In this document: in pieces, positions 1 to 10,689 of the stretch
Numbering within the stretch: position 1 is the first letter of the stretch
Layout of the letters: each line of letters starts with the position of its first letter
Source of the DNA: a virus
UHGV virus genome: UHGV-0361391
Reading direction: 5' to 3' (one strand)
Length of the DNA stretch: 10,689 nucleotides
Notes under the pieces: generated by a model
Database searches by the model: none
The model's input: only the letters and a program-made list of their open reading frames with translations
Told to the model about the DNA's origin: nothing
Translations under genes and position numbers: made by a program

Positions 1-141
1 TCTGATGATATTTTTCCCTGAAGGCTGCCGGGGAGATATTCCCCAGACGAGAGTGACGACGCTGACGATTGTAGAAAATCTCAATGTATTCCCGTATTAC
101 TGAGATGGCTTCATCCCGGTTATTAAAACGATAGTGGCTCA
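1..141 (-). mobile_element. IS3-family insertion sequence fragment: 3' part of transposase orfB (C-terminal region, continues past window start), separated from the rest of the gene by the inserted element
   Basis: Minus-strand translation of 141->1 reads SHYRFNNRDEAISVIREYIEIFYNRQRRHSRLGNISPAAFREKYHQ, matching the conserved C-terminal region of IS3-family (IS150-like) transposases (YIEIFYNRQRRHS...SP..F). It is in frame with the fragment at 10549-10689 once the insert is removed. Confidence 0.8.
138..141. repeat. Left copy of CTCA direct repeat flanking the inserted element (putative target-site duplication; 5 bp CTCAT/CTCAG if one mismatch is allowed)
   Basis: CTCA at 138-141 and again at 10549-10552, immediately outside the inferred element termini. 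In the IS reading frame both copies sit in the same codon phase (cTG AGt / aTG AGc). Confidence 0.5.
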
Positions 142-330
142 TGTAACCAGGTGAATCATTTGATACCGACAAGGGTTTTAGTGAAAGGAGGTGAAATCAC
201 CTGTAAGATGCTGAAATAAAACAGGTGATGTATACTTCGGACGGAAAACTCTTTTTGATACCGACTGCTCAACAAATAGTCAAAAGATCAAAAAACGGCG
301 ACACATTTGATACTGCTAATTTACCCTTAA
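142..330. repeat. Left end (attL-like) with three putative transposase-binding repeats
   Basis: TTTGATACCGAC at 159-170 and 254-265, TTTGATACTGCT at 306-317; these lie 17, 112 and 164 bp from the inferred terminus, resembling the Mu L1/L2/L3 layout. The same motif occurs in inverted orientation at the right end. Confidence 0.6.
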
Positions 331-497
331 AATCTTCTTCAAAACATCTTCAAACTGCCAAAATGCTCACATAATCGATCTAACTATAATCAGTATGATA
401 ATCATCATGAATTACTATTCAATAGCGTGATTATCTTGGGATGAGTCATATGATCTCTATATGTATTTACAGCACCACCTCATGATAGCGATGGCGC

Positions 498-1109
498 TTA
501 ACCAACAACATTTTTCTTTACTGTCACTGCCCCTGATTCCTGGGTGGCGTTATTGCTCGAGTTGTACTTCTCAATAACGCGCAAAATCTCTTTGTCTGTT
601 TCTTCACTTCCCGCCATTCCTATCTTTATTGCATTTTTTAGTACGGGACGTAATGGCAAGGCATCAATGATGCTTTCTACCGCATCCTGGCTGATTGTAG
701 ATGTATTCATTGCTGCCAGCCTGACAAGGTTGTTAGTACCTTCTCGCCTGATGAATGTAAGGATTAATTGCTTCTCTTGGGGGCTTAGAGAGCTAAGCGC
801 CTGATCAATACCCGAACCTGAATCGCAATTTTTTTCGATTTTTCCGCATTCATCTTCGTTCTTGCCTGTGGCCAACCATTCGAGTGAACAATTACAGGCT
901 TTAGCTATTAAGGCCAGTTTATCCAAAGGAGGGAAGTTTTTCCCCTTCCTGTAATTTCTTACTGTGGCTTCAGATAGTCCACAAAGGGTCGCCAGTTCGA
1001 CGTTTGTCATGTTTCCCATAGCCATAGCTAAGCGTTCTGAAAATCGGTTTATTCCTTCCATATCAATAAACCGTTCCGCACTGGATACGGTTTTTTCTGC
1101 CTTATCCAT
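498..1109 (-). CDS. XRE-family helix-turn-helix transcriptional repressor (prophage immunity repressor candidate, Mu c position)
   Basis: 203-aa ORF with an N-terminal HTH_XRE-like segment (NMTNVELATLCGLSEATVRNYRKGKNFPPLDKLALIAKACNCSLEWL). It is transcribed toward the left end, divergent from ner, as Mu c is. RBS AGGGGG lies 4 nt upstream of the ATG. Confidence 0.8.
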   Translation of the reverse strand: MDKAEKTVSSAERFIDMEGINRFSERLAMAMGNMTNVELATLCGLSEATVRNYRKGKNFPPLDKLALIAKACNCSLEWLATGKNEDECGKIEKNCDSGSGIDQALSSLSPQEKQLILTFIRREGTNNLVRLAAMNTSTISQDAVESIIDALPLRPVLKNAIKIGMAGSEETDKEILRVIEKYNSSNNATQESGAVTVKKNVVG

Positions 1110-1265
1110 ATAACCCCCTATAAAACAAAGAAATTATCGACATCGCATTTAATTTCGATATGCTCGCAAAAAACCGTTGATATCGAATTATTTTGCGATT
1201 ATGATTTACCTAAATCGATAACCGGTTTTGATTATCGGTTCAGGTAAACATGAGAGGATCACACA
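1110..1265. promoter_or_regulatory. Divergent early control region between repressor and ner with repeated TATCGA/TCGATA operator-like half-sites
   Basis: Half-sites TATCGA (1135-1140), TCGATA (1155-1160), TATCGA (1182-1187), TCGATA (1215-1220) and TTATCGG (1232-1238) form dyads in the 156-bp intergenic region. The position corresponds to the Mu operator/enhancer region. Confidence 0.45.
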
Positions 1266-1532
1266 ATGAGGGTATCCAGACAAGCATCGAATAATTTGTT
1301 TGTTCGAGAGGGGTGTGACTGGTCTGCTAAAGCGGTATATGCAGCCCTTGAAAACAAAGGCACAGACCTCCCTGAACTGGAAAGGGAGTTAGGATTAAAA
1401 AGCGGATCAATGCGCAATGTGTTTTACCGCCAGTGCCGTAAATACGAAGCCGCCATCGCCGAAAAAATAGGGGTTGAACCTGCTGTAATCTGGCCCAGCA
1501 GATACCAGGTGGACGCCAGAGAAGTGGCTTGA
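1266..1532 (+). CDS. ner: Ner-like DNA-binding protein (Mu Ner / Nlp family)
   Basis: 88-aa ORF containing the conserved VIWPSRYQ motif shared by Mu Ner and E. coli Nlp. It is the first rightward gene after the repressor, with a GAGAGG RBS upstream. Confidence 0.85.
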   Translation: MRVSRQASNNLFVREGCDWSAKAVYAALENKGTDLPELERELGLKSGSMRNVFYRQCRKYEAAIAEKIGVEPAVIWPSRYQVDAREVA

Positions 1533-1542
1533 TGGGGGATGT

Positions 1543-2967
1543 ATGTGGGTAACAGCAAAAGAATGTGTTGGTCTTCCTGATTTACCAATGATGGAACATA
1601 ACATTCGCCATCGACTCACAAAAGCAGCTGCGGGAAATGCAGCCATGTTACGCAAACGTAAGGGGACAAAAGCAATCGAATTTAATATCGATTGTTTGCC
1701 TTCTGGCGCGCAACAAGTATTGCGTGAACGTTATGCCCTTCAACTGATGACGCAAAAAGCTGATGAATCACCGGCTCCGGTGGTGACAAAGGCCAGACGC
1801 TCATCTGCCGTGGTTGATGCGGTGGAGGCATATCGCGGATCACCACAACTGATGCTCGAACGCCTCAATGCCCTGACTGAAAACCAGCGCCAGGTGGCTG
1901 ATGCACGAATCGCGATCGTCAGCGAAGTTCTGAAAGTCGCGCAACAACCTGGTTTCAGCTGTGCGAAGGCTATCCGGTTTATCGTTGACAACCTGGCACG
2001 TTCGCAACTGAACGAGCGCATTGTGGCAATGGTTGAGACGGCGAACGCCAAAAAGGGAAACAGCCGTGCGTTGAGTGAAATCACGCTGAAACGCTGGATT
2101 GCAGCCTTTAACAAGGCGCAGAACGCCGCTGAACGCCTGCTTTTGCTGGCACCTGGTAAGCGCCAGGAAATAAAAGCCGAAGATATTAACTGGCTGCCCG
2201 AATTTCTGGCGCAGTATCGCCAGTCAAACGGCCGACCAATGACCGAGGCTTACGAGGATTTTGTCGCTGAATGGCAGTACCGGCACGCTGATGAGCCTTA
2301 TATGCTCGATATCATGCCGTCTTATGACACCATTCGCCGCGCAATGAAGAAACTGCCGGAAGTGGTGAAACAAAAAGGCCGGGTGACCGGCAGTGAATAC
2401 CGCCAGCTTGAGGGATTCACGCGCCGCGACTGGTCCAGAATGCCGGTGAATTATGTCTGGATTGGTGGCTCCGGGGATGCACAGATGGTCAGCAATATGT
2501 TTGTGGCAAAAACCGGCTCTGTCGGTGCACAGGCGGATTACAGTGGCCCGGCCTGGTATCTGCTCGACTGCTCCCGCGCGGTAAAACCGCTGATTTACCA
2601 GGATCGCCGCAAGGCCGAACTGGTTGCCCAGACAAAAGTCGATGAAGGCCGTGCGTTTACTGATAACGAGTTTGTGTTCGGTGCTTCCGCCCGTCGCAAT
2701 GTGGGCTACGGCTTCTGGCAGATGGCCTACATGATGCAGTCACCGCTGACGCTGGATGCGCTGTGGCACGGCTGGTCAGCCATGCGTGACTTTAAGGCTG
2801 ACGGTGGCCGCAAACTCGGCATCAAACCCACCCATATTGTTGTCCCCACTTCGCTGGAAAAACAGGCGGTGCAGCTGCTGGAGCGCGAGCTGTTCGCGGA
2901 CGGTAACGCCACAGTCTCTAACGAGATGAAGGGCAAGCTGGAGCTGGTTGTCGCGGATTATCTGTAA
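1543..2967 (+). CDS. Chimeric ORF: Mu transposase A-like N-terminal DNA-binding region (about aa 1-310) fused in frame to a Mu gpT-like major head subunit C-terminal region; transposase catalytic core absent
   Basis: The N-terminus MWVTAKECVGLPDLP...GTKAIEFNIDCLP parallels MuA MELWVSPKECANLPGLP...GKAIEYNANSLP (domain I-alpha), and similarity continues to about NYVWIGGSGD (compare MuA QWINGDGY around D269). The remainder (WYLLDCSRAVKPLIYQ...RRNVGYGFWQMAYMM...IVVPTSLEKQAVQLL) does not resemble the MuA core and sits immediately upstream of the DUF1320 gene, where Mu encodes T. Confidence 0.6.
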   Translation: MWVTAKECVGLPDLPMMEHNIRHRLTKAAAGNAAMLRKRKGTKAIEFNIDCLPSGAQQVLRERYALQLMTQKADESPAPVVTKARRSSAVVDAVEAYRGSPQLMLERLNALTENQRQVADARIAIVSEVLKVAQQPGFSCAKAIRFIVDNLARSQLNERIVAMVETANAKKGNSRALSEITLKRWIAAFNKAQNAAERLLLLAPGKRQEIKAEDINWLPEFLAQYRQSNGRPMTEAYEDFVAEWQYRHADEPYMLDIMPSYDTIRRAMKKLPEVVKQKGRVTGSEYRQLEGFTRRDWSRMPVNYVWIGGSGDAQMVSNMFVAKTGSVGAQADYSGPAWYLLDCSRAVKPLIYQDRRKAELVAQTKVDEGRAFTDNEFVFGASARRNVGYGFWQMAYMMQSPLTLDALWHGWSAMRDFKADGGRKLGIKPTHIVVPTSLEKQAVQLLERELFADGNATVSNEMKGKLELVVADYL

Positions 2968-3010
2968 ACGGTGAGCCGGGCTTACGGCCCGGCCCCTGCG
3001 GAGGGCAAAT

Positions 3011-3370
3011 ATGAATGAACATCACACTGTGGCAGCAACAGATGATTCAGGCCTTCAGGTCAGTGGTGACAGTCCTGTCACGGTACTGGCAGAAGTGCGT
3101 TGCAGTCGTACGCATTTTCGTCGTGCGGGGTTCCTGTTCATGCGGGGACGCCAGCAGGTTGACGTCACCCCGGAGCAGCTTGCCCGACTGGAAGCGGAGC
3201 CATGCCTCACTGTACGAATACTACAGACGCCTGGTGATGATGCGGGAGCCGTGGCGGGTGTGGTTCATGCAGAGACCGGTGCAGATTTAGCCGAAGCCGA
3301 AACCGTACAGGATGCTCCCCGGAAAAAGACCGGCAATAACGCCAGACAGGCGAAAAAGGCGCGCGCATGA
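3011..3370 (+). CDS. Hypothetical small Mu-like head-region protein (position of Mu gp35)
   Basis: 119-aa ORF with GGAGGG RBS, translationally coupled (ATGA overlap) to the downstream DUF1320 gene. Assignment is by position only. Confidence 0.5.
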   Translation: MNEHHTVAATDDSGLQVSGDSPVTVLAEVRCSRTHFRRAGFLFMRGRQQVDVTPEQLARLEAEPCLTVRILQTPGDDAGAVAGVVHAETGADLAEAETVQDAPRKKTGNNARQAKKARA

Positions 3371-3786
3371 ATTACGCCACCGAAACCGATATGCGGGCAC
3401 GTTACCGCGAGGATTTGCTCAGGCCATTACTGGCCGTGCCCCGTTCGGATGAACCGGACACGCGCAAGCTGAACCGGGCACTGACGGACGCGTCTGCCCT
3501 TATCGACAGCTATCTGTCTTCCCGTTACACGCTGCCGCTGGCGGTGGTTCCGGCAGTTCTTGTTCAGCACTGCTGCACGATTGCCTTTTATTACCTGTGC
3601 GATCAGCGGGCATCCGATCAGGCGCGTGACCGTTACCGTGAGGCGCTGGCATGGCTGAAAGATGTCATGAACGGTAACGTGCCGGTCGGCGTGGATACCG
3701 ACGGTGCGGCCCCTGAATCCGGGGACTTACCGCAGGTACAGTCTGATGTGGCGGTGTTCGGGCGCAACCAGAAGGGCTTTATATGA
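3367..3786 (+). CDS. DUF1320-family phage protein (Mu gp36-like)
   Basis: 139-aa ORF with the typical DUF1320 pattern (N-terminal M.Y.T..DM.ARY, central LPL..VP..L, C-terminal ..GF) and typical size. Start overlaps the upstream stop. Confidence 0.75.
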   Translation: MNYATETDMRARYREDLLRPLLAVPRSDEPDTRKLNRALTDASALIDSYLSSRYTLPLAVVPAVLVQHCCTIAFYYLCDQRASDQARDRYREALAWLKDVMNGNVPVGVDTDGAAPESGDLPQVQSDVAVFGRNQKGFI

Positions 3787-4347
3787 TTACGGAAACCGAA
3801 CAGGCATATATCACCCGTATTCGTGAGTATTTCGGGAATGAACTGGTGTCTGTTGACACACATCCCGGCGACTGGAGCGACAGCGTGCTGCGCACCATGC
3901 TGATTAACGCCCCGGCTATCCTGGACGGGTAAACAGCTGCTTGCCGAGCGTTTCCCTGACACGTCGCGCCTGCTGCTGGAAGACTGGGAGCGTTATCTCG
4001 GGCTTCCCGAGTGTGATATGGCCGGAGCCACCCTCACGGAGCGACAGCGTTATGCCGGCAATAAATACCGGATGAAGCCCTCGCTGAACCGTGAATTTTA
4101 TATCCGGTTTGCGGCGGAGTTTGGTTATCAGATTGACATTCAGCCCTCACCGGATTCGCAGTGGGTCAGTATTGTCACGATTAACAGTGAAACCGGCTAC
4201 CGGAATATGAATGTGCTGGATGATATTCTCACGCCGCTGCGTATTTATGAAGGCAGTGCGCTGGAATGTATTCTGAACCGTTATAAGCCTGCATGGCAGA
4301 CGTTTATTTACGTTTATGCAAACAGCCATGAAGAGGAGACTATTTAA
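3783..4347 (+). pseudogene. DUF2313-family phage tail protein (Mu gp48-like), disrupted by a +1 frameshift near 3928-3930
   Basis: Frame 0 gives MITETEQ...INAPAILDG then a stop at 3930-3932; frame +1, open from 3904, continues KQLLAERFPDTSRLLLEDWERYLGLPE... to 4347 and carries the conserved DUF2313 FPDT...L..WER.LGLP motif. Removing one G from the GGG run would give a single ~188-aa protein. Confidence 0.65.
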
Positions 4348-5258
4348 TGTTTCATGTTGATAATAATTCCGGCGTGGCGAATATGCCTGCGCTGGCACCG
4401 GCGCAGAGTAATACCACCACCTGGTTTACCGAAGGTGACGGACAAAAAGGTATCAGCTGGATTGGTCAGGACTGGCTGAATATTCTCCAGGCCGAACTGC
4501 TGAATATTCTGGCTGAAGCCAGTATTCAGCCGGATAAGGCGCAGTTAAACCAGCTTACGCTGTCCATTAAAGCCATTATCGCTGCGAATGCCTTTTCCCG
4601 GAAAAATAACCTGAAAGAAATTGCTGATGCCGGTGCGGAGGCCCAGCGTCTGGCCCGTGGTTATCTTGGTCTGGGGACGCTTGCCACAAAAAACAGTCTT
4701 GGTCCCGGTGACGTTAATGCCCTGGCGAAGGATCAGAATCTCGCCGACCTGGAGAATAAGGGAACCGCCCGTAATAATCTGGATGTTTACAGCAAAAGCG
4801 AAGGTGATAACCGTTACCTGCGCAGGGAGCAGAACGGCGCAGACATTCCGGATAAAGGGGCTTTTATCGATAACGTCGGTTTACGGGAAACGGTGAATAA
4901 GGCGGCGAATGCTCTGCCATCGGACGGCACCGCCGTTGCCGCGAATAAACTCTCCACCCCAAGAAATATTAATGGCGTTCCTTTTGACGGGACGCAGGAC
5001 ATATACATTACCTCCGGTATGACTGAAGCTACTGCTGATAACAAATACGTTAGCAACGTTCAGCTTGGTGCCCAGAGTTACCATTCACCCGGAGGTAATG
5101 AAATGTCCTGGAGTTATGGTGCACCTTCTGGTTGTATGCTTTCAGGTATTAACGTGCAGGATACCGGGAAAAGTTCAGCCGATAATATCGGAGGCGTTTA
5201 TTACCGTCCGGTGCAGATATATATCGGTAATGCCTGGCGCACAGTTTCATCCGTCTGA
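4347..5258 (+). CDS. Phage tail fibre protein (Mu S / Stf-like)
   Basis: 303-aa ORF with the conserved tail-fibre N-terminus MFHVDNNSGVANMP...WLN.LQAE shared by Mu S and E. coli Stf proteins. GAGGAG RBS; TAATG overlap with the upstream DUF2313 gene. Confidence 0.85.
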   Translation: MFHVDNNSGVANMPALAPAQSNTTTWFTEGDGQKGISWIGQDWLNILQAELLNILAEASIQPDKAQLNQLTLSIKAIIAANAFSRKNNLKEIADAGAEAQRLARGYLGLGTLATKNSLGPGDVNALAKDQNLADLENKGTARNNLDVYSKSEGDNRYLRREQNGADIPDKGAFIDNVGLRETVNKAANALPSDGTAVAANKLSTPRNINGVPFDGTQDIYITSGMTEATADNKYVSNVQLGAQSYHSPGGNEMSWSYGAPSGCMLSGINVQDTGKSSADNIGGVYYRPVQIYIGNAWRTVSSV

Positions 5259-5266
5259 TTAAAGGA

Positions 5267-5289
5267 AAAGGGTGCGATAAGCACCCTTT
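5267..5289. terminator. Perfect hairpin between convergent tail fibre and tail-fibre assembly genes (likely bidirectional terminator)
   Basis: AAAGGGTGC-gataa-GCACCCTTT: 9-bp perfect stem with a 5-nt loop, flanked by A/T-rich sequence on both sides, between the stop at 5256-5258 and the minus-strand stop at 5293-5295. Confidence 0.55.
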
Positions 5290-5292
5290 ATG

Positions 5293-5865
5293 TTATTCAG
5301 GCTTCTCCGGCCATTTAATGGCGTCAAATTCAGCTTTGTTTTTAATCGCTGGTAGTTCCATTTTTTTCACCTGACTGATGTATTTCATCCATCGTGTAAG
5401 CGCAGCTCTGTTTTCATCACTAATCGTGCCCAGCTGTAACTCAGTTCTCCAGTCATTAATCTTTTCATATGCCTGATTAAGATATGACTGGCGCAGTGCT
5501 TCCGCTTTTTTGGTATAGTTAACCGGGAGTTGTGAGATGACACCATTATCAAACTTCCAGTTACCTGAAATATCAGTACCTTCAGGTAATTCGTCTGTCT
5601 CAACAACGGAAAAACCCGCAGGATACAGCGCCGAAGCATCCTGTGATATTGAGCAGATAACACCGCTGTCAGGGGTTATGCAAAGTTTATATTTTTTGGT
5701 GAATAATGGCAGGGACTCATAGAAATCCTTACCATCTTCACTTTGAAAATACTGTACATCATTACCAAAGGGTTTTTGTTCCGGGTAATATCGTTTAACA
5801 TTAATCAGTTGCATAAACATCACCATGTAAATCAATGATAAAAACAGGAATAATAATATCGCCAT
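5293..5865 (-). CDS. Tail fibre assembly protein (Tfa / Mu U-like); true start probably the internal ATG near 5814
   Basis: Conserved Tfa features: DASALYPAGFSVVE, ISDENRAALTRWMKYISQV, C-terminal WPEKPE. The first 17 residues of the longest ORF are hydrophobic and likely not translated; MQLINVKRYY looks like the real N-terminus. Confidence 0.85.
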   Translation of the reverse strand: MAILLFLFLSLIYMVMFMQLINVKRYYPEQKPFGNDVQYFQSEDGKDFYESLPLFTKKYKLCITPDSGVICSISQDASALYPAGFSVVETDELPEGTDISGNWKFDNGVISQLPVNYTKKAEALRQSYLNQAYEKINDWRTELQLGTISDENRAALTRWMKYISQVKKMELPAIKNKAEFDAIKWPEKPE

Positions 5866-6118
5866 ATACAGGCAAGGGGTTTCTGAAATAACGCATATTT
5901 TCAGATGCTGACCGCAGCGTCATGAATCGTTAAATCAATTATAAGCCGGTAATATGCGGTTATCGTATTGGCCTGTCCATCCTTTGTCGTTATGTTCCTG
6001 CCTAACCGGCTCCGTCACAAAAAGTACCGTGATGCTTTTTTTGAATTTCCGCAAAACACATATTTATCAGCGGTTGTTATTCTGACTCTGTTTAATTCAG
6101 AAACAGGCAGAAAAGACG

Positions 6119-8173
6119 ATGTCAGACTCCAAGTGGAAAATGCTCTCCGCCATGCCCGGAGAGTTTTCAGTCAAGGTTGCCGGTGGCACGGTGGCATTTA
6201 TTGAAAGCCCTTTCCGCCCTTCGGGTAATAAAGGGGGGATCACCTTCGCAGACTGCGTGATCCGCTTCAGCACGAAAGAGCCATTATGGGTAATGCCGGT
6301 ATCCGGTAATCCCAGTGCAGAAATCACCAGTTCAGGCGTGACTGGCATCATTCCAATCACATCTGACGTGGCCGGAACGCTCACGCCCTCCGACTGGAAT
6401 GCACCGGATAACGCCGGGCCTTCCGGTAGCACGAATGGCAGCAGTTCAGAGCCGGAATATTACTTTGTTGTCATTCTCGCGGGTCAGTCAAATGGCATGG
6501 CCTACGGCGAGGGGCTGCCGTTACCGGATTCGTTTGACCGCCCGGACCCACGCATTAAGCAACTGGCACGCCGCAGTACGGTAACGCCCAACGGTACGTC
6601 GTGTACATACAACGACATCATTCCGGCAGACCACTGCCTGCATGATGTTCAGGATATGAGCGGGATAAACCACCCGAAAGCTGATCTGGCAAAAGGCCAG
6701 TACGGGACTGTCGGTCAGGGGTTGCATATTGCCAAAAAACTGCTTCCCTATATCCCACAGAATGCGGGGATACTTCTGGTGCCCTGTTGTCGTGGCGGGT
6801 CAGCATTCACCACTGGAGCCGACGGCTCATTCAGTGAGGCCAGCGGTGCTTCCGCTGATTCTTCACGCTGGGGGGCCGGTAAACCTCTGTATCAGGACCT
6901 GGTAAGCCGCACCAAAGTCGCGCTGGCGAAAAACCCGAAAAACAAACTTCTGGCTGTGGTCTGGATGCAGGGAGAGGCAGACCTTGCCTCAGGAAGCCAG
7001 CAGCATAATAGTTTATTCACGGCCATGGTTCAGCAGTTCAGAACTGACCTGGCTCCGCTTGCTGCGCAGTGCGTGAGTGGAAATGCCACCACGGTGCCGT
7101 GGATTTGCGGTGATACCACGTATTACTGGAAAAACGCTGGCACCGATAAATATGAGGCAGTATACGGTGGCTACAAAGGCAAGGAAGCACAGAAAATTTT
7201 CTTTGTACCGTTCCTGACGGATGAGAATGGACAGAGCACGCCAACGAATGCTCCGGCGGAAGACCCGGATATTGTGGCTGTCGGGTATTACGGTGCAGCA
7301 TCCCGAACCCAGGGCAGTTTTGTTTCGACACAGCGTGACAGCCATTTCAGCTCATGGGCACGCAGGGGCGTCATTTCAGACCGTCTGGCCTCAGCTATTA
7401 TGCTCCATGCAGGGCGCACGGCTGAACTGATGCGCGGGCAGACCGTGACACCACCGGATGAGAAGCCGTCACCTGATACACCATCAAAACCGTCCACGCC
7501 ACCCGCAGACACCACGACGATGAGTACGCTATTTGCTTACCGGGCATCTGAGTCTGAAGGACGGTTGACACCACAGGGTTGGGCTGCCGGAGGTGGCAAG
7601 GCTCAAATCGTGGATGATGCCGGAGCCAGCGGGGGTAAGGCAATGAAACTGACCAAGGAAACAGGAAGAGCCCCCTGGTACCTTGAGCATGATGCTGGTA
7701 ATGGTGCGGACCTGCTGGGTAAAGGTGGTCTTGTCAGTTGTCGTTTTAAACTCGATGGCGCGCTTACGGCTAATCAGTACGCACTGGCGCTGTACTGGCC
7801 GGTTTCTGCCCTGCCGCAAGGGGTTACTCTGGAAGGAAATGCCGGTCATAACCTGCTGGCATCGTTCTACGTACAGAGCGATGCCACAGACCTTAACGTG
7901 ATGTATCACAAAGGAAACACGGCGCAGAACACGAAGCTGGGGTCATTCGGCGCATTTAATAACGAATGGCATACGCTGGGCTTCCGTTTTGCCGGTAACA
8001 ACAGTATTGAGGTGACGCCGGTCATTGATGGTAAGGACGGGACACCATTCATGCTGTCGCAGTCTCCGGTCGGCACGTTTACGGCAGACAAGTTGCGCGT
8101 GACCGATATCACTAAAAATGCGACTTACCCGGTACTGATTGACAGTATCGTGGTGGAAGTGAATAACGCGTAA
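6119..8173 (+). CDS. SASA-family carbohydrate esterase (sialate O-acetylesterase-like, NanS-p-like) with Pro/Thr/Ser-rich linker and C-terminal lectin-like beta-sandwich domain
   Basis: 684-aa ORF. The central region carries the SASA/SGNH-type GQSNG motif (FVVILAGQSNGMAYGEG) and a later VVWMQGEAD block. A linker PPDEKPSPDTPSKPSTPPADTTT precedes a ~190-aa C-terminal domain with lectin/LamG-like character. The gene lies downstream of the tail fibre module, as prophage nanS-p genes do. Confidence 0.75.
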   Translation: MSDSKWKMLSAMPGEFSVKVAGGTVAFIESPFRPSGNKGGITFADCVIRFSTKEPLWVMPVSGNPSAEITSSGVTGIIPITSDVAGTLTPSDWNAPDNAGPSGSTNGSSSEPEYYFVVILAGQSNGMAYGEGLPLPDSFDRPDPRIKQLARRSTVTPNGTSCTYNDIIPADHCLHDVQDMSGINHPKADLAKGQYGTVGQGLHIAKKLLPYIPQNAGILLVPCCRGGSAFTTGADGSFSEASGASADSSRWGAGKPLYQDLVSRTKVALAKNPKNKLLAVVWMQGEADLASGSQQHNSLFTAMVQQFRTDLAPLAAQCVSGNATTVPWICGDTTYYWKNAGTDKYEAVYGGYKGKEAQKIFFVPFLTDENGQSTPTNAPAEDPDIVAVGYYGAASRTQGSFVSTQRDSHFSSWARRGVISDRLASAIMLHAGRTAELMRGQTVTPPDEKPSPDTPSKPSTPPADTTTMSTLFAYRASESEGRLTPQGWAAGGGKAQIVDDAGASGGKAMKLTKETGRAPWYLEHDAGNGADLLGKGGLVSCRFKLDGALTANQYALALYWPVSALPQGVTLEGNAGHNLLASFYVQSDATDLNVMYHKGNTAQNTKLGSFGAFNNEWHTLGFRFAGNNSIEVTPVIDGKDGTPFMLSQSPVGTFTADKLRVTDITKNATYPVLIDSIVVEVNNA

Positions 8174-8180
8174 GCAGGAT

Positions 8181-8223
8181 AAAAAAATCCCGCCGGTCAA
8201 AGAGCCATTTGTTGACTGGCGGG
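8181..8223 (-). terminator. Hairpin with adjacent A7/T7 tract, oriented as an intrinsic terminator for leftward transcription
   Basis: CCCGCCGGTCAA (8189-8200) pairs with TTGACTGGCGGG (8212-8223), 12 bp with one G-U pair. AAAAAAA at 8181-8187 gives a U-tract only on the minus-strand transcript. Confidence 0.4.
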
Positions 8224-8338
8224 TGATATTCCAAACCCATTAAGGAAAGCTACAACCTCTGACAAAGAAGACCATTATGTACGCGGTTACTTTTTAGCTG
8301 AAAACTGTTTCTGTAGTCAATATCAAAGGTAAGGTTAT

Positions 8339-8521
8339 ATGACATTTGTTCATACGATGCTGCTTTATTTCTGCACTGTGGTCAGTGCGTTATATCTGGT
8401 GAGCGGTGGTTATAAGGCCATCAGAAATTATGTTCGCCGCAAAATTGATGACGCAGCAGCTGAAAAGCTCAGTAAAACAGCGCAGGCAACTCCGCTCCCA
8501 AAAGACCCGACCCAGCCCTGA
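8339..8521 (+). CDS. Hypothetical small membrane protein (single predicted TM helix)
   Basis: 60-aa ORF with an AAGG RBS; hydrophobic N-terminal segment FVHTMLLYFCTVVSALYLVSGGY followed by a charged tail. Lies in an AT-rich islet. Confidence 0.4.
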   Translation: MTFVHTMLLYFCTVVSALYLVSGGYKAIRNYVRRKIDDAAAEKLSKTAQATPLPKDPTQP

Positions 8522-8556
8522 TTGCAGGGCTGTATTCCCACATAAGGAGGATATAC

Positions 8557-8811
8557 ATGCCAGAGATTAAAGGCACCGTCACTGAAGTCCTGGTAAAACA
8601 GGCACTGTATTCCGGTGAAGTAAATAAATTACTGAAAGCGCAGGTCCGCAAGGATTTTGAGGCACAAATCGACACTTACGTTGATGAAGTGCTGGCAAAA
8701 CTTATTGGGCCAGCAGTTGCGGCCAGTGATGCTGATAATGAGCCGAAAACCGACGCGCAGCCAGAGCAACCAGACCCGGCTCAGCCCGGAACTGACAGTA
8801 CCATGATGTAA
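8557..8811 (+). CDS. Hypothetical protein (helical N-terminus, acidic proline-rich C-terminus)
   Basis: 84-aa ORF preceded by a strong AAGGAGG RBS with 7-nt spacing, followed by a hairpin (AAACCGG...CCGGTTT, 8818-8843). Confidence 0.5.
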   Translation: MPEIKGTVTEVLVKQALYSGEVNKLLKAQVRKDFEAQIDTYVDEVLAKLIGPAVAASDADNEPKTDAQPEQPDPAQPGTDSTMM

Positions 8812-8978
8812 CAATACAAACCGGTGGTGTCCTCTGCCGGTTTGACACTAATGAAAACATCTTTGCCGCTATCCAGCCATATGTAATCGCTGGATAGTAT
8901 TTCGTATTCAGAAATATAGCTGCTTATGGAGCAGTCAATCCTGCTTCCCCATCCGGGCAGGCAAATGAACCGGTATCA

Positions 8979-9272
8979 TTAGTCCGATTCACGCTTTTGT
9001 AGAATCGTTCCCAGAATGCTATACAGCTCATTAGCCTGTTGCTCCATCATTGAGACGGAGGCTATACGGTGCAAAGTGATTTCAGGAGGTGGCACACCTC
9101 CATCTTCTTGCTGTGGAGGAAAAACATAAGATTTAATAAAAAAGTTGAAGCATATGAACTCTCCCGCACTCGAACTGTATTTGCAGGCATCTGAATAATC
9201 GGAAAAATAATCATTATAGATTTCCGCATTTTCAATCATTTTTCGATTTCTCGTCGTTACATGATTGTCCAT
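8979..9272 (-). CDS. Hypothetical protein, unknown function
   Basis: 97-aa minus-strand ORF with an AGAGG RBS 5 nt upstream of the ATG; AT-rich codon usage differs from the surrounding phage genes; divergent from com-mom. Confidence 0.45.
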   Translation of the reverse strand: MDNHVTTRNRKMIENAEIYNDYFSDYSDACKYSSSAGEFICFNFFIKSYVFPPQQEDGGVPPPEITLHRIASVSMMEQQANELYSILGTILQKRESD

Positions 9273-9460
9273 AGCAGCCTCTTACGCTGGCAATTAACCA
9301 ATTGACTTCTATAAATTAGTTGATTTGTTTGCTTTGCGGTATTCAAATGTACAATCATTCAGCACTTATGCGTTACAGCACCGTTTAAAATTAGTGATCA
9401 AACTCATAAATTTTCGCTAATGACATTTCGTGTTATTTGTTGTATCAATTAAATAAATCA

Positions 9461-9485
9461 AATCGATCGTTTTTGTCGATCGATT
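9461..9485. promoter_or_regulatory. Perfect palindrome with two GATC (Dam) sites upstream of com-mom; candidate methylation-sensitive regulatory site
   Basis: AATCGATCG-tttttgt-CGATCGATT (9-bp arms, 7-bp spacer) with GATC at 9465-9468 and 9478-9481, in the AT-rich intergenic region about 45-70 bp upstream of the com start. Phage Mu mom is controlled through clustered GATC sites upstream of its promoter. Confidence 0.45.
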
Positions 9486-9528
9486 GAGTGATAAAGATAT
9501 CAACAACAAAGCAGGAGGTTATGCGGCC

Positions 9529-9729
9529 ATGTATCGAAACATACGGTGCCGACATTGTAACAAGCTACTGGCACGAGCCAGCTTCAGTTATCTGGAAGTC
9601 AAATGTCCGCGCTGTAAAACCCTCAATCAAATCACATCTCAGAGCGCCACAGAGCACCCCACATACACAAGGAAATCCTGTCGTGGGGAACAGAAAGCAA
9701 GTTACATCCCGTATCATCAGCACGCCTGA
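9529..9729 (+). CDS. com: Com-like zinc-finger translational regulator of mom
   Basis: [34 protein letters not shown]... parallels Mu Com MKSIRCKNCNKLLFKADSFDHIEIRCPRCK with the same C-x2-C...C-x2-C spacing. AGGAGG lies 10 nt upstream of this ATG. It overlaps the 5' end of the mom-like ORF as in Mu. Confidence 0.75.
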
Positions 9730-10420
9730 ACTTATTCACTATAACGACAATATCGTCGGTTATGGCTCCCGTGAGTTACGGGTTGAGACAATAAGTTGCT
9801 GGCTGGCCCGGCTGGTCGTCGTCAATAAACATTACAGCCATCGTTTCGTAAATAATTCCTACCTTCATCTGGGCATATTTTCAGAACGGGAGCTGGTTGG
9901 CGTAATGCAATGGGGTTATGCCCTTAATCCAAACAATGGTGCACGCGTCGTAACTGGCACGCAGAACCGCGAATATATGGAGCTTAACCGGTTATGGCTG
10001 CATGACTGTATGCCGAGAAACTCCGAATCAAGGGCAATCAGTTACGCGCTCAAACTAATCAGACAACTTTATCCGCAGGTGCAGTGGGTTCAGTCGTTTG
10101 CAGATGAGCGTTGTGGCTGTCTTGGTGTCGTGTACCAGGCAAGCAATTTTGATTATGTAGGCAGTCATGAAACAACATTCTATGAACTTGATGGCGAGTG
10201 GTATCACGAGATTTGCAAGAATGCAATCAAACGAGGAGGACAGCGAGGTGAACATCTGCGGGCTAATATCGACAGAGCCAGTGTTCATAAATTCCGTCAG
10301 TTTCGTTACATCCGGTTTCTGGACAAGAGAGCCAGAAAACGCCTTAACACAAAGCTATTCAAAGTCCAGCCTTACCCAAAACCACAAACAGTTAAAACTG
10401 GTTTGAAAGAGAGTGAATGA
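9683..10420 (+). CDS. mom: Mom-like DNA modification protein; start uncertain (candidate GTG at 9683, alternative ATG at 9905)
   Basis: Long ORF in the +1 frame relative to com and overlapping its 3' end, at the extreme right end of the element. Size from the GTG (245 aa) is close to Mu Mom (231 aa). AAGGA lies 9 nt upstream of the GTG. Confidence 0.6.
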
Positions 10421-10548
10421 ACGCTTAAAAACTCATTCTAAAACTCAAAAGAAAAGCGCCGATTTAGTATCAAATAAGTTGCGTATCGGCGTTTTTCAGC
10501 GGTATCAAATGAAATGCAAATCGGTATCAAAAAAATCGCCGCGCTATA
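10421..10548. repeat. Right end (attR-like) with three putative transposase-binding repeats in inverted orientation
   Basis: GTATCAAA cores at 10467-10474, 10502-10509 and 10524-10531 (reverse complements TTTGATACTAA, TTTGATACCGCT, TTTGATACCGAT). The innermost-to-terminus spacing (17 bp) equals that at the left end, and the sites are closely packed as Mu R1-R3 are. Confidence 0.6.
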
Positions 10549-10552
10549 CTCA
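10549..10552. repeat. Right copy of CTCA direct repeat flanking the inserted element (putative target-site duplication)
   Basis: Identical to 138-141 and in the same codon phase of the interrupted IS transposase. Confidence 0.5.
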
Positions 10553-10689
10553 GGCTCTCATTTTTCAGCGTTCCCCAGAAGCTTTCCATCGGAGCGTTGT
10601 CGTAACAGTTACCTTTACGCGACATTGATGTTTTCAGACCAAACTGCTCCTGTATGACCCGGTAATCGTATGCGCAGTACTGTGAACCT
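10549..10689 (-). mobile_element. IS3-family insertion sequence fragment: internal part of transposase orfB (DDE domain region), truncated by the insertion; gene continues past window end
   Basis: Minus-strand translation of 10688->10549 reads GSQYCAYDYRVIQEQFGLKTSMSRKGNCYDNAPMESFWGTLKNESLS, the conserved IS3-family catalytic-domain block (SMSRKGNC.DNAPMESFFGTLK). The frame then runs into element sequence and stops. Confidence 0.8.

What the first reader, a model, noticed from the sequence alone, without database searches (positions are those of the whole stretch)
1..10689. A Mu-like element nested inside an IS3-family transposase gene, with the frame restored on excision
The minus-strand ORF fragments at 10549-10689 (...PMESFWGTLKNESLS) and 1-141 (SHYRFNNRDEA...) are consecutive parts of one IS3-family transposase. 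They are separated by 10,407 bp, and the CTCA copies at both junctions sit in the same codon phase, so deleting the insert plus one repeat copy rebuilds an uninterrupted orfB. This fixes the element boundaries to within a base or two and shows the Mu-like element transposed into a resident IS copy. The perfect repeat is 4 bp, whereas Mu-type transposition gives 5 bp; CTCAT versus CTCAG would be 5 bp with one mismatch.
Basis: partly seen in the sequence, partly recalled or inferred. Interest (0 to 1): 0.75.

Follow-up and report, generated by a model that had tools for sequence, protein, structure and literature searches.

The report
Decayed Mu-like prophage inside IS600
A heavily deleted, immobile remnant of a known E. 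coli Mu-like (Sp18-type) transposable phage sits inside a copy of the insertion sequence IS600, which is real and precisely mapped but an ordinary case of one mobile element landing in another.

Summary
Window 1-141 and 10549-10689 are adjacent parts of IS600 orfB. Removing 142-10548 plus one CTCA gives 278 bp that are 100% identical to IS600. The same chromosomal IS600 copy, without the insert, is present in 336 complete E. coli genomes.

The insert is not a whole phage. It is 10,407 bp of a roughly 38.4-kb Sp18-like transposable prophage. Two internal deletions (about 18.05 and 9.96 kb, at short microhomologies) removed the transposase catalytic core, the B ATPase, and the early, lysis and most head and tail genes. 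What remains is both ends with their repeated putative transposase-binding sites, the repressor, a Ner-like regulator, a tail-fibre module, a NanS-p-like esterase and com/mom.

Eight independent insertions all have perfect 4-bp duplications and TG...TA ends, and one GenBank record already annotates the 4 bp. The family's transposase is only 24% identical to MuA.

"Frame restored on excision" is true arithmetically but has no known biological route, because the element has no transposase and Mu-type elements do not excise as part of their cycle. This is an ordinary nested insertion and a new member of a known kind.

The parts
1..141 (-). IS600 (IS3 family) orfB, distal fragment on the IRR side; encodes SHYRFNNRDEA...REKYHQ
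   Evidence: Translation. 100% identical to IS600 when joined to the other flank. In contig L005 the IS600 end, TGAGGTGTACTGG..., lies about 54 bp left of window position 1.
138..141 (.). Left copy of the 4-bp target-site duplication CTCA (canonical IS600 nt 1070-1073, TGAG on the IS600 coding strand)
   Evidence: The empty site reads GTGGCTCAGGCTCTC.
142..10548 (+). Defective, internally deleted Sp18-like (Mu-like) transposable prophage, 10,407 bp, TGTAACC...GCGCTATA
   Evidence: It corresponds to positions 627-2952, 21000-22452 and 32405-39036 of the 38,410-bp prophage in the flgK gene of E. coli JE86-ST02, at 99.9%, 97.4% and 99.9% identity.
159..315 (+). Left-end array of three TTTGATACYR repeats (159-168, 254-263, 306-315), putative transposase-binding sites L1, L2 and L3
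   Evidence: 10 matches in the window against 2.35 expected. The six perfect matches are all within 175 bp of an end and point inward.
498..1109 (-). Immunity repressor (203 aa, CI-type HTH), full length
   Evidence: Pfam Phage_CI_repr and HTH_3. phrog_3037 transcriptional repressor, 7e-59. Not homologous to Mu c.
1266..1532 (+). Ner-like early regulator (88 aa)
   Evidence: Pfam HTH_35, 1.7e-20. Same position as Mu ner.
1543..2967 (+). In-frame fusion ORF (474 aa): the first ~307 aa of transposase A joined to the C-terminal ~167 aa of major head protein gpT. The join replaces the first catalytic Asp of the DDE triad, and the other two catalytic residues lie in the deleted part.
   Evidence: Pfam HTH_Tnp_Mu_1 (aa 6-143) and Mu-like_gpT (aa 324-474). 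The junction reads WIG|GSGD where the parent reads WIGDGHG, which aligns with MuA WINGDGY.
2463..2467 (.). Deletion junction 1 (about 18.05 kb missing: rest of A, B, early region, lysis, and head genes up to mid-T), at a 3-5 bp microhomology
3011..3786 (+). Two head-completion genes: an HI1506/FluMu_N-like gene (3011-3370) and a Mu gp36-like gene (3367-3786)
   Evidence: Pfam.
3783..3932 (+). Truncated gp37-like ORF (49 aa) that runs across deletion junction 2
   Evidence: Pfam Phage_Mu_Gp37 on record. Junction mapped.
3917..3920 (.). Deletion junction 2 (about 9.96 kb missing: tail sheath, tube, tape measure and baseplate genes), at the 4-bp microhomology TATC
4018..5865 (.). Tail-fibre module: C-terminal fragment of a gp48/YmfQ-like protein (4018-4347 +), tail fibre (4347-5258 +), tail-fibre assembly protein (5293-5865 -)
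   Evidence: Pfam Phage_Mu_Gp48 (below cut-off) and Caudo_TAP. phrog_1833 tail fiber, 1e-161.
6119..8173 (+). Cargo gene: 684-aa carbohydrate esterase (SASA + DUF6645), with the architecture of prophage NanS-p sialate O-acetylesterases
   Evidence: Pfam SASA 1.5e-13 and DUF6645 7e-68. phrog_143. Same length as WP_001284083.1 of the full-length prophage in a region 99.9% identical at the DNA level. NanS-p background: PMC10462455.
8339..9272 (.). Small ORFs: DUF1378 (8339-8521 +), DUF826 (8557-8811 +), and an unassigned 97-aa ORF (8979-9272 -)
   Evidence: The 97-aa ORF has no family hit.
9529..10420 (+). com (9529-9729) and mom (9683-10420), the DNA-modification module at the right end
   Evidence: Pfam Mom, 1.6e-77. 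Coordinates mapped from the RefSeq annotation of L001.
10465..10531 (-). Right-end array of three TTTGATACYR repeats (10522-10531, 10500-10509, 10465-10474), putative R1, R2 and R3, closely spaced as in Mu
10549..10552 (.). Right copy of the 4-bp target-site duplication CTCA
10549..10689 (-). IS600 orfB, upstream fragment; encodes ...NAPMESFWGTLKNESL

Best explanation
A full-length Sp18-like transposable phage of about 38 kb integrated into an E. coli chromosome. This family is Mu-like in organisation, with an A transposase only 24% identical to MuA and a B ATPase 48% identical to MuB. Integration was by DDE transposition and landed at nt 1070-1073 of an IS600 copy that was already resident next to an anaerobic C4-dicarboxylate transporter gene. 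The staggered cut was 4 bp, giving the CTCA duplication; 4 bp is this family's normal footprint.

The prophage then decayed where it sat. Two illegitimate (microhomology) deletions of about 18.05 and 9.96 kb removed the transposase catalytic core, B, and the early, lysis, head and tail genes. What is left is a 10,407-bp grounded remnant with intact ends, repressor, Ner, a tail-fibre module, a NanS-p-like esterase and com/mom.

Shown here: the identity of both elements, the exact boundaries, the 4-bp duplication, the empty site, and the two deletion junctions. Inferred: the order of events (insertion first, deletions later), and that the remnant is now immobile unless a related helper supplies A and B.
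For: - The IS600 flanks are adjacent: translation and joined frame; 278 bp, 100% identical to IS600.
- The empty site exists at the same chromosomal locus: gapless, 99.95%; 336 genomes.
- The element matches three collinear blocks of a 38,410-bp prophage bounded by the same termini.
- The deletion junctions show microhomology, and the A catalytic core is lost.
- The repeat arrays at the ends are laid out as in Mu (L1 ... L2 L3, and R1 R2 R3).
- Eight independent insertions show a 4-bp duplication: IS600 CTCA, flgK ATCA, ypdB ACTG, cho AGAG, bglJ GTAC, sorM TAAA (Sakai Sp18), yghD CGGG, and an Stx2c phage CATC. The depositors of LC727881.1 annotated the 4-bp duplication themselves.
- Every public contig that carries either deletion junction is collinear with the window, and wherever the ends are visible the element sits in IS600.
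- Sp18-like phages are reported to insert frequently into other mobile elements: PMC10132054.
Against: - The order of events is not proven. No intermediate was found at this site, neither a full-length prophage nor one with a single deletion.
- The middle block (2463-3920) is only 97.4% identical to the reference prophage, against 99.9% for the outer blocks. The true parent is therefore a mosaic that was not recovered, and the exact microhomology at junction 1 is uncertain.
- None of the 5,426 complete E. coli genomes searched contains the occupied site, so the host lineage could only be seen in short metagenome and sequencing-run contigs.
Confidence: 0.88

Rival explanations
1. The element was already a deleted, non-autonomous 'mini-Mu' when it entered IS600. 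A full-length Sp18-like helper phage in the same cell supplied A and B in trans and mobilised it.
For: Both ends and all six end repeats are intact. That is all a mini-Mu needs in laboratory systems (established knowledge of mini-Mu). E. coli genomes often carry several Sp18-like copies; DLI.5a, for example, has two deleted derivatives. Strains with 1-3 Mu-like phages per genome are reported in PMC10132054.
Against: All roughly 20 contigs carrying the diagnostic deletion junctions are collinear with the window. Those that reach the ends are all in the same IS600 site, and no second location was found. The other deleted derivatives seen (ypdB, cho, bglJ) each have their own different deletions, as expected for decay in place.
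Confidence: 0.1
2. The true duplication is 5 bp, as for Mu (CTCAG), and the left copy has mutated to CTCAT. Equivalently, the element boundary is one base off.
For: Mu itself makes 5-bp duplications (established knowledge; Mu target consensus cited in PMC5977238). CTCAG happens to fit Mu's N-Y-S-R-N preference.
Against: The T at 142 and the A at 10548 are constant parts of the element at eight different insertion sites, while the neighbouring host bases vary. In none of the eight can the repeat be extended to 5 bp in either direction. The empty site accounts for exactly 10,407 + 4 bp. GenBank LC727881.1 annotates 4 bp.
Confidence: 0.01
3. The junctions are an assembly chimera, or arose by homologous recombination between separate IS600 copies rather than by transposition.
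For: IS600 is multicopy (up to 43 places per genome), and short-read assemblies break in it (L006 ends 30 bp into IS600 on each side).
Against: The same two junctions are seen in independent samples and assemblers (ENA and Logan). The flanks are the two halves of a single IS600 position with a 4-bp direct repeat, and they match an empty site exactly. Recombination between IS copies would not produce that pattern.
Confidence: 0.01

Closest known systems
Prophage Sp18 of E. coli O157:H7 Sakai and its relatives (Sp18-like 'Mu-like phages' of STEC and other E. coli)
   Same: Identical termini (TGTAACCAGGTGAATCATTTGATACC... and ...GCGCTATA). 4-bp duplication (TAAA in sorM). Same gene order: repressor, ner, A, B ... 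tail fibre, esterase, com/mom. 97-99.9% DNA identity to full-length members.
   Different: The window element is 10.4 kb instead of about 38-40 kb. It lacks a functional A and has no B or early, lysis, head and tail genes. It also lacks the invertase carried by Sp18 and some other members (PMC2669165), as does the JE86-ST02 reference.
Mu_JNE082796 inserted in an Stx2c phage (GenBank LC727881.1)
   Same: An Sp18-like phage nested inside another mobile element. The depositors annotated a 4-bp duplication, and the termini are the same.
   Different: That one is full length (39,968 bp), only about 82% identical in the right-hand region, and its host element is a lambdoid prophage rather than an IS.
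Bacteriophage Mu (Muvirus mu)
   Same: Transposable-phage organisation. The end repeats are laid out the same way (one terminal repeat and two further in on the left; three close together on the right). Ner, the A (DDE) and B (AAA+) pair, gpT/gp36/gp37/gp48 morphogenesis genes, and com/mom at the right end are shared.
   Different: No nucleotide similarity (Mu is absent from the hits). A is only 24% identical. The repressor is unrelated. The right terminus is TA-3' rather than CA-3'. The duplication is 4 bp rather than 5 bp.
Other naturally deleted Sp18-like remnants in E. coli (ypdB, cho and bglJ loci)
   Same: Both ends retained, along with the repressor, ner and the right-end cargo (esterase, DUF1378, DUF826, com/mom). 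Lengths are 10.0-19.4 kb, each with a 4-bp duplication.
   Different: The deletion end points and insertion sites differ. The cho copy has IS1A at its deletion point.
Laboratory mini-Mu elements
   Same: Both ends present and transposition functions missing, so in principle the element could be complemented in trans.
   Different: No evidence that this element has ever moved as a mini element.

Membership tests
IS600 (IS3 family) - the flanks | Nucleotide identity to IS600, and contiguity of the two fragments in the reference | tested here: met
   The joined 278 bp are 100% identical over their full length to elements annotated 'IS3-like element IS600 family transposase'. They map to a 1,264-bp IS600 with TGAGGT...ACCTCA ends.
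IS600 (IS3 family) - the flanks | A complete IS with both inverted repeats and an intact orfAB | not testable with these tools
   The window shows only 141 bp on each side. In contig L005 the IRR-side end is present, but the contig stops 148 bp beyond the window on the other side. At the same locus other genomes have either an intact IS600 or an 826-bp remnant cut by IS1F.
Sp18-like transposable (Mu-like) prophage | Family-specific termini, with inward-pointing repeated putative transposase-binding sites at both ends | tested here: met
   Termini identical to eight other insertions. Three TTTGATACYR sites at each end.
Sp18-like transposable (Mu-like) prophage | Short target-site duplication, with a matching empty site | tested here: met
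   CTCA on both sides. The empty site was recovered. The family norm is 4 bp in 8 of 8 insertions.
Sp18-like transposable (Mu-like) prophage | Functional DDE transposase A and AAA+ target-selection protein B | tested here: not met
   A is cut at the first catalytic Asp and fused to gpT. B is absent. The element is therefore a defective derivative, not an autonomous member.
Sp18-like transposable (Mu-like) prophage | High nucleotide identity and collinearity with full-length members | tested here: met
   99.9%, 97.4% and 99.9% identity in three collinear blocks.
Bacteriophage Mu proper (Muvirus mu) | 5-bp target duplication | tested here: not met
   4 bp here and in seven other insertions of the family.
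Bacteriophage Mu proper (Muvirus mu) | 5'-TG...CA-3' termini | tested here: not met
   The left end is TG and the right end is ...TATA-3'. Mu has TG at both ends when each is read inward.
Bacteriophage Mu proper (Muvirus mu) | Close relationship of A and the repressor to MuA and Mu c | tested here: not met
   A is 24% identical over 429 aa, with no phmmer hit to MuA chains in the PDB. The repressor shows no similarity. B is 48% identical.
Non-autonomous mini-Mu mobilised in trans | The same deleted element at more than one site | tested here: not met
   All contigs with the diagnostic junctions are collinear with the window, and those that reach the ends are all in the same IS600 site.

The most novel reading that the evidence does not exclude
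The 10.4-kb remnant might not be mere debris but a maintained, non-autonomous 'natural mini-Mu'. On this reading its intact ends let Sp18-like helper phages mobilise it. Its repressor, and the in-frame fusion protein that keeps only the DNA-binding part of A, would protect the host against related transposable phages. Its right-end cargo (NanS-p-like esterase, Mom) would be kept by selection. That could explain why several independent remnants of about 10 kb in E. coli (ypdB, cho, and this one) retain the same end modules.
Probability: 0.08. Interest if true: 0.45.

Novelty: new member of a known kind. Interest (0 to 1): 0.2.

Why it matters
It matters mainly for annotation. The locus gives base-exact boundaries for an Sp18-type prophage remnant. 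It also documents that this widespread E. coli family of transposable phages leaves 4-bp duplications, not 5-bp, and has a TA-3' right terminus. Annotators and prophage-finding tools that assume Mu rules would misplace the ends by a base; the Sakai Sp18 feature itself is offset. Beyond that, it is one more example of mobile elements nesting in each other and of prophage decay that keeps the immunity and cargo genes. It opens no new mechanism.

Tried and rejected
- A 5-bp duplication with one mismatch, or boundaries shifted by one base. Rejected by the survey of eight insertions and by the arithmetic of the empty site.
- Shigella as the source (my first guess, because IS600 is abundant there). 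The chromosomal flank in L005 is 99.9% identical to E. coli genomes such as B-1109. The occupied site is absent from all 5,426 complete E. coli genomes, from the plasmid collection and from the phage collection.
- A search for intermediates (one deletion only) or other locations of the deleted element, using exact look-ups of the two junction-spanning ORFs. Only collinear copies were found.
- A literature search for a stated duplication length for Sp18-like or SfMu phages. Nothing was found in the text of PMC4406740, PMC2669165, PMC7430833, PMC10132054, PMC6379469 or PMC5977238. The only explicit record is the feature annotation in GenBank LC727881.1.
- Rfam and tRNA scans of the window found nothing.
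- The similar sizes of three remnants (10.0-10.5 kb). I do not read anything into this. The way search hits are joined into one 'place' favours elements about the size of the query, so there is ascertainment bias.
Full report
**1. Checking the observation**

The window ends were read and translated in all minus-strand frames.
- 10549-10689 encodes ...RKGNCYDNAPMESFWGTLKNESL.
- 1-141 encodes SHYRFNNRDEAISVIREYIEIFYNRQRRHSRLGNISPAAFREKYHQ.
- CTCA lies at 138-141 and again at 10549-10552.
- Deleting 142-10552, or equivalently 138-10548 (10,411 bp, which is the insert plus one repeat), produces a single open frame...NESLSHYRF....
- The 278-bp joined sequence is 100% identical over its full length to elements annotated as IS600 (IS3 family) in E. 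coli. There are 3,473 records with at least 80% coverage and 3,001 at 99% identity or better.
- Mapped on a complete 1,264-bp IS600 (L015 1247-2510, ends TGAGGT...ACCTCA), the duplicated bases are canonical nt 1070-1073, which is 195 bp from the IRR end.

**2. Empty site and independent copies of the occupied site**

An exact look-up of the unusual 474-aa ORF at 1543-2967 found 15 public contigs.
- Contig L005 (ENA ERZ15803907, 16.5 kb) contains the whole window at 99.98% identity, plus 5.7 kb of chromosomal flank carrying hypT, an Asp/Glu racemase gene and an anaerobic C4-dicarboxylate transporter gene.
- That flank is 99.9% identical to E. coli chromosomes such as B-1109.
- L005 with the 10,411 bp removed aligns to B-1109 without a single gap across the junction (217-6152, 99.95%).
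- An 852-bp reconstruction of the empty site is found at 80% coverage or more in 336 complete E. coli genomes, and the ten listed hits are full length at 99.9%.

The IS600 copy is therefore old and resident at this locus, and the Mu-like element is the newcomer. In some of these genomes the IS600 is annotated as intact. In B-1109 only 826 bp on the IRR side remain, and the rest is replaced by IS1F. The window and L005 do not reach far enough to show which state applies here. None of the 5,426 complete E. coli genomes has the occupied site.

**3. What the insert is**

The insert starts TGTAACCAGGTGAATCATTTGATACC and ends GCGCTATA. These same termini bound a 38,410-bp prophage that interrupts flgK in E. 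coli JE86-ST02.

The window element corresponds to three collinear blocks of that prophage:

| Window | Reference prophage | Identity |
|---|---|---|
| 142-2467 | 627-2952 | 99.9% |
| 2463-3920 | 21000-22452 | 97.4% |
| 3917-10548 | 32405-39036 | 99.9% |

Two internal deletions separate these blocks.
- Deletion 1, about 18.05 kb, has a junction at 2463-2467 with 3-5 bp of microhomology.
- Deletion 2, about 9.96 kb, has a junction at 3917-3920 with the microhomology TATC.

Deletion 1 cuts the transposase gene exactly at the motif WIG|DGHG. That motif aligns with MuA WINGDGY, which contains the first catalytic Asp, D269 (the D269 numbering is from memory). The cut fuses the DNA-binding N-terminus of A in frame to the C-terminal half of the major head protein gpT (Pfam HTH_Tnp_Mu_1 and Mu-like_gpT). 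The rest of the catalytic core lies in the deleted part.

Genes removed are the rest of A, B, the early region, the lysis genes and nearly all head and tail genes.

Genes retained:
- a CI-type repressor (498-1109, minus strand);
- a Ner-like regulator (1266-1532);
- HI1506-like and gp36-like head genes, and a truncated gp37;
- a fragment of gp48/YmfQ, a tail fibre and a tail-fibre assembly protein;
- a 684-aa SASA + DUF6645 esterase;
- DUF1378, DUF826 and an unassigned 97-aa ORF;
- com and mom.

Each end carries three inward-pointing TTTGATACYR repeats, at 159, 254 and 306 on the plus strand and at 10531, 10509 and 10474 on the minus strand. The window has 10 matches against 2.35 expected. The layout is the same as in Mu: one terminal site and two distant sites on the left, and three adjacent sites on the right.

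**4. The 4-bp question**

I collected further independent insertions of the same family and compared their flanks.

| Insertion site | Strain or record | Duplication |
|---|---|---|
| IS600 | this window | CTCA |
| flgK | JE86-ST02 | ATCA |
| ypdB | DLI.5a and AST46 | ACTG |
| cho | HCP4S3_I4 | AGAG |
| bglJ | DLI.5a | GTAC |
| sorM | Sakai Sp18 | TAAA |
| yghD | AST198 | CGGG |
| Stx2c phage | LC727881.1 | CATC |

All eight are perfect 4-bp repeats. In none does the repeat extend to 5 bp in either direction. The T at the left end and the A at the right end are invariant parts of the element. The depositors of LC727881.1 annotated the 4-bp stretches as 'duplication due to insertion of Mu_JNE082796'.

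So 4 bp is the family's footprint, and the '5 bp with one mismatch' alternative is rejected. This fits the transposase.
- The family's A protein (680 aa) is only 24% identical to MuA over 429 aa.
- It gives no phmmer hit to the MuA structures in the PDB; the weak hits are to retroviral integrases.
- In Pfam it matches only Mu-transpos_C above the cut-off.
- B, by contrast, is 48% identical to MuB, and the repressor is unrelated to Mu c.
- The right terminus is TA-3'. Mu has the canonical TG at both ends when each end is read inward.

**5. Mechanism and order of events**

The best-supported account has three steps.
1. A full-length Sp18-like phage integrated by A/B-dependent transposition into the IS600 copy with a 4-bp stagger.
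2. Two microhomology deletions followed.
3. The result is a grounded remnant.

The first step is well supported by the termini, the duplication and the empty site. The order of steps 1 and 2 is inferred.
- Exact look-ups of both junction-spanning ORFs found about 20 contigs. All are collinear with the window, and all that reach the ends are in this IS600 site. The element is therefore seen at one place only.
- Other E. coli remnants of this family have their own different deletions: ypdB 10,460 bp, cho 10,012 bp with IS1A at the deletion point, and bglJ 19,373 bp.
- Mobilisation of an already deleted mini element by a helper cannot be excluded, but nothing supports it.

'Frame restored on excision' is arithmetically true. 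It has no known biological route here, because the element encodes no transposase and Mu-type elements do not excise as part of their life cycle (established knowledge of Mu).

**6. Comparison with what is known, and novelty**

Sp18-like Mu-like phages are well known in STEC and other E. coli. They are described as inserting at variable sites, often into other mobile elements: 6 of 10 in PMC10132054. See also PMC2669165 and PMC7430833. Prophage decay that retains immunity and cargo genes is also well known (PMC6379469).

This locus is a new instance, with a particular deletion pattern at a new site, of a known kind. The one mildly useful general point is that the family makes 4-bp duplications and has a TA-3' right end. 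I did not find this stated in the papers I searched, but it is already implicit in a GenBank annotation.

Interest is low (0.2).

Noticed in passing
window 142-143 and 10547-10548; L013/L014 (Sakai), L025/L026 (LC727881.1): All Sp18-like prophages examined end in ...GCGCTATA-3', that is TA rather than the CA-3' terminus that Mu has at both ends, and all make 4-bp duplications. The Sakai RefSeq feature 'prophage Sp18' (5040971-5079729) is offset from these ends: it starts 1 bp inside the left end and runs 5 bp past the right end.
   Followed up: yes
window 6119-8173 (+): A 684-aa SASA + DUF6645 carbohydrate esterase, with the domain architecture of the NanS-p sialate O-acetylesterases of Stx phages (PMC10462455). 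It is carried as cargo near the right end of this Mu-like family and is retained in three of the four deleted derivatives examined; in the cho copy it is annotated as frameshifted. Orthology and activity were not tested.
   Followed up: partly
L002/L003 (ypdB, 10,460/10,481 bp), L004 (cho, 10,012 bp, IS1A at the deletion point), L011 (bglJ, 19,373 bp): Other E. coli genomes carry independently deleted Sp18-like remnants that keep both ends, the repressor, ner and the right-end cargo. Three of the four known remnants, including the window, are close to 10 kb. This may simply reflect how search hits are joined into one place.
   Followed up: partly
window 1543-2967 (+): Deletion 1 happens to be in frame. 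It creates a 474-aa ORF that joins the DNA-binding N-terminal 307 aa of the transposase to the C-terminal 167 aa of the major head protein. Whether it is expressed, or acts as a transposition inhibitor, is unknown.
   Followed up: partly
window 2463-3920: The middle retained block is only 97.4% identical to the JE86-ST02 prophage, whereas the flanking blocks are 99.9% identical. The parent phage was therefore a mosaic with a different head-module allele.
   Followed up: no
L010 8500-9995 (E. coli B-1109): At the empty site in B-1109 the IS600 copy is itself only an 826-bp remnant, truncated by an IS1F element. In other genomes (5CRE51, EC2 and others) the same copy is annotated as intact. The locus is a small pile-up of IS elements next to IS200/IS605 and IS21 fragments.
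   Followed up: partly
L012 (E. coli O157:H7 NE 1092-2, 2931762-2970000): This otherwise full-length Sp18-like prophage lacks mom and the right terminus. The sequence runs from com directly into ycjN, so the right end has been deleted or rearranged.
   Followed up: no
L001 20860-20939 and L012 18061-18140: RefSeq annotates a 'tRNA-OTHER' of 80 nt between the head morphogenesis genes of full-length Sp18-like prophages. This region is deleted in the window, and ARAGORN finds no tRNA in the window.
   Followed up: no
window 8979-9272 (-): A 97-aa ORF on the minus strand between DUF826 and com has no Pfam or PHROG match. A shorter, 86-aa hypothetical protein is annotated at the corresponding place in the full-length prophages.
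   Followed up: no

What the first reader, a model, noticed from the sequence alone, without database searches (positions are those of the whole stretch)
142..330. Both ends carry three copies of a TTTGATACCGAY motif with Mu L1-L3 / R1-R3-like spacing
Left-end copies lie at 159-170, 254-265 and 306-317 (17, 112 and 164 bp from the terminus). Right-end copies lie in inverted orientation at 10524-10531, 10502-10509 and 10467-10474, with the first again 17 bp from the terminus. A widely spaced left triplet and tightly packed right triplet is the asymmetric arrangement known for Mu transposase-binding sites, although the motif itself differs from the Mu consensus. The ends look intact even though the transposase is not, so the element should be mobilisable in trans by a related helper phage.
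Basis: seen in the sequence. Interest (0 to 1): 0.65.

Follow-up and report, generated by a model that had tools for sequence, protein, structure and literature searches.

The report
Transposase-binding ends of defective Mu-like prophage
The repeated TTTGATAC motifs mark the two ends of a gutted 10.4-kb copy of a known E. coli Mu-like prophage (Sp18 family) and are almost certainly where its transposase binds, which is ordinary biology except that this phage family duplicates 4 rather than 5 target bases on insertion.

Summary
The 8-mer TTTGATAC occurs exactly six times in the window: three on the + strand at 159, 254 and 306, and three on the - strand at 10467, 10502 and 10524. The innermost-to-terminus gap is 17 bp at both ends.

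The element (142-10548) is an Sp18-like Mu-like prophage that lost 18.0 kb and 9.95 kb internally. It sits inside an IS600-family transposase gene.

Independent insertions in other genomes share the same termini and the same site geometry, although the spacers between sites diverge. A sister lineage has TTCAAGATAA at all six sites, and its transposase differs mainly in residues 1-200. A Yersinia phage mosaic narrows the specificity to about residues 110-200, the MuA I-beta equivalent. So these are best read as transposase end-binding sites (L1-L3, R1-R3). Binding itself is inferred, not shown.

The sites differ from Mu in motif, in R3 orientation (direct here), in the right terminus (TA, not CA) and in the target duplication. 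The duplication is 4 bp in 12 of 12 insertions, whereas two Mu-proper controls give 5 bp.

Mobilisation in trans is plausible but unsupported. All five places shown for the 15 contigs carrying this deletion lie at one site.

Verdict: new member of a known kind, modest interest.

The parts
1..141 (-). Left flank: the 3' part of an IS3-family (IS600-family) transposase gene interrupted by the element.
   Evidence: An uninterrupted copy lies in Stx2a phage L002. RefSeq annotates matching DNA as 'IS3-like element IS600 family transposase'.
138..141 (.). Left copy of the 4-bp target-site duplication, CTCA.
   Evidence: The empty site reads gtggCTCAggctc.
142..10548 (+). Defective Sp18-like Mu-like prophage of 10,407 bp, with termini 5'-TG...TA-3'.
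   Evidence: It equals the 38.4-kb JE86-ST05 prophage minus 18.0 kb and 9.95 kb.
159..170 (+). L1, a predicted transposase end-binding site (TTTGATACCGAC). The Mu-equivalent 22-bp register would be 147-168.
189..229 (.). Conserved L1-L2 spacer element. It holds the palindrome AGGTGAAATCACCT (189-202) and a 9-bp inverted repeat (196-204 and 221-229). Candidate pac or host-factor site.
   Evidence: Read from the sequence. In some searches the first roughly 88 bp of the left end stay about 98% conserved while the downstream sequence diverges. Function is inferred by analogy only.
254..265 (+). L2, a predicted transposase end-binding site (TTTGATACCGAC).
306..317 (+). L3, a predicted transposase end-binding site (TTTGATACTGCT).
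498..1109 (-). c-type immunity repressor, 203 aa.
   Evidence: Pfam Phage_CI_repr and HTH_3. Same position and length as the helix-turn-helix gene in full-length relatives.
1110..1265 (.). Intergenic region between c and ner: candidate operators and transpositional enhancer. It holds an inverted repeat at 1142-1161 and 1180-1199.
   Evidence: The role is inferred by analogy with the Mu O1-O2/IAS region and was not tested.
1266..1532 (+). ner-like regulator.
   Evidence: Pfam HTH_35, E = 1.7e-20.
1543..2967 (+). In-frame fusion of transposase A (about residues 1-307, the DNA-binding domains only) to the C-terminal half of major head protein gpT. The deletion junction is at 2463-2467.
   Evidence: The break lies just before the GDG motif that aligns with MuA D269.
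3917..3920 (.). Second internal deletion junction, with 4-bp microhomology. It removes about 9.95 kb, from after the gp36-like gene into the gp48-like (YmfQ family) gene.
9484..10420 (+). com and mom genes at the right end.
   Evidence: Pfam Mom, E = 1.6e-77. Relatives carry Com and Mom annotations at the same place.
10463..10474 (-). R3, a predicted transposase end-binding site (TTTGATACTAAA). It has the same orientation as R1 and R2.
10498..10509 (-). R2, a predicted transposase end-binding site (TTTGATACCGCT), 22 bp from R1.
10520..10531 (-). R1, a predicted transposase end-binding site (TTTGATACCGAT), 17 bp from the terminus.
10549..10552 (.). Right copy of the 4-bp target-site duplication, CTCA.
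10549..10689 (-). Right flank: the upstream part of the same interrupted IS600-family transposase gene.

Best explanation
The six TTTGATAC(C/T) copies are the end-binding sites (attL L1-L3 and attR R1-R3) for the MuA-type DDE transposase of an Sp18-like Mu-like transposable prophage.

By analogy with Mu, transposase monomers would bind these sites through the I-beta/I-gamma-equivalent part of their N-terminal domain. They would pair the two ends into a transpososome, cleave at the 3' termini and join them to target DNA. In this family the joining stagger is 4 bp.

The window holds a decayed copy of such a prophage. Two microhomology-mediated internal deletions removed the catalytic core of A, all of B, and the early, lysis and most structural genes. 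Both ends, the repressor, ner, the operator region and the right-hand cargo (a DUF6645/SASA gene, com and mom) were left in place.

The element is therefore structurally a natural mini-Mu. It could probably serve as a substrate for a co-resident Sp18-like helper transposase. Nothing shows that it has moved since the deletions.

Shown: positions, significance, termini, conservation, co-variation and TSD length. Inferred: protein binding, transpososome assembly and trans-mobilisability.
For: 1. All six TTTGATAC copies in the window lie within 176 bp of the left end or 86 bp of the right end, all pointing inward.

2. The termini are fixed by independent evidence. The empty site matches. Left-end matches were found in 233 genomes; 38 of the 40 listed start at window base 142 and two at 144.

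3. Seven independent insertions keep the core at L 18, 113 (112 in one) and 165 (164), and at R 18, 40 and 75. The sequence between L1, L2 and L3 diverges strongly.

4. Inside the full-length prophages of about 39 kb, the relaxed 9-mer occurs only 2-7 times and never in clusters.

5. The geometry parallels Mu as measured on Mu's own sequence, with 22-bp registers ending at 27 and 49 and a distant L2/L3 pair.

6. A sister lineage (L016, L046) has TTCAAGATAA or TTCAAGATAG at all six sites, with the identical right-end geometry of 17, 22 and 35 bp and the same L2-L3 spacing of 52 bp.

7. The sister lineage's transposase is 36-62% identical in alignment columns 1-200 and 80-98% identical over most of the rest, falling to 60% in the last 50 columns.

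8. Yersinia phage vB_YpM_5 carries the TTTGATAC motif with the same 17, 22 and 35 bp right-end geometry. Its A is 97-98% identical to the TTCAAGATAA-lineage A between residues 200 and 500. In residues 110-200 it is 71% identical to the window-type A and only 48% to the sister type.

9. Sp18 and the window type are heteroimmune. They have different c genes, and their A proteins differ mainly in residues 1-60. Yet they share the end motif, so the motif does not track the repressor or I-alpha module.

10. Pfam finds Mu DNA-binding and Mu-transposase C-terminal domains in the full-length A.

11. Sp18-like phages occupy variable chromosomal sites in STEC, which has been interpreted as transposition (PMC10132054).
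Against: - No binding, footprinting or transposition data exist for this family in anything I could find.
- The 5' half of a Mu-style 22-bp site shows no conserved sequence among the six copies.
- The right end lacks the canonical terminal CA.
- A is only about 24% identical to MuA over the core, and BLASTP finds no N-terminal similarity. The domain assignment of residues 110-200 to I-beta therefore rests on a MAFFT alignment and a weak Pfam hit.
- Against trans-mobilisation: all five places shown for this deletion derivative are at one site. The ypdB derivative did not move in a strain that also carries a full-length A gene.
Confidence: 0.85

Rival explanations
1. The repeats are binding sites for the immunity repressor c or for Ner. 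On this view they have a regulatory role at the ends rather than serving as transposase sites.
For: From my own knowledge of Mu biology (not checked here), Mu repressor is related to the MuA I-alpha domain and shows some affinity for Mu ends. An intact c gene is present at 498-1109.
Against: The window-type element and Sp18 have different repressors (203 versus 176 aa), different operator regions and different A residues 1-60. They nevertheless share an identical right end and the same core at all six positions. The motif changes with A residues 110-200, not with the immunity module. No TTTGATAC copy lies in the c-ner operator region.
Confidence: 0.05
2. The repeats are packaging (pac) signals or host-factor (HU/IHF) sites rather than transposase sites.
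For: In Mu, pac and an HU-bound spacer lie in the left end between L1 and L2 (my own knowledge, not checked here). The left-end spacer in this element is strongly conserved.
Against: The motif occurs in mirror-image arrays at both ends. Copies sit exactly 17 bp from each terminus, and two right-end copies are 22 bp apart, as for MuA R1 and R2. Packaging signals are needed at one end only. Host-factor sites would not switch sequence together with a phage transposase segment. The conserved spacer palindrome at 189-229 is a better pac or host-factor candidate.
Confidence: 0.04
3. The pattern is a chance clustering of an AT-rich word in AT-rich non-coding DNA.
For: The end regions are AT-rich, with about 39% GC in the first 500 bp.
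Against: None of 200 dinucleotide-preserving shuffles reaches the observed count. All six exact 8-mers are at the ends, in the inward orientation. The positions are conserved in independent insertions, and the same geometry holds in lineages with diverged spacers.
Confidence: 0.01

Closest known systems
Bacteriophage Mu att ends (MuA sites L1-L3 and R1-R3)
   Same: - Three sites per end.
- The first site is in the same register at both ends, with the core ending at position 27.
- R2 lies exactly 22 bp further in.
- L2 and L3 are set far from L1, at about 113 and 165 versus Mu's about 111 and 151.
- The gene order is the same: c, ner, A, B at the left and com, mom at the right.
- The left terminus is TG.
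   Different: - The core motif is TTTGATAC(C/T)G, versus Mu's ...RCGAAAR. The best Mu-consensus score in the window ends is 16 of 22.
- R3 is in direct, not inverted, orientation and lies 35 bp from R2.
- The right terminus is TA, not CA.
- The target duplication is 4 bp, not 5 bp (versus the Mu-proper controls).
- The transposase is only about 24% identical to MuA.
Prophage Sp18 of E. coli O157:H7 Sakai and Sp18-like Mu-like phages of STEC
   Same: - The right-end 120 bp are identical and the left-end termini are the same.
- The six-site geometry is the same.
- A is 100% identical from about residue 100 to about residue 500, and gene order is the same.
- The family is described in PMC2669165 and PMC10132054.
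   Different: - The window copy has a different immunity module: a 203-aa c, different operators and different A residues 1-60.
- It has lost about 28 kb through two deletions, so it is defective.
Laboratory mini-Mu / Mud elements (internally deleted Mu mobilised and packaged by a helper)
   Same: Both ends and the left regulatory region are retained, while the transposition and morphogenesis genes are deleted.
   Different: The element arose naturally. It shows no evidence of movement after the deletions, because every copy read is at one site. It encodes a DNA-binding-only A fragment fused to a gpT fragment.

Membership tests
Mu-type transposable-phage att ends | The sites lie at the extreme ends of a transposable prophage whose boundaries are defined by independent insertions at unrelated loci. 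| tested here: met
   The empty site matches. The same termini occur in insertions at sorM, glrR, bcsA, torZ, ypdB, flgK, cho and a Stx phage.
Mu-type transposable-phage att ends | There are three transposase sites per end in an asymmetric layout: L1 separated from L2/L3, and R1-R3 close together. | tested here: met
   Left sites at 18, 113 and 165; right sites at 18, 40 and 75. Mu measured the same way.
Mu-type transposable-phage att ends | The sites match the Mu 22-bp consensus TGNTTCAYTNNAARYRCGAAAR (consensus taken from memory). | tested here: not met
   The best score in the window ends is 16 of 22, against 18-22 for the five Mu sites detected by the same scan (Mu's weak L2 scores only 15).
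Mu-type transposable-phage att ends | The terminal dinucleotides are 5'-TG...CA-3'. | tested here: not met
   The left terminus is TG and the right is ...GCGCTATA in every copy read. In the sister lineage the shared left-end sequence of its two insertions begins TATG and the right end of the one read on both sides ends TTTA, which suggests TA at both ends. Mu-proper controls show TG...CA.
Mu-type transposable-phage att ends | Insertion creates a 5-bp target-site duplication. | tested here: not met
   The duplication is 4 bp in 12 of 12 independent insertions, and the fifth base fails to match in 11. The same procedure gives 5 bp for two Mu-proper prophages.
Mu-type transposable-phage att ends | R3 is inverted relative to R1 and R2. 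| tested here: not met
   All three right-end cores are on the same strand. Mu R3 is inverted.
Mu-type transposable-phage att ends | A cognate MuA-family DDE transposase with an N-terminal Mu DNA-binding domain is encoded next to the left end. | tested here: met
   The full-length relative has Pfam Mu-transpos_C (E = 1.5e-17) and HTH_Tnp_Mu_1 (E = 4.2e-5). It aligns with the MuA core at 24% identity, E = 4e-10. The window copy is truncated at about residue 307.
Mu-type transposable-phage att ends | The transposase binds the sites directly. | not testable with these tools
   Only indirect evidence is available: the motif co-varies with A residues 110-200 across three lineages.
Mu-type transposable-phage att ends | An internal enhancer overlaps the operators between c and ner. 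| not tested
   The region 1110-1265 is present and contains an inverted repeat. The block 136-2467 that contains it is 99.8% identical to the JE86-ST05 prophage. Function was not assessed.
Sp18-like Mu-like prophages of E. coli | Nucleotide-level identity of the ends, the transposase gene and the gene order with Sp18. | tested here: met
   The closest full-length relative, JE86-ST05, is 97.9-99.9% identical over the three retained blocks.
Non-autonomous (mini-Mu-like) element mobilised in trans | Both ends are intact and there is no functional transposase. | tested here: met
   The ends are identical to those of full-length relatives. A lacks the whole DDE core and B is absent.
Non-autonomous (mini-Mu-like) element mobilised in trans | The same deletion derivative is found at more than one insertion site. 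| tested here: not met
   15 contigs were read with the exact fusion protein, and all five distinct places shown are at the same IS600 site. No RefSeq complete E. coli genome carries this derivative. The ypdB derivative has identical flanks in DLI.5a and AST46, and one IMG genome has the same right flank.

The most novel reading that the evidence does not exclude
The internally deleted copies may not be mere wreckage. On this reading they are maintained because they keep both ends, the repressor and a DNA-binding-only transposase fragment (residues 1-307, cut just before the first catalytic Asp).

Such a fragment could occupy the end sites of incoming Sp18-like phages and poison transpososome assembly, much as the KP repressor of P elements does. 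Alternatively, the elements could ride as natural mini-Mu satellites on helper phages.

What fits this reading: three independent derivatives of about 10 kb, in an IS600 copy, in ypdB and in cho. All keep c-ner-A' and the DUF6645-com-mom block.
Probability: 0.1. Interest if true: 0.6.

Novelty: new member of a known kind. Interest (0 to 1): 0.3.

Why it matters
The finding gives a sequence-level map of attL and attR for the Sp18-like Mu-like phages. These phages are found in 248 of 5,426 complete E. coli genomes, many of the listed ones from STEC strains, and they insert into genes and into Stx phages.

The map allows exact delimitation of these prophages and their remnants.

The comparison also supplies a natural domain-swap experiment that points to residues 110-200 of the transposase as the end-specificity determinant.

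It shows that this branch of the MuA family uses a 4-bp stagger and a TA-3' end. That is directly testable and bears on how transpososome geometry sets target spacing.

For the window itself the result is ordinary: a decayed prophage with intact ends.

Tried and rejected
- **5-bp TSD with the element ending at ...GCTAT.** Rejected. The base after GCGCTAT is A in every insertion read. The corresponding left-flank base is G, A, T, C, T, C, T, G, C, C, G in the eleven insertions of this lineage (T in the sister-lineage insertion), so it matches only once.
- **A GGCTC 5-bp TSD for the window.** Rejected because it would require a target 7 bp shorter than the real empty site.
- **Looking for the same deletion derivative at other sites, as evidence of trans-mobilisation.** None was found.
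- **Checking whether the ypdB derivative moved in AST46, which also has a full-length A gene.** It had not.
- **Scanning GTDB species representatives with the full-length transposase.** Only two loci came back, both of the sister lineage. They were useful for co-variation but gave no wider phylogenetic depth.
- **Fetching accession NZ_CP178302.1.** It was not in the local collection.
- **Literature searches on Sp18 end sites or a 4-bp duplication in Mu-like phages.** Nothing found. The library is incomplete, so this is not proof of novelty.
- **My initial guess that the host IS is IS629.** Wrong. RefSeq annotates it as IS600 family.
- **Two of four IMG/VR left/right pairs.** They did not match each other, presumably because they come from different copies or rearrangements. 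They were not counted.

Full report
**Observation**

The window's ends were read directly. On the + strand, TTTGATACCGAC lies at 159-170 and at 254-265, and TTTGATACTGCT lies at 306-317. On the - strand, TTTGATACCGAT lies at 10520-10531, TTTGATACCGCT at 10498-10509 and TTTGATACTAAA at 10463-10474.

The shared core is TTTGATAC(C/T). The 8-mer TTTGATAC occurs exactly six times in the 10,689 bases: three on the + strand at the left end and three on the - strand at the right end. TTTGATACYG with up to 1 mismatch gives 9 matches against 1.41 expected, and 0 of 200 shuffles reach 9. The stated offsets of 17, 112 and 164 bp (left) and 17 bp (right) are correct.

**What the element is**

Pfam assigns the ORFs as follows:
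- a CI-type repressor at 498-1109 on the - strand;
- a Ner-like HTH_35 protein at 1266-1532;
- a 474-aa ORF at 1543-2967, whose N-terminus hits the Mu DNA-binding domain and whose C-terminus is the last 150 residues of Mu-like head protein gpT;
- Mu gp36- and gp48-like fragments;
- a tail fibre assembly protein;
- a DUF6645/SASA protein;
- Mom.

The flanks (1-141 and 10549-10689) are two halves of an IS3-family transposase gene. RefSeq annotates that gene as IS600 family. An uninterrupted copy reads ...gtggCTCAggctc....

Left-end matches were found in 233 complete E. coli genomes. In the 40 rows listed, 38 start at window base 142 and two at base 144, in many different genes. One of them is prophage Sp18 of O157 Sakai. 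Right-end matches stop at 10548.

The closest full-length relative is a 38,413-bp prophage in flgK of strain JE86-ST05. The window aligns to it in three blocks:
- 136-2467 at 99.8% identity;
- 2463-3920 at 97.9%;
- 3917-10553 at 99.9%.

So the window element equals that prophage minus 18.0 kb and 9.95 kb, with 5-bp and 4-bp microhomologies at the junctions. The first deletion fuses A, after about residue 307, in frame to gpT. The break lies immediately before the GDG motif that aligns with MuA D269. The whole DDE core, B, the early genes, the lysis genes and most morphogenesis genes are gone.

**Are the repeats functional end sites?**

Seven independent insertions of this lineage were compared. 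They are the window, ypdB, sorM (Sp18), glrR, bcsA, torZ and a Stx2c phage.
- The core sits at element positions 18, 113 (112 in one) and 165 (164) on the left, and at 18, 40 and 75 on the right.
- The DNA between L1, L2 and L3 differs strongly among these copies.
- Inside the full-length prophages of about 39 kb, the relaxed 9-mer TTTGATAYY occurs 2-7 times and never in clusters.

Mu's own sequence was scanned with the published 22-bp consensus, which I took from memory. The scan places L1 at 6-27, L3 at 151-172, R1 at 6-27, R2 at 28-49 and an inverted R3 at 56-77. The weak L2 has its CGCGAAAG at 125-132. In the window element the core ends at 27, 122 and 174 on the left and at 27, 49 and 84 on the right. 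L1, R1 and R2 are thus in exactly the Mu register, and L2 and L3 are comparably displaced. The differences are that R3 is direct rather than inverted and that the Mu consensus itself is not matched (best 16 of 22).

**Co-variation with the transposase**

A sister lineage was found in S. flexneri SFBU1023, E. coli ECMA0423 and E. coli VL40. It carries TTCAAGATAA or TTCAAGATAG in place of TTTGATAC at all six positions. Its right-end geometry is identical (17 bp to the terminus, then 22 and 35 bp between sites). Its L2-L3 spacing is the same 52 bp.

Its transposase is 36-62% identical to the window type in alignment columns 1-200. Over most of the remainder it is 80-98% identical, falling to 60% in the last 50 columns.

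Yersinia phage vB_YpM_5 has the TTTGATAC core with the same right-end geometry. Its A is 97-98% identical to the sister-lineage A between residues 200 and 500. In residues 110-200 it is 71% identical to the window type and only 48% to the sister type.

Conversely, Sp18 and the window type have different repressors, and their A proteins differ mainly in residues 1-60. Yet they share the same end motif.

The motif therefore follows A residues about 110-200 and not the immunity module. In a MAFFT alignment these residues fall opposite the MuA I-beta region. That assignment is tentative, because A is only 24% identical to MuA over the core and BLASTP finds no N-terminal similarity. Pfam sees HTH_Tnp_Mu_1 weakly and Mu-transpos_C clearly.

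This is the strongest computational support obtainable for 'transposase end-binding sites'. Actual binding remains inferred.

**Differences from Mu in the chemistry**

Twelve independent insertions show a perfect 4-bp duplication next to a constant right terminus ...GCGCTATA:
- CTCA, ACTG, TAAA, CGTA, CGAG, TGCT and CATC;
- AGAA and AACA;
- ATCA;
- AGAG;
- TTCA in the sister lineage.

A fifth base would match in only one of them. For the window the empty site proves the point directly. The depositors of LC727881 also annotated a 4-bp duplication.

The same procedure was applied to two Mu-proper prophages in E. coli. It returns the canonical 5 bp (TTCAG and TCCAG) and TG...CA termini.

So this family ends 5'-TG...TA-3'. 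In the sister lineage, the sequence shared by its two insertions begins TATG at the left, and the right end of the one read on both sides ends TTTA. That fits TA at both ends. vB_YpM_5 looks the same, but its ends come from a circularised assembly and are uncertain. The family apparently joins to target with a 4-bp stagger. I found no paper describing this, but the library is incomplete.

**Mobilisation in trans**

Structurally the element qualifies as a substrate:
- the left 339 bp are 100% identical to two full-length prophages;
- the right 120 bp are identical to Sp18;
- the c-ner intergenic region is present.

Laboratory mini-Mu elements are the precedent; that rests on my own knowledge.

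The data give no sign that it has moved. Fifteen contigs were read that encode the exact fusion protein, and all five distinct places shown have the same IS600 junctions. No RefSeq complete genome carries this derivative.

An independent 10,460-bp derivative fuses A to the tail sheath gene. It has identical ypdB flanks in DLI.5a and AST46, and one IMG genome shows the same right flank. AST46 also carries a full-length A gene elsewhere. A third derivative of about 10.0 kb, in cho, arose by an IS1-associated deletion.

Full-length A genes predominate: 233 of 248 genomes with a match have at least 80% coverage.

A homoimmune helper would be repressed by the element's own intact c gene. A heteroimmune helper such as Sp18 has the same residues 110-200 but a different I-alpha-like N-terminus. 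That mismatch may weaken enhancer use. This last point is an inference from the Mu/D108 paradigm.

**Verdict**

Its main interpretation is supported by comparative evidence, and its mobilisation claim is an untested prediction.

The object is a decayed member of a known prophage family, Sp18-like phages (PMC2669165, PMC10132054). The mechanism is the known Mu paradigm. The mildly novel content is threefold: the site map for this family, the natural domain-swap localisation of end specificity, and the 4-bp duplication with a TA terminus.

Noticed in passing
window 138-141 and 10547-10552; also L001, L010-L013, L003/L009, L046-L049, and the pairs L033/L036 and L024/L039: Sp18-like elements make a 4-bp target duplication and end in ...TATA (5'-TG...TA-3'). 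This holds in 12 of 12 independent insertions. The same procedure gives 5 bp and TG...CA for two Mu-proper prophages (L050, L051). The sister lineage appears to have TA at both ends.
   Followed up: yes
window 1543-2467 (A residues about 1-307); L011 1667-3757; L046 1560-3656; L018 5930-8023: A natural mosaic among three transposase lineages localises end-motif specificity to A residues about 110-200. vB_YpM_5 matches the TTCAAGATAA-lineage A at 97-98% between residues 200 and 500, but resembles the TTTGATAC-lineage A in residues 110-200 and uses TTTGATAC ends.
   Followed up: yes
window 2463-2467 (junction); ORF 1543-2967: The 18-kb deletion created an in-frame fusion. It encodes the complete N-terminal DNA-binding region of the transposase, cut just before the first catalytic Asp, joined to the C-terminal 150 residues of head protein gpT. 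Whether the fusion is expressed, or interferes with related phages, is unknown.
   Followed up: partly
L001 3001-13460 (ypdB, also in L048); L049 1501-11512 (cho); window 142-10548: Three independent internal-deletion derivatives have nearly the same size (10.46, 10.01 and 10.41 kb). All keep both ends, c, ner, at least the N-terminal part of A, and the DUF6645-DUF1378-DUF826-com-mom block. This may be coincidence or may reflect selection for immunity and cargo.
   Followed up: partly
window 189-229: The L1-L2 spacer holds the palindrome AGGTGAAATCACCT and a 9-bp inverted repeat (196-204 and 221-229). AGGTGAATCA also occurs at 149-158, just before L1. The first roughly 88 bp of the left end stay about 98% conserved where the rest diverges (hits H89 and H90). 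This is a candidate pac or host-factor site.
   Followed up: no
window 1142-1161 and 1180-1199: A 20-nt imperfect inverted repeat (ATCGCATTTAATTTCGATAT / ATATCGAATTATTTTGCGAT) lies in the c-ner intergenic region. It is a likely operator or enhancer candidate.
   Followed up: no
window 6119-8173: A 684-aa ORF carries a sialate O-acetylesterase-like (SASA) domain and a C-terminal DUF6645. It lies between the tail-fibre module and com/mom and is retained in all three deletion derivatives and in the full-length relatives. It is a possible moron or cargo gene acting on surface carbohydrate.
   Followed up: no
window 5866-6118, compared with L011 33837-35051: The Gin-type invertase gene and part of the invertible tail-fibre segment present in Sp18 and L011 are absent from the window. 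The same stretch in the otherwise full-length JE86-ST05 prophage aligns colinearly with the window in one 99.9% block and has no recombinase gene annotated.
   Followed up: partly
window 1-141 and 10549-10689: The prophage remnant is inserted inside an IS600-family transposase gene. This IS has up to 43 matching places per genome in the E. coli collection, so IS-IS recombination could relocate the whole composite without any Mu-type transposition.
   Followed up: partly
L011 18174-18253; L012 26361-26448; L013 26513-26600; L047 20660-20739: RefSeq annotates a 'tRNA-OTHER' on the opposite strand between the head morphogenesis genes of the full-length Sp18-like relatives. This region is deleted from the window.
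   Followed up: no

What the first reader, a model, noticed from the sequence alone, without database searches (positions are those of the whole stretch)
1543..2967. In-frame chimera of a MuA-like transposase N-terminus with a capsid C-terminus
The first ~310 residues track MuA domains I-alpha to I-gamma up to the first catalytic-core motif (VWIGGSGD versus MuA WINGDGY). The sequence then switches to a region that looks like the C-terminal part of a Mu gpT-type major head protein, directly upstream of the DUF1320 gene as in Mu head gene order. This implies one deletion removed the transposase core, B, the middle region and most head genes while keeping the frame open. The product keeps the end- and enhancer-binding domains without catalysis, so it could act as a decoy that interferes with transposition of incoming Mu-like phages; that role is speculative.
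Basis: inference. Interest (0 to 1): 0.7.

Follow-up and report, generated by a model that had tools for sequence, protein, structure and literature searches.

The report
Deletion-made transposase–capsid fusion gene
An 18-kb deletion inside a Mu-like prophage of E. coli joined the DNA-binding front of its transposase, in frame, to the back half of its capsid protein; the fusion is real, but it looks like ordinary prophage decay rather than a purpose-built anti-phage decoy.

Summary
ORF 1543-2967 (474 aa) is transposase residues 1-308 fused in frame to major-head-protein gpT residues 150-315. The two DNA halves are 99.9% and 99.3% identical to intact A and T genes in other E. coli genomes. They meet at a 2-bp microhomology (TG, 2466-2467). 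Against an intact relative (FORC_069) the deletion is 18,133 bp. It changes the first catalytic Asp codon (GAC) to GGC and removes the other two DDE residues, B, the early and middle genes and most head genes.

The junction is not an assembly artefact: the exact protein is recorded on 13-15 contigs from independent sequencing runs. It occurs in 0 of 5,426 complete E. coli genomes, so it marks one rare lineage.

The window holds a whole 10.4-kb mini-Mu remnant (142-10548). It keeps both ends, an intact repressor and ner, and a second, out-of-frame 9,961-bp deletion. It sits inside IS600.

Other independent in-frame A' fusions exist (A'::Mor, A'::DUF6645, A'::F-like). The best reading is therefore an accidental by-product of illegitimate recombination during prophage decay.

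The decoy idea is mechanistically conceivable, by analogy with the P-element KP repressor, but it is untested. It is weakened because the gene lies behind a repressed early promoter and carries a truncated capsid half.

The parts
1..141 (-). Left flank: 3' part of the IS600 (IS3 family) orfB, interrupted by the prophage. Bases 138-141 (CTCA) are the left copy of the target duplication.
   Evidence: Translation gives an IS3-family OrfB C-terminus. The empty site in E. coli B-1109 is annotated as IS3/IS600 transposase.
142..330 (+). Mu-like left end. It starts TGTAACC and carries three putative transposase-binding sites (TTGATACYG at 160-168, 255-263 and 307-315).
   Evidence: All matches to other prophages start at 142. 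The motif occurs 13 times against 4.3 expected, clustered at both ends. It forms inverted repeats with the right end.
498..1109 (-). Intact CI-type repressor gene (203 aa).
   Evidence: Pfam Phage_CI_repr and HTH_3. One amino-acid difference from the repressor of the DLI.5a prophage.
1177..1205 (+). Early (Pe-like) sigma-70 promoter candidate: TTGATA-17-TATGAT, upstream of ner.
   Evidence: Consensus scan, 10 of 12 matches. This is a consensus match only.
1266..1532 (+). Intact ner-like gene (88 aa).
   Evidence: Pfam HTH_35, E 2e-20. Identical to the DLI.5a copy.
1543..2467 (+). A' part of the fusion: transposase residues 1-308, covering the I-alpha, I-beta and I-gamma-like DNA-binding domains plus about 35 residues of orphaned core.
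2466..2467 (+). Junction of deletion 1: a 2-bp microhomology (TG). Codon 309 becomes GGC (Gly) in place of GAC, the first DDE aspartate.
   Evidence: Three-way alignment of the window with intact A and intact T. BLAST against the intact FORC_069 prophage shows that L010 1874-20006 (18,133 bp) is missing.
2468..2967 (+). 'T part of the fusion: major head protein gpT residues 150-315 and the stop codon.
   Evidence: Pfam PF10124, E 4e-50. PDB 9jod_A, E 2.7e-65. 100% identical to the JKHS016 gpT C-terminus.
3011..3370 (+). Intact gp35-like gene (HI1506-related / FluMu_N domain).
   Evidence: Pfam PF17891 and PHROG 3622. Identical to the JKHS016 copy.
3367..3786 (+). Intact gp36 / DUF1320 head-tail adaptor-like gene.
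   Evidence: Pfam Phage_Mu_Gp36, E 7e-36, and PHROG 195.
3783..3932 (+). Truncated gp37 (DUF1834). It has 46 native residues, then ILDG and a stop. It spans the junction of deletion 2 (TATC microhomology, 3917-3920).
   Evidence: Alignment to the intact gp37 and gp48/YmfQ genes. L010 21460-31420 (9,961 bp) is missing.
3921..4347 (+). 3' remnant of the gp48/YmfQ baseplate gene (residual ORF 4018-4347).
   Evidence: 99.5% identical to the AST198 YmfQ gene 3' part. Weak Pfam Phage_Mu_Gp48 hit.
4347..5865 (.). Tail-fibre gene (4347-5258, + strand) and tail-fibre assembly gene (5293-5865, - strand).
   Evidence: Pfam Caudo_TAP on the called gene. RefSeq annotation of relatives.
6119..8173 (+). SASA/DUF6645 gene (684 aa), a cargo gene of this prophage family.
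   Evidence: Pfam SASA and DUF6645. Present in intact relatives.
9484..10420 (+). com/mom DNA-modification module.
   Evidence: Pfam Mom. RefSeq annotates Com and Mom in relatives.
10465..10548 (-). Mu-like right end with three adjacent binding sites (10465-10473, 10500-10508, 10522-10530). It ends …GCGCTATA.
   Evidence: Logan contigs stop 30 nt beyond 10548, as expected where a unique sequence meets a repeat.
10549..10689 (-). Right flank: the rest of IS600 orfB. Bases 10549-10552 (CTCA) are the right copy of the target duplication.
   Evidence: The empty-site comparison shows ...GTGGCTCAGGCTC... uninterrupted in strain B-1109.

Best explanation
The ORF is a genuine gene fusion made by one illegitimate-recombination deletion inside a Mu-like prophage of E. 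coli.

Shown:
- A break just 5' of the first DDE aspartate codon of transposase gene A was joined to codon 150 of capsid gene T at a 2-bp microhomology.
- This removed 18.1 kb: the A catalytic core and C-terminal domains, B, the early and middle genes, mor, the lysis genes, the terminase-, portal- and F/G-like genes, the protease, and the 5' half of T.
- A second, out-of-frame 10-kb deletion removed the tail and baseplate genes.
- What remains is a 10.4-kb mini-Mu with both ends, repressor, ner, a few late genes and com/mom, sitting in IS600 and inherited vertically in one lineage.

Inferred:
- The open frame is the 1-in-3 outcome of a random deletion that is too recent to have decayed.
- The product cannot catalyse transposition or build a capsid.
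- It is transcribed only when the early promoter is derepressed.
- It has no selected function. What was probably selected is loss of the lethal transposition and lysis functions (prophage grounding).
For: - Two-family split of the protein.
- 99.9% and 99.3% DNA identity of the two halves to separate intact genes, with a 2-bp overlap at the junction.
- Deletion sizes and co-linearity with the intact FORC_069 prophage.
- Residue-exact composition A(1-308)+T(150-315).
- D309, D375 and E415 are invariant in intact relatives. D375 and E415 align with the D and E of retroviral integrase cores. All three are absent here.
- The exact protein is on 13-15 contigs from independent runs and two assembly pipelines. 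The five contigs fetched all show the same IS600 insertion site and differ by 0-2 SNPs.
- The junction is in 0 of 5,426 complete genomes, whereas 233 of the 248 genomes carrying this transposase family hold at least 80% of the gene.
- Independent A' fusions to unrelated partners exist: A'::Mor in L012-L014, A'::DUF6645 in L011 and A'::F-like in P0011. Other copies of the prophage carry other internal deletions or inversions (L001, L002, L003).
- The second deletion in the same element is out of frame.
- The repressor is intact, and a Pe-like promoter stands upstream of ner-A'.
- The orphaned core segment 275-310 is predicted disordered.
Against: - Nothing here measures expression, stability or activity, so 'no function' is an inference.
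- The retained N-terminal part corresponds exactly to the intact site-specific DNA-binding module. In other transposon systems that module is sufficient for dominant-negative inhibition.
- The lineage has kept the ORF intact, with one synonymous polymorphism at 2427. The sample is far too small and young to read as purifying selection.
Confidence: 0.8

Rival explanations
1. Dominant-negative decoy. The fusion protein binds the end sites, and through I-alpha the enhancer, of incoming or co-resident Mu-like phages. It cannot form an active transpososome, so it blocks their transposition, like the KP repressor of P elements.
For: - Domains I-alpha, I-beta and I-gamma-like are retained intact, and all catalytic residues are lost.
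- MuA I-alpha binds the enhancer, and I-beta/I-gamma bind the ends (PMC3362531).
- The KP protein comes from an internally deleted P element and inhibits transposase by DNA binding (Lee, Beall & Rio 1998, listed among the references of PMC7776569).
- The ORF is intact in all carriers seen.
Against: - The gene is the second cistron of the early operon, next to an intact repressor gene, so in a lysogen it should be off. This follows from Mu regulation and is not measured here.
- The repressor already gives homoimmune protection.
- The C-terminal half-capsid and the 35-residue core stub are unlikely to fold, with pLDDT below 50 for residues 275-310. That invites proteolysis.
- The fusion partner varies among independent A' fusions.
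- The fusion is limited to one rare lineage and one locus.
- There is no signal of selection.
Confidence: 0.08
2. Natural mobilisable mini-Mu (not exclusive of the best explanation). The 10.4-kb element is a non-autonomous transposon. A helper Mu-like prophage can transpose it in trans and package it by headful together with about 28 kb of host DNA. On this view the fusion ORF is irrelevant cargo.
For: - Both ends are complete, each with three binding-site motifs in Mu-like spacing.
- The target duplication is intact.
- E. coli genomes often carry several copies of this prophage family, up to 8 places per genome.
- Laboratory mini-Mu elements behave this way (established knowledge, not tested here).
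Against: All five contigs fetched show the same insertion site, so there is no sign that the element moved after the deletions. Whether the packaging site is retained was not determined.
Confidence: 0.25
3. Assembly or scaffolding artefact that joins two distant parts of an intact prophage.
For: No complete RefSeq E. coli genome contains the junction.
Against: - An identical junction is recovered in independent samples by a SPAdes-type ENA assembly and by Logan assemblies.
- A 2-bp overlap cannot create a de Bruijn join.
- The contigs run continuously from chromosomal genes through IS600, the whole remnant, and IS600 again (L004).
Confidence: 0.01

Closest known systems
Internally deleted, defective Mu-like prophages and laboratory mini-Mu elements
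   Same: Both Mu-type ends, the repressor and ner are retained. The transposase and B functions and the morphogenesis genes are deleted. The element is non-autonomous. The deletions arose by short-homology illegitimate recombination.
   Different: It is natural rather than engineered. It carries an in-frame A'::'T fusion ORF and a second deletion. It belongs to an E. coli Mu-like lineage whose transposase core is closer in sequence to retroviral integrases than to MuA, and which makes 4-bp rather than 5-bp target duplications.
Phage Mu transposase MuA (PDB 1TNS, 2EZK/2EZL, 2EZH, 4FCY)
   Same: The N-terminal architecture matches: a winged-helix I-alpha followed by helical I-beta/I-gamma-like DNA-binding domains. 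These are the top structural matches in the PDB. The position in the early operon after ner is also the same.
Mu gpT major head protein (Pfam PF10124; PDB 9jod)
   Same: Residues 323-474 align to residues 154-305 of the solved capsid protein (E 2.7e-65). The downstream genes (gp35-like, gp36, gp37) follow in Mu order.
   Different: The N-terminal 149 residues are missing, so a complete capsid-protein fold cannot form (inference).
KP repressor of Drosophila P elements; also the Tn5 inhibitor protein
   Same: A truncated transposase made by an internally deleted element (KP). It keeps the site-specific DNA-binding domain and lacks catalysis. This is the mechanistic template for the decoy idea (PMC7776569).
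   Different: KP is shown to be expressed, to dimerise and to inhibit transposition, and it has spread in populations. None of this is shown here. The Tn5 inhibitor lacks the N-terminus rather than the C-terminus (own knowledge).

Membership tests
Mu-type DDE transposase (MuA family) | N-terminal winged-helix I-alpha domain (Pfam HTH_Tnp_Mu_1) | tested here: met
Mu-type DDE transposase (MuA family) | [quoted passage not shown] | tested here: met
Mu-type DDE transposase (MuA family) | DDE catalytic triad in an RNase-H-like core | tested here: not met
   Intact relatives have invariant D309, D375 and E415. In the fusion, codon 309 is Gly and everything downstream is gpT sequence.
Mu-type DDE transposase (MuA family) | Mu transposase C-terminal domain (PF09299), which in MuA mediates the MuB/ClpX interactions | tested here: not met
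   There is no PF09299 hit on the fusion. The domain is present in full-length homologues.
Mu-like gpT major head protein (PF10124) | Full-length match to the ~290-position family profile | tested here: not met
   Only profile positions 142-289 are matched. T residues 1-149 are deleted.
Mu-like gpT major head protein (PF10124) | Significant similarity of the C-terminal half | tested here: met
   E 3.9e-50 in Pfam, 4.9e-60 in PHROG 371, and 2.7e-65 to 9jod_A.
Defective Mu-like prophage / mini-Mu | Both transposon ends with multiple transposase-binding sites, flanked by a target-site duplication | tested here: met
   Three sites at each end. The 4-bp CTCA duplication was verified against an empty IS600 site.
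Defective Mu-like prophage / mini-Mu | Loss of transposition and morphogenesis genes relative to an intact relative | tested here: met
   18,133 bp and 9,961 bp are missing relative to the FORC_069 prophage.
Truncated-transposase inhibitors (KP-type) | Encoded by an internally deleted element; retains the DNA-binding domain; lacks the catalytic domain | tested here: met
Truncated-transposase inhibitors (KP-type) | The protein is produced and inhibits transposition of active copies | not testable with these tools
   This needs expression data and an in vivo or in vitro transposition assay. Its position behind a Pe-like promoter, with an intact repressor gene alongside, argues for low expression.

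The most novel reading that the evidence does not exclude
The A'::'T protein is a natural, prophage-borne, dominant-negative transposition inhibitor. It would be a bacterial counterpart of the P-element KP repressor. Leaky or induced expression would let its I-beta/I-gamma domains occupy the end sites of heteroimmune Mu-like phages, which share more than 85% identity in this region. That would protect the host and make the mini-Mu remnant a domesticated defence element.
Probability: 0.07. Interest if true: 0.6.

Novelty: new member of a known kind. Interest (0 to 1): 0.25.

Why it matters
As it stands, this is a well-resolved example of how transposable prophages are grounded. A single short-homology deletion kills transposition, replication, lysis and head assembly at once and leaves a small, immune, non-autonomous remnant.

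It also flags an annotation hazard. The protein clusters with 'partial transposases', and its strongest Pfam match is the capsid family, so automated naming could mislabel it.

If the fusion did inhibit related phages, it would be a simple, evolvable route from a decaying transposable phage to a host defence. Nothing here shows that.

Tried and rejected
- Looked for the junction in 5,426 complete E. coli genomes and in the phage collection and found none. This briefly raised the artefact hypothesis. It was rejected once the exact protein was found on 13-15 independent contigs.
- Checked whether carriers differ in insertion site, which would prove mobilisation after the deletion. All five contigs fetched share the IS600 site.
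- Checked whether length variants of A in the database (P0048, P0049, P0060, P0063, P0026) are further fusions. None carries sequence from another gene; they are plain truncations.
- Literature searches for dominant-negative MuA fragments found nothing usable in the held library.
- An Rfam scan and a repeat scan of the window found nothing relevant to the junction.
- Did not model the full chimera. No legitimate alignment for the T half was available without spending another database search, and the T half already matches a solved structure.

Full report
**1. The observation**

ORF listing shows a 474-aa ATG-initiated ORF at 1543-2967 on the + strand. It splits into two unrelated families.
- PHROG 310 'transposase' covers aa 1-308 (profile positions 8-281 of 696, E 2e-76).
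- PHROG 371 'major head protein' covers aa 312-474 (profile 150-303 of 303, E 5e-60).
- Pfam gives HTH_Tnp_Mu_1 at the N-terminus and Mu-like_gpT for aa 324-474 (profile 142-289 of 289, E 4e-50).
- The solved Mu-type capsid protein 9jod_A aligns at residues 154-305 with E 2.7e-65.

**2. The junction**

Against 5,426 complete E. coli genomes, no place covers both halves. Window 1200-2467 matches intact ner-A regions at up to 99.9% identity (DLI.5a). Window 2463-3800 matches T-gp35-gp36-gp37 regions at up to 99.3% (JKHS016).

The three-way alignment reads as follows:
- A: …TGGATTGGTG|ACGGTCAC
- T: …AAAGTGGATG|GCTCCGGG
- window: …TGGATTGGTGGCTCCGGG

The only shared bases are TG (2466-2467). Codon 309 changes from GAC (Asp) to GGC (Gly).

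Residue by residue, the protein is A(1-308), with one substitution (D157N) relative to DLI.5a, followed by T(150-315), which is identical to JKHS016 gpT.

In the apparently intact prophage of strain FORC_069 (L010) the missing segment is L010 1874-20006, or 18,133 bp. T lies one frame position ahead of A (gene starts at L010 949 and 19559; my arithmetic), and 18,133 leaves remainder 1 on division by 3, so the frame is preserved.

Intact relatives read VWIGDGHG.

**3. What is lost and what is kept**

In a profile of ten intact homologues, D309, D375 (YYSDNGS) and E415 (GIIERLNR) are invariant. D375 and E415 align with the D and E of avian retroviral integrase cores. None of the three is present in the fusion.

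An AlphaFold2 model of aa 1-310 (21-sequence alignment, mean pLDDT 70) has confident domains at 1-70 and about 101-270. The segment 275-310 scores below 50. The best structural matches in the PDB are MuA itself:
- 1tns (I-alpha): Foldseek probability 1.0, TM-score 0.64 normalised to the target, 32% identity.
- 4fcy (Mu transpososome): probability 0.96.

In MuA, I-alpha binds the transpositional enhancer, I-beta/I-gamma bind the ends, and D269/D336/E392 are catalytic (PMC3362531). So the fusion keeps the site-specific DNA-binding module and nothing else of the transposase. It also carries a capsid half that lacks its first 149 residues.

**4. Context**

The window contains an entire remnant prophage.
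- Matches to other prophages begin at 142 (TGTAACC…) and end at 10548 (…GCGCTATA).
- The flanks are the two parts of IS600 orfB. An uninterrupted copy at the same chromosomal locus (next to an anaerobic C4-dicarboxylate transporter gene and hypT) is present in 358 complete genomes. Comparison with strain B-1109 shows a clean insertion with a 4-bp duplication, CTCA.
- The left end carries three TTGATACYG motifs (160, 255, 307). The right end carries three in inverted orientation (10465, 10500, 10522).
- The CI-type repressor (498-1109) and ner (1266-1532) are intact. A Pe-like promoter (1177-1205) precedes ner, and the fusion ORF follows ner by 10 nt with a GGGGGA Shine-Dalgarno-like run.
- Downstream come intact gp35-like and gp36 genes, then a second deletion junction at 3917-3920 (TATC microhomology). 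It truncates gp37 after 46 residues, out of frame, and removes 9,961 bp up to the 3' part of gp48/YmfQ.
- The rest is tail-fibre genes, a SASA/DUF6645 gene, DUF1378, DUF826 and com/mom.
- The sum of 10,407 + 18,133 + 9,961 bp approaches the size of an intact relative.

**5. Reality and distribution**

The exact 474-aa sequence is on record on 13-15 contigs from Logan and ENA assemblies of different runs. It has no NCBI name.

Five contigs were fetched. They are co-linear with the window, share the IS600 insertion site, and differ by 0-2 SNPs. One shared polymorphism at 2427 is synonymous. Contig L004 runs from chromosomal genes through the whole element.

The junction is therefore real and is inherited within one lineage. 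There is no evidence that the element moved after the deletions.

The prophage family occurs in 248 of 5,426 complete genomes, and 233 of these hold at least 80% of the A gene. The fusion is thus a rare derivative.

**6. Is the fusion special?**

Independent in-frame fusions of A' to other partners exist.
- A(1-~375)::Mor, in a prophage of the same immunity type near yedD (L012-L014).
- A(1-~376)::DUF6645 C-terminus, in a ~4.9-kb remnant (L011).
- A(1-281)::F-like protein (P0011).

Truncated, out-of-frame A variants also occur (P0039, P0048). Three of the four other prophage copies I inspected carry their own internal deletions or inversions (L001, L002, L003).

The partner is evidently arbitrary. 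The frame of the second deletion in this very element is not preserved, and both junctions carry only 2-4 bp of homology. This is the signature of illegitimate recombination during prophage decay.

A random deletion is in frame one time in three, and at over 99% identity to intact genes the ORF has had no time to decay. From established Mu biology (own knowledge), loss of A, B and the early lethal functions is exactly what survives prophage induction. Selection therefore plausibly acted on the loss, not on the fusion product.

**7. The decoy hypothesis**

It is mechanistically reasonable. A DNA-binding-only transposase fragment made by an internally deleted element is how the P-element KP repressor works (Lee, Beall & Rio 1998, listed among the references of PMC7776569).

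Against it here:
- The gene sits in the early operon next to an intact repressor, so expression in a lysogen should be low.
- The repressor already provides homoimmune protection.
- The stub of core (275-310) is predicted disordered, and the half capsid domain is unlikely to fold.
- There is no population signal.

I put the decoy at under 10%. A non-exclusive alternative is that the element as a whole is a mobilisable natural mini-Mu. Its complete ends allow this, but the single insertion site does not support it.

**8. Verdict**

The structural interpretation is supported, with small corrections: the breakpoint is at 2466-2468, one gene lies between the fusion and DUF1320, and GSGD is capsid-derived. 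The functional speculation is unsupported.

This is a new member of a known kind, an internally deleted Mu-like prophage carrying an accidental fusion ORF. Interest is modest.

Noticed in passing
window 138-141 and 10549-10552; L001 ends; L002 ends; L011 ~4723 and 9881: Four independent insertions of this Mu-like prophage family are flanked by exactly 4-bp direct repeats (CTCA, GTAC, CGGG, CTAA), not the 5 bp canonical for Mu. The right end terminates …TA rather than …CA, while the left end starts TG. Only the CTCA case was verified against an empty site.
   Followed up: partly
window 3917-3920 (junction); 3783-3932; 3921-4347: A second internal deletion of 9,961 bp relative to FORC_069 joins gp37 (DUF1834) codon 46 to the 3' part of gp48/YmfQ at a TATC microhomology. 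It is out of frame and removes the sheath, tube, tape-measure and baseplate genes.
   Followed up: yes
window 1-141 and 10549-10689: The remnant prophage is inserted inside orfB of an IS600 (IS3-family) copy next to the hypT and C4-dicarboxylate transporter locus. The same IS copy, uninterrupted, is present in 358 complete E. coli genomes.
   Followed up: yes
L011 6001-7527; L012/L013 6001-7548; L014 2588-4135; protein P0011: There are other, independent in-frame fusions of the transposase N-terminus: to the C-terminus of the DUF6645 protein (a ~4.9-kb remnant), to full-length Mor, and to an F-like head protein. Two of them break within one codon of each other, at the second catalytic Asp (…FLYYSD/N).
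   Followed up: partly
L001 30559-31325; L002 18723-19940; L003 17292-26803: Other copies of this prophage in complete genomes carry their own large internal deletions. One (JKHS016) has an internal inversion with truncated tape-measure, portal and protease genes. Internal rearrangement seems frequent in this family.
   Followed up: no
window 1543-1710 (first ~55 codons of the fusion); The first ~166 nt of the A gene (the I-alpha recognition region) are highly variable among otherwise 95-98% identical A genes. In the two copies compared here (window/DLI.5a versus FORC_069) this variation goes together with a different repressor/ner region, suggesting an immunity-linked enhancer-binding specificity.
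   Followed up: partly
window 5003-5965 versus L010 32503-34277: Relative to FORC_069, the window lacks the gin-like recombinase gene and the alternative tail-fibre segment. The same gin-less arrangement is found at 99.9% identity in strains JE86-ST02 and JE86-ST05, so it is a pre-existing variant and not a third new deletion.
   Followed up: partly
window 6119-8173: A 684-aa gene with SASA (sialate O-acetylesterase-like) and DUF6645 domains sits between the tail-fibre genes and com/mom. It is conserved in all relatives examined, and its role (cargo or tail-associated enzyme) is unknown.
   Followed up: no
L002 20632-20711; L010 17664-17743: RefSeq annotates a 'tRNA-OTHER' of 80 nt, on the strand opposite the neighbouring head genes, between the F-like and G-like head genes of intact relatives. 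This region is deleted in the window.
   Followed up: no

What the first reader, a model, noticed from the sequence alone, without database searches (positions are those of the whole stretch)
4347..6118. Convergent tail fibre and tail-fibre assembly genes look like the relic of an invertible host-range segment
The tail fibre gene (plus strand) ends at 5258 and the Tfa gene lies on the opposite strand, ending at 5293, with a perfect bidirectional hairpin between them. In Mu, P1 and e14 this convergent layout arises from the invertible segment (S-U / U'-S') controlled by a Gin/Pin-type invertase. Here the expected second variable fibre part upstream of the minus-strand tfa (5866-6118) is non-coding and no invertase gene is present. 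The fibre is therefore locked in one orientation and its cognate assembly chaperone may be the wrong one.
Basis: partly seen in the sequence, partly recalled or inferred. Interest (0 to 1): 0.45.

Follow-up and report, generated by a model that had tools for sequence, protein, structure and literature searches.

The report
Frozen remnant of phage host-range switch
This stretch is what is left of a flip-flop DNA switch that lets a Mu-like E. coli virus alternate between two tail-fibre tips; an old 0.9-kb deletion removed the second tip, one recombination site and the flipping enzyme. This is ordinary prophage decay, with one small open question about how the single fibre-folding helper gene is used.

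Summary
Fibre gene 4347-5258 (+) and tfa 5293-5814 (-) converge on a perfect 9-bp hairpin (5267-5289); 5866-6118 has no intact gene; there is no invertase.

The "relic of an invertible segment" reading is right and can now be shown directly.
- The fibre gene holds one Mu-type crossover site (4864-4889, 22/26 identical to Mu gixL).
- Position 5966|5967 is a deletion junction. It joins the last 21 codons of the alternative tip Sv' to the last 21 codons of a gin invertase gene.
- About 226 of 5,426 complete E. coli genomes carry the intact module (gixL-Sv-hairpin-tfa(rev)-Sv'(rev)-gixR-gin), assembled in either orientation.
- Eight genomes carry the identical scar, several in full-length prophages.

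- The convergent tfa is native. This Sp18-type module has only one tfa, not Mu's U plus U', so the deletion did not create a mismatch.
- The proposed refuting result, an intact phage with this layout and no invertase, does exist, but those phages carry the same scar.

The window's prophage is otherwise gutted: a transposase-head fusion, and the sheath-to-baseplate genes deleted. Verdict: a known kind of system in decayed form; low to moderate interest.

The parts
4347..4863 (+). Constant part (Sc) of the tail-fibre gene, lying outside the former invertible segment
   Evidence: Essentially identical to the invertible relative L002 up to the crossover site, then diverges. Residues 1-198 align to Mu S 1-191, E=1e-43.
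4864..4889 (+). Left crossover site (gixL-like), TTATCGATAACG-TC-GGTTTACGGGAA. It is the only such site left in the window.
   Evidence: A unique match, with 0 expected in shuffles. 22/26 identical to Mu gixL TTATCCAAAACCTCGGTTTACAGGAA, read from the Mu genome, at the equivalent position of the homologous fibre. No second site is found.
4890..5258 (+). Variable fibre tip Sv, the tip that is now permanently expressed
   Evidence: Divergence from relatives begins here. It is 53-57% identical to the alternative Sv' tips of relatives and shares their C-terminal motif. The tip aligns to Mu S 434-503 and to P2-like H and Rac-type fibre tips at 57-63%.
5267..5289 (.). Bidirectional terminator-like hairpin between Sv and tfa (9-bp perfect stem, 5-nt loop)
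   Evidence: z = -4.5 and -5.2. Conserved in the invertible relatives STEC299 and 2012C-4502.
5293..5814 (-). tfa, the single tail-fibre assembly chaperone of the module (173 aa). The longest ORF would run to 5865.
   Evidence: Pfam Caudo_TAP and PHROG 136. Mu U, 5yvq_B, E=4e-16. 86-93% identical to the Tfa of three relatives, invertible and locked. dN/dS 0.10-0.20 in every pair where dS could be estimated.
5815..5900 (-). Spacer between the former Sv' stop codon and the tfa start
   Evidence: Aligns to STEC299 L003 3501-3586. Not conserved between subtypes of the family.
5901..5966 (-). 3' remnant of the alternative fibre tip Sv' (last 21 codons plus stop, decayed)
   Evidence: Aligns to the 3' end of STEC299 Sv' (L003 3587-3658). 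It translates as TITAYYRLIIDLTIHDAAVSI*, compared with ...TVTAYYRPIQYLINGSWRTAGST*.
5967..6032 (+). 3' remnant of the gin-type invertase gene (last 21 codons plus stop, with an internal stop codon). The deletion junction is 5966|5967.
   Evidence: Aligns to STEC299 gin 3' end, L003 4530-4589. It translates as IGLSILCRYVPA*PAPSQKVP*, compared with ...IGLSTLYRYFPA. tblastn of Gin hits only this fragment. The same junction is found in 8 complete genomes.
6033..6118 (+). Original intergenic region between gin and the downstream esterase gene
   Evidence: Collinear and near-identical with invertible relatives.

Best explanation
Region 4347-6118 is the surviving left part of a Gin/gix invertible host-range module of an Sp18-type, Mu-family prophage. 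It is frozen in the orientation that expresses tip Sv.

In intact relatives the module reads: Sc - gixL - Sv - hairpin - tfa (reverse) - Sv' (reverse) - gixR - gin. It is about 1.4 kb between crossover sites. Gin flips it, so the constant fibre N-terminus is fused either to Sv, with tfa antisense behind the hairpin, or to Sv', with tfa co-transcribed downstream.

In the window's lineage one illegitimate deletion of about 0.87 kb, with 1 nt of microhomology, removed most of Sv', gixR, the gin promoter and 5' region, and gin codons 1 to about 169. What remains is one crossover site, the last 21 codons of Sv' and the last 21 codons of gin. With a single site and no invertase the fibre can no longer switch, even if an invertase were supplied in trans.

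Shown: the anatomy, the junction, the homologies, the orientation polymorphism in relatives, and the spread of the scar. Inferred: the single Tfa serves both homologous tips, so locked phages remain fibre-competent.

In this particular window the question is moot. The prophage has also lost most of the transposase, the B gene, the lysis genes, most head genes, and the sheath, tube, tape-measure and baseplate genes.
For: - The gixL-like site at 4864-4889 is unique in the window and 22/26 identical to Mu gixL, with the same central TC.
- Window and invertible relative are about 100% identical up to that site and diverge immediately after it.
- The junction 5966|5967 maps to STEC299 L003 3658 and 4529/4530, which are the 3' ends of Sv' and of gin.
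- The relatives' recombinase is 76% identical to Mu Gin and sits in the same position and strand as in Mu.
- STEC299 has a 172-nt inverted repeat flanking 1,053 nt; the window has none.
- Flipping STEC299 in silico gives an in-frame 295-aa fibre.
- Both orientations exist in assemblies that share the identical Tfa and recombinase accessions: L011 against L012. The counts are 146 against 27 genomes.
- The intact right boundary occurs in 226 of 5,426 genomes. The identical scar occurs in 8.
- Asadulghani et al. [quoted passage not shown]
Against: - Nothing contradicts the relic reading.
- The functional inference is weaker. tfa lies antisense behind a terminator. No promoter conserved across subtypes was found upstream of it.
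- The purifying selection seen on tfa could have been imported by recombination with invertible relatives. Locked lineages carry two different Sv types and do not cluster in tfa.
Confidence: 0.93

Rival explanations
1. The convergent fibre/tfa layout is an ancestral, never-invertible arrangement of this phage group. There is no relic.
For: Full-length prophages with exactly this layout and no invertase exist: JE86-ST02 in two copies, and CI5.
Against: Those prophages carry the same junction, with the Sv' and gin 3' fragments. A Mu-type crossover site sits in the fibre gene. The invertible form outnumbers the locked form by 226 genomes to 8.
Confidence: 0.02
2. The deletion was made by the invertase itself, as site-specific resolution between crossover sites in direct orientation.
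For: Gin-family enzymes can delete between directly repeated sites (established knowledge; not tested here).
Against: The junction is not at a gix site. gixL is intact at 4864-4889. The end points lie in the 3' end of Sv' and the 3' end of gin, and share only 1 nt.
Confidence: 0.02
3. Chaperone mismatch. The retained Tfa is cognate only to the lost Sv' tip, so the locked Sv fibre is either unchaperoned or folds unaided.
For: In the intact module tfa is co-transcribed only with Sv'. In the Sv-on state it is antisense behind a hairpin. The N-terminal, fibre-binding part of Tfa lies next to Sv', and its sequence type travels with the Sv' remnant in CI5 and M3, which combine a B-type Sv with an A-type tfa 5' end. 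The domain roles come from North et al. 2019, as summarised in PMC9608196.
Against: Sv and Sv' are homologous tips, 53-57% identical, with the same terminal motif. Related tips in Rac-SA53 and P2-like phages always have a downstream Tfa, and the Rac-SA53 one is 47% identical to this Tfa. tfa is intact in all locked copies, with dN/dS about 0.1. Locked full-length prophages sit at different chromosomal sites, and twice in one genome. Most assemblies of the invertible form are in the Sv-on state, 146 against 27.
Confidence: 0.2

Closest known systems
Phage Mu G segment with the Gin invertase (S-U / U'-S')
   Same: A homologous fibre N-terminus, with the crossover site at the equivalent codon position and 22/26 identical. 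gin lies directly right of the segment on the same strand, and the relatives' enzyme is 76% identical to Mu Gin. The fibre tip and Tfa are homologous to Mu S and U. com-mom lie downstream.
   Different: The segment is about 1.4 kb rather than 3 kb. The fibre is 303 aa rather than 504 aa. There is one tfa rather than two, so inversion also flips the chaperone between sense and antisense. About 3.3 kb of cargo (esterase, DUF1378, DUF826) sits between gin and com. In the window itself gixR, most of Sv' and gin are deleted.
Invertible host-specificity region of the Mu-like prophage Sp18 of E. coli O157:H7 Sakai
   Same: The same family by synteny and sequence. O157:H7 genomes carry the fibre - tfa(rev) - Sv'(rev) - recombinase - DUF6645 layout. 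The literature notes an invertible region with genes distinct from Mu's (PMC2669165).
   Different: The window is a deletion derivative lacking the switch. Its Sv, tfa and Sv' remnant belong to a different subtype, closest to STEC299. I did not read the Sakai record itself, so equating L011 with Sp18 is an inference.
P1 C segment with Cin, and e14 P segment with Pin
   Same: The same class of serine-invertase fibre switches with 26-bp crossover sites (established knowledge).
   Different: Not compared by sequence here. By recollection these carry two chaperone genes.
Rac-type stf-tfa and P2-type H-G fibre and chaperone pairs (not invertible)
   Same: The fibre tip is 57-63% identical to these tips. 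The Rac-SA53 Tfa is 47% identical to the window's Tfa.
   Different: In those phages the chaperone lies directly downstream on the same strand.

Membership tests
Gin/Hin/Cin/Pin DNA-inversion system (functional member) | Serine-recombinase invertase gene adjacent to the segment | tested here: not met
   The window keeps only 66 nt (the last 21 codons, with an internal stop) at 5967-6032. Relatives have a 188-190 aa enzyme 76% identical to Mu Gin.
Gin/Hin/Cin/Pin DNA-inversion system (functional member) | Two 26-bp crossover sites in inverted orientation with matching central dinucleotides | tested here: not met
   The window has one site only (4864-4889) and no inverted repeat. Relatives have gixL with centre TC and gixR with centre GA, inside a 172-nt inverted repeat.
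Gin/Hin/Cin/Pin DNA-inversion system (functional member) | Both orientations of the segment occur | tested here: inconclusive
   The window itself is a single sequence. In the family both orientations are assembled, 146 against 27 genomes, and the pair L011/L012 shares identical Tfa and recombinase accessions.
Gin/Hin/Cin/Pin DNA-inversion system (functional member) | Fis-dependent recombinational enhancer (sis) in the 5' part of the invertase gene | not tested
   That region is deleted in the window. It was not analysed in relatives.
Relic of a Mu-type invertible fibre segment | Crossover site inside the fibre gene at the constant/variable boundary | tested here: met
   Identity to L002 is about 100% up to 4889 and drops after it. 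The site is 22/26 identical to Mu gixL, at the homologous position.
Relic of a Mu-type invertible fibre segment | Recognisable fragments of the lost components at a defined junction, shared with no intact copy | tested here: met
   The Sv' 3' end and the gin 3' end meet at 5966|5967. The identical junction is present in 8 genomes.
Tail fibre assembly protein (Pfam PF02413 Caudo_TAP; Mu U type) | Profile match above the curated cut-off, and homology to the solved Mu U | tested here: met
   74.1 bits against a cut-off of 22.1. PHROG 136 E=4e-55. 5yvq_B E=4e-16.
Mu S-type tail fibre | Homology to both the N-terminal part and the C-terminal tip of Mu S | tested here: met
   5yvq_A E=9.5e-49. The two matched stretches are 1-198 and 228-302.

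The most novel reading that the evidence does not exclude
The Sp18-type module is a one-chaperone inversion switch. Flipping changes the fibre tip and at the same time moves the only tfa between the late operon (sense) and an antisense position behind a terminator. Most assemblies (146 against 27) and all locked phages sit in the antisense state, and locked phages still spread. It follows that either tfa has an inversion-independent route to expression, or the Sv tip folds without it.

In the locked lineage the deletion junction itself creates a sigma-70-like promoter on the minus strand: TGGACA (from the gin remnant), 17 nt, CATATT (from the Sv' remnant), at 5979-5951 and about 137 nt upstream of tfa. 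It is conserved in all four locked copies. The deletion may therefore have locked the fibre and at the same time given the chaperone its own promoter.
Probability: 0.12. Interest if true: 0.55.

Novelty: new member of a known kind. Interest (0 to 1): 0.3.

Why it matters
It shows in detail how a phage host-range switch is lost: one 0.87-kb illegitimate deletion takes out the second tip, one crossover site and the invertase, and leaves datable fragments. The locked derivative is not a dead end. It persists in full-length prophages at several chromosomal sites. For annotation, convergent fibre and tfa genes in Mu-like E. coli prophages should be read as one state of a switch or its fossil, and the 26-bp site inside the fibre gene is the marker to look for. 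The only open biological point is how a module with a single chaperone serves two tips. That bears on the design of engineered fibres and on the general rule that Tfa proteins pair with their fibres.

Tried and rejected
- A chimeric 'flipped left junction' query built from STEC299 did not distinguish the two orientations, because Sv and Sv' stay similar beyond the inverted repeat. I replaced it with right-boundary queries from real flipped and unflipped loci.
- The global MAFFT alignment of the window against L002 misplaced the gin remnant. The junction was fixed by local alignments against STEC299.
- I looked for a conserved tfa promoter in the Sv'-tfa spacer. The spacer is not conserved between subtypes, and the promoter scan finds no more sites than shuffles do, 3 against 3.7. 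No claim is made from this.
- The minus-strand ORF at 8979-9272 was considered as a possible invertase remnant. It has no Pfam or PHROG hit and is a conserved hypothetical gene in relatives.
- dN/dS between locked lineages cannot prove selection after the deletion, because tfa does not cluster by locked versus invertible status, which is evidence of recombination.
- Several loci were not available to the Python sandbox, so some comparisons were done with the alignment tools instead.
They were not needed.

Full report
**Context.** The window is a heavily deleted Mu-family prophage.
- It encodes a c-type repressor (498-1109, minus strand).
- ORF 1543-2967 fuses the N-terminal ~308 residues of a Mu-type transposase in frame to the C-terminal ~160 residues of the major head protein gpT.
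- It then has a gp36-like gene, a C-terminal fragment of baseplate gp48/YmfQ (4018-4347), the tail fibre (4347-5258), a minus-strand tfa, a SASA+DUF6645 esterase (6119-8173) and com/mom (to 10420).
- Against the full-length relative in E. coli JE86-ST02, the window matches only head-region bases 596-2048 and then 12001-18637 at 99.9% identity. About 10 kb covering sheath, tube, tape measure and baseplate is missing.

**Observation.**
- The fibre ORF is full length for its family: PHROG 1833, E=1e-161, positions 1-322 of 322.
- The minus-strand gene is a Caudo_TAP chaperone, at 74.1 bits against a cut-off of 22.1.
- The two stop codons are 34 nt apart and flank a perfect 9-bp/5-nt hairpin at 5267-5289. 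It folds far better than shuffles on both strands, z = -4.5 and -5.2.
- No invertase gene exists in the window.

**Evidence that this is a relic of an inversion switch.**
- *A crossover site survives.* TTATCGATAACGTCGGTTTACGGGAA at 4864-4889 is unique in the window, with 0 matches in 200 shuffles. It is 22/26 identical to Mu gixL, which I read from the Mu genome as TTATCCAAAACCTCGGTTTACAGGAA, with the same central TC. It sits at the homologous position of a fibre whose first 198 residues align to Mu S (5yvq_A, E=1e-43 for that stretch).
- *The site marks the constant/variable boundary.* The window and the relative in strain 600029 are essentially identical up to the site and diverge immediately after it.
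- *Relatives carry the complete module.* In 600029, STEC299 and 96_1414B the order is fibre (+), hairpin, tfa (-), a 5'-truncated 'phage tail protein' (-), gixR (TTCCCGTAAACCGAGGTTTTCAGGAA), and a 188-190 aa recombinase (+), followed by the same esterase. The recombinase is 76% identical to Mu Gin. It lies right of the segment on the plus strand, exactly as in Mu.
- *The relatives' segment is structurally competent to flip.* STEC299 has a 172-nt, 92% inverted repeat around 1,053 nt, while the window has no inverted repeat. Flipping STEC299 in silico produces an in-frame 295-aa fibre.
- *Inversion happens in nature.* Strain 2012C-4502 is assembled in the flipped state: Sc-Sv', then tfa on the same strand, then Sv reversed next to the recombinase. 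Its Tfa and recombinase have the same protein accessions as in 96_1414B, which is in the other state. Right-boundary queries count 146 genomes with Sv' next to gin and 27 with Sv next to gin.

**The scar.** Local alignment to STEC299 places window bases up to 5966 on the 3' end of Sv' (L003 up to 3658). Bases from 5967 onwards fall on the 3' end of gin (L003 from 4530), with 1 nt of overlap. The 'non-coding' stretch therefore resolves into four pieces:

| Window coordinates | What it is |
|---|---|
| 5815-5900 | Spacer between the Sv' stop and the tfa start |
| 5901-5966 (-) | Last 21 codons plus stop of Sv', decayed |
| 5967-6032 (+) | Last 21 codons plus stop of gin, with an internal stop |
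| 6033-6118 | Original intergenic region between gin and the esterase gene |

About 871 bp are missing: most of Sv', gixR, the gin 5' region and about 169 gin codons. The junction is not at a gix site, so the deletion was illegitimate rather than made by the invertase.

**Distribution.**
- The intact right boundary occurs in 226 of 5,426 complete E. coli genomes.
- The identical junction occurs in 8, and was aligned base for base in four of them. These are JE86-ST02 and JE86-ST05, S1-CAM-01-A, a second IS1-truncated locus in 600029, M1/M3/M18 and CI5.
- JE86-ST02 has two full-length copies encoding the same proteins. One splits flgK and the other lies next to citF. CI5 has one copy that interrupts a molybdopterin-binding xanthine dehydrogenase gene next to xdhB.
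- Locked phages therefore remained mobile after the deletion.
Intact phages with this layout and no invertase exist, but they carry the same scar.

**The chaperone question.**
- Unlike Mu, which has S-U and U'-S', this module has one tfa, co-oriented with Sv'. The convergent layout is therefore native.
- Sv and Sv' are homologous tips, 53-57% identical, sharing the YYRPxQ...W terminus.
- The Sv tip aligns to the Mu S tip (434-503), and the Tfa aligns to Mu U, the two partners of the 5YVQ complex.
- Similar tips in Rac-SA53 and a P2-like phage have a co-directional Tfa. The Rac-SA53 one is 47% identical to this Tfa.
- tfa is intact in all locked copies, and dN/dS is 0.10-0.20 in every pair where dS could be estimated, including locked against locked.
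- These points favour one shared chaperone rather than a 'wrong' one.
- Expression from the antisense position is unexplained. No spacer element is conserved between subtypes, and promoter-like hits are no more frequent than chance.
- The selection signal may be imported by recombination. Locked copies carry two Sv types, and tfa does not cluster by locked versus invertible status.
- One promoter-like site (TGGACA, 17 nt, CATATT; 5979-5951, minus strand) straddles the junction and is conserved in all four locked copies. I record it only as a speculative lead.

**Verdict.** The relic interpretation is correct and now documented to the base. The chaperone-mismatch corollary is not supported, though it is not experimentally excluded. 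This is a decayed member of a known kind of system (Mu G/Gin type, Sp18 subtype). In this window it sits inside a prophage that can no longer build a tail, so interest is low to moderate.

Noticed in passing
window 1543-2967 (+): An in-frame fusion ORF of 474 aa. A Mu-type transposase N-terminus (DNA-binding domain, about residues 1-308) is joined to the C-terminal ~160 residues of major head protein gpT. This marks a large internal deletion covering the rest of A, B, the early, lysis and most head genes.
   Followed up: partly
window ~3917-3920: A second internal deletion junction. The sequence jumps from the start of the gp37-like (DUF1834) gene to the last 109 codons of gp48/YmfQ. About 9.95 kb (sheath, tube, tape measure, baseplate) is missing relative to JE86-ST02 (L001 2048 to 12001).
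   Followed up: partly
window 136-142 and 10552-10557; flanks 1-140 and 10558-10689: The ~10.4-kb element is bounded by a 5-bp direct repeat GGCTC, which fits a Mu-type target duplication. Joining the flanks gives an uninterrupted IS3-family transposase OrfB C-terminus on the minus strand. The Mu-like element therefore inserted into an insertion sequence and kept both ends despite its internal deletions.
   Followed up: partly
window 6119-9272: Between the gin scar and com/mom lies about 3.3 kb of cargo typical of lambdoid and Stx prophages: a SASA+DUF6645 esterase (684 aa, PHROG 143), DUF1378, DUF826 and a minus-strand 86/97-aa ORF with no family hit. Mu has gin directly followed by com-mom.
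   Followed up: no
L001 and L013 (JE86-ST02, NZ_AP022811.1 around 1410360-1448700); L004 (around 701100): JE86-ST02 carries two full-length copies of the locked phage encoding the same proteins. One splits flgK. The paper describing these O86 isolates reports them as non-motile (PMC7366661), which this insertion could explain. The lysozyme gene of the flgK copy is annotated as frameshifted.
   Followed up: partly
L011 compared with L012: Among O157-type members, assemblies favour the orientation in which tfa is antisense to the fibre, 146 genomes against 27.
   Followed up: partly
window 5815-5865 (-): The longest tfa ORF adds a 17-residue hydrophobic leader (MAILLFLFLSLIYMVMF) upstream of the family-consensus start. 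It is in frame and conserved in STEC299 but absent from the other subtypes. It is probably not translated.
   Followed up: no
L007 (CI5) and L010 (M3) compared with the window: Locked prophages that share the identical deletion junction carry two different Sv tips: 303 aa in the window and JE86, 293 aa in CI5 and M3. The tips were therefore exchanged by recombination after the deletion, or the scar was.
   Followed up: partly
L013 2660-2739 and L007 4250-4329: RefSeq annotates a 'tRNA-OTHER' between the virion morphogenesis and head morphogenesis genes of the full-length relatives. That region is deleted from the window.
   Followed up: no

What the first reader, a model, noticed from the sequence alone, without database searches (positions are those of the whole stretch)
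6119..8173. Large SASA-domain esterase with a lectin-like C-terminus carried as cargo next to the tail-fibre module
This is the largest intact gene in the element and is not part of the Mu backbone. The GQSNG motif and the VVWMQGEAD block indicate a sialate O-acetylesterase-type SGNH hydrolase, and the PT-rich linker plus beta-rich C-terminal domain suggest carbohydrate binding. Similar nanS-p genes are known from lambdoid and Stx prophages of E. coli, where they deacetylate host mucin sialic acids, but not to my knowledge from Mu-like elements. It could be a host-interaction moron or a virion-associated depolymerase-like accessory protein. The only nearby terminator-like hairpin (8181-8223) is oriented for the opposite strand, consistent with the gene arriving as a separate module.
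Basis: partly seen in the sequence, partly recalled or inferred. Interest (0 to 1): 0.6.

Follow-up and report, generated by a model that had tools for sequence, protein, structure and literature searches.

The report
Mu-prophage NanS-p esterase, swapped N-domain
This gene encodes a phage-borne enzyme of a known kind (NanS-p) that removes acetyl groups from gut-mucus sialic acids, but here it sits in a Mu-like prophage and its usual capsid-binding head domain is replaced by a rare, uncharacterised small domain found only in Mu-like prophages.

Summary
An intact 684-aa ORF lies at 6119-8173(+), with SASA (E=1.5e-13) and DUF6645 (E=7e-68) domains. It matches NanS (PDB 3pt5, E=2e-117) and the lectin-like NanS-p C-domain (6yp6, E=7e-98). 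Catalytic Ser124, His409 and oxyanion Gln123 are present, as are the four proposed sugar-binding aromatics. It is cargo in a heavily deleted Mu-like prophage; canonical Mu has only 95 bp between gin and com.

First, the block 6449-8473 (esterase, lectin domain, part of DUF1378) is about 90% nt identical to a lambdoid late region, and the breakpoint falls exactly at the start of the esterase domain. Second, DUF1737, which a 2026 preprint reports as the phi24B capsid anchor, is replaced by an ~85-aa all-beta domain. That domain has no Pfam or PHROG family and gave 3 hits among 1.84 billion representative proteins. It occurs only in esterases of Mu-like prophages of E. coli, Shigella and Salmonella and is under purifying selection.

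The gene is not rare. All nine Mu-like loci inspected carry it, including O157:H7, and the matching com-mom end occurs in 233 of 5426 E. coli genomes. I found no paper describing it. Verdict: a new domain-swapped variant of a known family, of moderate interest.

The parts
6119..8173 (+). Whole ORF, 684 aa: NanS-p-type sialate O-acetylesterase, Mu-type variant. The protein is identical to RefSeq WP_001284083.1.
6119..6373 (+). N-terminal domain, aa 1-85. Predicted all-beta (six strands, aa 7-79). No Pfam or PHROG family. It replaces DUF1737.
   Evidence: no family; rarity; AF2 topology, pLDDT about 60-75; pN 0.227 against pS 0.761 versus L004
6374..6454 (+). Linker 1, aa 86-112, rich in S/G/P/T/N and predicted disordered. 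The homology breakpoint with lambdoid alleles lies at 6449.
6455..7408 (+). SGNH type II / SASA esterase domain, aa 113-430. Catalytic Ser124 (codon 6488-6490), oxyanion Gln123 (6485-6487), catalytic His409 (7343-7345).
7409..7522 (+). Linker 2, aa 431-468, P/T/S-rich. It is the most variable segment among alleles (72% mean pairwise identity, with length variation).
7523..8170 (+). C-terminal DUF6645 lectin-like jelly-roll domain, aa 469-684. The aromatics Y554, Y559, Y584 and F654 correspond to Y510, Y515, Y540 and F611 of vb_24B_21.
6449..8473 (+). Block that is 89.8% nt identical to a lambdoid prophage late region (E. coli DEF2, L007: Q, tRNAs, nanS-p, DUF1378, DUF826, holin, lysozyme).
8182..8223 (-). 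A7 run plus 12-bp-stem hairpin, terminator-like when read on the - strand. Conserved in the lambdoid copy and in the divergent Mu_JNE082796 copy.
8339..8521 (+). DUF1378 small protein (60 aa, hydrophobic N-terminal stretch). Co-travels with the esterase in both lambdoid and Mu-like contexts.
8557..8811 (+). DUF826 small protein (84 aa). Co-travels with the esterase.
5964..6005 (+). Remnant of the 3' end of the gin invertase gene (...IGLSILCRYVPA*). The rest of gin and the distal half of the G segment are deleted.
142..10550 (+). Extent of the deleted Mu-like prophage that carries the gene, in order: c repressor, ner, MuA-N::gpT-C fusion, Gp36, Gp48 fragment, tail fibre, Tfa, esterase block, com, mom.

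Best explanation
The ORF encodes a prophage-borne sialate 9-O-acetylesterase of the NanS-p kind. It has three modules joined by flexible linkers. The central SGNH type II (SASA) domain uses a Ser124-His409 dyad, with Gln123 in the oxyanion hole and no catalytic Asp, as in NanS, to remove O-acetyl groups from Neu5,9Ac2 and O-acetylated mucin glycans. The C-terminal DUF6645 jelly-roll acts as a lectin-like carbohydrate-binding module that brings the enzyme to its substrate. The N-terminal ~85-aa beta domain takes the place of DUF1737. The protein has no signal peptide, so it should reach its substrate only after phage-induced lysis or as part of a virion. The gene, together with DUF1378 and DUF826, is cargo placed between gin and com at the right end of a lineage of enterobacterial Mu-like phages. 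The esterase/lectin/DUF1378 block was exchanged with lambdoid late regions by recombination, with the breakpoint at the N-domain/esterase linker. Shown here: homology, catalytic and binding residues, domain architecture, cargo status, recombination breakpoints, and the restriction and purifying selection of the N-domain. Inferred: substrate, release route, and the role of the N-domain.
For: SASA and DUF6645 hits and the absence of DUF1737. NanS 3pt5 E=2e-117 with 58% identity, and NanS-p C-domain 6yp6 E=7e-98 with 69% identity. Ser124, Gln123 and His409 align with NanS Ser19, Gln18 and His301. The four aromatics are conserved. NanS-p enzymes are experimentally active Neu5,9Ac2 and mucin esterases (PMC8065619). 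Some DUF1737-bearing alleles are 85-91% identical over the esterase and C-domain. Window 6449-8473 is 89.8% nt identical to a lambdoid late region. Mu has no gene between gin and com. The same gene order occurs in 9 of 9 inspected Mu-like loci. dN/dS is 0.09-0.15 for the esterase and C-domain, and pN/pS is 0.30 for the N-domain at saturated synonymous divergence. No hydrophobic N-terminal signal sequence is present.
Against: No enzymatic data exist for this allele. In this particular remnant the late activator C, the lysis genes and most of gin with its promoter are deleted, and no sigma-70-like promoter was found on the + strand upstream. Expression and release of this copy are therefore uncertain. 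The AF2 models are low-confidence (mean pLDDT 48-49), so nothing structural beyond homology was added.
Confidence: 0.85

Rival explanations
1. Virion-displayed enzyme. The new N-domain is a Mu-type virion anchor (for capsid or tail), functionally analogous to DUF1737 of phi24B gp84. Mu-like particles would then carry a mucin-sialate esterase plus lectin module that helps them in mucus or acts on O-acetylated surface glycans of the host cell. This refines the best explanation rather than excluding it.
For: In phi24B the DUF1737 domain of the NanS-p homologue gp84 sits as a hexamer on capsid hexons, and full-length gp84 is found in fresh virions (bioRxiv 10.64898/2026.04.10.717836). N-domain type tracks phage type. 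Lambdoid (L007) and P2-like (L008) alleles have DUF1737. All Mu-like alleles have the new domain, in three lineages down to 30% identity, and the domain is found nowhere else. It is nearly invariant among Mu-type alleles (97.8% identity) while the enzyme parts are mosaic (86-89%). A disordered linker follows it, as in gp84. The gene lies next to the tail-fibre module.
Confidence: 0.3
2. Pure lysogen-benefit moron. The enzyme serves only the bacterium, allowing growth on O-acetylated sialic acids as shown for NanS-p of EHEC. On this reading the N-domain has a non-structural role such as oligomerisation, stability or regulation.
For: NanS-p alleles of EDL933 and O104:H4 support growth on Neu5,9Ac2 (PMC8065619). 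The ORF, DUF1378, DUF826, com and mom remain intact in several decayed remnants where structural genes are deleted or are pseudogenes. Cupin-like small barrels often mediate oligomerisation (weak fold hint).
Against: It does not explain why the N-domain is swapped precisely according to phage type, or why it is so conserved. The protein lacks an export signal. The remnants with identical proteins may share ancestry, so retention is not independent evidence.
Confidence: 0.45
3. Tail-associated depolymerase-like enzyme that de-O-acetylates a bacterial receptor (O-antigen or capsule, for example O-acetylated polysialic acid) to aid adsorption.
For: The gene is adjacent to the tail fibre, tail-fibre assembly and invertible host-range module. 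There is a weak PHROG hit of the SGNH region to a 'tail protein' family (phrog_25867, E=1e-6) and to an Arthrobacter phage minor tail protein. The idea is raised in the literature for NanS-p (PMC8065619).
Against: There is no beta-helix, trimerisation or baseplate-adapter domain. The enzyme and lectin parts are about 90% identical to lambdoid alleles whose known substrate is free or mucin-bound Neu5,9Ac2. The gene lies after gin, outside the tail operon proper.
Confidence: 0.1
4. Decaying, non-functional relic. The ORF is merely not yet disrupted in a dead prophage, or the N-terminal extension is untranslated and the annotated start is wrong.
For: The prophage in the window is heavily deleted. 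No promoter-like site was found upstream.
Against: The reading frame is an intact 2055 nt with all key residues. The identical protein occurs in many genomes (cluster of 599 members). Purifying selection acts on all three domains, including the N-domain across three lineages. The only in-frame ATG codons between codon 12 and codon 127 is Met59, which would cut the conserved domain in half.
Confidence: 0.07

Closest known systems
NanS-p (prophage-borne Neu5,9Ac2 esterases of EHEC lambdoid and Stx phages, e.g. 933W L0105/z1466 and phi24B vb_24B_21/gp84)
   Same: Homologous SASA/SGNH esterase domain and DUF6645 lectin-like C-domain: about 65% aa identity to 933W, and 85-91% to some lambdoid alleles. 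Same catalytic and binding residues, same P/T-rich interdomain linker, the same downstream DUF1378 and DUF826 genes, and no signal peptide.
   Different: The N-terminal DUF1737 domain is absent and is replaced by an unrelated ~85-aa beta domain plus a longer linker, giving 684 aa against 636-657 aa. The gene lies between gin and com of a Mu-like transposable phage, not downstream of Q/stx in a lambdoid late operon.
Chromosomal NanS (YjhS) of E. coli, PDB 3pt5
   Same: Same SGNH type II fold family by sequence (58% identity over about 315 residues). Ser-His dyad with a Gln in the oxyanion hole and no catalytic Asp.
   Different: NanS is a single-domain enzyme of about 326 aa. The window protein adds N- and C-terminal domains and is prophage-encoded.
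P2-like (Peduoviridae) phage alleles, e.g. vB_EcoM-569R5
   Same: These are also NanS-p-like genes outside lambdoid phages.
   Different: They keep DUF1737 and sit after the lysis genes. Only the Mu-like phages have the new N-domain.
Phage Mu right end (S-U-U'-S'-gin-com-mom)
   Same: The flanking genes (tail fibre, Tfa, gin remnant, com, mom) are Mu homologues in Mu order.
   Different: Mu, and by N-domain tblastn also D108 and SfMu, lack the esterase block.

Membership tests
NanS-p (prophage sialate O-acetylesterase) | SASA / SGNH type II esterase domain homologous to NanS | tested here: met
   PF03629 E=1.5e-13, 51.3 bits against a cutoff of 24.8. 3pt5 E=2e-117, aa 110-428, 58% identity.
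NanS-p (prophage sialate O-acetylesterase) | Catalytic Ser in the GQSN block, catalytic His in the R-x-S-H block, Gln in the oxyanion hole | tested here: met
   Ser124, His409 (RDSH) and Gln123 align to NanS Ser19, His301 and Gln18. These positions are invariant or nearly invariant in the 25-sequence alignment.
NanS-p (prophage sialate O-acetylesterase) | C-terminal lectin-like jelly-roll domain (DUF6645) with four conserved aromatic residues | tested here: met
   PF20350 E=7e-68. 6yp6 E=7e-98, 69% identity. Y554, Y559, Y584 and F654 are conserved.
NanS-p (prophage sialate O-acetylesterase) | N-terminal DUF1737 domain (PF08410) | tested here: not met
   No PF08410 hit for the whole protein at E<=1 or for aa 1-112 at E<=0.1, whereas the lambdoid L007 and P2-like L008 alleles do hit it.
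NanS-p (prophage sialate O-acetylesterase) | Location in a lambdoid late region (Q / stx ... nanS-p ... S R Rz) | tested here: not met
   The gene lies between the gin remnant and com/mom of a Mu-like prophage. The downstream DUF1378 and DUF826 partners are retained.
NanS-p (prophage sialate O-acetylesterase) | Esterase activity on Neu5,9Ac2 and O-acetylated mucin glycans | not testable with these tools
   Inferred from homology to alleles shown to be active (PMC8065619).
Chromosomal NanS (YjhS) | Single-domain enzyme of about 326 aa encoded in the chromosomal sialic-acid regulon | tested here: not met
   The protein is 684 aa with three domains and lies inside a prophage.
Mu backbone gene | Has a counterpart at the same position in phage Mu | tested here: not met
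   Mu gin ends at 35673 and com starts at 35768, with no ORF between them. The N-domain is absent from all phage records except two inserted Mu-like phages.
Capsid decoration protein of the phi24B gp84 type | DUF1737 capsid-binding domain; presence in purified virions | tested here: not met
   DUF1737 is absent. Virion presence cannot be tested with these tools. Whether the new N-domain is an analogous anchor remains open.
Tailspike / depolymerase | Beta-helix or trimeric receptor-binding architecture with a baseplate/tail adapter domain | tested here: inconclusive
   No such Pfam or PHROG domain was found. The only signal is a weak SGNH-region hit to a 'tail protein' PHROG (E=1e-6). The N-domain fold is unassigned.

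The most novel reading that the evidence does not exclude
NanS-p esterases are a modular 'anchor - enzyme - lectin' family of virion-displayed mucus-active proteins, and the N-terminal anchor is exchanged to fit the particle of each phage type. On this reading the ~85-aa beta domain found here is a previously unrecognised Mu-type virion-binding module. Mu-like transposable phages of E. coli, Shigella and Salmonella would then carry a sialate O-acetylesterase on their particles.
Probability: 0.3. Interest if true: 0.6.

Novelty: new variant of a known kind. Interest (0 to 1): 0.4.

Why it matters
NanS-p enzymes let pathogenic E. coli feed on O-acetylated sialic acids of gut mucin. A 2026 preprint now reports that they also decorate the phi24B capsid through DUF1737. 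This locus shows that the same enzyme-plus-lectin cassette has moved into Mu-like transposable phages. These phages are present in about 4% of complete E. coli genomes, including O157:H7, and also occur in Shigella and Salmonella. The cassette is joined to a different, lineage-restricted N-terminal domain, with the junction exactly at the domain boundary. That gives a natural domain-swap experiment for asking what the N-terminal module does: virion anchoring or something else. It also adds an uncounted class of nanS-p alleles to surveys of sialic-acid esterase gene dosage in enteric pathogens. The catalytic function itself is ordinary and predictable.

Tried and rejected
(1) The word-indexed homologue search with the N-terminal 113 aa returned only fragments of the same protein. 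The exhaustive HMMER search and a three-sequence profile search were needed, and even these found only three lineages.

(3) AF2 of aa 1-129 with 6 sequences gave mean pLDDT 49. AF2 of the full length with 25 close homologues gave mean pLDDT 47.6 and poor models even for the esterase and C-domain. Only the strand topology of the N-domain was reproducible, and I did not use the models for residue-level claims.

(5) I suspected that E. coli M3's Mu-like prophage carried a DUF1737 allele (P0042), which would have broken the link between N-domain and phage type. It carries the long form, so the DUF1737 allele must lie elsewhere in that genome.

(6) I first read 28-32 genomes with the N-domain against 233 with the com-mom end as meaning that most Mu-like prophages lack the cargo. 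Inspecting the ~95% class showed that they carry the divergent allele, which blastn had missed.

(7) The Rfam scan of the window found nothing. The promoter scan found no + strand sigma-70-like site upstream of the gene.

(8) Rangel et al. 2016 (PMC5038012) is not held in the library, so I could not check whether it mentions Mu-type paralogues.
Full report
OBSERVATION. The window has an uninterrupted ORF at 6119-8173 on the + strand (ATG start, 684 codons, TAA stop). It is the longest ORF in the window. The hairpin downstream is real, with arms 8189-8200 and 8212-8223, 12 nt, 92% complementary. The consensus scan did not list it.

WHAT THE PROTEIN IS. Pfam finds SASA (PF03629, aa 117-312, E=1.5e-13, above the gathering score) and DUF6645 (PF20350, aa 533-650, E=7e-68), and nothing else. 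Against solved structures, aa 110-428 match E. coli NanS/YjhS (3pt5, E=2e-117) and aa 469-683 match the C-terminal domain of phage NanS-p (6yp6, E=7e-98). Counted on those alignments, identity is 58% and 69% respectively. According to PMC9063846, NanS works with Ser19 and His301, uses Gln18 in the oxyanion hole and has no catalytic Asp. These residues align to Ser124, His409 and Gln123 of the window protein. PMC10462455 gives the family's fourth block as RSSH or RASH; here it reads RDSH, with the His kept. The four aromatic residues proposed to bind carbohydrate in the phi24B C-domain (Y510, Y515, Y540, F611; PMC10462455) correspond to Y554, Y559, Y584 and F654, all conserved. The first 50 residues contain no signal-peptide-like hydrophobic segment.

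CONTEXT. The neighbours are Mu genes in Mu order:
- a CI-type repressor, 498-1109 on the - strand;
- a Ner-like HTH protein, 1266-1532;
- an in-frame fusion of a Mu-transposase N-terminus with the C-terminal half of the major head protein gpT, 1543-2967;
- FluMu_N, Gp36 and a Gp48 fragment;
- a tail fibre, 4347-5258;
- an inverted tail-fibre assembly gene, 5293-5865;
- then, after the esterase, DUF1378, DUF826, com and mom at 9488-10420.
By comparison with other loci the element runs from about 142 to about 10550. It is a 10-kb remnant of a roughly 38-kb phage. Canonical Mu has only 95 bp between gin and com, so the ~3.4-kb block holding the esterase is cargo relative to the Mu backbone.

WHERE THE CARGO CAME FROM. 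In E. coli DEF2 a typical lambdoid late region reads Q antiterminator, tRNAs, nanS-p (647 aa, with DUF1737), DUF1378, DUF826, holin, lysozyme. It is 89.8% nt identical to window 6449-8473. Position 6449 is codon 111, the first residues of the esterase domain. Position 8473 lies inside DUF1378. So the enzyme, the lectin-like domain, the hairpin and most of DUF1378 form one block shared between lambdoid and Mu-like phages, and the 5' breakpoint falls in the interdomain linker. The hairpin and its A7 run are conserved in the lambdoid copy. They are also conserved in a Mu-like copy that is only about 71% identical overall, where the stem is kept and the loop is shortened. The hairpin is thus a conserved part of the block, and it does not mark a junction.

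THE N-TERMINAL DOMAIN IS THE UNUSUAL PART. Published NanS-p proteins begin with DUF1737 (PMC10462455). The window protein has no DUF1737 at permissive thresholds, whereas the lambdoid (L007) and P2-like (L008) alleles do. Residues 1-112 hit no Pfam or PHROG family. An exhaustive HMMER scan of 1.84 billion representative proteins with aa 1-112 gave three hits. Two are fragments of the same protein. The third, P0006 (30% identity), is the contig-end start of another NanS-like gene in Salmonella enterica. P0006 lies in a Mu-like prophage, in the order Gp45, Gp46, baseplate J, Gp48, tail fibres, invertase, two small ORFs, then the esterase. A third lineage (60% identity in the N-domain, 66% overall) is the Mu-like phage Mu_JNE082796, which has transposed into an Stx2c prophage. 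It has the same order: tail fibre, Tfa, gin, esterase, DUF1378, DUF826, com. The same allele occurs in the Mu-like prophages of O157:H7 FRIK944, O91:H21 FWSEC0008 and strain 2012EL-2448. Among 50,697 phage records the N-domain occurs only in two 'inserted Mu-like phage' regions.

WHY THE DOMAIN SWAP IS INTERESTING. A 2026 preprint (bioRxiv 10.64898/2026.04.10.717836) reports that phi24B gp84, a NanS-p, is a structural protein. Its DUF1737 domain binds as a hexamer in the central hexons of the capsid. The full-length 70-kDa protein is present on fresh virions, and the enzyme part is later clipped off. If DUF1737 is a capsid anchor, its replacement by a domain found only in Mu-like phages suggests an anchor adapted to a different particle. 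This is inference from the association between domain type and phage type, and I put it at about 0.3. Against it, several remnants that cannot make particles still keep the ORF intact, which fits a benefit to the lysogen. The two roles are not exclusive.

PREVALENCE AND PRIOR KNOWLEDGE. The exact protein is RefSeq WP_001284083.1, annotated 'DUF6645 domain-containing protein' or 'sialate O-acetylesterase'. The com-mom end of this phage lineage is in 233 of 5426 complete E. coli genomes. All nine Mu-like loci that I opened carry the esterase block. Full-text searches found no paper that combines nanS-p or sialate O-acetylesterase with Mu-like phages in this sense. The NanS-p literature I could read describes lambdoid and Stx prophages. 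The gene is therefore common in databases but, as far as I could check, undescribed as a distinct architecture.

THIS COPY. In the window most of gin and the distal half of the invertible segment are deleted, leaving a 3' gin remnant at about 5964-6005. E. coli JE86-ST02 and M3 share the same junction. The late activator and the lysis genes fall within the large deletion, and no sigma-70-like promoter is seen upstream on the + strand. Whether this copy is expressed or released is unknown.

VERDICT. The gene is a NanS-p-type esterase with a lectin-like C-domain, carried as imported cargo in a Mu-like prophage. It fails one defining feature of published NanS-p proteins (DUF1737), so I file it as a new variant of a known kind. 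It works like NanS-p, but with a novel, Mu-restricted N-terminal module of unknown role. Interest is moderate (0.4).

Noticed in passing
window 1543-2967 (+): A 474-aa in-frame chimera. Residues 6-143 match the Mu transposase DNA-binding domain and residues 324-474 match the C-terminal half of the Mu-like major head protein gpT. It marks a large internal deletion that removed the transposition, early, lysis and most head genes.
   Followed up: partly
window 3787-4347 and 5866-6118: Two further deletion scars. Only the C-terminal part of Gp48 (YmfQ-like) remains at 4018-4347. Between Tfa and the esterase only a 3' remnant of gin (about 5964-6005) is left, so the invertible tail-fibre segment is frozen in one orientation. 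The same gin junction is present in E. coli JE86-ST02 (L002) and M3 (L006).
   Followed up: partly
window 10556-10689: The sequence immediately right of the Mu-like right end is 100% identical to IS600 (IS3 family), which is present in thousands of E. coli records. Together with the 'Shigella sonnei' labels on the closest proteins (P0001, P0008), this suggests a Shigella-type genome.
   Followed up: partly
window 8182-8223; L007 10750-10790; L004 about 10045-10080: The A7 run plus GC-rich hairpin just after the esterase stop codon is conserved in both lambdoid and Mu-like contexts. This holds even at about 71% overall nt identity, where the stem is kept and the loop shortened. It is oriented as a terminator for the antisense strand, and its role is unknown.
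   Followed up: partly
window 6308-6310 (codon 64 of the esterase ORF): In an otherwise almost invariant N-domain, position 64 is hypervariable among Mu-type alleles (N, P, T, D, K, S). This could be a surface-loop position under diversifying pressure.
   Followed up: no
L004 11420-12472: In Mu_JNE082796 the gene downstream of com is a 350-aa ORF that reads like a DNA cytosine-5 methyltransferase rather than mom. One E. coli hit (H159) is likewise annotated com plus DNA cytosine methyltransferase. This looks like an alternative anti-restriction cargo at the same slot.
   Followed up: no
window 8979-9272 (-): A 97-aa minus-strand ORF between DUF826 and com with no Pfam or PHROG family. It is conserved and annotated as hypothetical in the related prophages. 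Two sigma-70-like sites lie just upstream of it on the - strand (9293-9264 and 9235-9207).
   Followed up: partly
L005 7426-7910 (Salmonella enterica contig): In the Salmonella Mu-like prophage two extra small ORFs (58 and 87 aa, the second with a weak HTH signal) lie between gin and the esterase gene. They are absent from the E. coli loci.
   Followed up: no
E. coli JE86-ST02 (NZ_AP022811.1), 703347-705401 and about 1410360-1416996: This strain carries two copies of the Mu-like right-end region, each matching the window at 99.9-100%. This indicates either transposition of the phage or duplication within one genome.
   Followed up: no

What the first reader, a model, noticed from the sequence alone, without database searches (positions are those of the whole stretch)
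8230..9500. AT-rich islet of three small unassigned genes between the esterase and com-mom
Two co-directional small ORFs (60 aa with one predicted TM helix; 84 aa with a strong AAGGAGG RBS) face a 97-aa minus-strand ORF, separated by hairpins at 8818-8843 and 8863-8887. The region is visibly more AT-rich than the phage backbone, and none of the three products matches a family I can name. In Mu this position holds gin; in many prophages the equivalent slot carries exclusion, toxin-antitoxin or anti-defence morons. The minus-strand gene has its own RBS and an AT-rich upstream region shared divergently with com-mom.
Basis: seen in the sequence. Interest (0 to 1): 0.55.

Follow-up and report, generated by a model that had tools for sequence, protein, structure and literature searches.

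The report
Esterase-cassette tail plus a swappable orphan gene
The three small genes are real, but they are not one unit: two are the already catalogued, function-unknown companions of a phage sialic-acid esterase also found in Shiga-toxin phages, and the third is a rare orphan gene in a swappable slot next to the phage's anti-restriction genes.

Summary
All three ORFs are genuine, conserved coding genes. The "islet", however, is the junction of two independent modules in the right end of a deleted E. coli Mu-like prophage.

ORF1 (8339-8521) is Pfam DUF1378 and ORF2 (8557-8811) is DUF826. In 80 of 80 IMG/VR loci carrying DUF1378, a NanS-p-type esterase lies directly upstream wherever the contig reaches, and DUF826 lies downstream in 79. 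This holds in Mu-like prophages (com/mom follows) and in lambdoid Stx prophages (holin/endolysin follows). The esterase-ORF1 spacer also holds a conserved minus-strand sRNA-like unit. By position and layout it matches the EPEC sRNAs PasC/PasA.

ORF3 (8979-9272, minus strand) is the cargo of a 574-bp cassette (8846-9419). That cassette is one of at least five alternative fillings of a variable slot bounded by hairpin 8817-8844 and the conserved com-mom control region. It occurs in only 18 of 5426 complete E. coli genomes. It belongs to a small Enterobacterales prophage family with no Pfam, PHROG, PADLOC or PDB relative and no reproducible fold match.

No toxin-antitoxin or defence assignment is supported, and function remains unknown. 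Modest interest: a new member of known kinds (moron slot, known DUF cassette).

The parts
6119..8173 (+). NanS-p-type sialate O-acetylesterase (SASA + DUF6645; N-terminal ~105 aa without DUF1737); head gene of the cassette
   Evidence: Pfam SASA 1.5e-13 and DUF6645 7e-68. 66% identical to VT2-Sakai NanS-p over residues 94-683.
8181..8320 (-). sRNA-like unit: -35 TTGACT 8320-8315, 18-bp spacer, TAAAAA 8296-8291, variable body, terminator stem 8223-8189 and U run 8187-8181. Positional and architectural counterpart of PasC/PasA.
   Evidence: TTGAC, TAAAA and the A-run plus GC hairpin are invariant or nearly so in 33 distinct spacers from 91 loci. All variants but one (PP2 module 1, where the fixed fold window missed the stem) fold as canonical minus-strand terminators. 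Layout matches PasC/PasA of E2348/69. No Rfam hit. Expression not shown.
8339..8521 (+). ORF1: DUF1378, 60-aa single-pass membrane protein (TM 3-21, basic C-terminal tail, pI 9.5)
   Evidence: Pfam 119.8 bits against a cut-off of 25. phrog_494. dN/dS 0.1-0.3. Hydropathy and pI.
8513..8532 (+). 8-bp hairpin spanning the ORF1 stop codon (Mu-like branch only)
8557..8811 (+). ORF2: DUF826, 84-aa acidic protein (pI 4.3), conserved N-terminal ~50 aa plus a Pro/acidic tail ending MM; RBS AAGGAGG at 8544-8550
   Evidence: Pfam 54.6 bits against a cut-off of 25. phrog_311 1e-26. dN/dS 0.07-0.39, mostly 0.1-0.25. Alignment A6.
8817..8844 (.). Hairpin 1: conserved left boundary of the variable slot (end of the esterase cassette)
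   Evidence: -16.7 kcal/mol, z -3.0. The first 32-34 nt after the DUF826 stop were the only left-flank match found with slot types C, D and E; no left-flank match was returned for type B.
8846..9419 (-). ORF3 cassette: variable cargo of the DUF826-to-com slot (type A of at least 5)
   Evidence: Slot clustering and breakpoints. Present in 18 of 5426 complete E. coli genomes. GC 0.395.
8868..8898 (.). Hairpin 2, about 80 nt downstream of the ORF3 stop; probable ORF3 3' structure or terminator
   Evidence: Minus strand -16.6 kcal/mol, z -3.7. Lies inside the variable cassette.
8979..9272 (-). ORF3: 97-aa acidic (pI 4.7) orphan protein; predicted beta-meander plus C-terminal helix
   Evidence: dN/dS 0.33-0.37.
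9273..9419 (-). ORF3 upstream region, cargo-specific, GC 0.35; about 94% conserved between two alleles whose coding parts differ by 13%. No conserved sigma-70 consensus found.
9420..9528 (+). Conserved com-mom control region (right boundary of the slot) with GATC palindromes at 9461-9485
   Evidence: 87-92% identical in all slot types. GATC cluster aligns with the Mu mom regulatory region.
9529..10420 (+). com (9529-9729) and mom (9683-10420)
   Evidence: Pfam Zn_ribbon_Com 1e-12 and Mom 1.6e-77. RefSeq annotation of the identical locus.

Best explanation
The region is the junction of two independent mobile modules.

(1) ORF1 (DUF1378) and ORF2 (DUF826) are the distal genes of an esterase cassette. 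Its order is esterase, a minus-strand PasC/PasA-type sRNA gene, DUF1378, DUF826, then a hairpin. The same cassette sits between stx/pR' and the holin gene in lambdoid Stx prophages.
Shown: strict linkage and gene order in both phage types, purifying selection, a TM helix in ORF1, and opposite net charges (ORF1 +3.6, ORF2 -7.5).
Inferred: the two genes have no conserved promoter of their own, and the hairpin after the esterase terminates only minus-strand transcripts. They are therefore probably made by read-through from the esterase gene, that is, late in lytic growth. ORF1 probably inserts N-out/C-in in the inner membrane, and its basic tail may bind acidic ORF2.
My best guess for the role (about 0.25-0.3) is a membrane step that accompanies lysis and release of the signal-less esterase, rather than defence.

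(2) ORF3 is the cargo of a 574-bp swap-in cassette in a hypervariable slot bounded by hairpin 1 and the com-mom control region. It is a classical moron.
Shown: at least five alternative cargoes, sharp homology breakpoints, rarity, and antisense orientation.
Inferred: it is expressed from the prophage and acts by protein binding as a small acidic, probably dimeric, protein. It most likely serves as a superinfection-exclusion or anti-phage factor, or as a counter-defence factor (about 0.25).
For: Family assignment.

Cassette linkage: esterase upstream in 80 of 80 IMG/VR DUF1378 loci where the contig reaches, DUF826 downstream in 79 of 80, with 27 Mu-like and 53 lambdoid contexts. Same order in VT2-Sakai and PhiR5_1. 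PMC10462455 notes DUF826/DUF1378 ORFs between nanS-p and S.

sRNA unit: compared with the PasA/PasC coordinates in PMC8550237 table S6 and the E2348/69 sequences.

Selection. Charges and TM helix.

Slot variability and breakpoints. Rarity of ORF3.

ORF3 family and its contexts next to tail fibres, an annotated retron-type RT, and umuDC-type genes (Pfam IMS and Peptidase_S24), and in a P2-like Salmonella prophage beside another SASA/DUF6645 esterase.
Against: No expression data exist for any part. No promoter could be assigned to ORF3: the only sigma-70-like site is not conserved in the second allele.

PADLOC, Pfam, NCBIfam, PHROGs and PDB give no functional clue for any of the three proteins or for the other slot cargoes.

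Esterases of E2348/69 prophages work without DUF1378/DUF826, so the pair is not required for esterase function as such.

The IMG/VR sample kept only the best 80 of 324 loci.
Confidence: 0.55

Rival explanations
1. The three genes form one functional islet, such as a toxin-antitoxin or defence module.
For: They are adjacent and small, and one is a membrane protein.
Against: Their distributions are independent. ORF1-ORF2 occur in 209 complete E. coli genomes in the Mu-like form and in 309 phage records, mostly Stx phages that lack ORF3. ORF3 occurs in 18 genomes. Four other cargoes replace ORF3. ORF3 homologues occur without DUF1378/DUF826. No TA or PADLOC hit.
Confidence: 0.04
2. DUF1378/DUF826 are lysis accessory proteins (holin-, antiholin- or releasin-like modulators) rather than esterase accessories. 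The esterase is simply their usual upstream neighbour.
For: In lambdoid phages they lie immediately upstream of holin S and endolysin R. ORF1 has holin-like features: small, one TM helix and a charged C-terminus, with an unusually conserved TM sequence containing an SGG motif. From memory, not tested here: both Mu and 933W-type phages use SAR endolysins.
Against: In Mu-like prophages the pair stays with the esterase at the right end, between the tail-fibre genes and com-mom. From knowledge of Mu, the lysis genes lie elsewhere; this was not examined here. No similarity to any holin family in Pfam or PHROGs.
Confidence: 0.22
3. ORF1 and the divergent minus-strand sRNA form a type-I toxin-antitoxin-like pair: a small hydrophobic protein plus a divergent sRNA complementary to its 5' leader.
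For: The layout resembles divergent type-I loci, with the sRNA -35 only about 20 nt upstream of the ORF1 ATG. ORF1 is a small TM protein.
Against: PasA/PasC-type units occur in prophages without DUF1378. At 60 aa with a long hydrophilic tail and a constant partner (DUF826), ORF1 is atypical for a type-I toxin. The sRNA would not cover the RBS.
Confidence: 0.07
4. ORF3 is a divergently transcribed regulator of com-mom.
For: It shares the intergenic region with com-mom. It is predicted to be a small protein with a beta-sheet plus a C-terminal helix, a layout whose recurring weak structural matches (COMM domains) are dimerisation modules.
Against: Prophages with other cargoes keep the same control region and mom. 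ORF3 homologues occur in mom-less prophages. The protein is acidic, with only one conserved basic residue.
Confidence: 0.06
5. ORF3 is a decaying or non-functional ORF.
For: The neighbouring slot types are often frameshifted. Truncated or IS-disrupted ORF3 copies exist. The prophage in the window is defective.
Against: dN/dS is 0.33-0.37. The SD and start codon are conserved. The family spans several genera at 21-57% identity with constant length.
Confidence: 0.06

Closest known systems
nanS-p to S region of lambdoid Stx prophages (e.g. VT2-Sakai orf42 to S; 933W region downstream of stx2)
   Same: Same gene families and order: SASA/DUF6645 esterase, DUF1378, DUF826. Same A-run plus GC hairpin directly after the esterase stop. 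Same invariant TTGAC...TAAAA motif on the minus strand. ORF1-ORF2 spacing is 19-40 nt.
   Different: Here the cassette lies at the right end of a Mu-like prophage and is followed by com-mom instead of holin/endolysin. The esterase lacks the DUF1737 N-domain. DUF1378 is only 54% and DUF826 about 38% identical. ORF2 has a much stronger RBS. There is no U-tract terminator after DUF826.
PasC/PasA sRNAs of EPEC E2348/69 (EcOnc51/52 in EHEC)
   Same: A minus-strand unit placed directly after the esterase stop. It has a TTGAC -35, a canonical terminator whose U run is the A run after the esterase stop codon, and a variable 5' body.
   Different: The body sequence is unrelated. The -10-like element is TAAAAA at an 18-bp spacing, against GAAAAT further away in PasA/PasC. 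The setting is Mu-like. Expression and Hfq binding are untested, and there is no Rfam model.
Phage morons and accessory hot spots (HK97/HK022 morons; P2 Z/fun and old/tin hot spots; from my own knowledge)
   Same: Alternative unrelated cargoes at a fixed position with sharp conserved flanks. Lower GC, opposite orientation to the late genes, and patchy distribution.
   Different: This is the slot between the esterase cassette and Pmom of E. coli Mu-like prophages. No cargo matches a known defence or exclusion protein, and several cargoes are frameshifted.
gin to com/mom region of phage Mu
   Same: Position between the tail-fibre genes and com-mom. The GATC cluster upstream of com is shared.
   Different: There is no gin and no invertible G segment in the window. 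The esterase cassette and the slot are inserted between the tail-fibre assembly gene and the com-mom control region.
COMM, PC4 and Pur-alpha type beta-sheet plus helix dimer modules

Membership tests
Pfam DUF1378 (PF07125) | HMM match above the gathering score over the full ~59-aa model | tested here: met
   119.8 bits against 25, model positions 1-58 of 59.
Pfam DUF826 (PF05696) | HMM match above the gathering score | tested here: met
   54.6 bits against 25, model positions 1-58 of 75. phrog_311 1e-26.
NanS-p esterase cassette of lambdoid prophages | SASA/DUF6645 esterase directly followed by DUF1378 then DUF826 | tested here: met
NanS-p esterase cassette of lambdoid prophages | Location in the Q-dependent late operon upstream of holin/endolysin; DUF1737 N-domain on the esterase | tested here: not met
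   com-mom follows, tail-fibre genes precede, and the esterase has no DUF1737.
PasA/PasC sRNA family | Minus-strand gene abutting the esterase stop, with an intrinsic terminator and a TTGAC -35 | tested here: met
PasA/PasC sRNA family | Sequence similarity of the sRNA body or seed | tested here: not met
   Only the promoter and terminator columns are conserved in alignment A9. No Rfam hit.
PasA/PasC sRNA family | Expressed, Hfq-dependent transcript | not testable with these tools
   Needs a Northern blot, RNA-seq or RIL-seq in a strain carrying this prophage.
Known anti-phage defence systems (PADLOC) or toxin-antitoxin families (Pfam/NCBIfam) | Significant match of any of the three proteins to a model of a defence or TA component | tested here: not met
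   Only one chance-level hit (PbeC, E 0.015, 12 bits).
Phage moron | Presence/absence or replacement polymorphism at a fixed site among otherwise collinear phages | tested here: met
   Five slot types with conserved flanks. ORF3 type in 18 of 5426 genomes.
Phage moron | Own promoter and terminator; expression from the repressed prophage | tested here: inconclusive
   Hairpins lie downstream of ORF3. No conserved sigma-70 consensus upstream. Expression is not testable here.
Mu Gin invertase at this position | Serine recombinase gene between the tail-fibre genes and com | tested here: not met
   No resolvase ORF in 5866-9528. Present in Mu and in some related prophages.

The most novel reading that the evidence does not exclude
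The DUF826-to-com slot of E. coli Mu-like prophages is an unrecognised hypervariable accessory hot spot. Its cargoes would be new single-gene phage-exclusion or counter-defence factors. These cargoes include ORF3, the founder of an un-annotated Enterobacterales prophage protein family, which is also found beside an annotated retron-type RT, umuDC-type genes and tail-fibre genes in other prophages. They might be fed by a leftward promoter in the conserved mom control region.
Probability: 0.18. Interest if true: 0.55.

Novelty: new member of a known kind. Interest (0 to 1): 0.3.

Why it matters
The NanS-p esterase module, studied as a fitness factor of Shiga-toxin phages, turns out to be a self-contained mobile cassette: esterase, antisense sRNA-like unit and two conserved small proteins. 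It has also moved into Mu-like (and, for the esterase, P2-like) prophages. This tells anyone studying NanS-p or the Pas sRNAs that DUF1378 and DUF826 are likely functional partners worth deleting.

The analysis also defines a clean, short, flank-delimited variable slot next to mom. Its cargoes (ORF3 and four others) are easy candidates for phage-resistance or anti-defence screens. None of this is surprising in kind, and no function is established.

Tried and rejected
- Pfam, PHROGs, PADLOC and NCBIfam on all three proteins, on ORF3's operon partners in other genera and on the other slot cargoes gave only DUF or unknown-function families.
- Exhaustive phmmer of ORF3 over 1.84 billion representative proteins found only E. 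coli/Shigella copies. Profile searches enlarged the family to about 33 clusters, none annotated.
- PDB sequence searches with profiles of all three families, and with the 128-aa partner, found nothing meaningful.
- A genome-contig scan with a single DUF1378 sequence found nothing.
- Rfam on the whole window gave no hit.
- Literature searches for 933W/Sakai locus tags and for Mu-like plus nanS-p found nothing relevant.
- AsxR/AgvB anti-sRNAs were considered for the spacer unit and rejected, because they lie upstream of the esterase.
- The predicted ORF3 promoter TTGCCA-18-GACAAT was rejected because it is not conserved in the second allele.
- A link between the DUF6645 domain and the presence of DUF1378/DUF826 was not upheld. 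E2348/69 esterases without the pair also carry a (diverged) DUF6645.
Full report
**Context**

The window is the right part of an E. coli Mu-like prophage. It holds a c-type repressor (498-1109, minus strand) and ner (1266-1532). A 474-aa ORF fuses the MuA DNA-binding N-terminus to the C-terminal half of the major head protein gpT, which marks a large internal deletion. Then come gp36, a partial gp48, a tail fibre, a tail-fibre assembly gene, a SASA/DUF6645 esterase (6119-8173), the three ORFs of the finding, com and mom. A C-terminal fragment of an IS transposase (Pfam rve_3) lies at the right edge. The identical 1.3-kb region occurs in complete Mu-like prophages of other E. coli strains, for example JE86-ST05 inserted in citF.

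**Check of the observation**

- ORF1 matches Pfam DUF1378 (119.8 bits, E 5e-35) and ORF2 matches DUF826 (54.6 bits, E 1e-14). They also match PHROGs 494 and 311, both of unknown function.
- Pairwise dN/dS against diverged alleles is 0.1-0.3 for ORF1, 0.07-0.39 for ORF2 (mostly 0.1-0.25) and 0.33-0.37 for ORF3. For comparison, com and mom give 0-0.15.
- ORF1 has one TM helix (residues 3-21) followed by a basic segment (pI 9.5). ORF2 is acidic (pI 4.3), and ORF3 is acidic (pI 4.7).
- The AAGGAGG before ORF2 is confirmed.
- For ORF3 the 97-aa start is better supported than the 86-aa start annotated by PGAP. The Shine-Dalgarno sequence and ATG 9272 are conserved in the second allele, which lacks the internal Met.
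- Hairpin 1 is at 8817-8844 (-16.7 kcal/mol, 2 of 200 shuffles as good). Hairpin 2 is at 8868-8898, not 8863-8887 (-15.3 kcal/mol, 0 of 200).
- AT-richness holds for ORF3 and its flanks (GC 0.34-0.40) but not for ORF1 and ORF2 (0.48 and 0.50, against a window mean of 0.49).

**ORF1 and ORF2 belong to the esterase**

I collected 80 IMG/VR loci through a DUF1378 alignment.
- A NanS-p-type esterase ends about 150 bp upstream of DUF1378 wherever the contig extends that far.
- DUF826 follows in 79 of the 80 loci.
- 27 loci are Mu-like (com/mom downstream) and 53 are lambdoid (holin S and endolysin R downstream).

VT2-Sakai and PhiR5_1 show the same order, with ORF1-ORF2 spacers of 19-40 nt. A 2023 survey of Stx2a phages mentions DUF826/DUF1378 ORFs between nanS-p and S (PMC10462455). 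So the two genes are not unassigned. They are catalogued domains of unknown function that travel with the esterase. What appears not to have been described in the searchable literature is the presence of the cassette in Mu-like prophages. The converse linkage does not hold: the esterases of E2348/69 prophages PP2 and PP5 lack the pair.

**A minus-strand sRNA-like unit in the esterase-ORF1 spacer**

The hairpin after the esterase stop (8189-8223) is preceded by A7 and not followed by Ts. It is therefore a canonical intrinsic terminator only for the minus strand. In 33 distinct spacers from 91 loci, four elements are invariant or nearly so while the sequence between them varies: the A run, the GC stem, a TTTTA motif and a GTCAA motif. 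Read on the minus strand, this gives TTGAC(N), an 18-bp spacer, TAAAA(N), 45-100 nt of variable body, a terminator and a U7-8 run.

This is the position and layout of PasC and PasA. These are Hfq-dependent sRNAs mapped in EPEC E2348/69 on the strand opposite the esterase (table S6 of PMC8550237; sequences). A 2026 preprint describes the arrangement as esterase-PasA-holin. The minor 236-nt PasA form ends at the esterase-proximal terminator, so a terminator of this type works in vivo.

The body of the window's unit is unrelated in sequence, and Rfam has no model for it. I therefore call it a positional and architectural counterpart, not a member. Its expression is untested.

**ORF3 is a separate, swappable cargo**

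I compared the DNA from the DUF826 stop to the com ATG in 32 loci and found five classes.
- Type A carries ORF3 (717-725 bp, 15 loci).
- Type B carries a 154-aa minus-strand gene with a C-terminal CxxC...CxxC motif, often frameshifted (about 617 bp, 9 loci).
- Type C carries a 78-aa plus-strand ORF and a 68-76-aa minus-strand ORF (851-930 bp, 6 loci).
- Type D carries a 175-201-aa gene with an N-terminal zinc ribbon and a hydrophobic segment (1047 bp, 1 locus).
- Type E is a 460-bp version (1 locus).

BLAST found only two conserved flanks. The last 109 nt (9420-9528, the com-mom control region) match in every slot type. The first 32-34 nt (8812-8845, that is, hairpin 1) match in types C, D and E; no left-flank match was returned for type B. 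The ORF3 cassette is therefore 8846-9419 and includes hairpin 2. It is found in 18 of 5426 complete E. coli genomes, and 15 of those copies are identical across unrelated sources. The ORF1-ORF2 DNA is found in 209 genomes.

**What ORF3 is**

- phmmer over 1.84 billion representative proteins found only E. coli and Shigella copies.
- A weak tblastn hit in phage vB_EcoS-733R5 (29% identity, collinear) seeded profile searches. These recovered about 33 clusters of 98-125-aa proteins in Klebsiella, Enterobacter, Citrobacter, Raoultella, Lelliottia, Pantoea and Salmonella. None has a Pfam domain or a name.
- In Klebsiella and Enterobacter the homologue is the first gene of a three-gene operon (98-107, 81 and 128 aa). 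The operon sits at a prophage end, next to tail fibres, reverse-transcriptase (annotated retron-type in the related phage)/HNH genes or umuDC-type genes.
- In a P2-like Salmonella prophage it is followed by a 126-aa gene with a weak XhlA-like coiled-coil match and a hydrophobic C-terminal segment. It lies next to homologues of the type C cargo and a 765-aa SASA/DUF6645 esterase.
- In the window it stands alone.

**Expression signals of ORF3**

The 147 bp upstream of ORF3 are about 94% conserved between two alleles whose coding parts differ by 13%, which suggests regulatory constraint. However, no sigma-70 consensus is shared by both alleles. Weak leftward promoter-like sites overlap the GATC palindromes in the conserved mom region. 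From memory, Mu has a leftward promoter (momP2) in its mom control region. A similar promoter feeding whatever cargo sits in the slot is an idea I could not test.

**Mechanism and verdict**

The anatomy is well supported: two modules, with defined boundaries and linkage. Function is not.

For ORF1-ORF2, I infer late co-expression with the esterase and a membrane-anchored basic/acidic pair. My best guess is a role in the membrane events that accompany lysis and release of the signal-less esterase. The main rival is a lysis-modulator role independent of the esterase.

For ORF3, I infer a prophage-expressed moron that acts by protein binding, possibly in exclusion or counter-defence. This rests only on its slot behaviour and its neighbourhoods.

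The toxin-antitoxin and defence labels have no support. Overall this is a new member of known kinds, of modest interest.

Noticed in passing
window 8181-8320 (minus strand): Conserved sRNA-like unit between the esterase stop and ORF1: TTGACT, 18-bp spacer, TAAAAA, variable body and a canonical terminator. It matches EPEC PasC/PasA (EHEC EcOnc51/52) in position and layout, and here it sits in a Mu-like prophage.
   Followed up: partly
window 1543-2967: A single 474-aa ORF fuses the MuA N-terminal DNA-binding domain (HTH_Tnp_Mu_1) to the C-terminal half of major head protein gpT. The gp48-like ORF at 4018-4347 is also partial (27 bits, below the cut-off). The prophage in the window is therefore a heavily deleted remnant, whereas JE86-ST05 carries the tail genes.
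   Followed up: partly
window 10529-10688 (minus strand): C-terminal fragment of an IS transposase (rve_3, ...SRKGNCYDNAPMESFWGTLKNE...) about 110 bp after the mom stop, running off the window.
   Followed up: partly
L003 (E. coli DETEC-S792) 7285-8337: In this Mu-like prophage mom is replaced by a DNA cytosine methyltransferase downstream of the same com. The right-end anti-restriction module is itself exchangeable.
   Followed up: no
window 6119-6430; L014 7775-10072: The esterases of Mu-like and P2-like (myovirus) prophages share an N-terminal ~105-aa region instead of the DUF1737 domain of lambdoid NanS-p, and they sit next to tail-fibre genes. This could be a virion-attachment domain, making the esterase tail-associated.
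   Followed up: no
L014 (Salmonella enterica) 6001-7650: A P2-like prophage carries, side by side, an ORF3 homologue (57% identity), a 126-aa partner with a weak XhlA-like match and a hydrophobic C-terminus, and homologues of both type C slot ORFs of the E. coli Mu-like prophages. All lie next to a SASA/DUF6645 esterase, so the slot cargoes circulate together across phage types.
   Followed up: partly
window 8513-8532: A perfect 8-bp hairpin spans the ORF1 stop codon. It is kept, with one compensatory variant, in the Mu-like branch but not in lambdoid cassettes.
   Followed up: partly
window 9488-10420: The mom reading frame is open for 310 codons from 9488 and overlaps all of com in another frame. 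RefSeq starts mom at GTG 9683.
   Followed up: no
L105 (E2348/69 PP2) 2364-2640: PP2 carries two tandem copies of the sRNA module: a PasC-like one abutting the esterase, then PasA. This explains the 236-nt minor PasA form that ends at the esterase-proximal terminator.
   Followed up: partly

What the first reader, a model, noticed from the sequence alone, without database searches (positions are those of the whole stretch)
9440..10420. Com-mom DNA-modification module is retained, with a GATC-bearing palindrome upstream
The Com-like zinc-finger ORF overlaps the start of a ~245-aa downstream ORF, as Mu com overlaps mom, and the pair sits next to the right end as in Mu. Upstream is a perfect 9-bp-arm palindrome with two Dam sites 13 bp apart, which recalls the Dam-methylation and OxyR control of the Mu mom promoter. 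I see no recognisable C/Mor-type activator in the element, although one of the small unassigned ORFs could supply it. If expressed, Mom-type adenine modification would protect against restriction; why a non-autonomous remnant keeps this module is unexplained.
Basis: partly seen in the sequence, partly recalled or inferred. Interest (0 to 1): 0.65.

Follow-up and report, generated by a model that had tools for sequence, protein, structure and literature searches.

The report
Known Mu-type com-mom operon, intact
This is the already annotated com-mom DNA-modification operon of an Sp18-type Mu-like prophage, sitting beside the right end of a recently deleted 10.4-kb remnant, with a Dam/OxyR-type palindrome upstream; it is ordinary except that its control region is shorter than phage Mu's.

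Summary
The genes overlap by 47 nt, and the Mu-like right end lies 128 bp after mom. Both proteins are 100% identical to RefSeq-annotated proteins, and the module occurs in 233 complete E. coli genomes, so it is already known.

The palindrome AATCGATCG-N7-CGATCGATT (9461-9485) corresponds to Mu GATC sites II and III, with the same 13-bp spacing. It matches the agn43 OxyR/Dam switch at 21 of 25 positions. Covariation supports the Com-target hairpin and the stem that hides the mom start codon.

Two things differ from Mu. GATC site I and the Mu C box are missing, and the GATC pair lies 28 bp closer to com.

No C/Mor activator is present in the window. Retention needs no special explanation: the right 6.6 kb is 99.9% identical to an intact-size prophage, so the deletions are recent, and mom adjoins the right end. 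The promoter, OxyR binding and Mom activity remain untested.

The parts
9434..9528 (+). Conserved cis-regulatory block upstream of com; the promoter is presumed to lie inside it but was not located
   Evidence: Most of the 233 E. coli genomes with the module begin to match at window 9434, and sequence upstream of that differs between sublineages. No sigma-70-like promoter at 9 of 12 matches is found on the + strand.
9461..9485 (.). Perfect palindrome AATCGATCG-N7-CGATCGATT carrying two Dam sites (GATC at 9465-9468 and 9478-9481); predicted OxyR dimer half-site
   Evidence: Sequence. It is homologous to Mu GATC II/III with the same 13-bp spacing. The core is invariant in 13 aligned relatives. 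The motif ATCGATCG-N7-CGATCGAT is present in 27 lineage loci and in the agn43 regulatory region.
9486..9501 (+). Hypervariable stretch between the palindrome and the conserved ATCAACAACAAAGCAGGAGG; it occupies the place of Mu's C box but is not alignable to it
   Evidence: In alignment A2, six different versions occur among relatives that are otherwise 95-100% identical.
9513..9518 (+). Shine-Dalgarno AGGAGG for com
   Evidence: Read directly; conserved in A2.
9529..9729 (+). com, a 66-aa zinc-ribbon translational activator
   Evidence: Pfam PF10122; 45% identical to Mu Com with the four Cys aligned; 100% identical to the RefSeq-annotated Com in strain AST46.
9644..9657 (+). Predicted Com-target hairpin: stem 9644-9647 pairs with 9654-9657, loop CACAGA, with one C.A mismatch at 9645/9656
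   Evidence: All 4 stem pairs show compensatory changes across 11 distinct com-mom loci; 0 of 500 shuffles reach the covariation score.
9657..9688 (+). Translation-inhibition stem: CCCCAC 9657-9662 pairs with GUGGGG 9683-9688, enclosing the mom Shine-Dalgarno AGGA (9670-9673) and sequestering the GUG start
   Evidence: Five pairs are invariant and the sixth covaries (C-G, U-A, U-G), with 100% of cells paired. It is the minimum-free-energy structure.
9683..10420 (+). mom, a 245-aa Mom-family GNAT-fold enzyme that modifies adenine N6 in DNA
   Evidence: Pfam PF25680 at 1.6e-77; 78% identical to Mu Mom; PDB 8bv8 at 2.4e-123; W48, H58, Y59, R111, S124, D149, R151, Y159 and W181 all conserved (PMC13219725).
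10421..10548 (+). Right end of the Mu-like element, with three GTATCAA (TTGATAC-type) terminal repeats at 10467, 10502 and 10524
   Evidence: Matches in unrelated insertion sites end at 10548.
10549..10689 (.). Flanking IS600 transposase sequence, the target into which the element inserted; not part of the module
   Evidence: 100% match to 'IS3-like element IS600 family transposase'. The left flank 1-141 belongs to the same IS, and the 4-bp repeat CTCA appears at both junctions.

Best explanation
The region is the com-mom late operon of an Sp18-type (E. coli/Shigella) Mu-like transposable prophage. It sits beside the right end of a 10.4-kb internally deleted copy (142-10548) inserted in IS600.

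Shown by sequence: both genes are intact and identical to annotated proteins, and all residues known to be essential in Mu Mom are kept.

Inferred mechanism:
(1) Transcription starts from a weak promoter, not located, inside the conserved block 9434-9528.
(2) The palindrome 9461-9485 is an OxyR dimer half-site with a Dam site in each arm. OxyR binds it when the two GATCs are unmethylated and represses transcription; Dam methylation blocks OxyR. This is how the Mu mom, agn43 and P22 gtr control regions work.
(3) com is translated first. Com binds the small hairpin 9644-9657. That hairpin shares base 9657 with the stem CCCCAC/GUGGGG, which hides the mom Shine-Dalgarno and GUG 9683. Com binding opens the stem and allows mom translation.
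(4) Mom transfers glycine from Gly-tRNA(Gly) to N6 of adenine in double-stranded DNA, which rearranges to carbamoylmethyl-adenine and blocks many restriction enzymes.

The late activator C was lost with the internal deletions. The module is therefore probably silent in this remnant unless a co-resident Mu-like prophage supplies C, or unless this lineage's promoter does not need C. Retention reflects recent deletion and the module's position next to the right end, not demonstrated selection.
For: Identity of the genes: Pfam Com and Mom hits well above their cut-offs. BLASTP to Mu gives Com 45% and Mom 78% identity. The solved Mom structure 8bv8 matches at 2.4e-123. All nine functionally tested residues are conserved (PMC13219725). 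RefSeq annotates genes of the same lengths and overlap as Com and Mom family proteins in relatives, and the window's proteins are 100% identical to those in AST46.

Dam/OxyR element: Mu has GATC I, then 18 bp to II, then 13 bp to III. The window has II and III at the same 13-bp spacing, in the same flanking context ATCAATTAAAT...AATCGATCG...GATCGATT. A GATC pair 13 bp apart is seen upstream of com in most of the enterobacterial-type com-mom loci examined. The core is invariant while the adjacent bases vary. It matches the agn43 site at 21 of 25 positions. In P22 gtr, GATC pairs 13 bp apart lie inside single OxyR half-sites and methylation abolishes OxyR binding (PMC2909390).

Translational switch: the hairpin has 4 of 4 pairs with compensatory changes. 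The inhibitory stem is 100% paired, with a covarying sixth pair that uses the same base as the hairpin's closing pair.

No activator: no Mor/C by Pfam or tblastn. In the intact O157 relative the C orthologue (39% identical to Mu C) sits just upstream of the lysozyme gene, a region deleted here.

Recency: window 3917-10553 is 99.9% identical to a prophage of about 38 kb in JE86-ST02/ST05.
Against: The control region is not Mu's. GATC I is missing. The Mu C box (ATTATgccccAATAAcc), the T6 run and the TAAGAT -10 cannot be aligned. GATC III is 48 bp from the com ATG, against 76 bp in Mu. No sigma-70-like promoter is detectable, so where and how transcription starts is unknown.

Only one OxyR half-site is clear. 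By my own hand count against the consensus ATAGxTxxxAxCTAT, the candidate second half-site upstream (9444-9458) matches about 6 of 10 specified positions.

The window's Com hairpin has a C.A mismatch. Its folding energy is not exceptional, with z = -1.5.

No expression, binding or activity data exist for this lineage.
Confidence: 0.85

Rival explanations
1. The palindrome is the binding site of the phage's own late activator (the C orthologue) rather than, or as well as, OxyR. In this lineage it would have replaced the Mu-type C box and would sit over the -35 region.
For: The Mu C box is absent, and only about 27 bp separate the palindrome from the com Shine-Dalgarno. Any promoter must therefore overlap the palindrome. 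Mu C binds a dyad-symmetric site as a dimer (established knowledge; PMC4461284).
Against: The intact relative's lys and I promoter regions share a different box, CCGCAAArCCyGCC, followed 16 nt later by TAyGCT. They contain no CGATCG-N5-9-CGATCG element, which occurs only upstream of com. The palindrome is nearly identical to the host agn43 OxyR site, which has no link to C.
Confidence: 0.1
2. The palindrome is an intrinsic transcription terminator or insulator hairpin, unrelated to methylation control.
For: The terminator scan flags it on the minus strand: a 9-bp stem, a 7-nt loop and the T-rich tail TGATTTATTT.
Against: On the minus strand it would terminate only transcription antisense to mom and com coming from the element's end, and no gene lies there. 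On the plus strand there is no T tract. What is conserved across lineages is the two GATCs and their spacing, not the stem or the tail; the Mu arm is AGATCGATT with a different spacer.
Confidence: 0.03
3. The module is a silent relic that no longer functions. It is intact only because the deletions are recent, and it will decay.
For: There is no C activator in the element. There is no recognisable promoter. The element is 99.9% identical to an intact prophage, so purifying selection on the remnant cannot be inferred. The exact A'-T' deletion junction is found in no complete E. coli genome.
Against: This rival concerns expression rather than identity and is compatible with the best explanation. 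The ORFs, the catalytic residues and the RNA switch are all intact. C could be supplied in trans, since some genomes carry several copies of the module (1 to 4 places per genome).
Confidence: 0.35

Closest known systems
com-mom operon of Escherichia phage Mu (Mup54/Mup55), with Pmom controlled by Dam, OxyR and C, and mom translation activated by Com
   Same: The gene order is the same, with com overlapping the mom start (47 nt here; 50 nt in Mu if mom is counted from the aligned GTG at L001 1158). Mom starts at GUG within a CCCAC/GUGGG stem, preceded by a small hairpin. The module lies about 115-130 bp from the right end. A GATC pair 13 bp apart sits in an AATCGATC...GATCGATT dyad upstream. 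Mom is 78% and Com 45% identical.
   Different: Only two of Mu's three GATC sites are present. Mu's C box, T6 run and TAAGAT -10 are absent. The distance from GATC III to the com ATG is 48 bp rather than 76 bp. Mom has a 12-residue longer C-terminus and 2 extra N-terminal residues. Between the tail-fibre genes and com lie an esterase gene, DUF1378, DUF826 and a minus-strand ORF, where Mu has gin.
com-mom of the Mu-like prophage Sp18 of E. coli O157:H7 Sakai and its relatives (RefSeq 'Com family' and 'Mom family adenine methylcarbamoylation protein' or 'protein mom')
   Same: It belongs to the same lineage. The DNA is 95% identical from 9434 to the right end, with the same palindrome and the same gene coordinates. 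Some strains (AST46, JE86) are 99.9-100% identical. The literature already notes that Sp18 encodes Mom and its regulator at the corresponding position (PMC3299994).
   Different: The window's copy lies in an internally deleted element without A (C-terminal part), B, C, lysis, head and most tail genes. Sequence upstream of 9434 differs from the O157 sublineage.
agn43 (flu) OxyR/Dam phase-variation switch of E. coli K-12 (cryptic prophage CP4-44)
   Same: The agn43 site is TATCGATCG-tttatat-CGATCGATA and the window's is AATCGATCG-tttttgt-CGATCGATT. They are identical at 21 of 25 positions, with the same arm length, a 7-nt T-rich spacer and two GATCs 13 bp apart.
   Different: agn43 has a third GATC 19 bp upstream, and its sites lie at and downstream of the start of the annotated IsrC RNA (L108 218), which I take as the transcription start. 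It controls an autotransporter and has no phage activator. OxyR binding to the window's site is not tested.
P22 / Salmonella gtr OxyR/Dam switch
   Same: GATC pairs 13 bp apart are each contained in one OxyR dimer half-site. The promoter-proximal pair overlaps the promoter, with GATC4 at -33, comparable to the window's short distance from the GATC pair to com (PMC2909390).
   Different: gtr has three half-sites and four GATCs, giving alternative OxyR positions and phase variation. Only one clear half-site is visible here.

Membership tests
Mom family (Pfam PF25680; GNAT-fold tRNA(Gly)-dependent DNA adenine-N6 aminoacyltransferase) | Full-length match to the family profile above the curated cut-off | tested here: met
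   260.2 bits against a cut-off of 27.1, covering profile positions 1-202 of 202. PDB 8bv8 'Methylcarbamoylase mom' matches at E 2.4e-123.
Mom family (Pfam PF25680; GNAT-fold tRNA(Gly)-dependent DNA adenine-N6 aminoacyltransferase) | Residues shown essential or important in Mu Mom: R111, S124, D149, R151, plus W48, H58, Y59, Y159 and W181 (241-aa numbering) | tested here: met
   All nine are identical in the window protein, at R103, S116, D141, R143, W40, H50, Y51, Y151 and W173. The residue list comes from PMC13219725.
Mom family (Pfam PF25680; GNAT-fold tRNA(Gly)-dependent DNA adenine-N6 aminoacyltransferase) | HTH-like insertion (Mu residues ~175-209) required for activity | tested here: met
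   The region aligns without gaps and with high identity (query 160-200). The requirement is stated in PMC13219725.
Mom family (Pfam PF25680; GNAT-fold tRNA(Gly)-dependent DNA adenine-N6 aminoacyltransferase) | Formation of 6-NcmdA in DNA and protection from restriction | not testable with these tools
   This needs expression followed by nucleoside LC-MS and a restriction challenge.
Com family (Pfam PF10122, Mu translational activator) | Profile match above the cut-off and a four-cysteine zinc site (Mu C6, C9, C26, C29) | tested here: met
   48.2 bits against a cut-off of 22.9. Window C7, C10, C26 and C29 align with the Mu cysteines.
Com family (Pfam PF10122, Mu translational activator) | The gene overlaps the 5' end of the target gene, whose start is buried in a stem preceded by a Com-target hairpin | tested here: met
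   The overlap is 47 nt. The hairpin shows 4 of 4 covarying pairs, and the inhibitory stem is 100% paired across 11 distinct loci. The window's hairpin has one C.A mismatch.
Com family (Pfam PF10122, Mu translational activator) | Specific binding of Com to mom mRNA and Com-dependent mom translation | not testable with these tools
   This needs a gel shift or toeprint and mom'-lacZ translational fusions with and without com.
Mu-type Pmom control region (Dam + OxyR + C) | Three upstream GATC sites (I, 18 bp, II, 13 bp, III) | tested here: not met
   Only II and III are present. The position of site I reads TTGTTGT instead of CGATCGA. The nearest other GATC, at 9396, lies outside the conserved block.
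Mu-type Pmom control region (Dam + OxyR + C) | A GATC pair within an OxyR-type dyad (ATxG-N7-CxAT) whose methylation would block OxyR | tested here: inconclusive
   The geometry and sequence fit: 21 of 25 positions match the agn43 site, and the spacing is the same as in the gtr half-sites. OxyR binding itself and a second half-site are not established.
Mu-type Pmom control region (Dam + OxyR + C) | A C-binding site between GATC III and a poor -35/-10 pair with a 19-bp spacer | tested here: not met
   The Mu C box is not alignable and the interval is 28 bp shorter. The lineage's own late-promoter box, CCGCAAArCCyGCC, is also absent upstream of com.
Mu-type Pmom control region (Dam + OxyR + C) | A C (Mor-family) late activator encoded by the same element | tested here: not met
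   There is no Mor/C hit by Pfam on the ORFs or by tblastn with the lineage's C orthologue. The gene lies in the deleted interval.
Mu-like transposable prophage (right-end context) | The module is adjacent to a terminal region with repeated transposase-binding motifs mirrored at the left end, and the flanks show a target duplication | tested here: met
   TTGATAC occurs three times at the left end (160, 255, 307) and GTATCAA three times at the right end (10467, 10502, 10524). The ends are 142 and 10548, and CTCA appears at both junctions. The same ends are seen at two other insertion sites.

The most novel reading that the evidence does not exclude
In the Sp18-type lineage the Mu C box has been lost. 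The OxyR/Dam palindrome now sits directly on the core promoter, as in agn43 and gtr. If so, com-mom would no longer be a strictly C-dependent late function. It would be an OxyR/Dam-gated, possibly phase-variable, operon expressed from the prophage or from activator-less remnants. A subpopulation of cells would then carry Mom-modified chromosomal and plasmid DNA. This would also give a selective reason for independent deletion remnants, such as this window and the AST46 ypdB element, to keep the module.
Probability: 0.07. Interest if true: 0.6.

Novelty: already known. Interest (0 to 1): 0.15.

Why it matters
It matters little beyond correct annotation. The window carries an intact anti-restriction DNA-modification module that is already annotated in hundreds of E. 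coli genomes and has been noted in the literature for Sp18. Two modest points could interest specialists. First, the Sp18-type lineage has a compacted mom control region: two GATCs rather than three, no Mu-type C box, and a palindrome nearly identical to the agn43 OxyR/Dam switch. This raises the question of whether mom expression in these prophages still depends on the late activator. Second, comparative data give covariation support for the Com hairpin and inhibitory-stem switch, including one base that covaries with partners in both structures.

Tried and rejected
(1) The 310-aa ORF 9488-10420, which spans com in the +1 frame, was considered as a long Mom isoform. I rejected it because the extension is not conserved. 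O157 relatives have a stop 27 codons upstream of the GTG, and in Mu the frame opens only 10 codons upstream.

(2) I searched for a late-activator box upstream of com. The box shared by the lys and I promoter regions of the intact relative (CCGCAAArCCyGCC, then 16 nt, then TAyGCT) has no convincing match near com. The nearest is a 3-mismatch match at 9326-9339 on the minus strand, at chance level.

(3) The consensus promoter scan of 9200-10689 found nothing on the + strand upstream of com. Hand-picked candidates, such as TTGTCG at 9473 followed 19 bp later by TATCAA at 9498, are not conserved in the O157 sublineage and were not adopted.

(4) The terminator reading of the palindrome was rejected for the reasons given under the rival explanations.

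(5) NCBIfam gave no hit for Mom or for the minus-strand ORF 8979-9272.

(6) A scan of IMG/VR for ATCGATCG-N7-CGATCGAT returned 29 com-mom loci and 29 others. By my rough estimate, most of the others are GC-rich and consistent with the chance expectation for 16 specified bases. About eight share a third GATC nearby but have no recognisable com, and two quick ORF listings gave no clear downstream gene. I did not pursue this further.

(7) I tried to find the window's exact deleted element in complete E. coli genomes. The A'-T' junction is not present in any of them, so the source strain and any co-resident helper prophage could not be identified.

(8) Hattman & Sun 1997 (PMC147061) could not be read. 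Details of the OxyR footprint on Mu Pmom therefore rest on general knowledge and on secondary citations.
Full report
**Observation.**
The window holds an internally deleted Mu-like element. Its left end is at 142 (TGTAACC...) and its right end at 10548 (...GCGCTATA). Both ends carry three TTGATAC-type repeats in inverted orientation. The flanks are IS600 transposase sequence with CTCA at both junctions.

It is 66 aa and hits Pfam Zn_ribbon_Com at E 7.5e-13. It is 45% identical to Mu Com, and its four cysteines align with the Mu zinc ligands.

The mechanical downstream ORF is 9488-10420 (310 aa), but the gene begins at GTG 9683 (245 aa). That GTG aligns with the codon that would give a 231-aa Mu Mom. 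An AGGA lies 9 nt upstream. RefSeq annotates a 738-nt mom overlapping a 201-nt com, the same lengths and overlap as here, in relatives. The long upstream extension is not conserved.

The palindrome AATCGATCG (9461-9469), a 7-nt spacer and CGATCGATT (9477-9485) is perfect. It carries GATC at 9465 and 9478.

**Is it more than chance?**
Within the window alone, the case is weak. Seven perfect inverted repeats with 9-bp arms occur against about 1 expected, and a GATC-N9-GATC pair appears in 33 of 200 shuffles.

The weight comes from comparison with relatives. The motif ATCGATCG-N7-CGATCGAT lies at the same place upstream of com in all 27 loci of this lineage that I fetched. The GATC pair and its spacing stay invariant in relatives whose Com is only 59-70% identical. 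Meanwhile the 13-16 bp just downstream are the most variable part of the region among near-identical relatives.

**What it is.**
The Mom ORF matches Pfam PF25680 at 1.6e-77. It is 78% identical to Mu Mom and matches the solved Mom structure 8bv8 at 2.4e-123.

A 2026 study showed that Mu Mom is a GNAT-fold enzyme. It transfers glycine from Gly-tRNA(Gly) to N6 of adenine in double-stranded DNA, and the product then rearranges to 6-NcmdA. R111, S124, D149 and R151 are essential or near-essential, and W48, H58, Y59, Y159 and W181 are important (PMC13219725). All nine residues are identical in the window protein.

The window's Com and Mom are 100% identical to the proteins RefSeq annotates in strain AST46. 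The DNA differs at one base across 9300-10548. The module is found in 233 of 5426 complete E. coli genomes, mostly at 95% identity starting from window position 9434. These include O157:H7 prophages of the Sp18 type. The literature already states that Sp18 encodes Mom and its regulator at the corresponding position (PMC3299994). This is therefore a known module.

**The upstream element.**
Mu's control region reads cGATCgaatcaattaaatcGATCggtaatacaGATCgattatgccccaataacc. It has three GATC sites: I, then II 18 bp later, then III 13 bp later. The C box follows.

The window reads gtatcaattaaataaatcaaatcGATCgtttttgtcGATCgattgagtg. Sites II and III, their 13-bp spacing and the flanking AATCGATC...GATCGATT dyad are conserved, but site I is not. 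Most of the enterobacterial-type com-mom loci I examined also show a GATC pair 13 bp apart, usually with a third site upstream.

The dyad has the form ATCG-N7-CGAT, which fits the OxyR dimer half-site ATAG-N7-CTAT. In P22 gtr, GATC pairs 13 bp apart each lie within one OxyR half-site, and methylation abolishes OxyR binding (PMC2909390).

The agn43 OxyR/Dam switch of E. coli K-12 is TATCGATCG-tttatat-CGATCGATA. It is identical to the window's palindrome at 21 of 25 positions, closer than Mu's own site at 19 of 25. The Dam/OxyR reading is therefore well supported by homology, though not by experiment.

**How the region differs from Mu.**
- The interval from GATC III to the com ATG is 48 bp, against 76 bp in Mu.
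- Mu's C box, T6 run and TAAGAT -10 cannot be aligned.
- No consensus promoter is found.
- In the intact O157 relative, the lys and I upstream regions share CCGCAAArCCyGCC followed 16 nt later by TAyGCT. This box is absent upstream of com.
- Intermediate relatives (L052-L054) have a good TATACT or TATAGT hexamer 7-9 bp after GATC III. This suggests the GATC pair overlaps the -35 and spacer region in these lineages. The hexamer is degenerate in the window's lineage.

Where transcription starts, and whether it needs C, remains open.

**Translational control.**
I aligned 11 distinct com-mom junctions (A1).
- A 4-bp hairpin (window 9644-9647 with 9654-9657) has compensatory changes at all four pairs. 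None of 500 shuffles reaches the observed covariation score, and the signal disappears when the partners are slid.
- The stem CCCAC/GUGGG (9658-9662 with 9683-9687) is invariant.
- Its sixth pair, 9657 with 9688, covaries as C-G, U-A or U-G.

Base 9657 thus covaries with partners in both structures. That fits a switch in which Com binding to the hairpin competes with the stem that buries the mom Shine-Dalgarno and GUG. This is the mechanism described for Mu (established knowledge; cited in PMC3378877 and PMC3299994).

The window's hairpin has one C.A mismatch. One close relative (L031) has U-A at that pair. Folding energy alone is unremarkable, with z about -1.5.

**Activator and retention.**
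No Mor/C protein is encoded in the window. In the intact relative, the C orthologue is 39% identical to Mu C and 27% to Mor. It lies immediately upstream of the lysozyme gene, inside the interval deleted here.

The window is a mosaic of three retained blocks:
- the left end through the N-terminal part of the A gene (142 to about 2462);
- the C-terminal part of T through gp37' (about 2463-3930);
- gp48' through the right end (about 3917-10548).

The first junction makes an in-frame A'-T' fusion ORF. It is found in no complete E. coli genome. The right block is 99.9% identical to a prophage of about 38 kb in JE86-ST02/ST05. The deletions are therefore recent. The survival of com-mom, 128 bp from the right end, needs no selective explanation.

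Without C, the module is probably silent unless C comes from a co-resident prophage or the promoter does not need C. Some genomes carry several copies of the module, with 1 to 4 places per genome.

**Verdict.**
The feature is already known and its interest is low.

The residual question is whether the compacted, agn43-like control region makes mom independent of C, or phase-variable, in this lineage. My evidence does not exclude this. I rate it unlikely, at about 7%.

Noticed in passing
window 1543-2967 (+), junction near 2462/2463: This is an in-frame fusion ORF of 474 aa. It joins the N-terminal DNA-binding part of the Mu-type transposase A (Pfam HTH_Tnp_Mu_1) to the C-terminal half of the major head protein T (Mu-like_gpT), which marks a deletion of the intervening region (an intact relative spans about 38 kb). 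The junction is absent from all 5426 complete E. coli genomes searched.
   Followed up: partly
window 1-141 and 10549-10689: The element is inserted in an IS600 transposase gene. Only 4 bp (CTCA) are repeated at the junctions. Two other insertions of the same phage type also show a 4-bp repeat (ACTG, CCTG), with an ambiguous fifth base, whereas Mu makes 5-bp duplications.
   Followed up: partly
L002 15001-25481 (E. coli AST46, in ypdB): This is a second, independently deleted remnant of the same phage type, about 10.5 kb long. Its internal junctions differ (A' fused to a tail-sheath fragment), but it also keeps both ends, the repressor, ner, the esterase gene and an identical com-mom. Because these remnants were found by searching with the right end, the shared retention is biased by how they were found.
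   Followed up: no
window 6119-8811 (+): A 684-aa protein with SASA (sialate O-acetylesterase) and DUF6645 domains is followed by DUF1378 and DUF826 genes. In L006 a truncated DUF6645 gene followed by a holin lies in the lambdoid prophage next to the Mu-like right end, so this cassette also occurs outside Mu-like elements. Here it lies between the tail-fibre region and com.
   Followed up: no
window 5866-6118: Relatives L002 and L006 carry a gin-type recombinase gene between the tail-fibre region and the esterase gene. The window, and by contiguous 99.9% match the JE86 prophage, has only about 250 bp there. The tail-fibre assembly gene (5293-5865) lies on the minus strand.
   Followed up: no
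window 9486-9501 and alignment A2 columns 58-76: The stretch immediately after the palindrome has six different versions among relatives that are otherwise 95-100% identical, and one relative (L044) has a 6-bp insertion. It is the most variable part of the com upstream region and sits where Mu has its C box.
   Followed up: partly
alignment A1 column 27 (window 9657): One base covaries with two different partners. One is the 5' strand of the Com hairpin (column 14: G-C, A-U or G-U). The other is the base after the GUGGG of the mom start (column 58: C-G, U-A or U-G). This is consistent with mutually exclusive pairings in the Com switch.
   Followed up: yes
L007 7400-7471 (minus strand) and L006 770-815: The regions upstream of the lysozyme gene and the protease (I) gene of the intact O157 Mu-like prophage share CCGCAAA(G/A)CC(T/C)GCC followed 16 nt later by TA(C/T)GCT. 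This is a candidate late-promoter signature for the C orthologue. It resembles part of the Mu region just upstream of the lys gene, CCCGCACCTGCC.
   Followed up: partly
L115, L128, L134, L150, L153, L155, L157, L163 (IMG/VR contigs): The same palindrome core (ATCGATCG-N7-CGATCGAT, spacer GTTTCAA or similar) recurs with a further GATC 11-13 nt beyond one arm (15-17 bp start to start) in phage contigs where tblastn finds no com. The downstream genes were not identified.
   Followed up: partly
whole window: GATC is under-represented, with 18 sites against 41.6 expected from base composition. There are none in the last 1.2 kb (com, mom and the right end). Three of the 18 sites cluster at 9396-9481.
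   Followed up: no
window 8979-9272 (-): This 97-aa ORF diverges from com and has no Pfam or NCBIfam match. The O157 sublineage has a different minus-strand gene at this position, and homology between the sublineages resumes at 9434.
   Followed up: no
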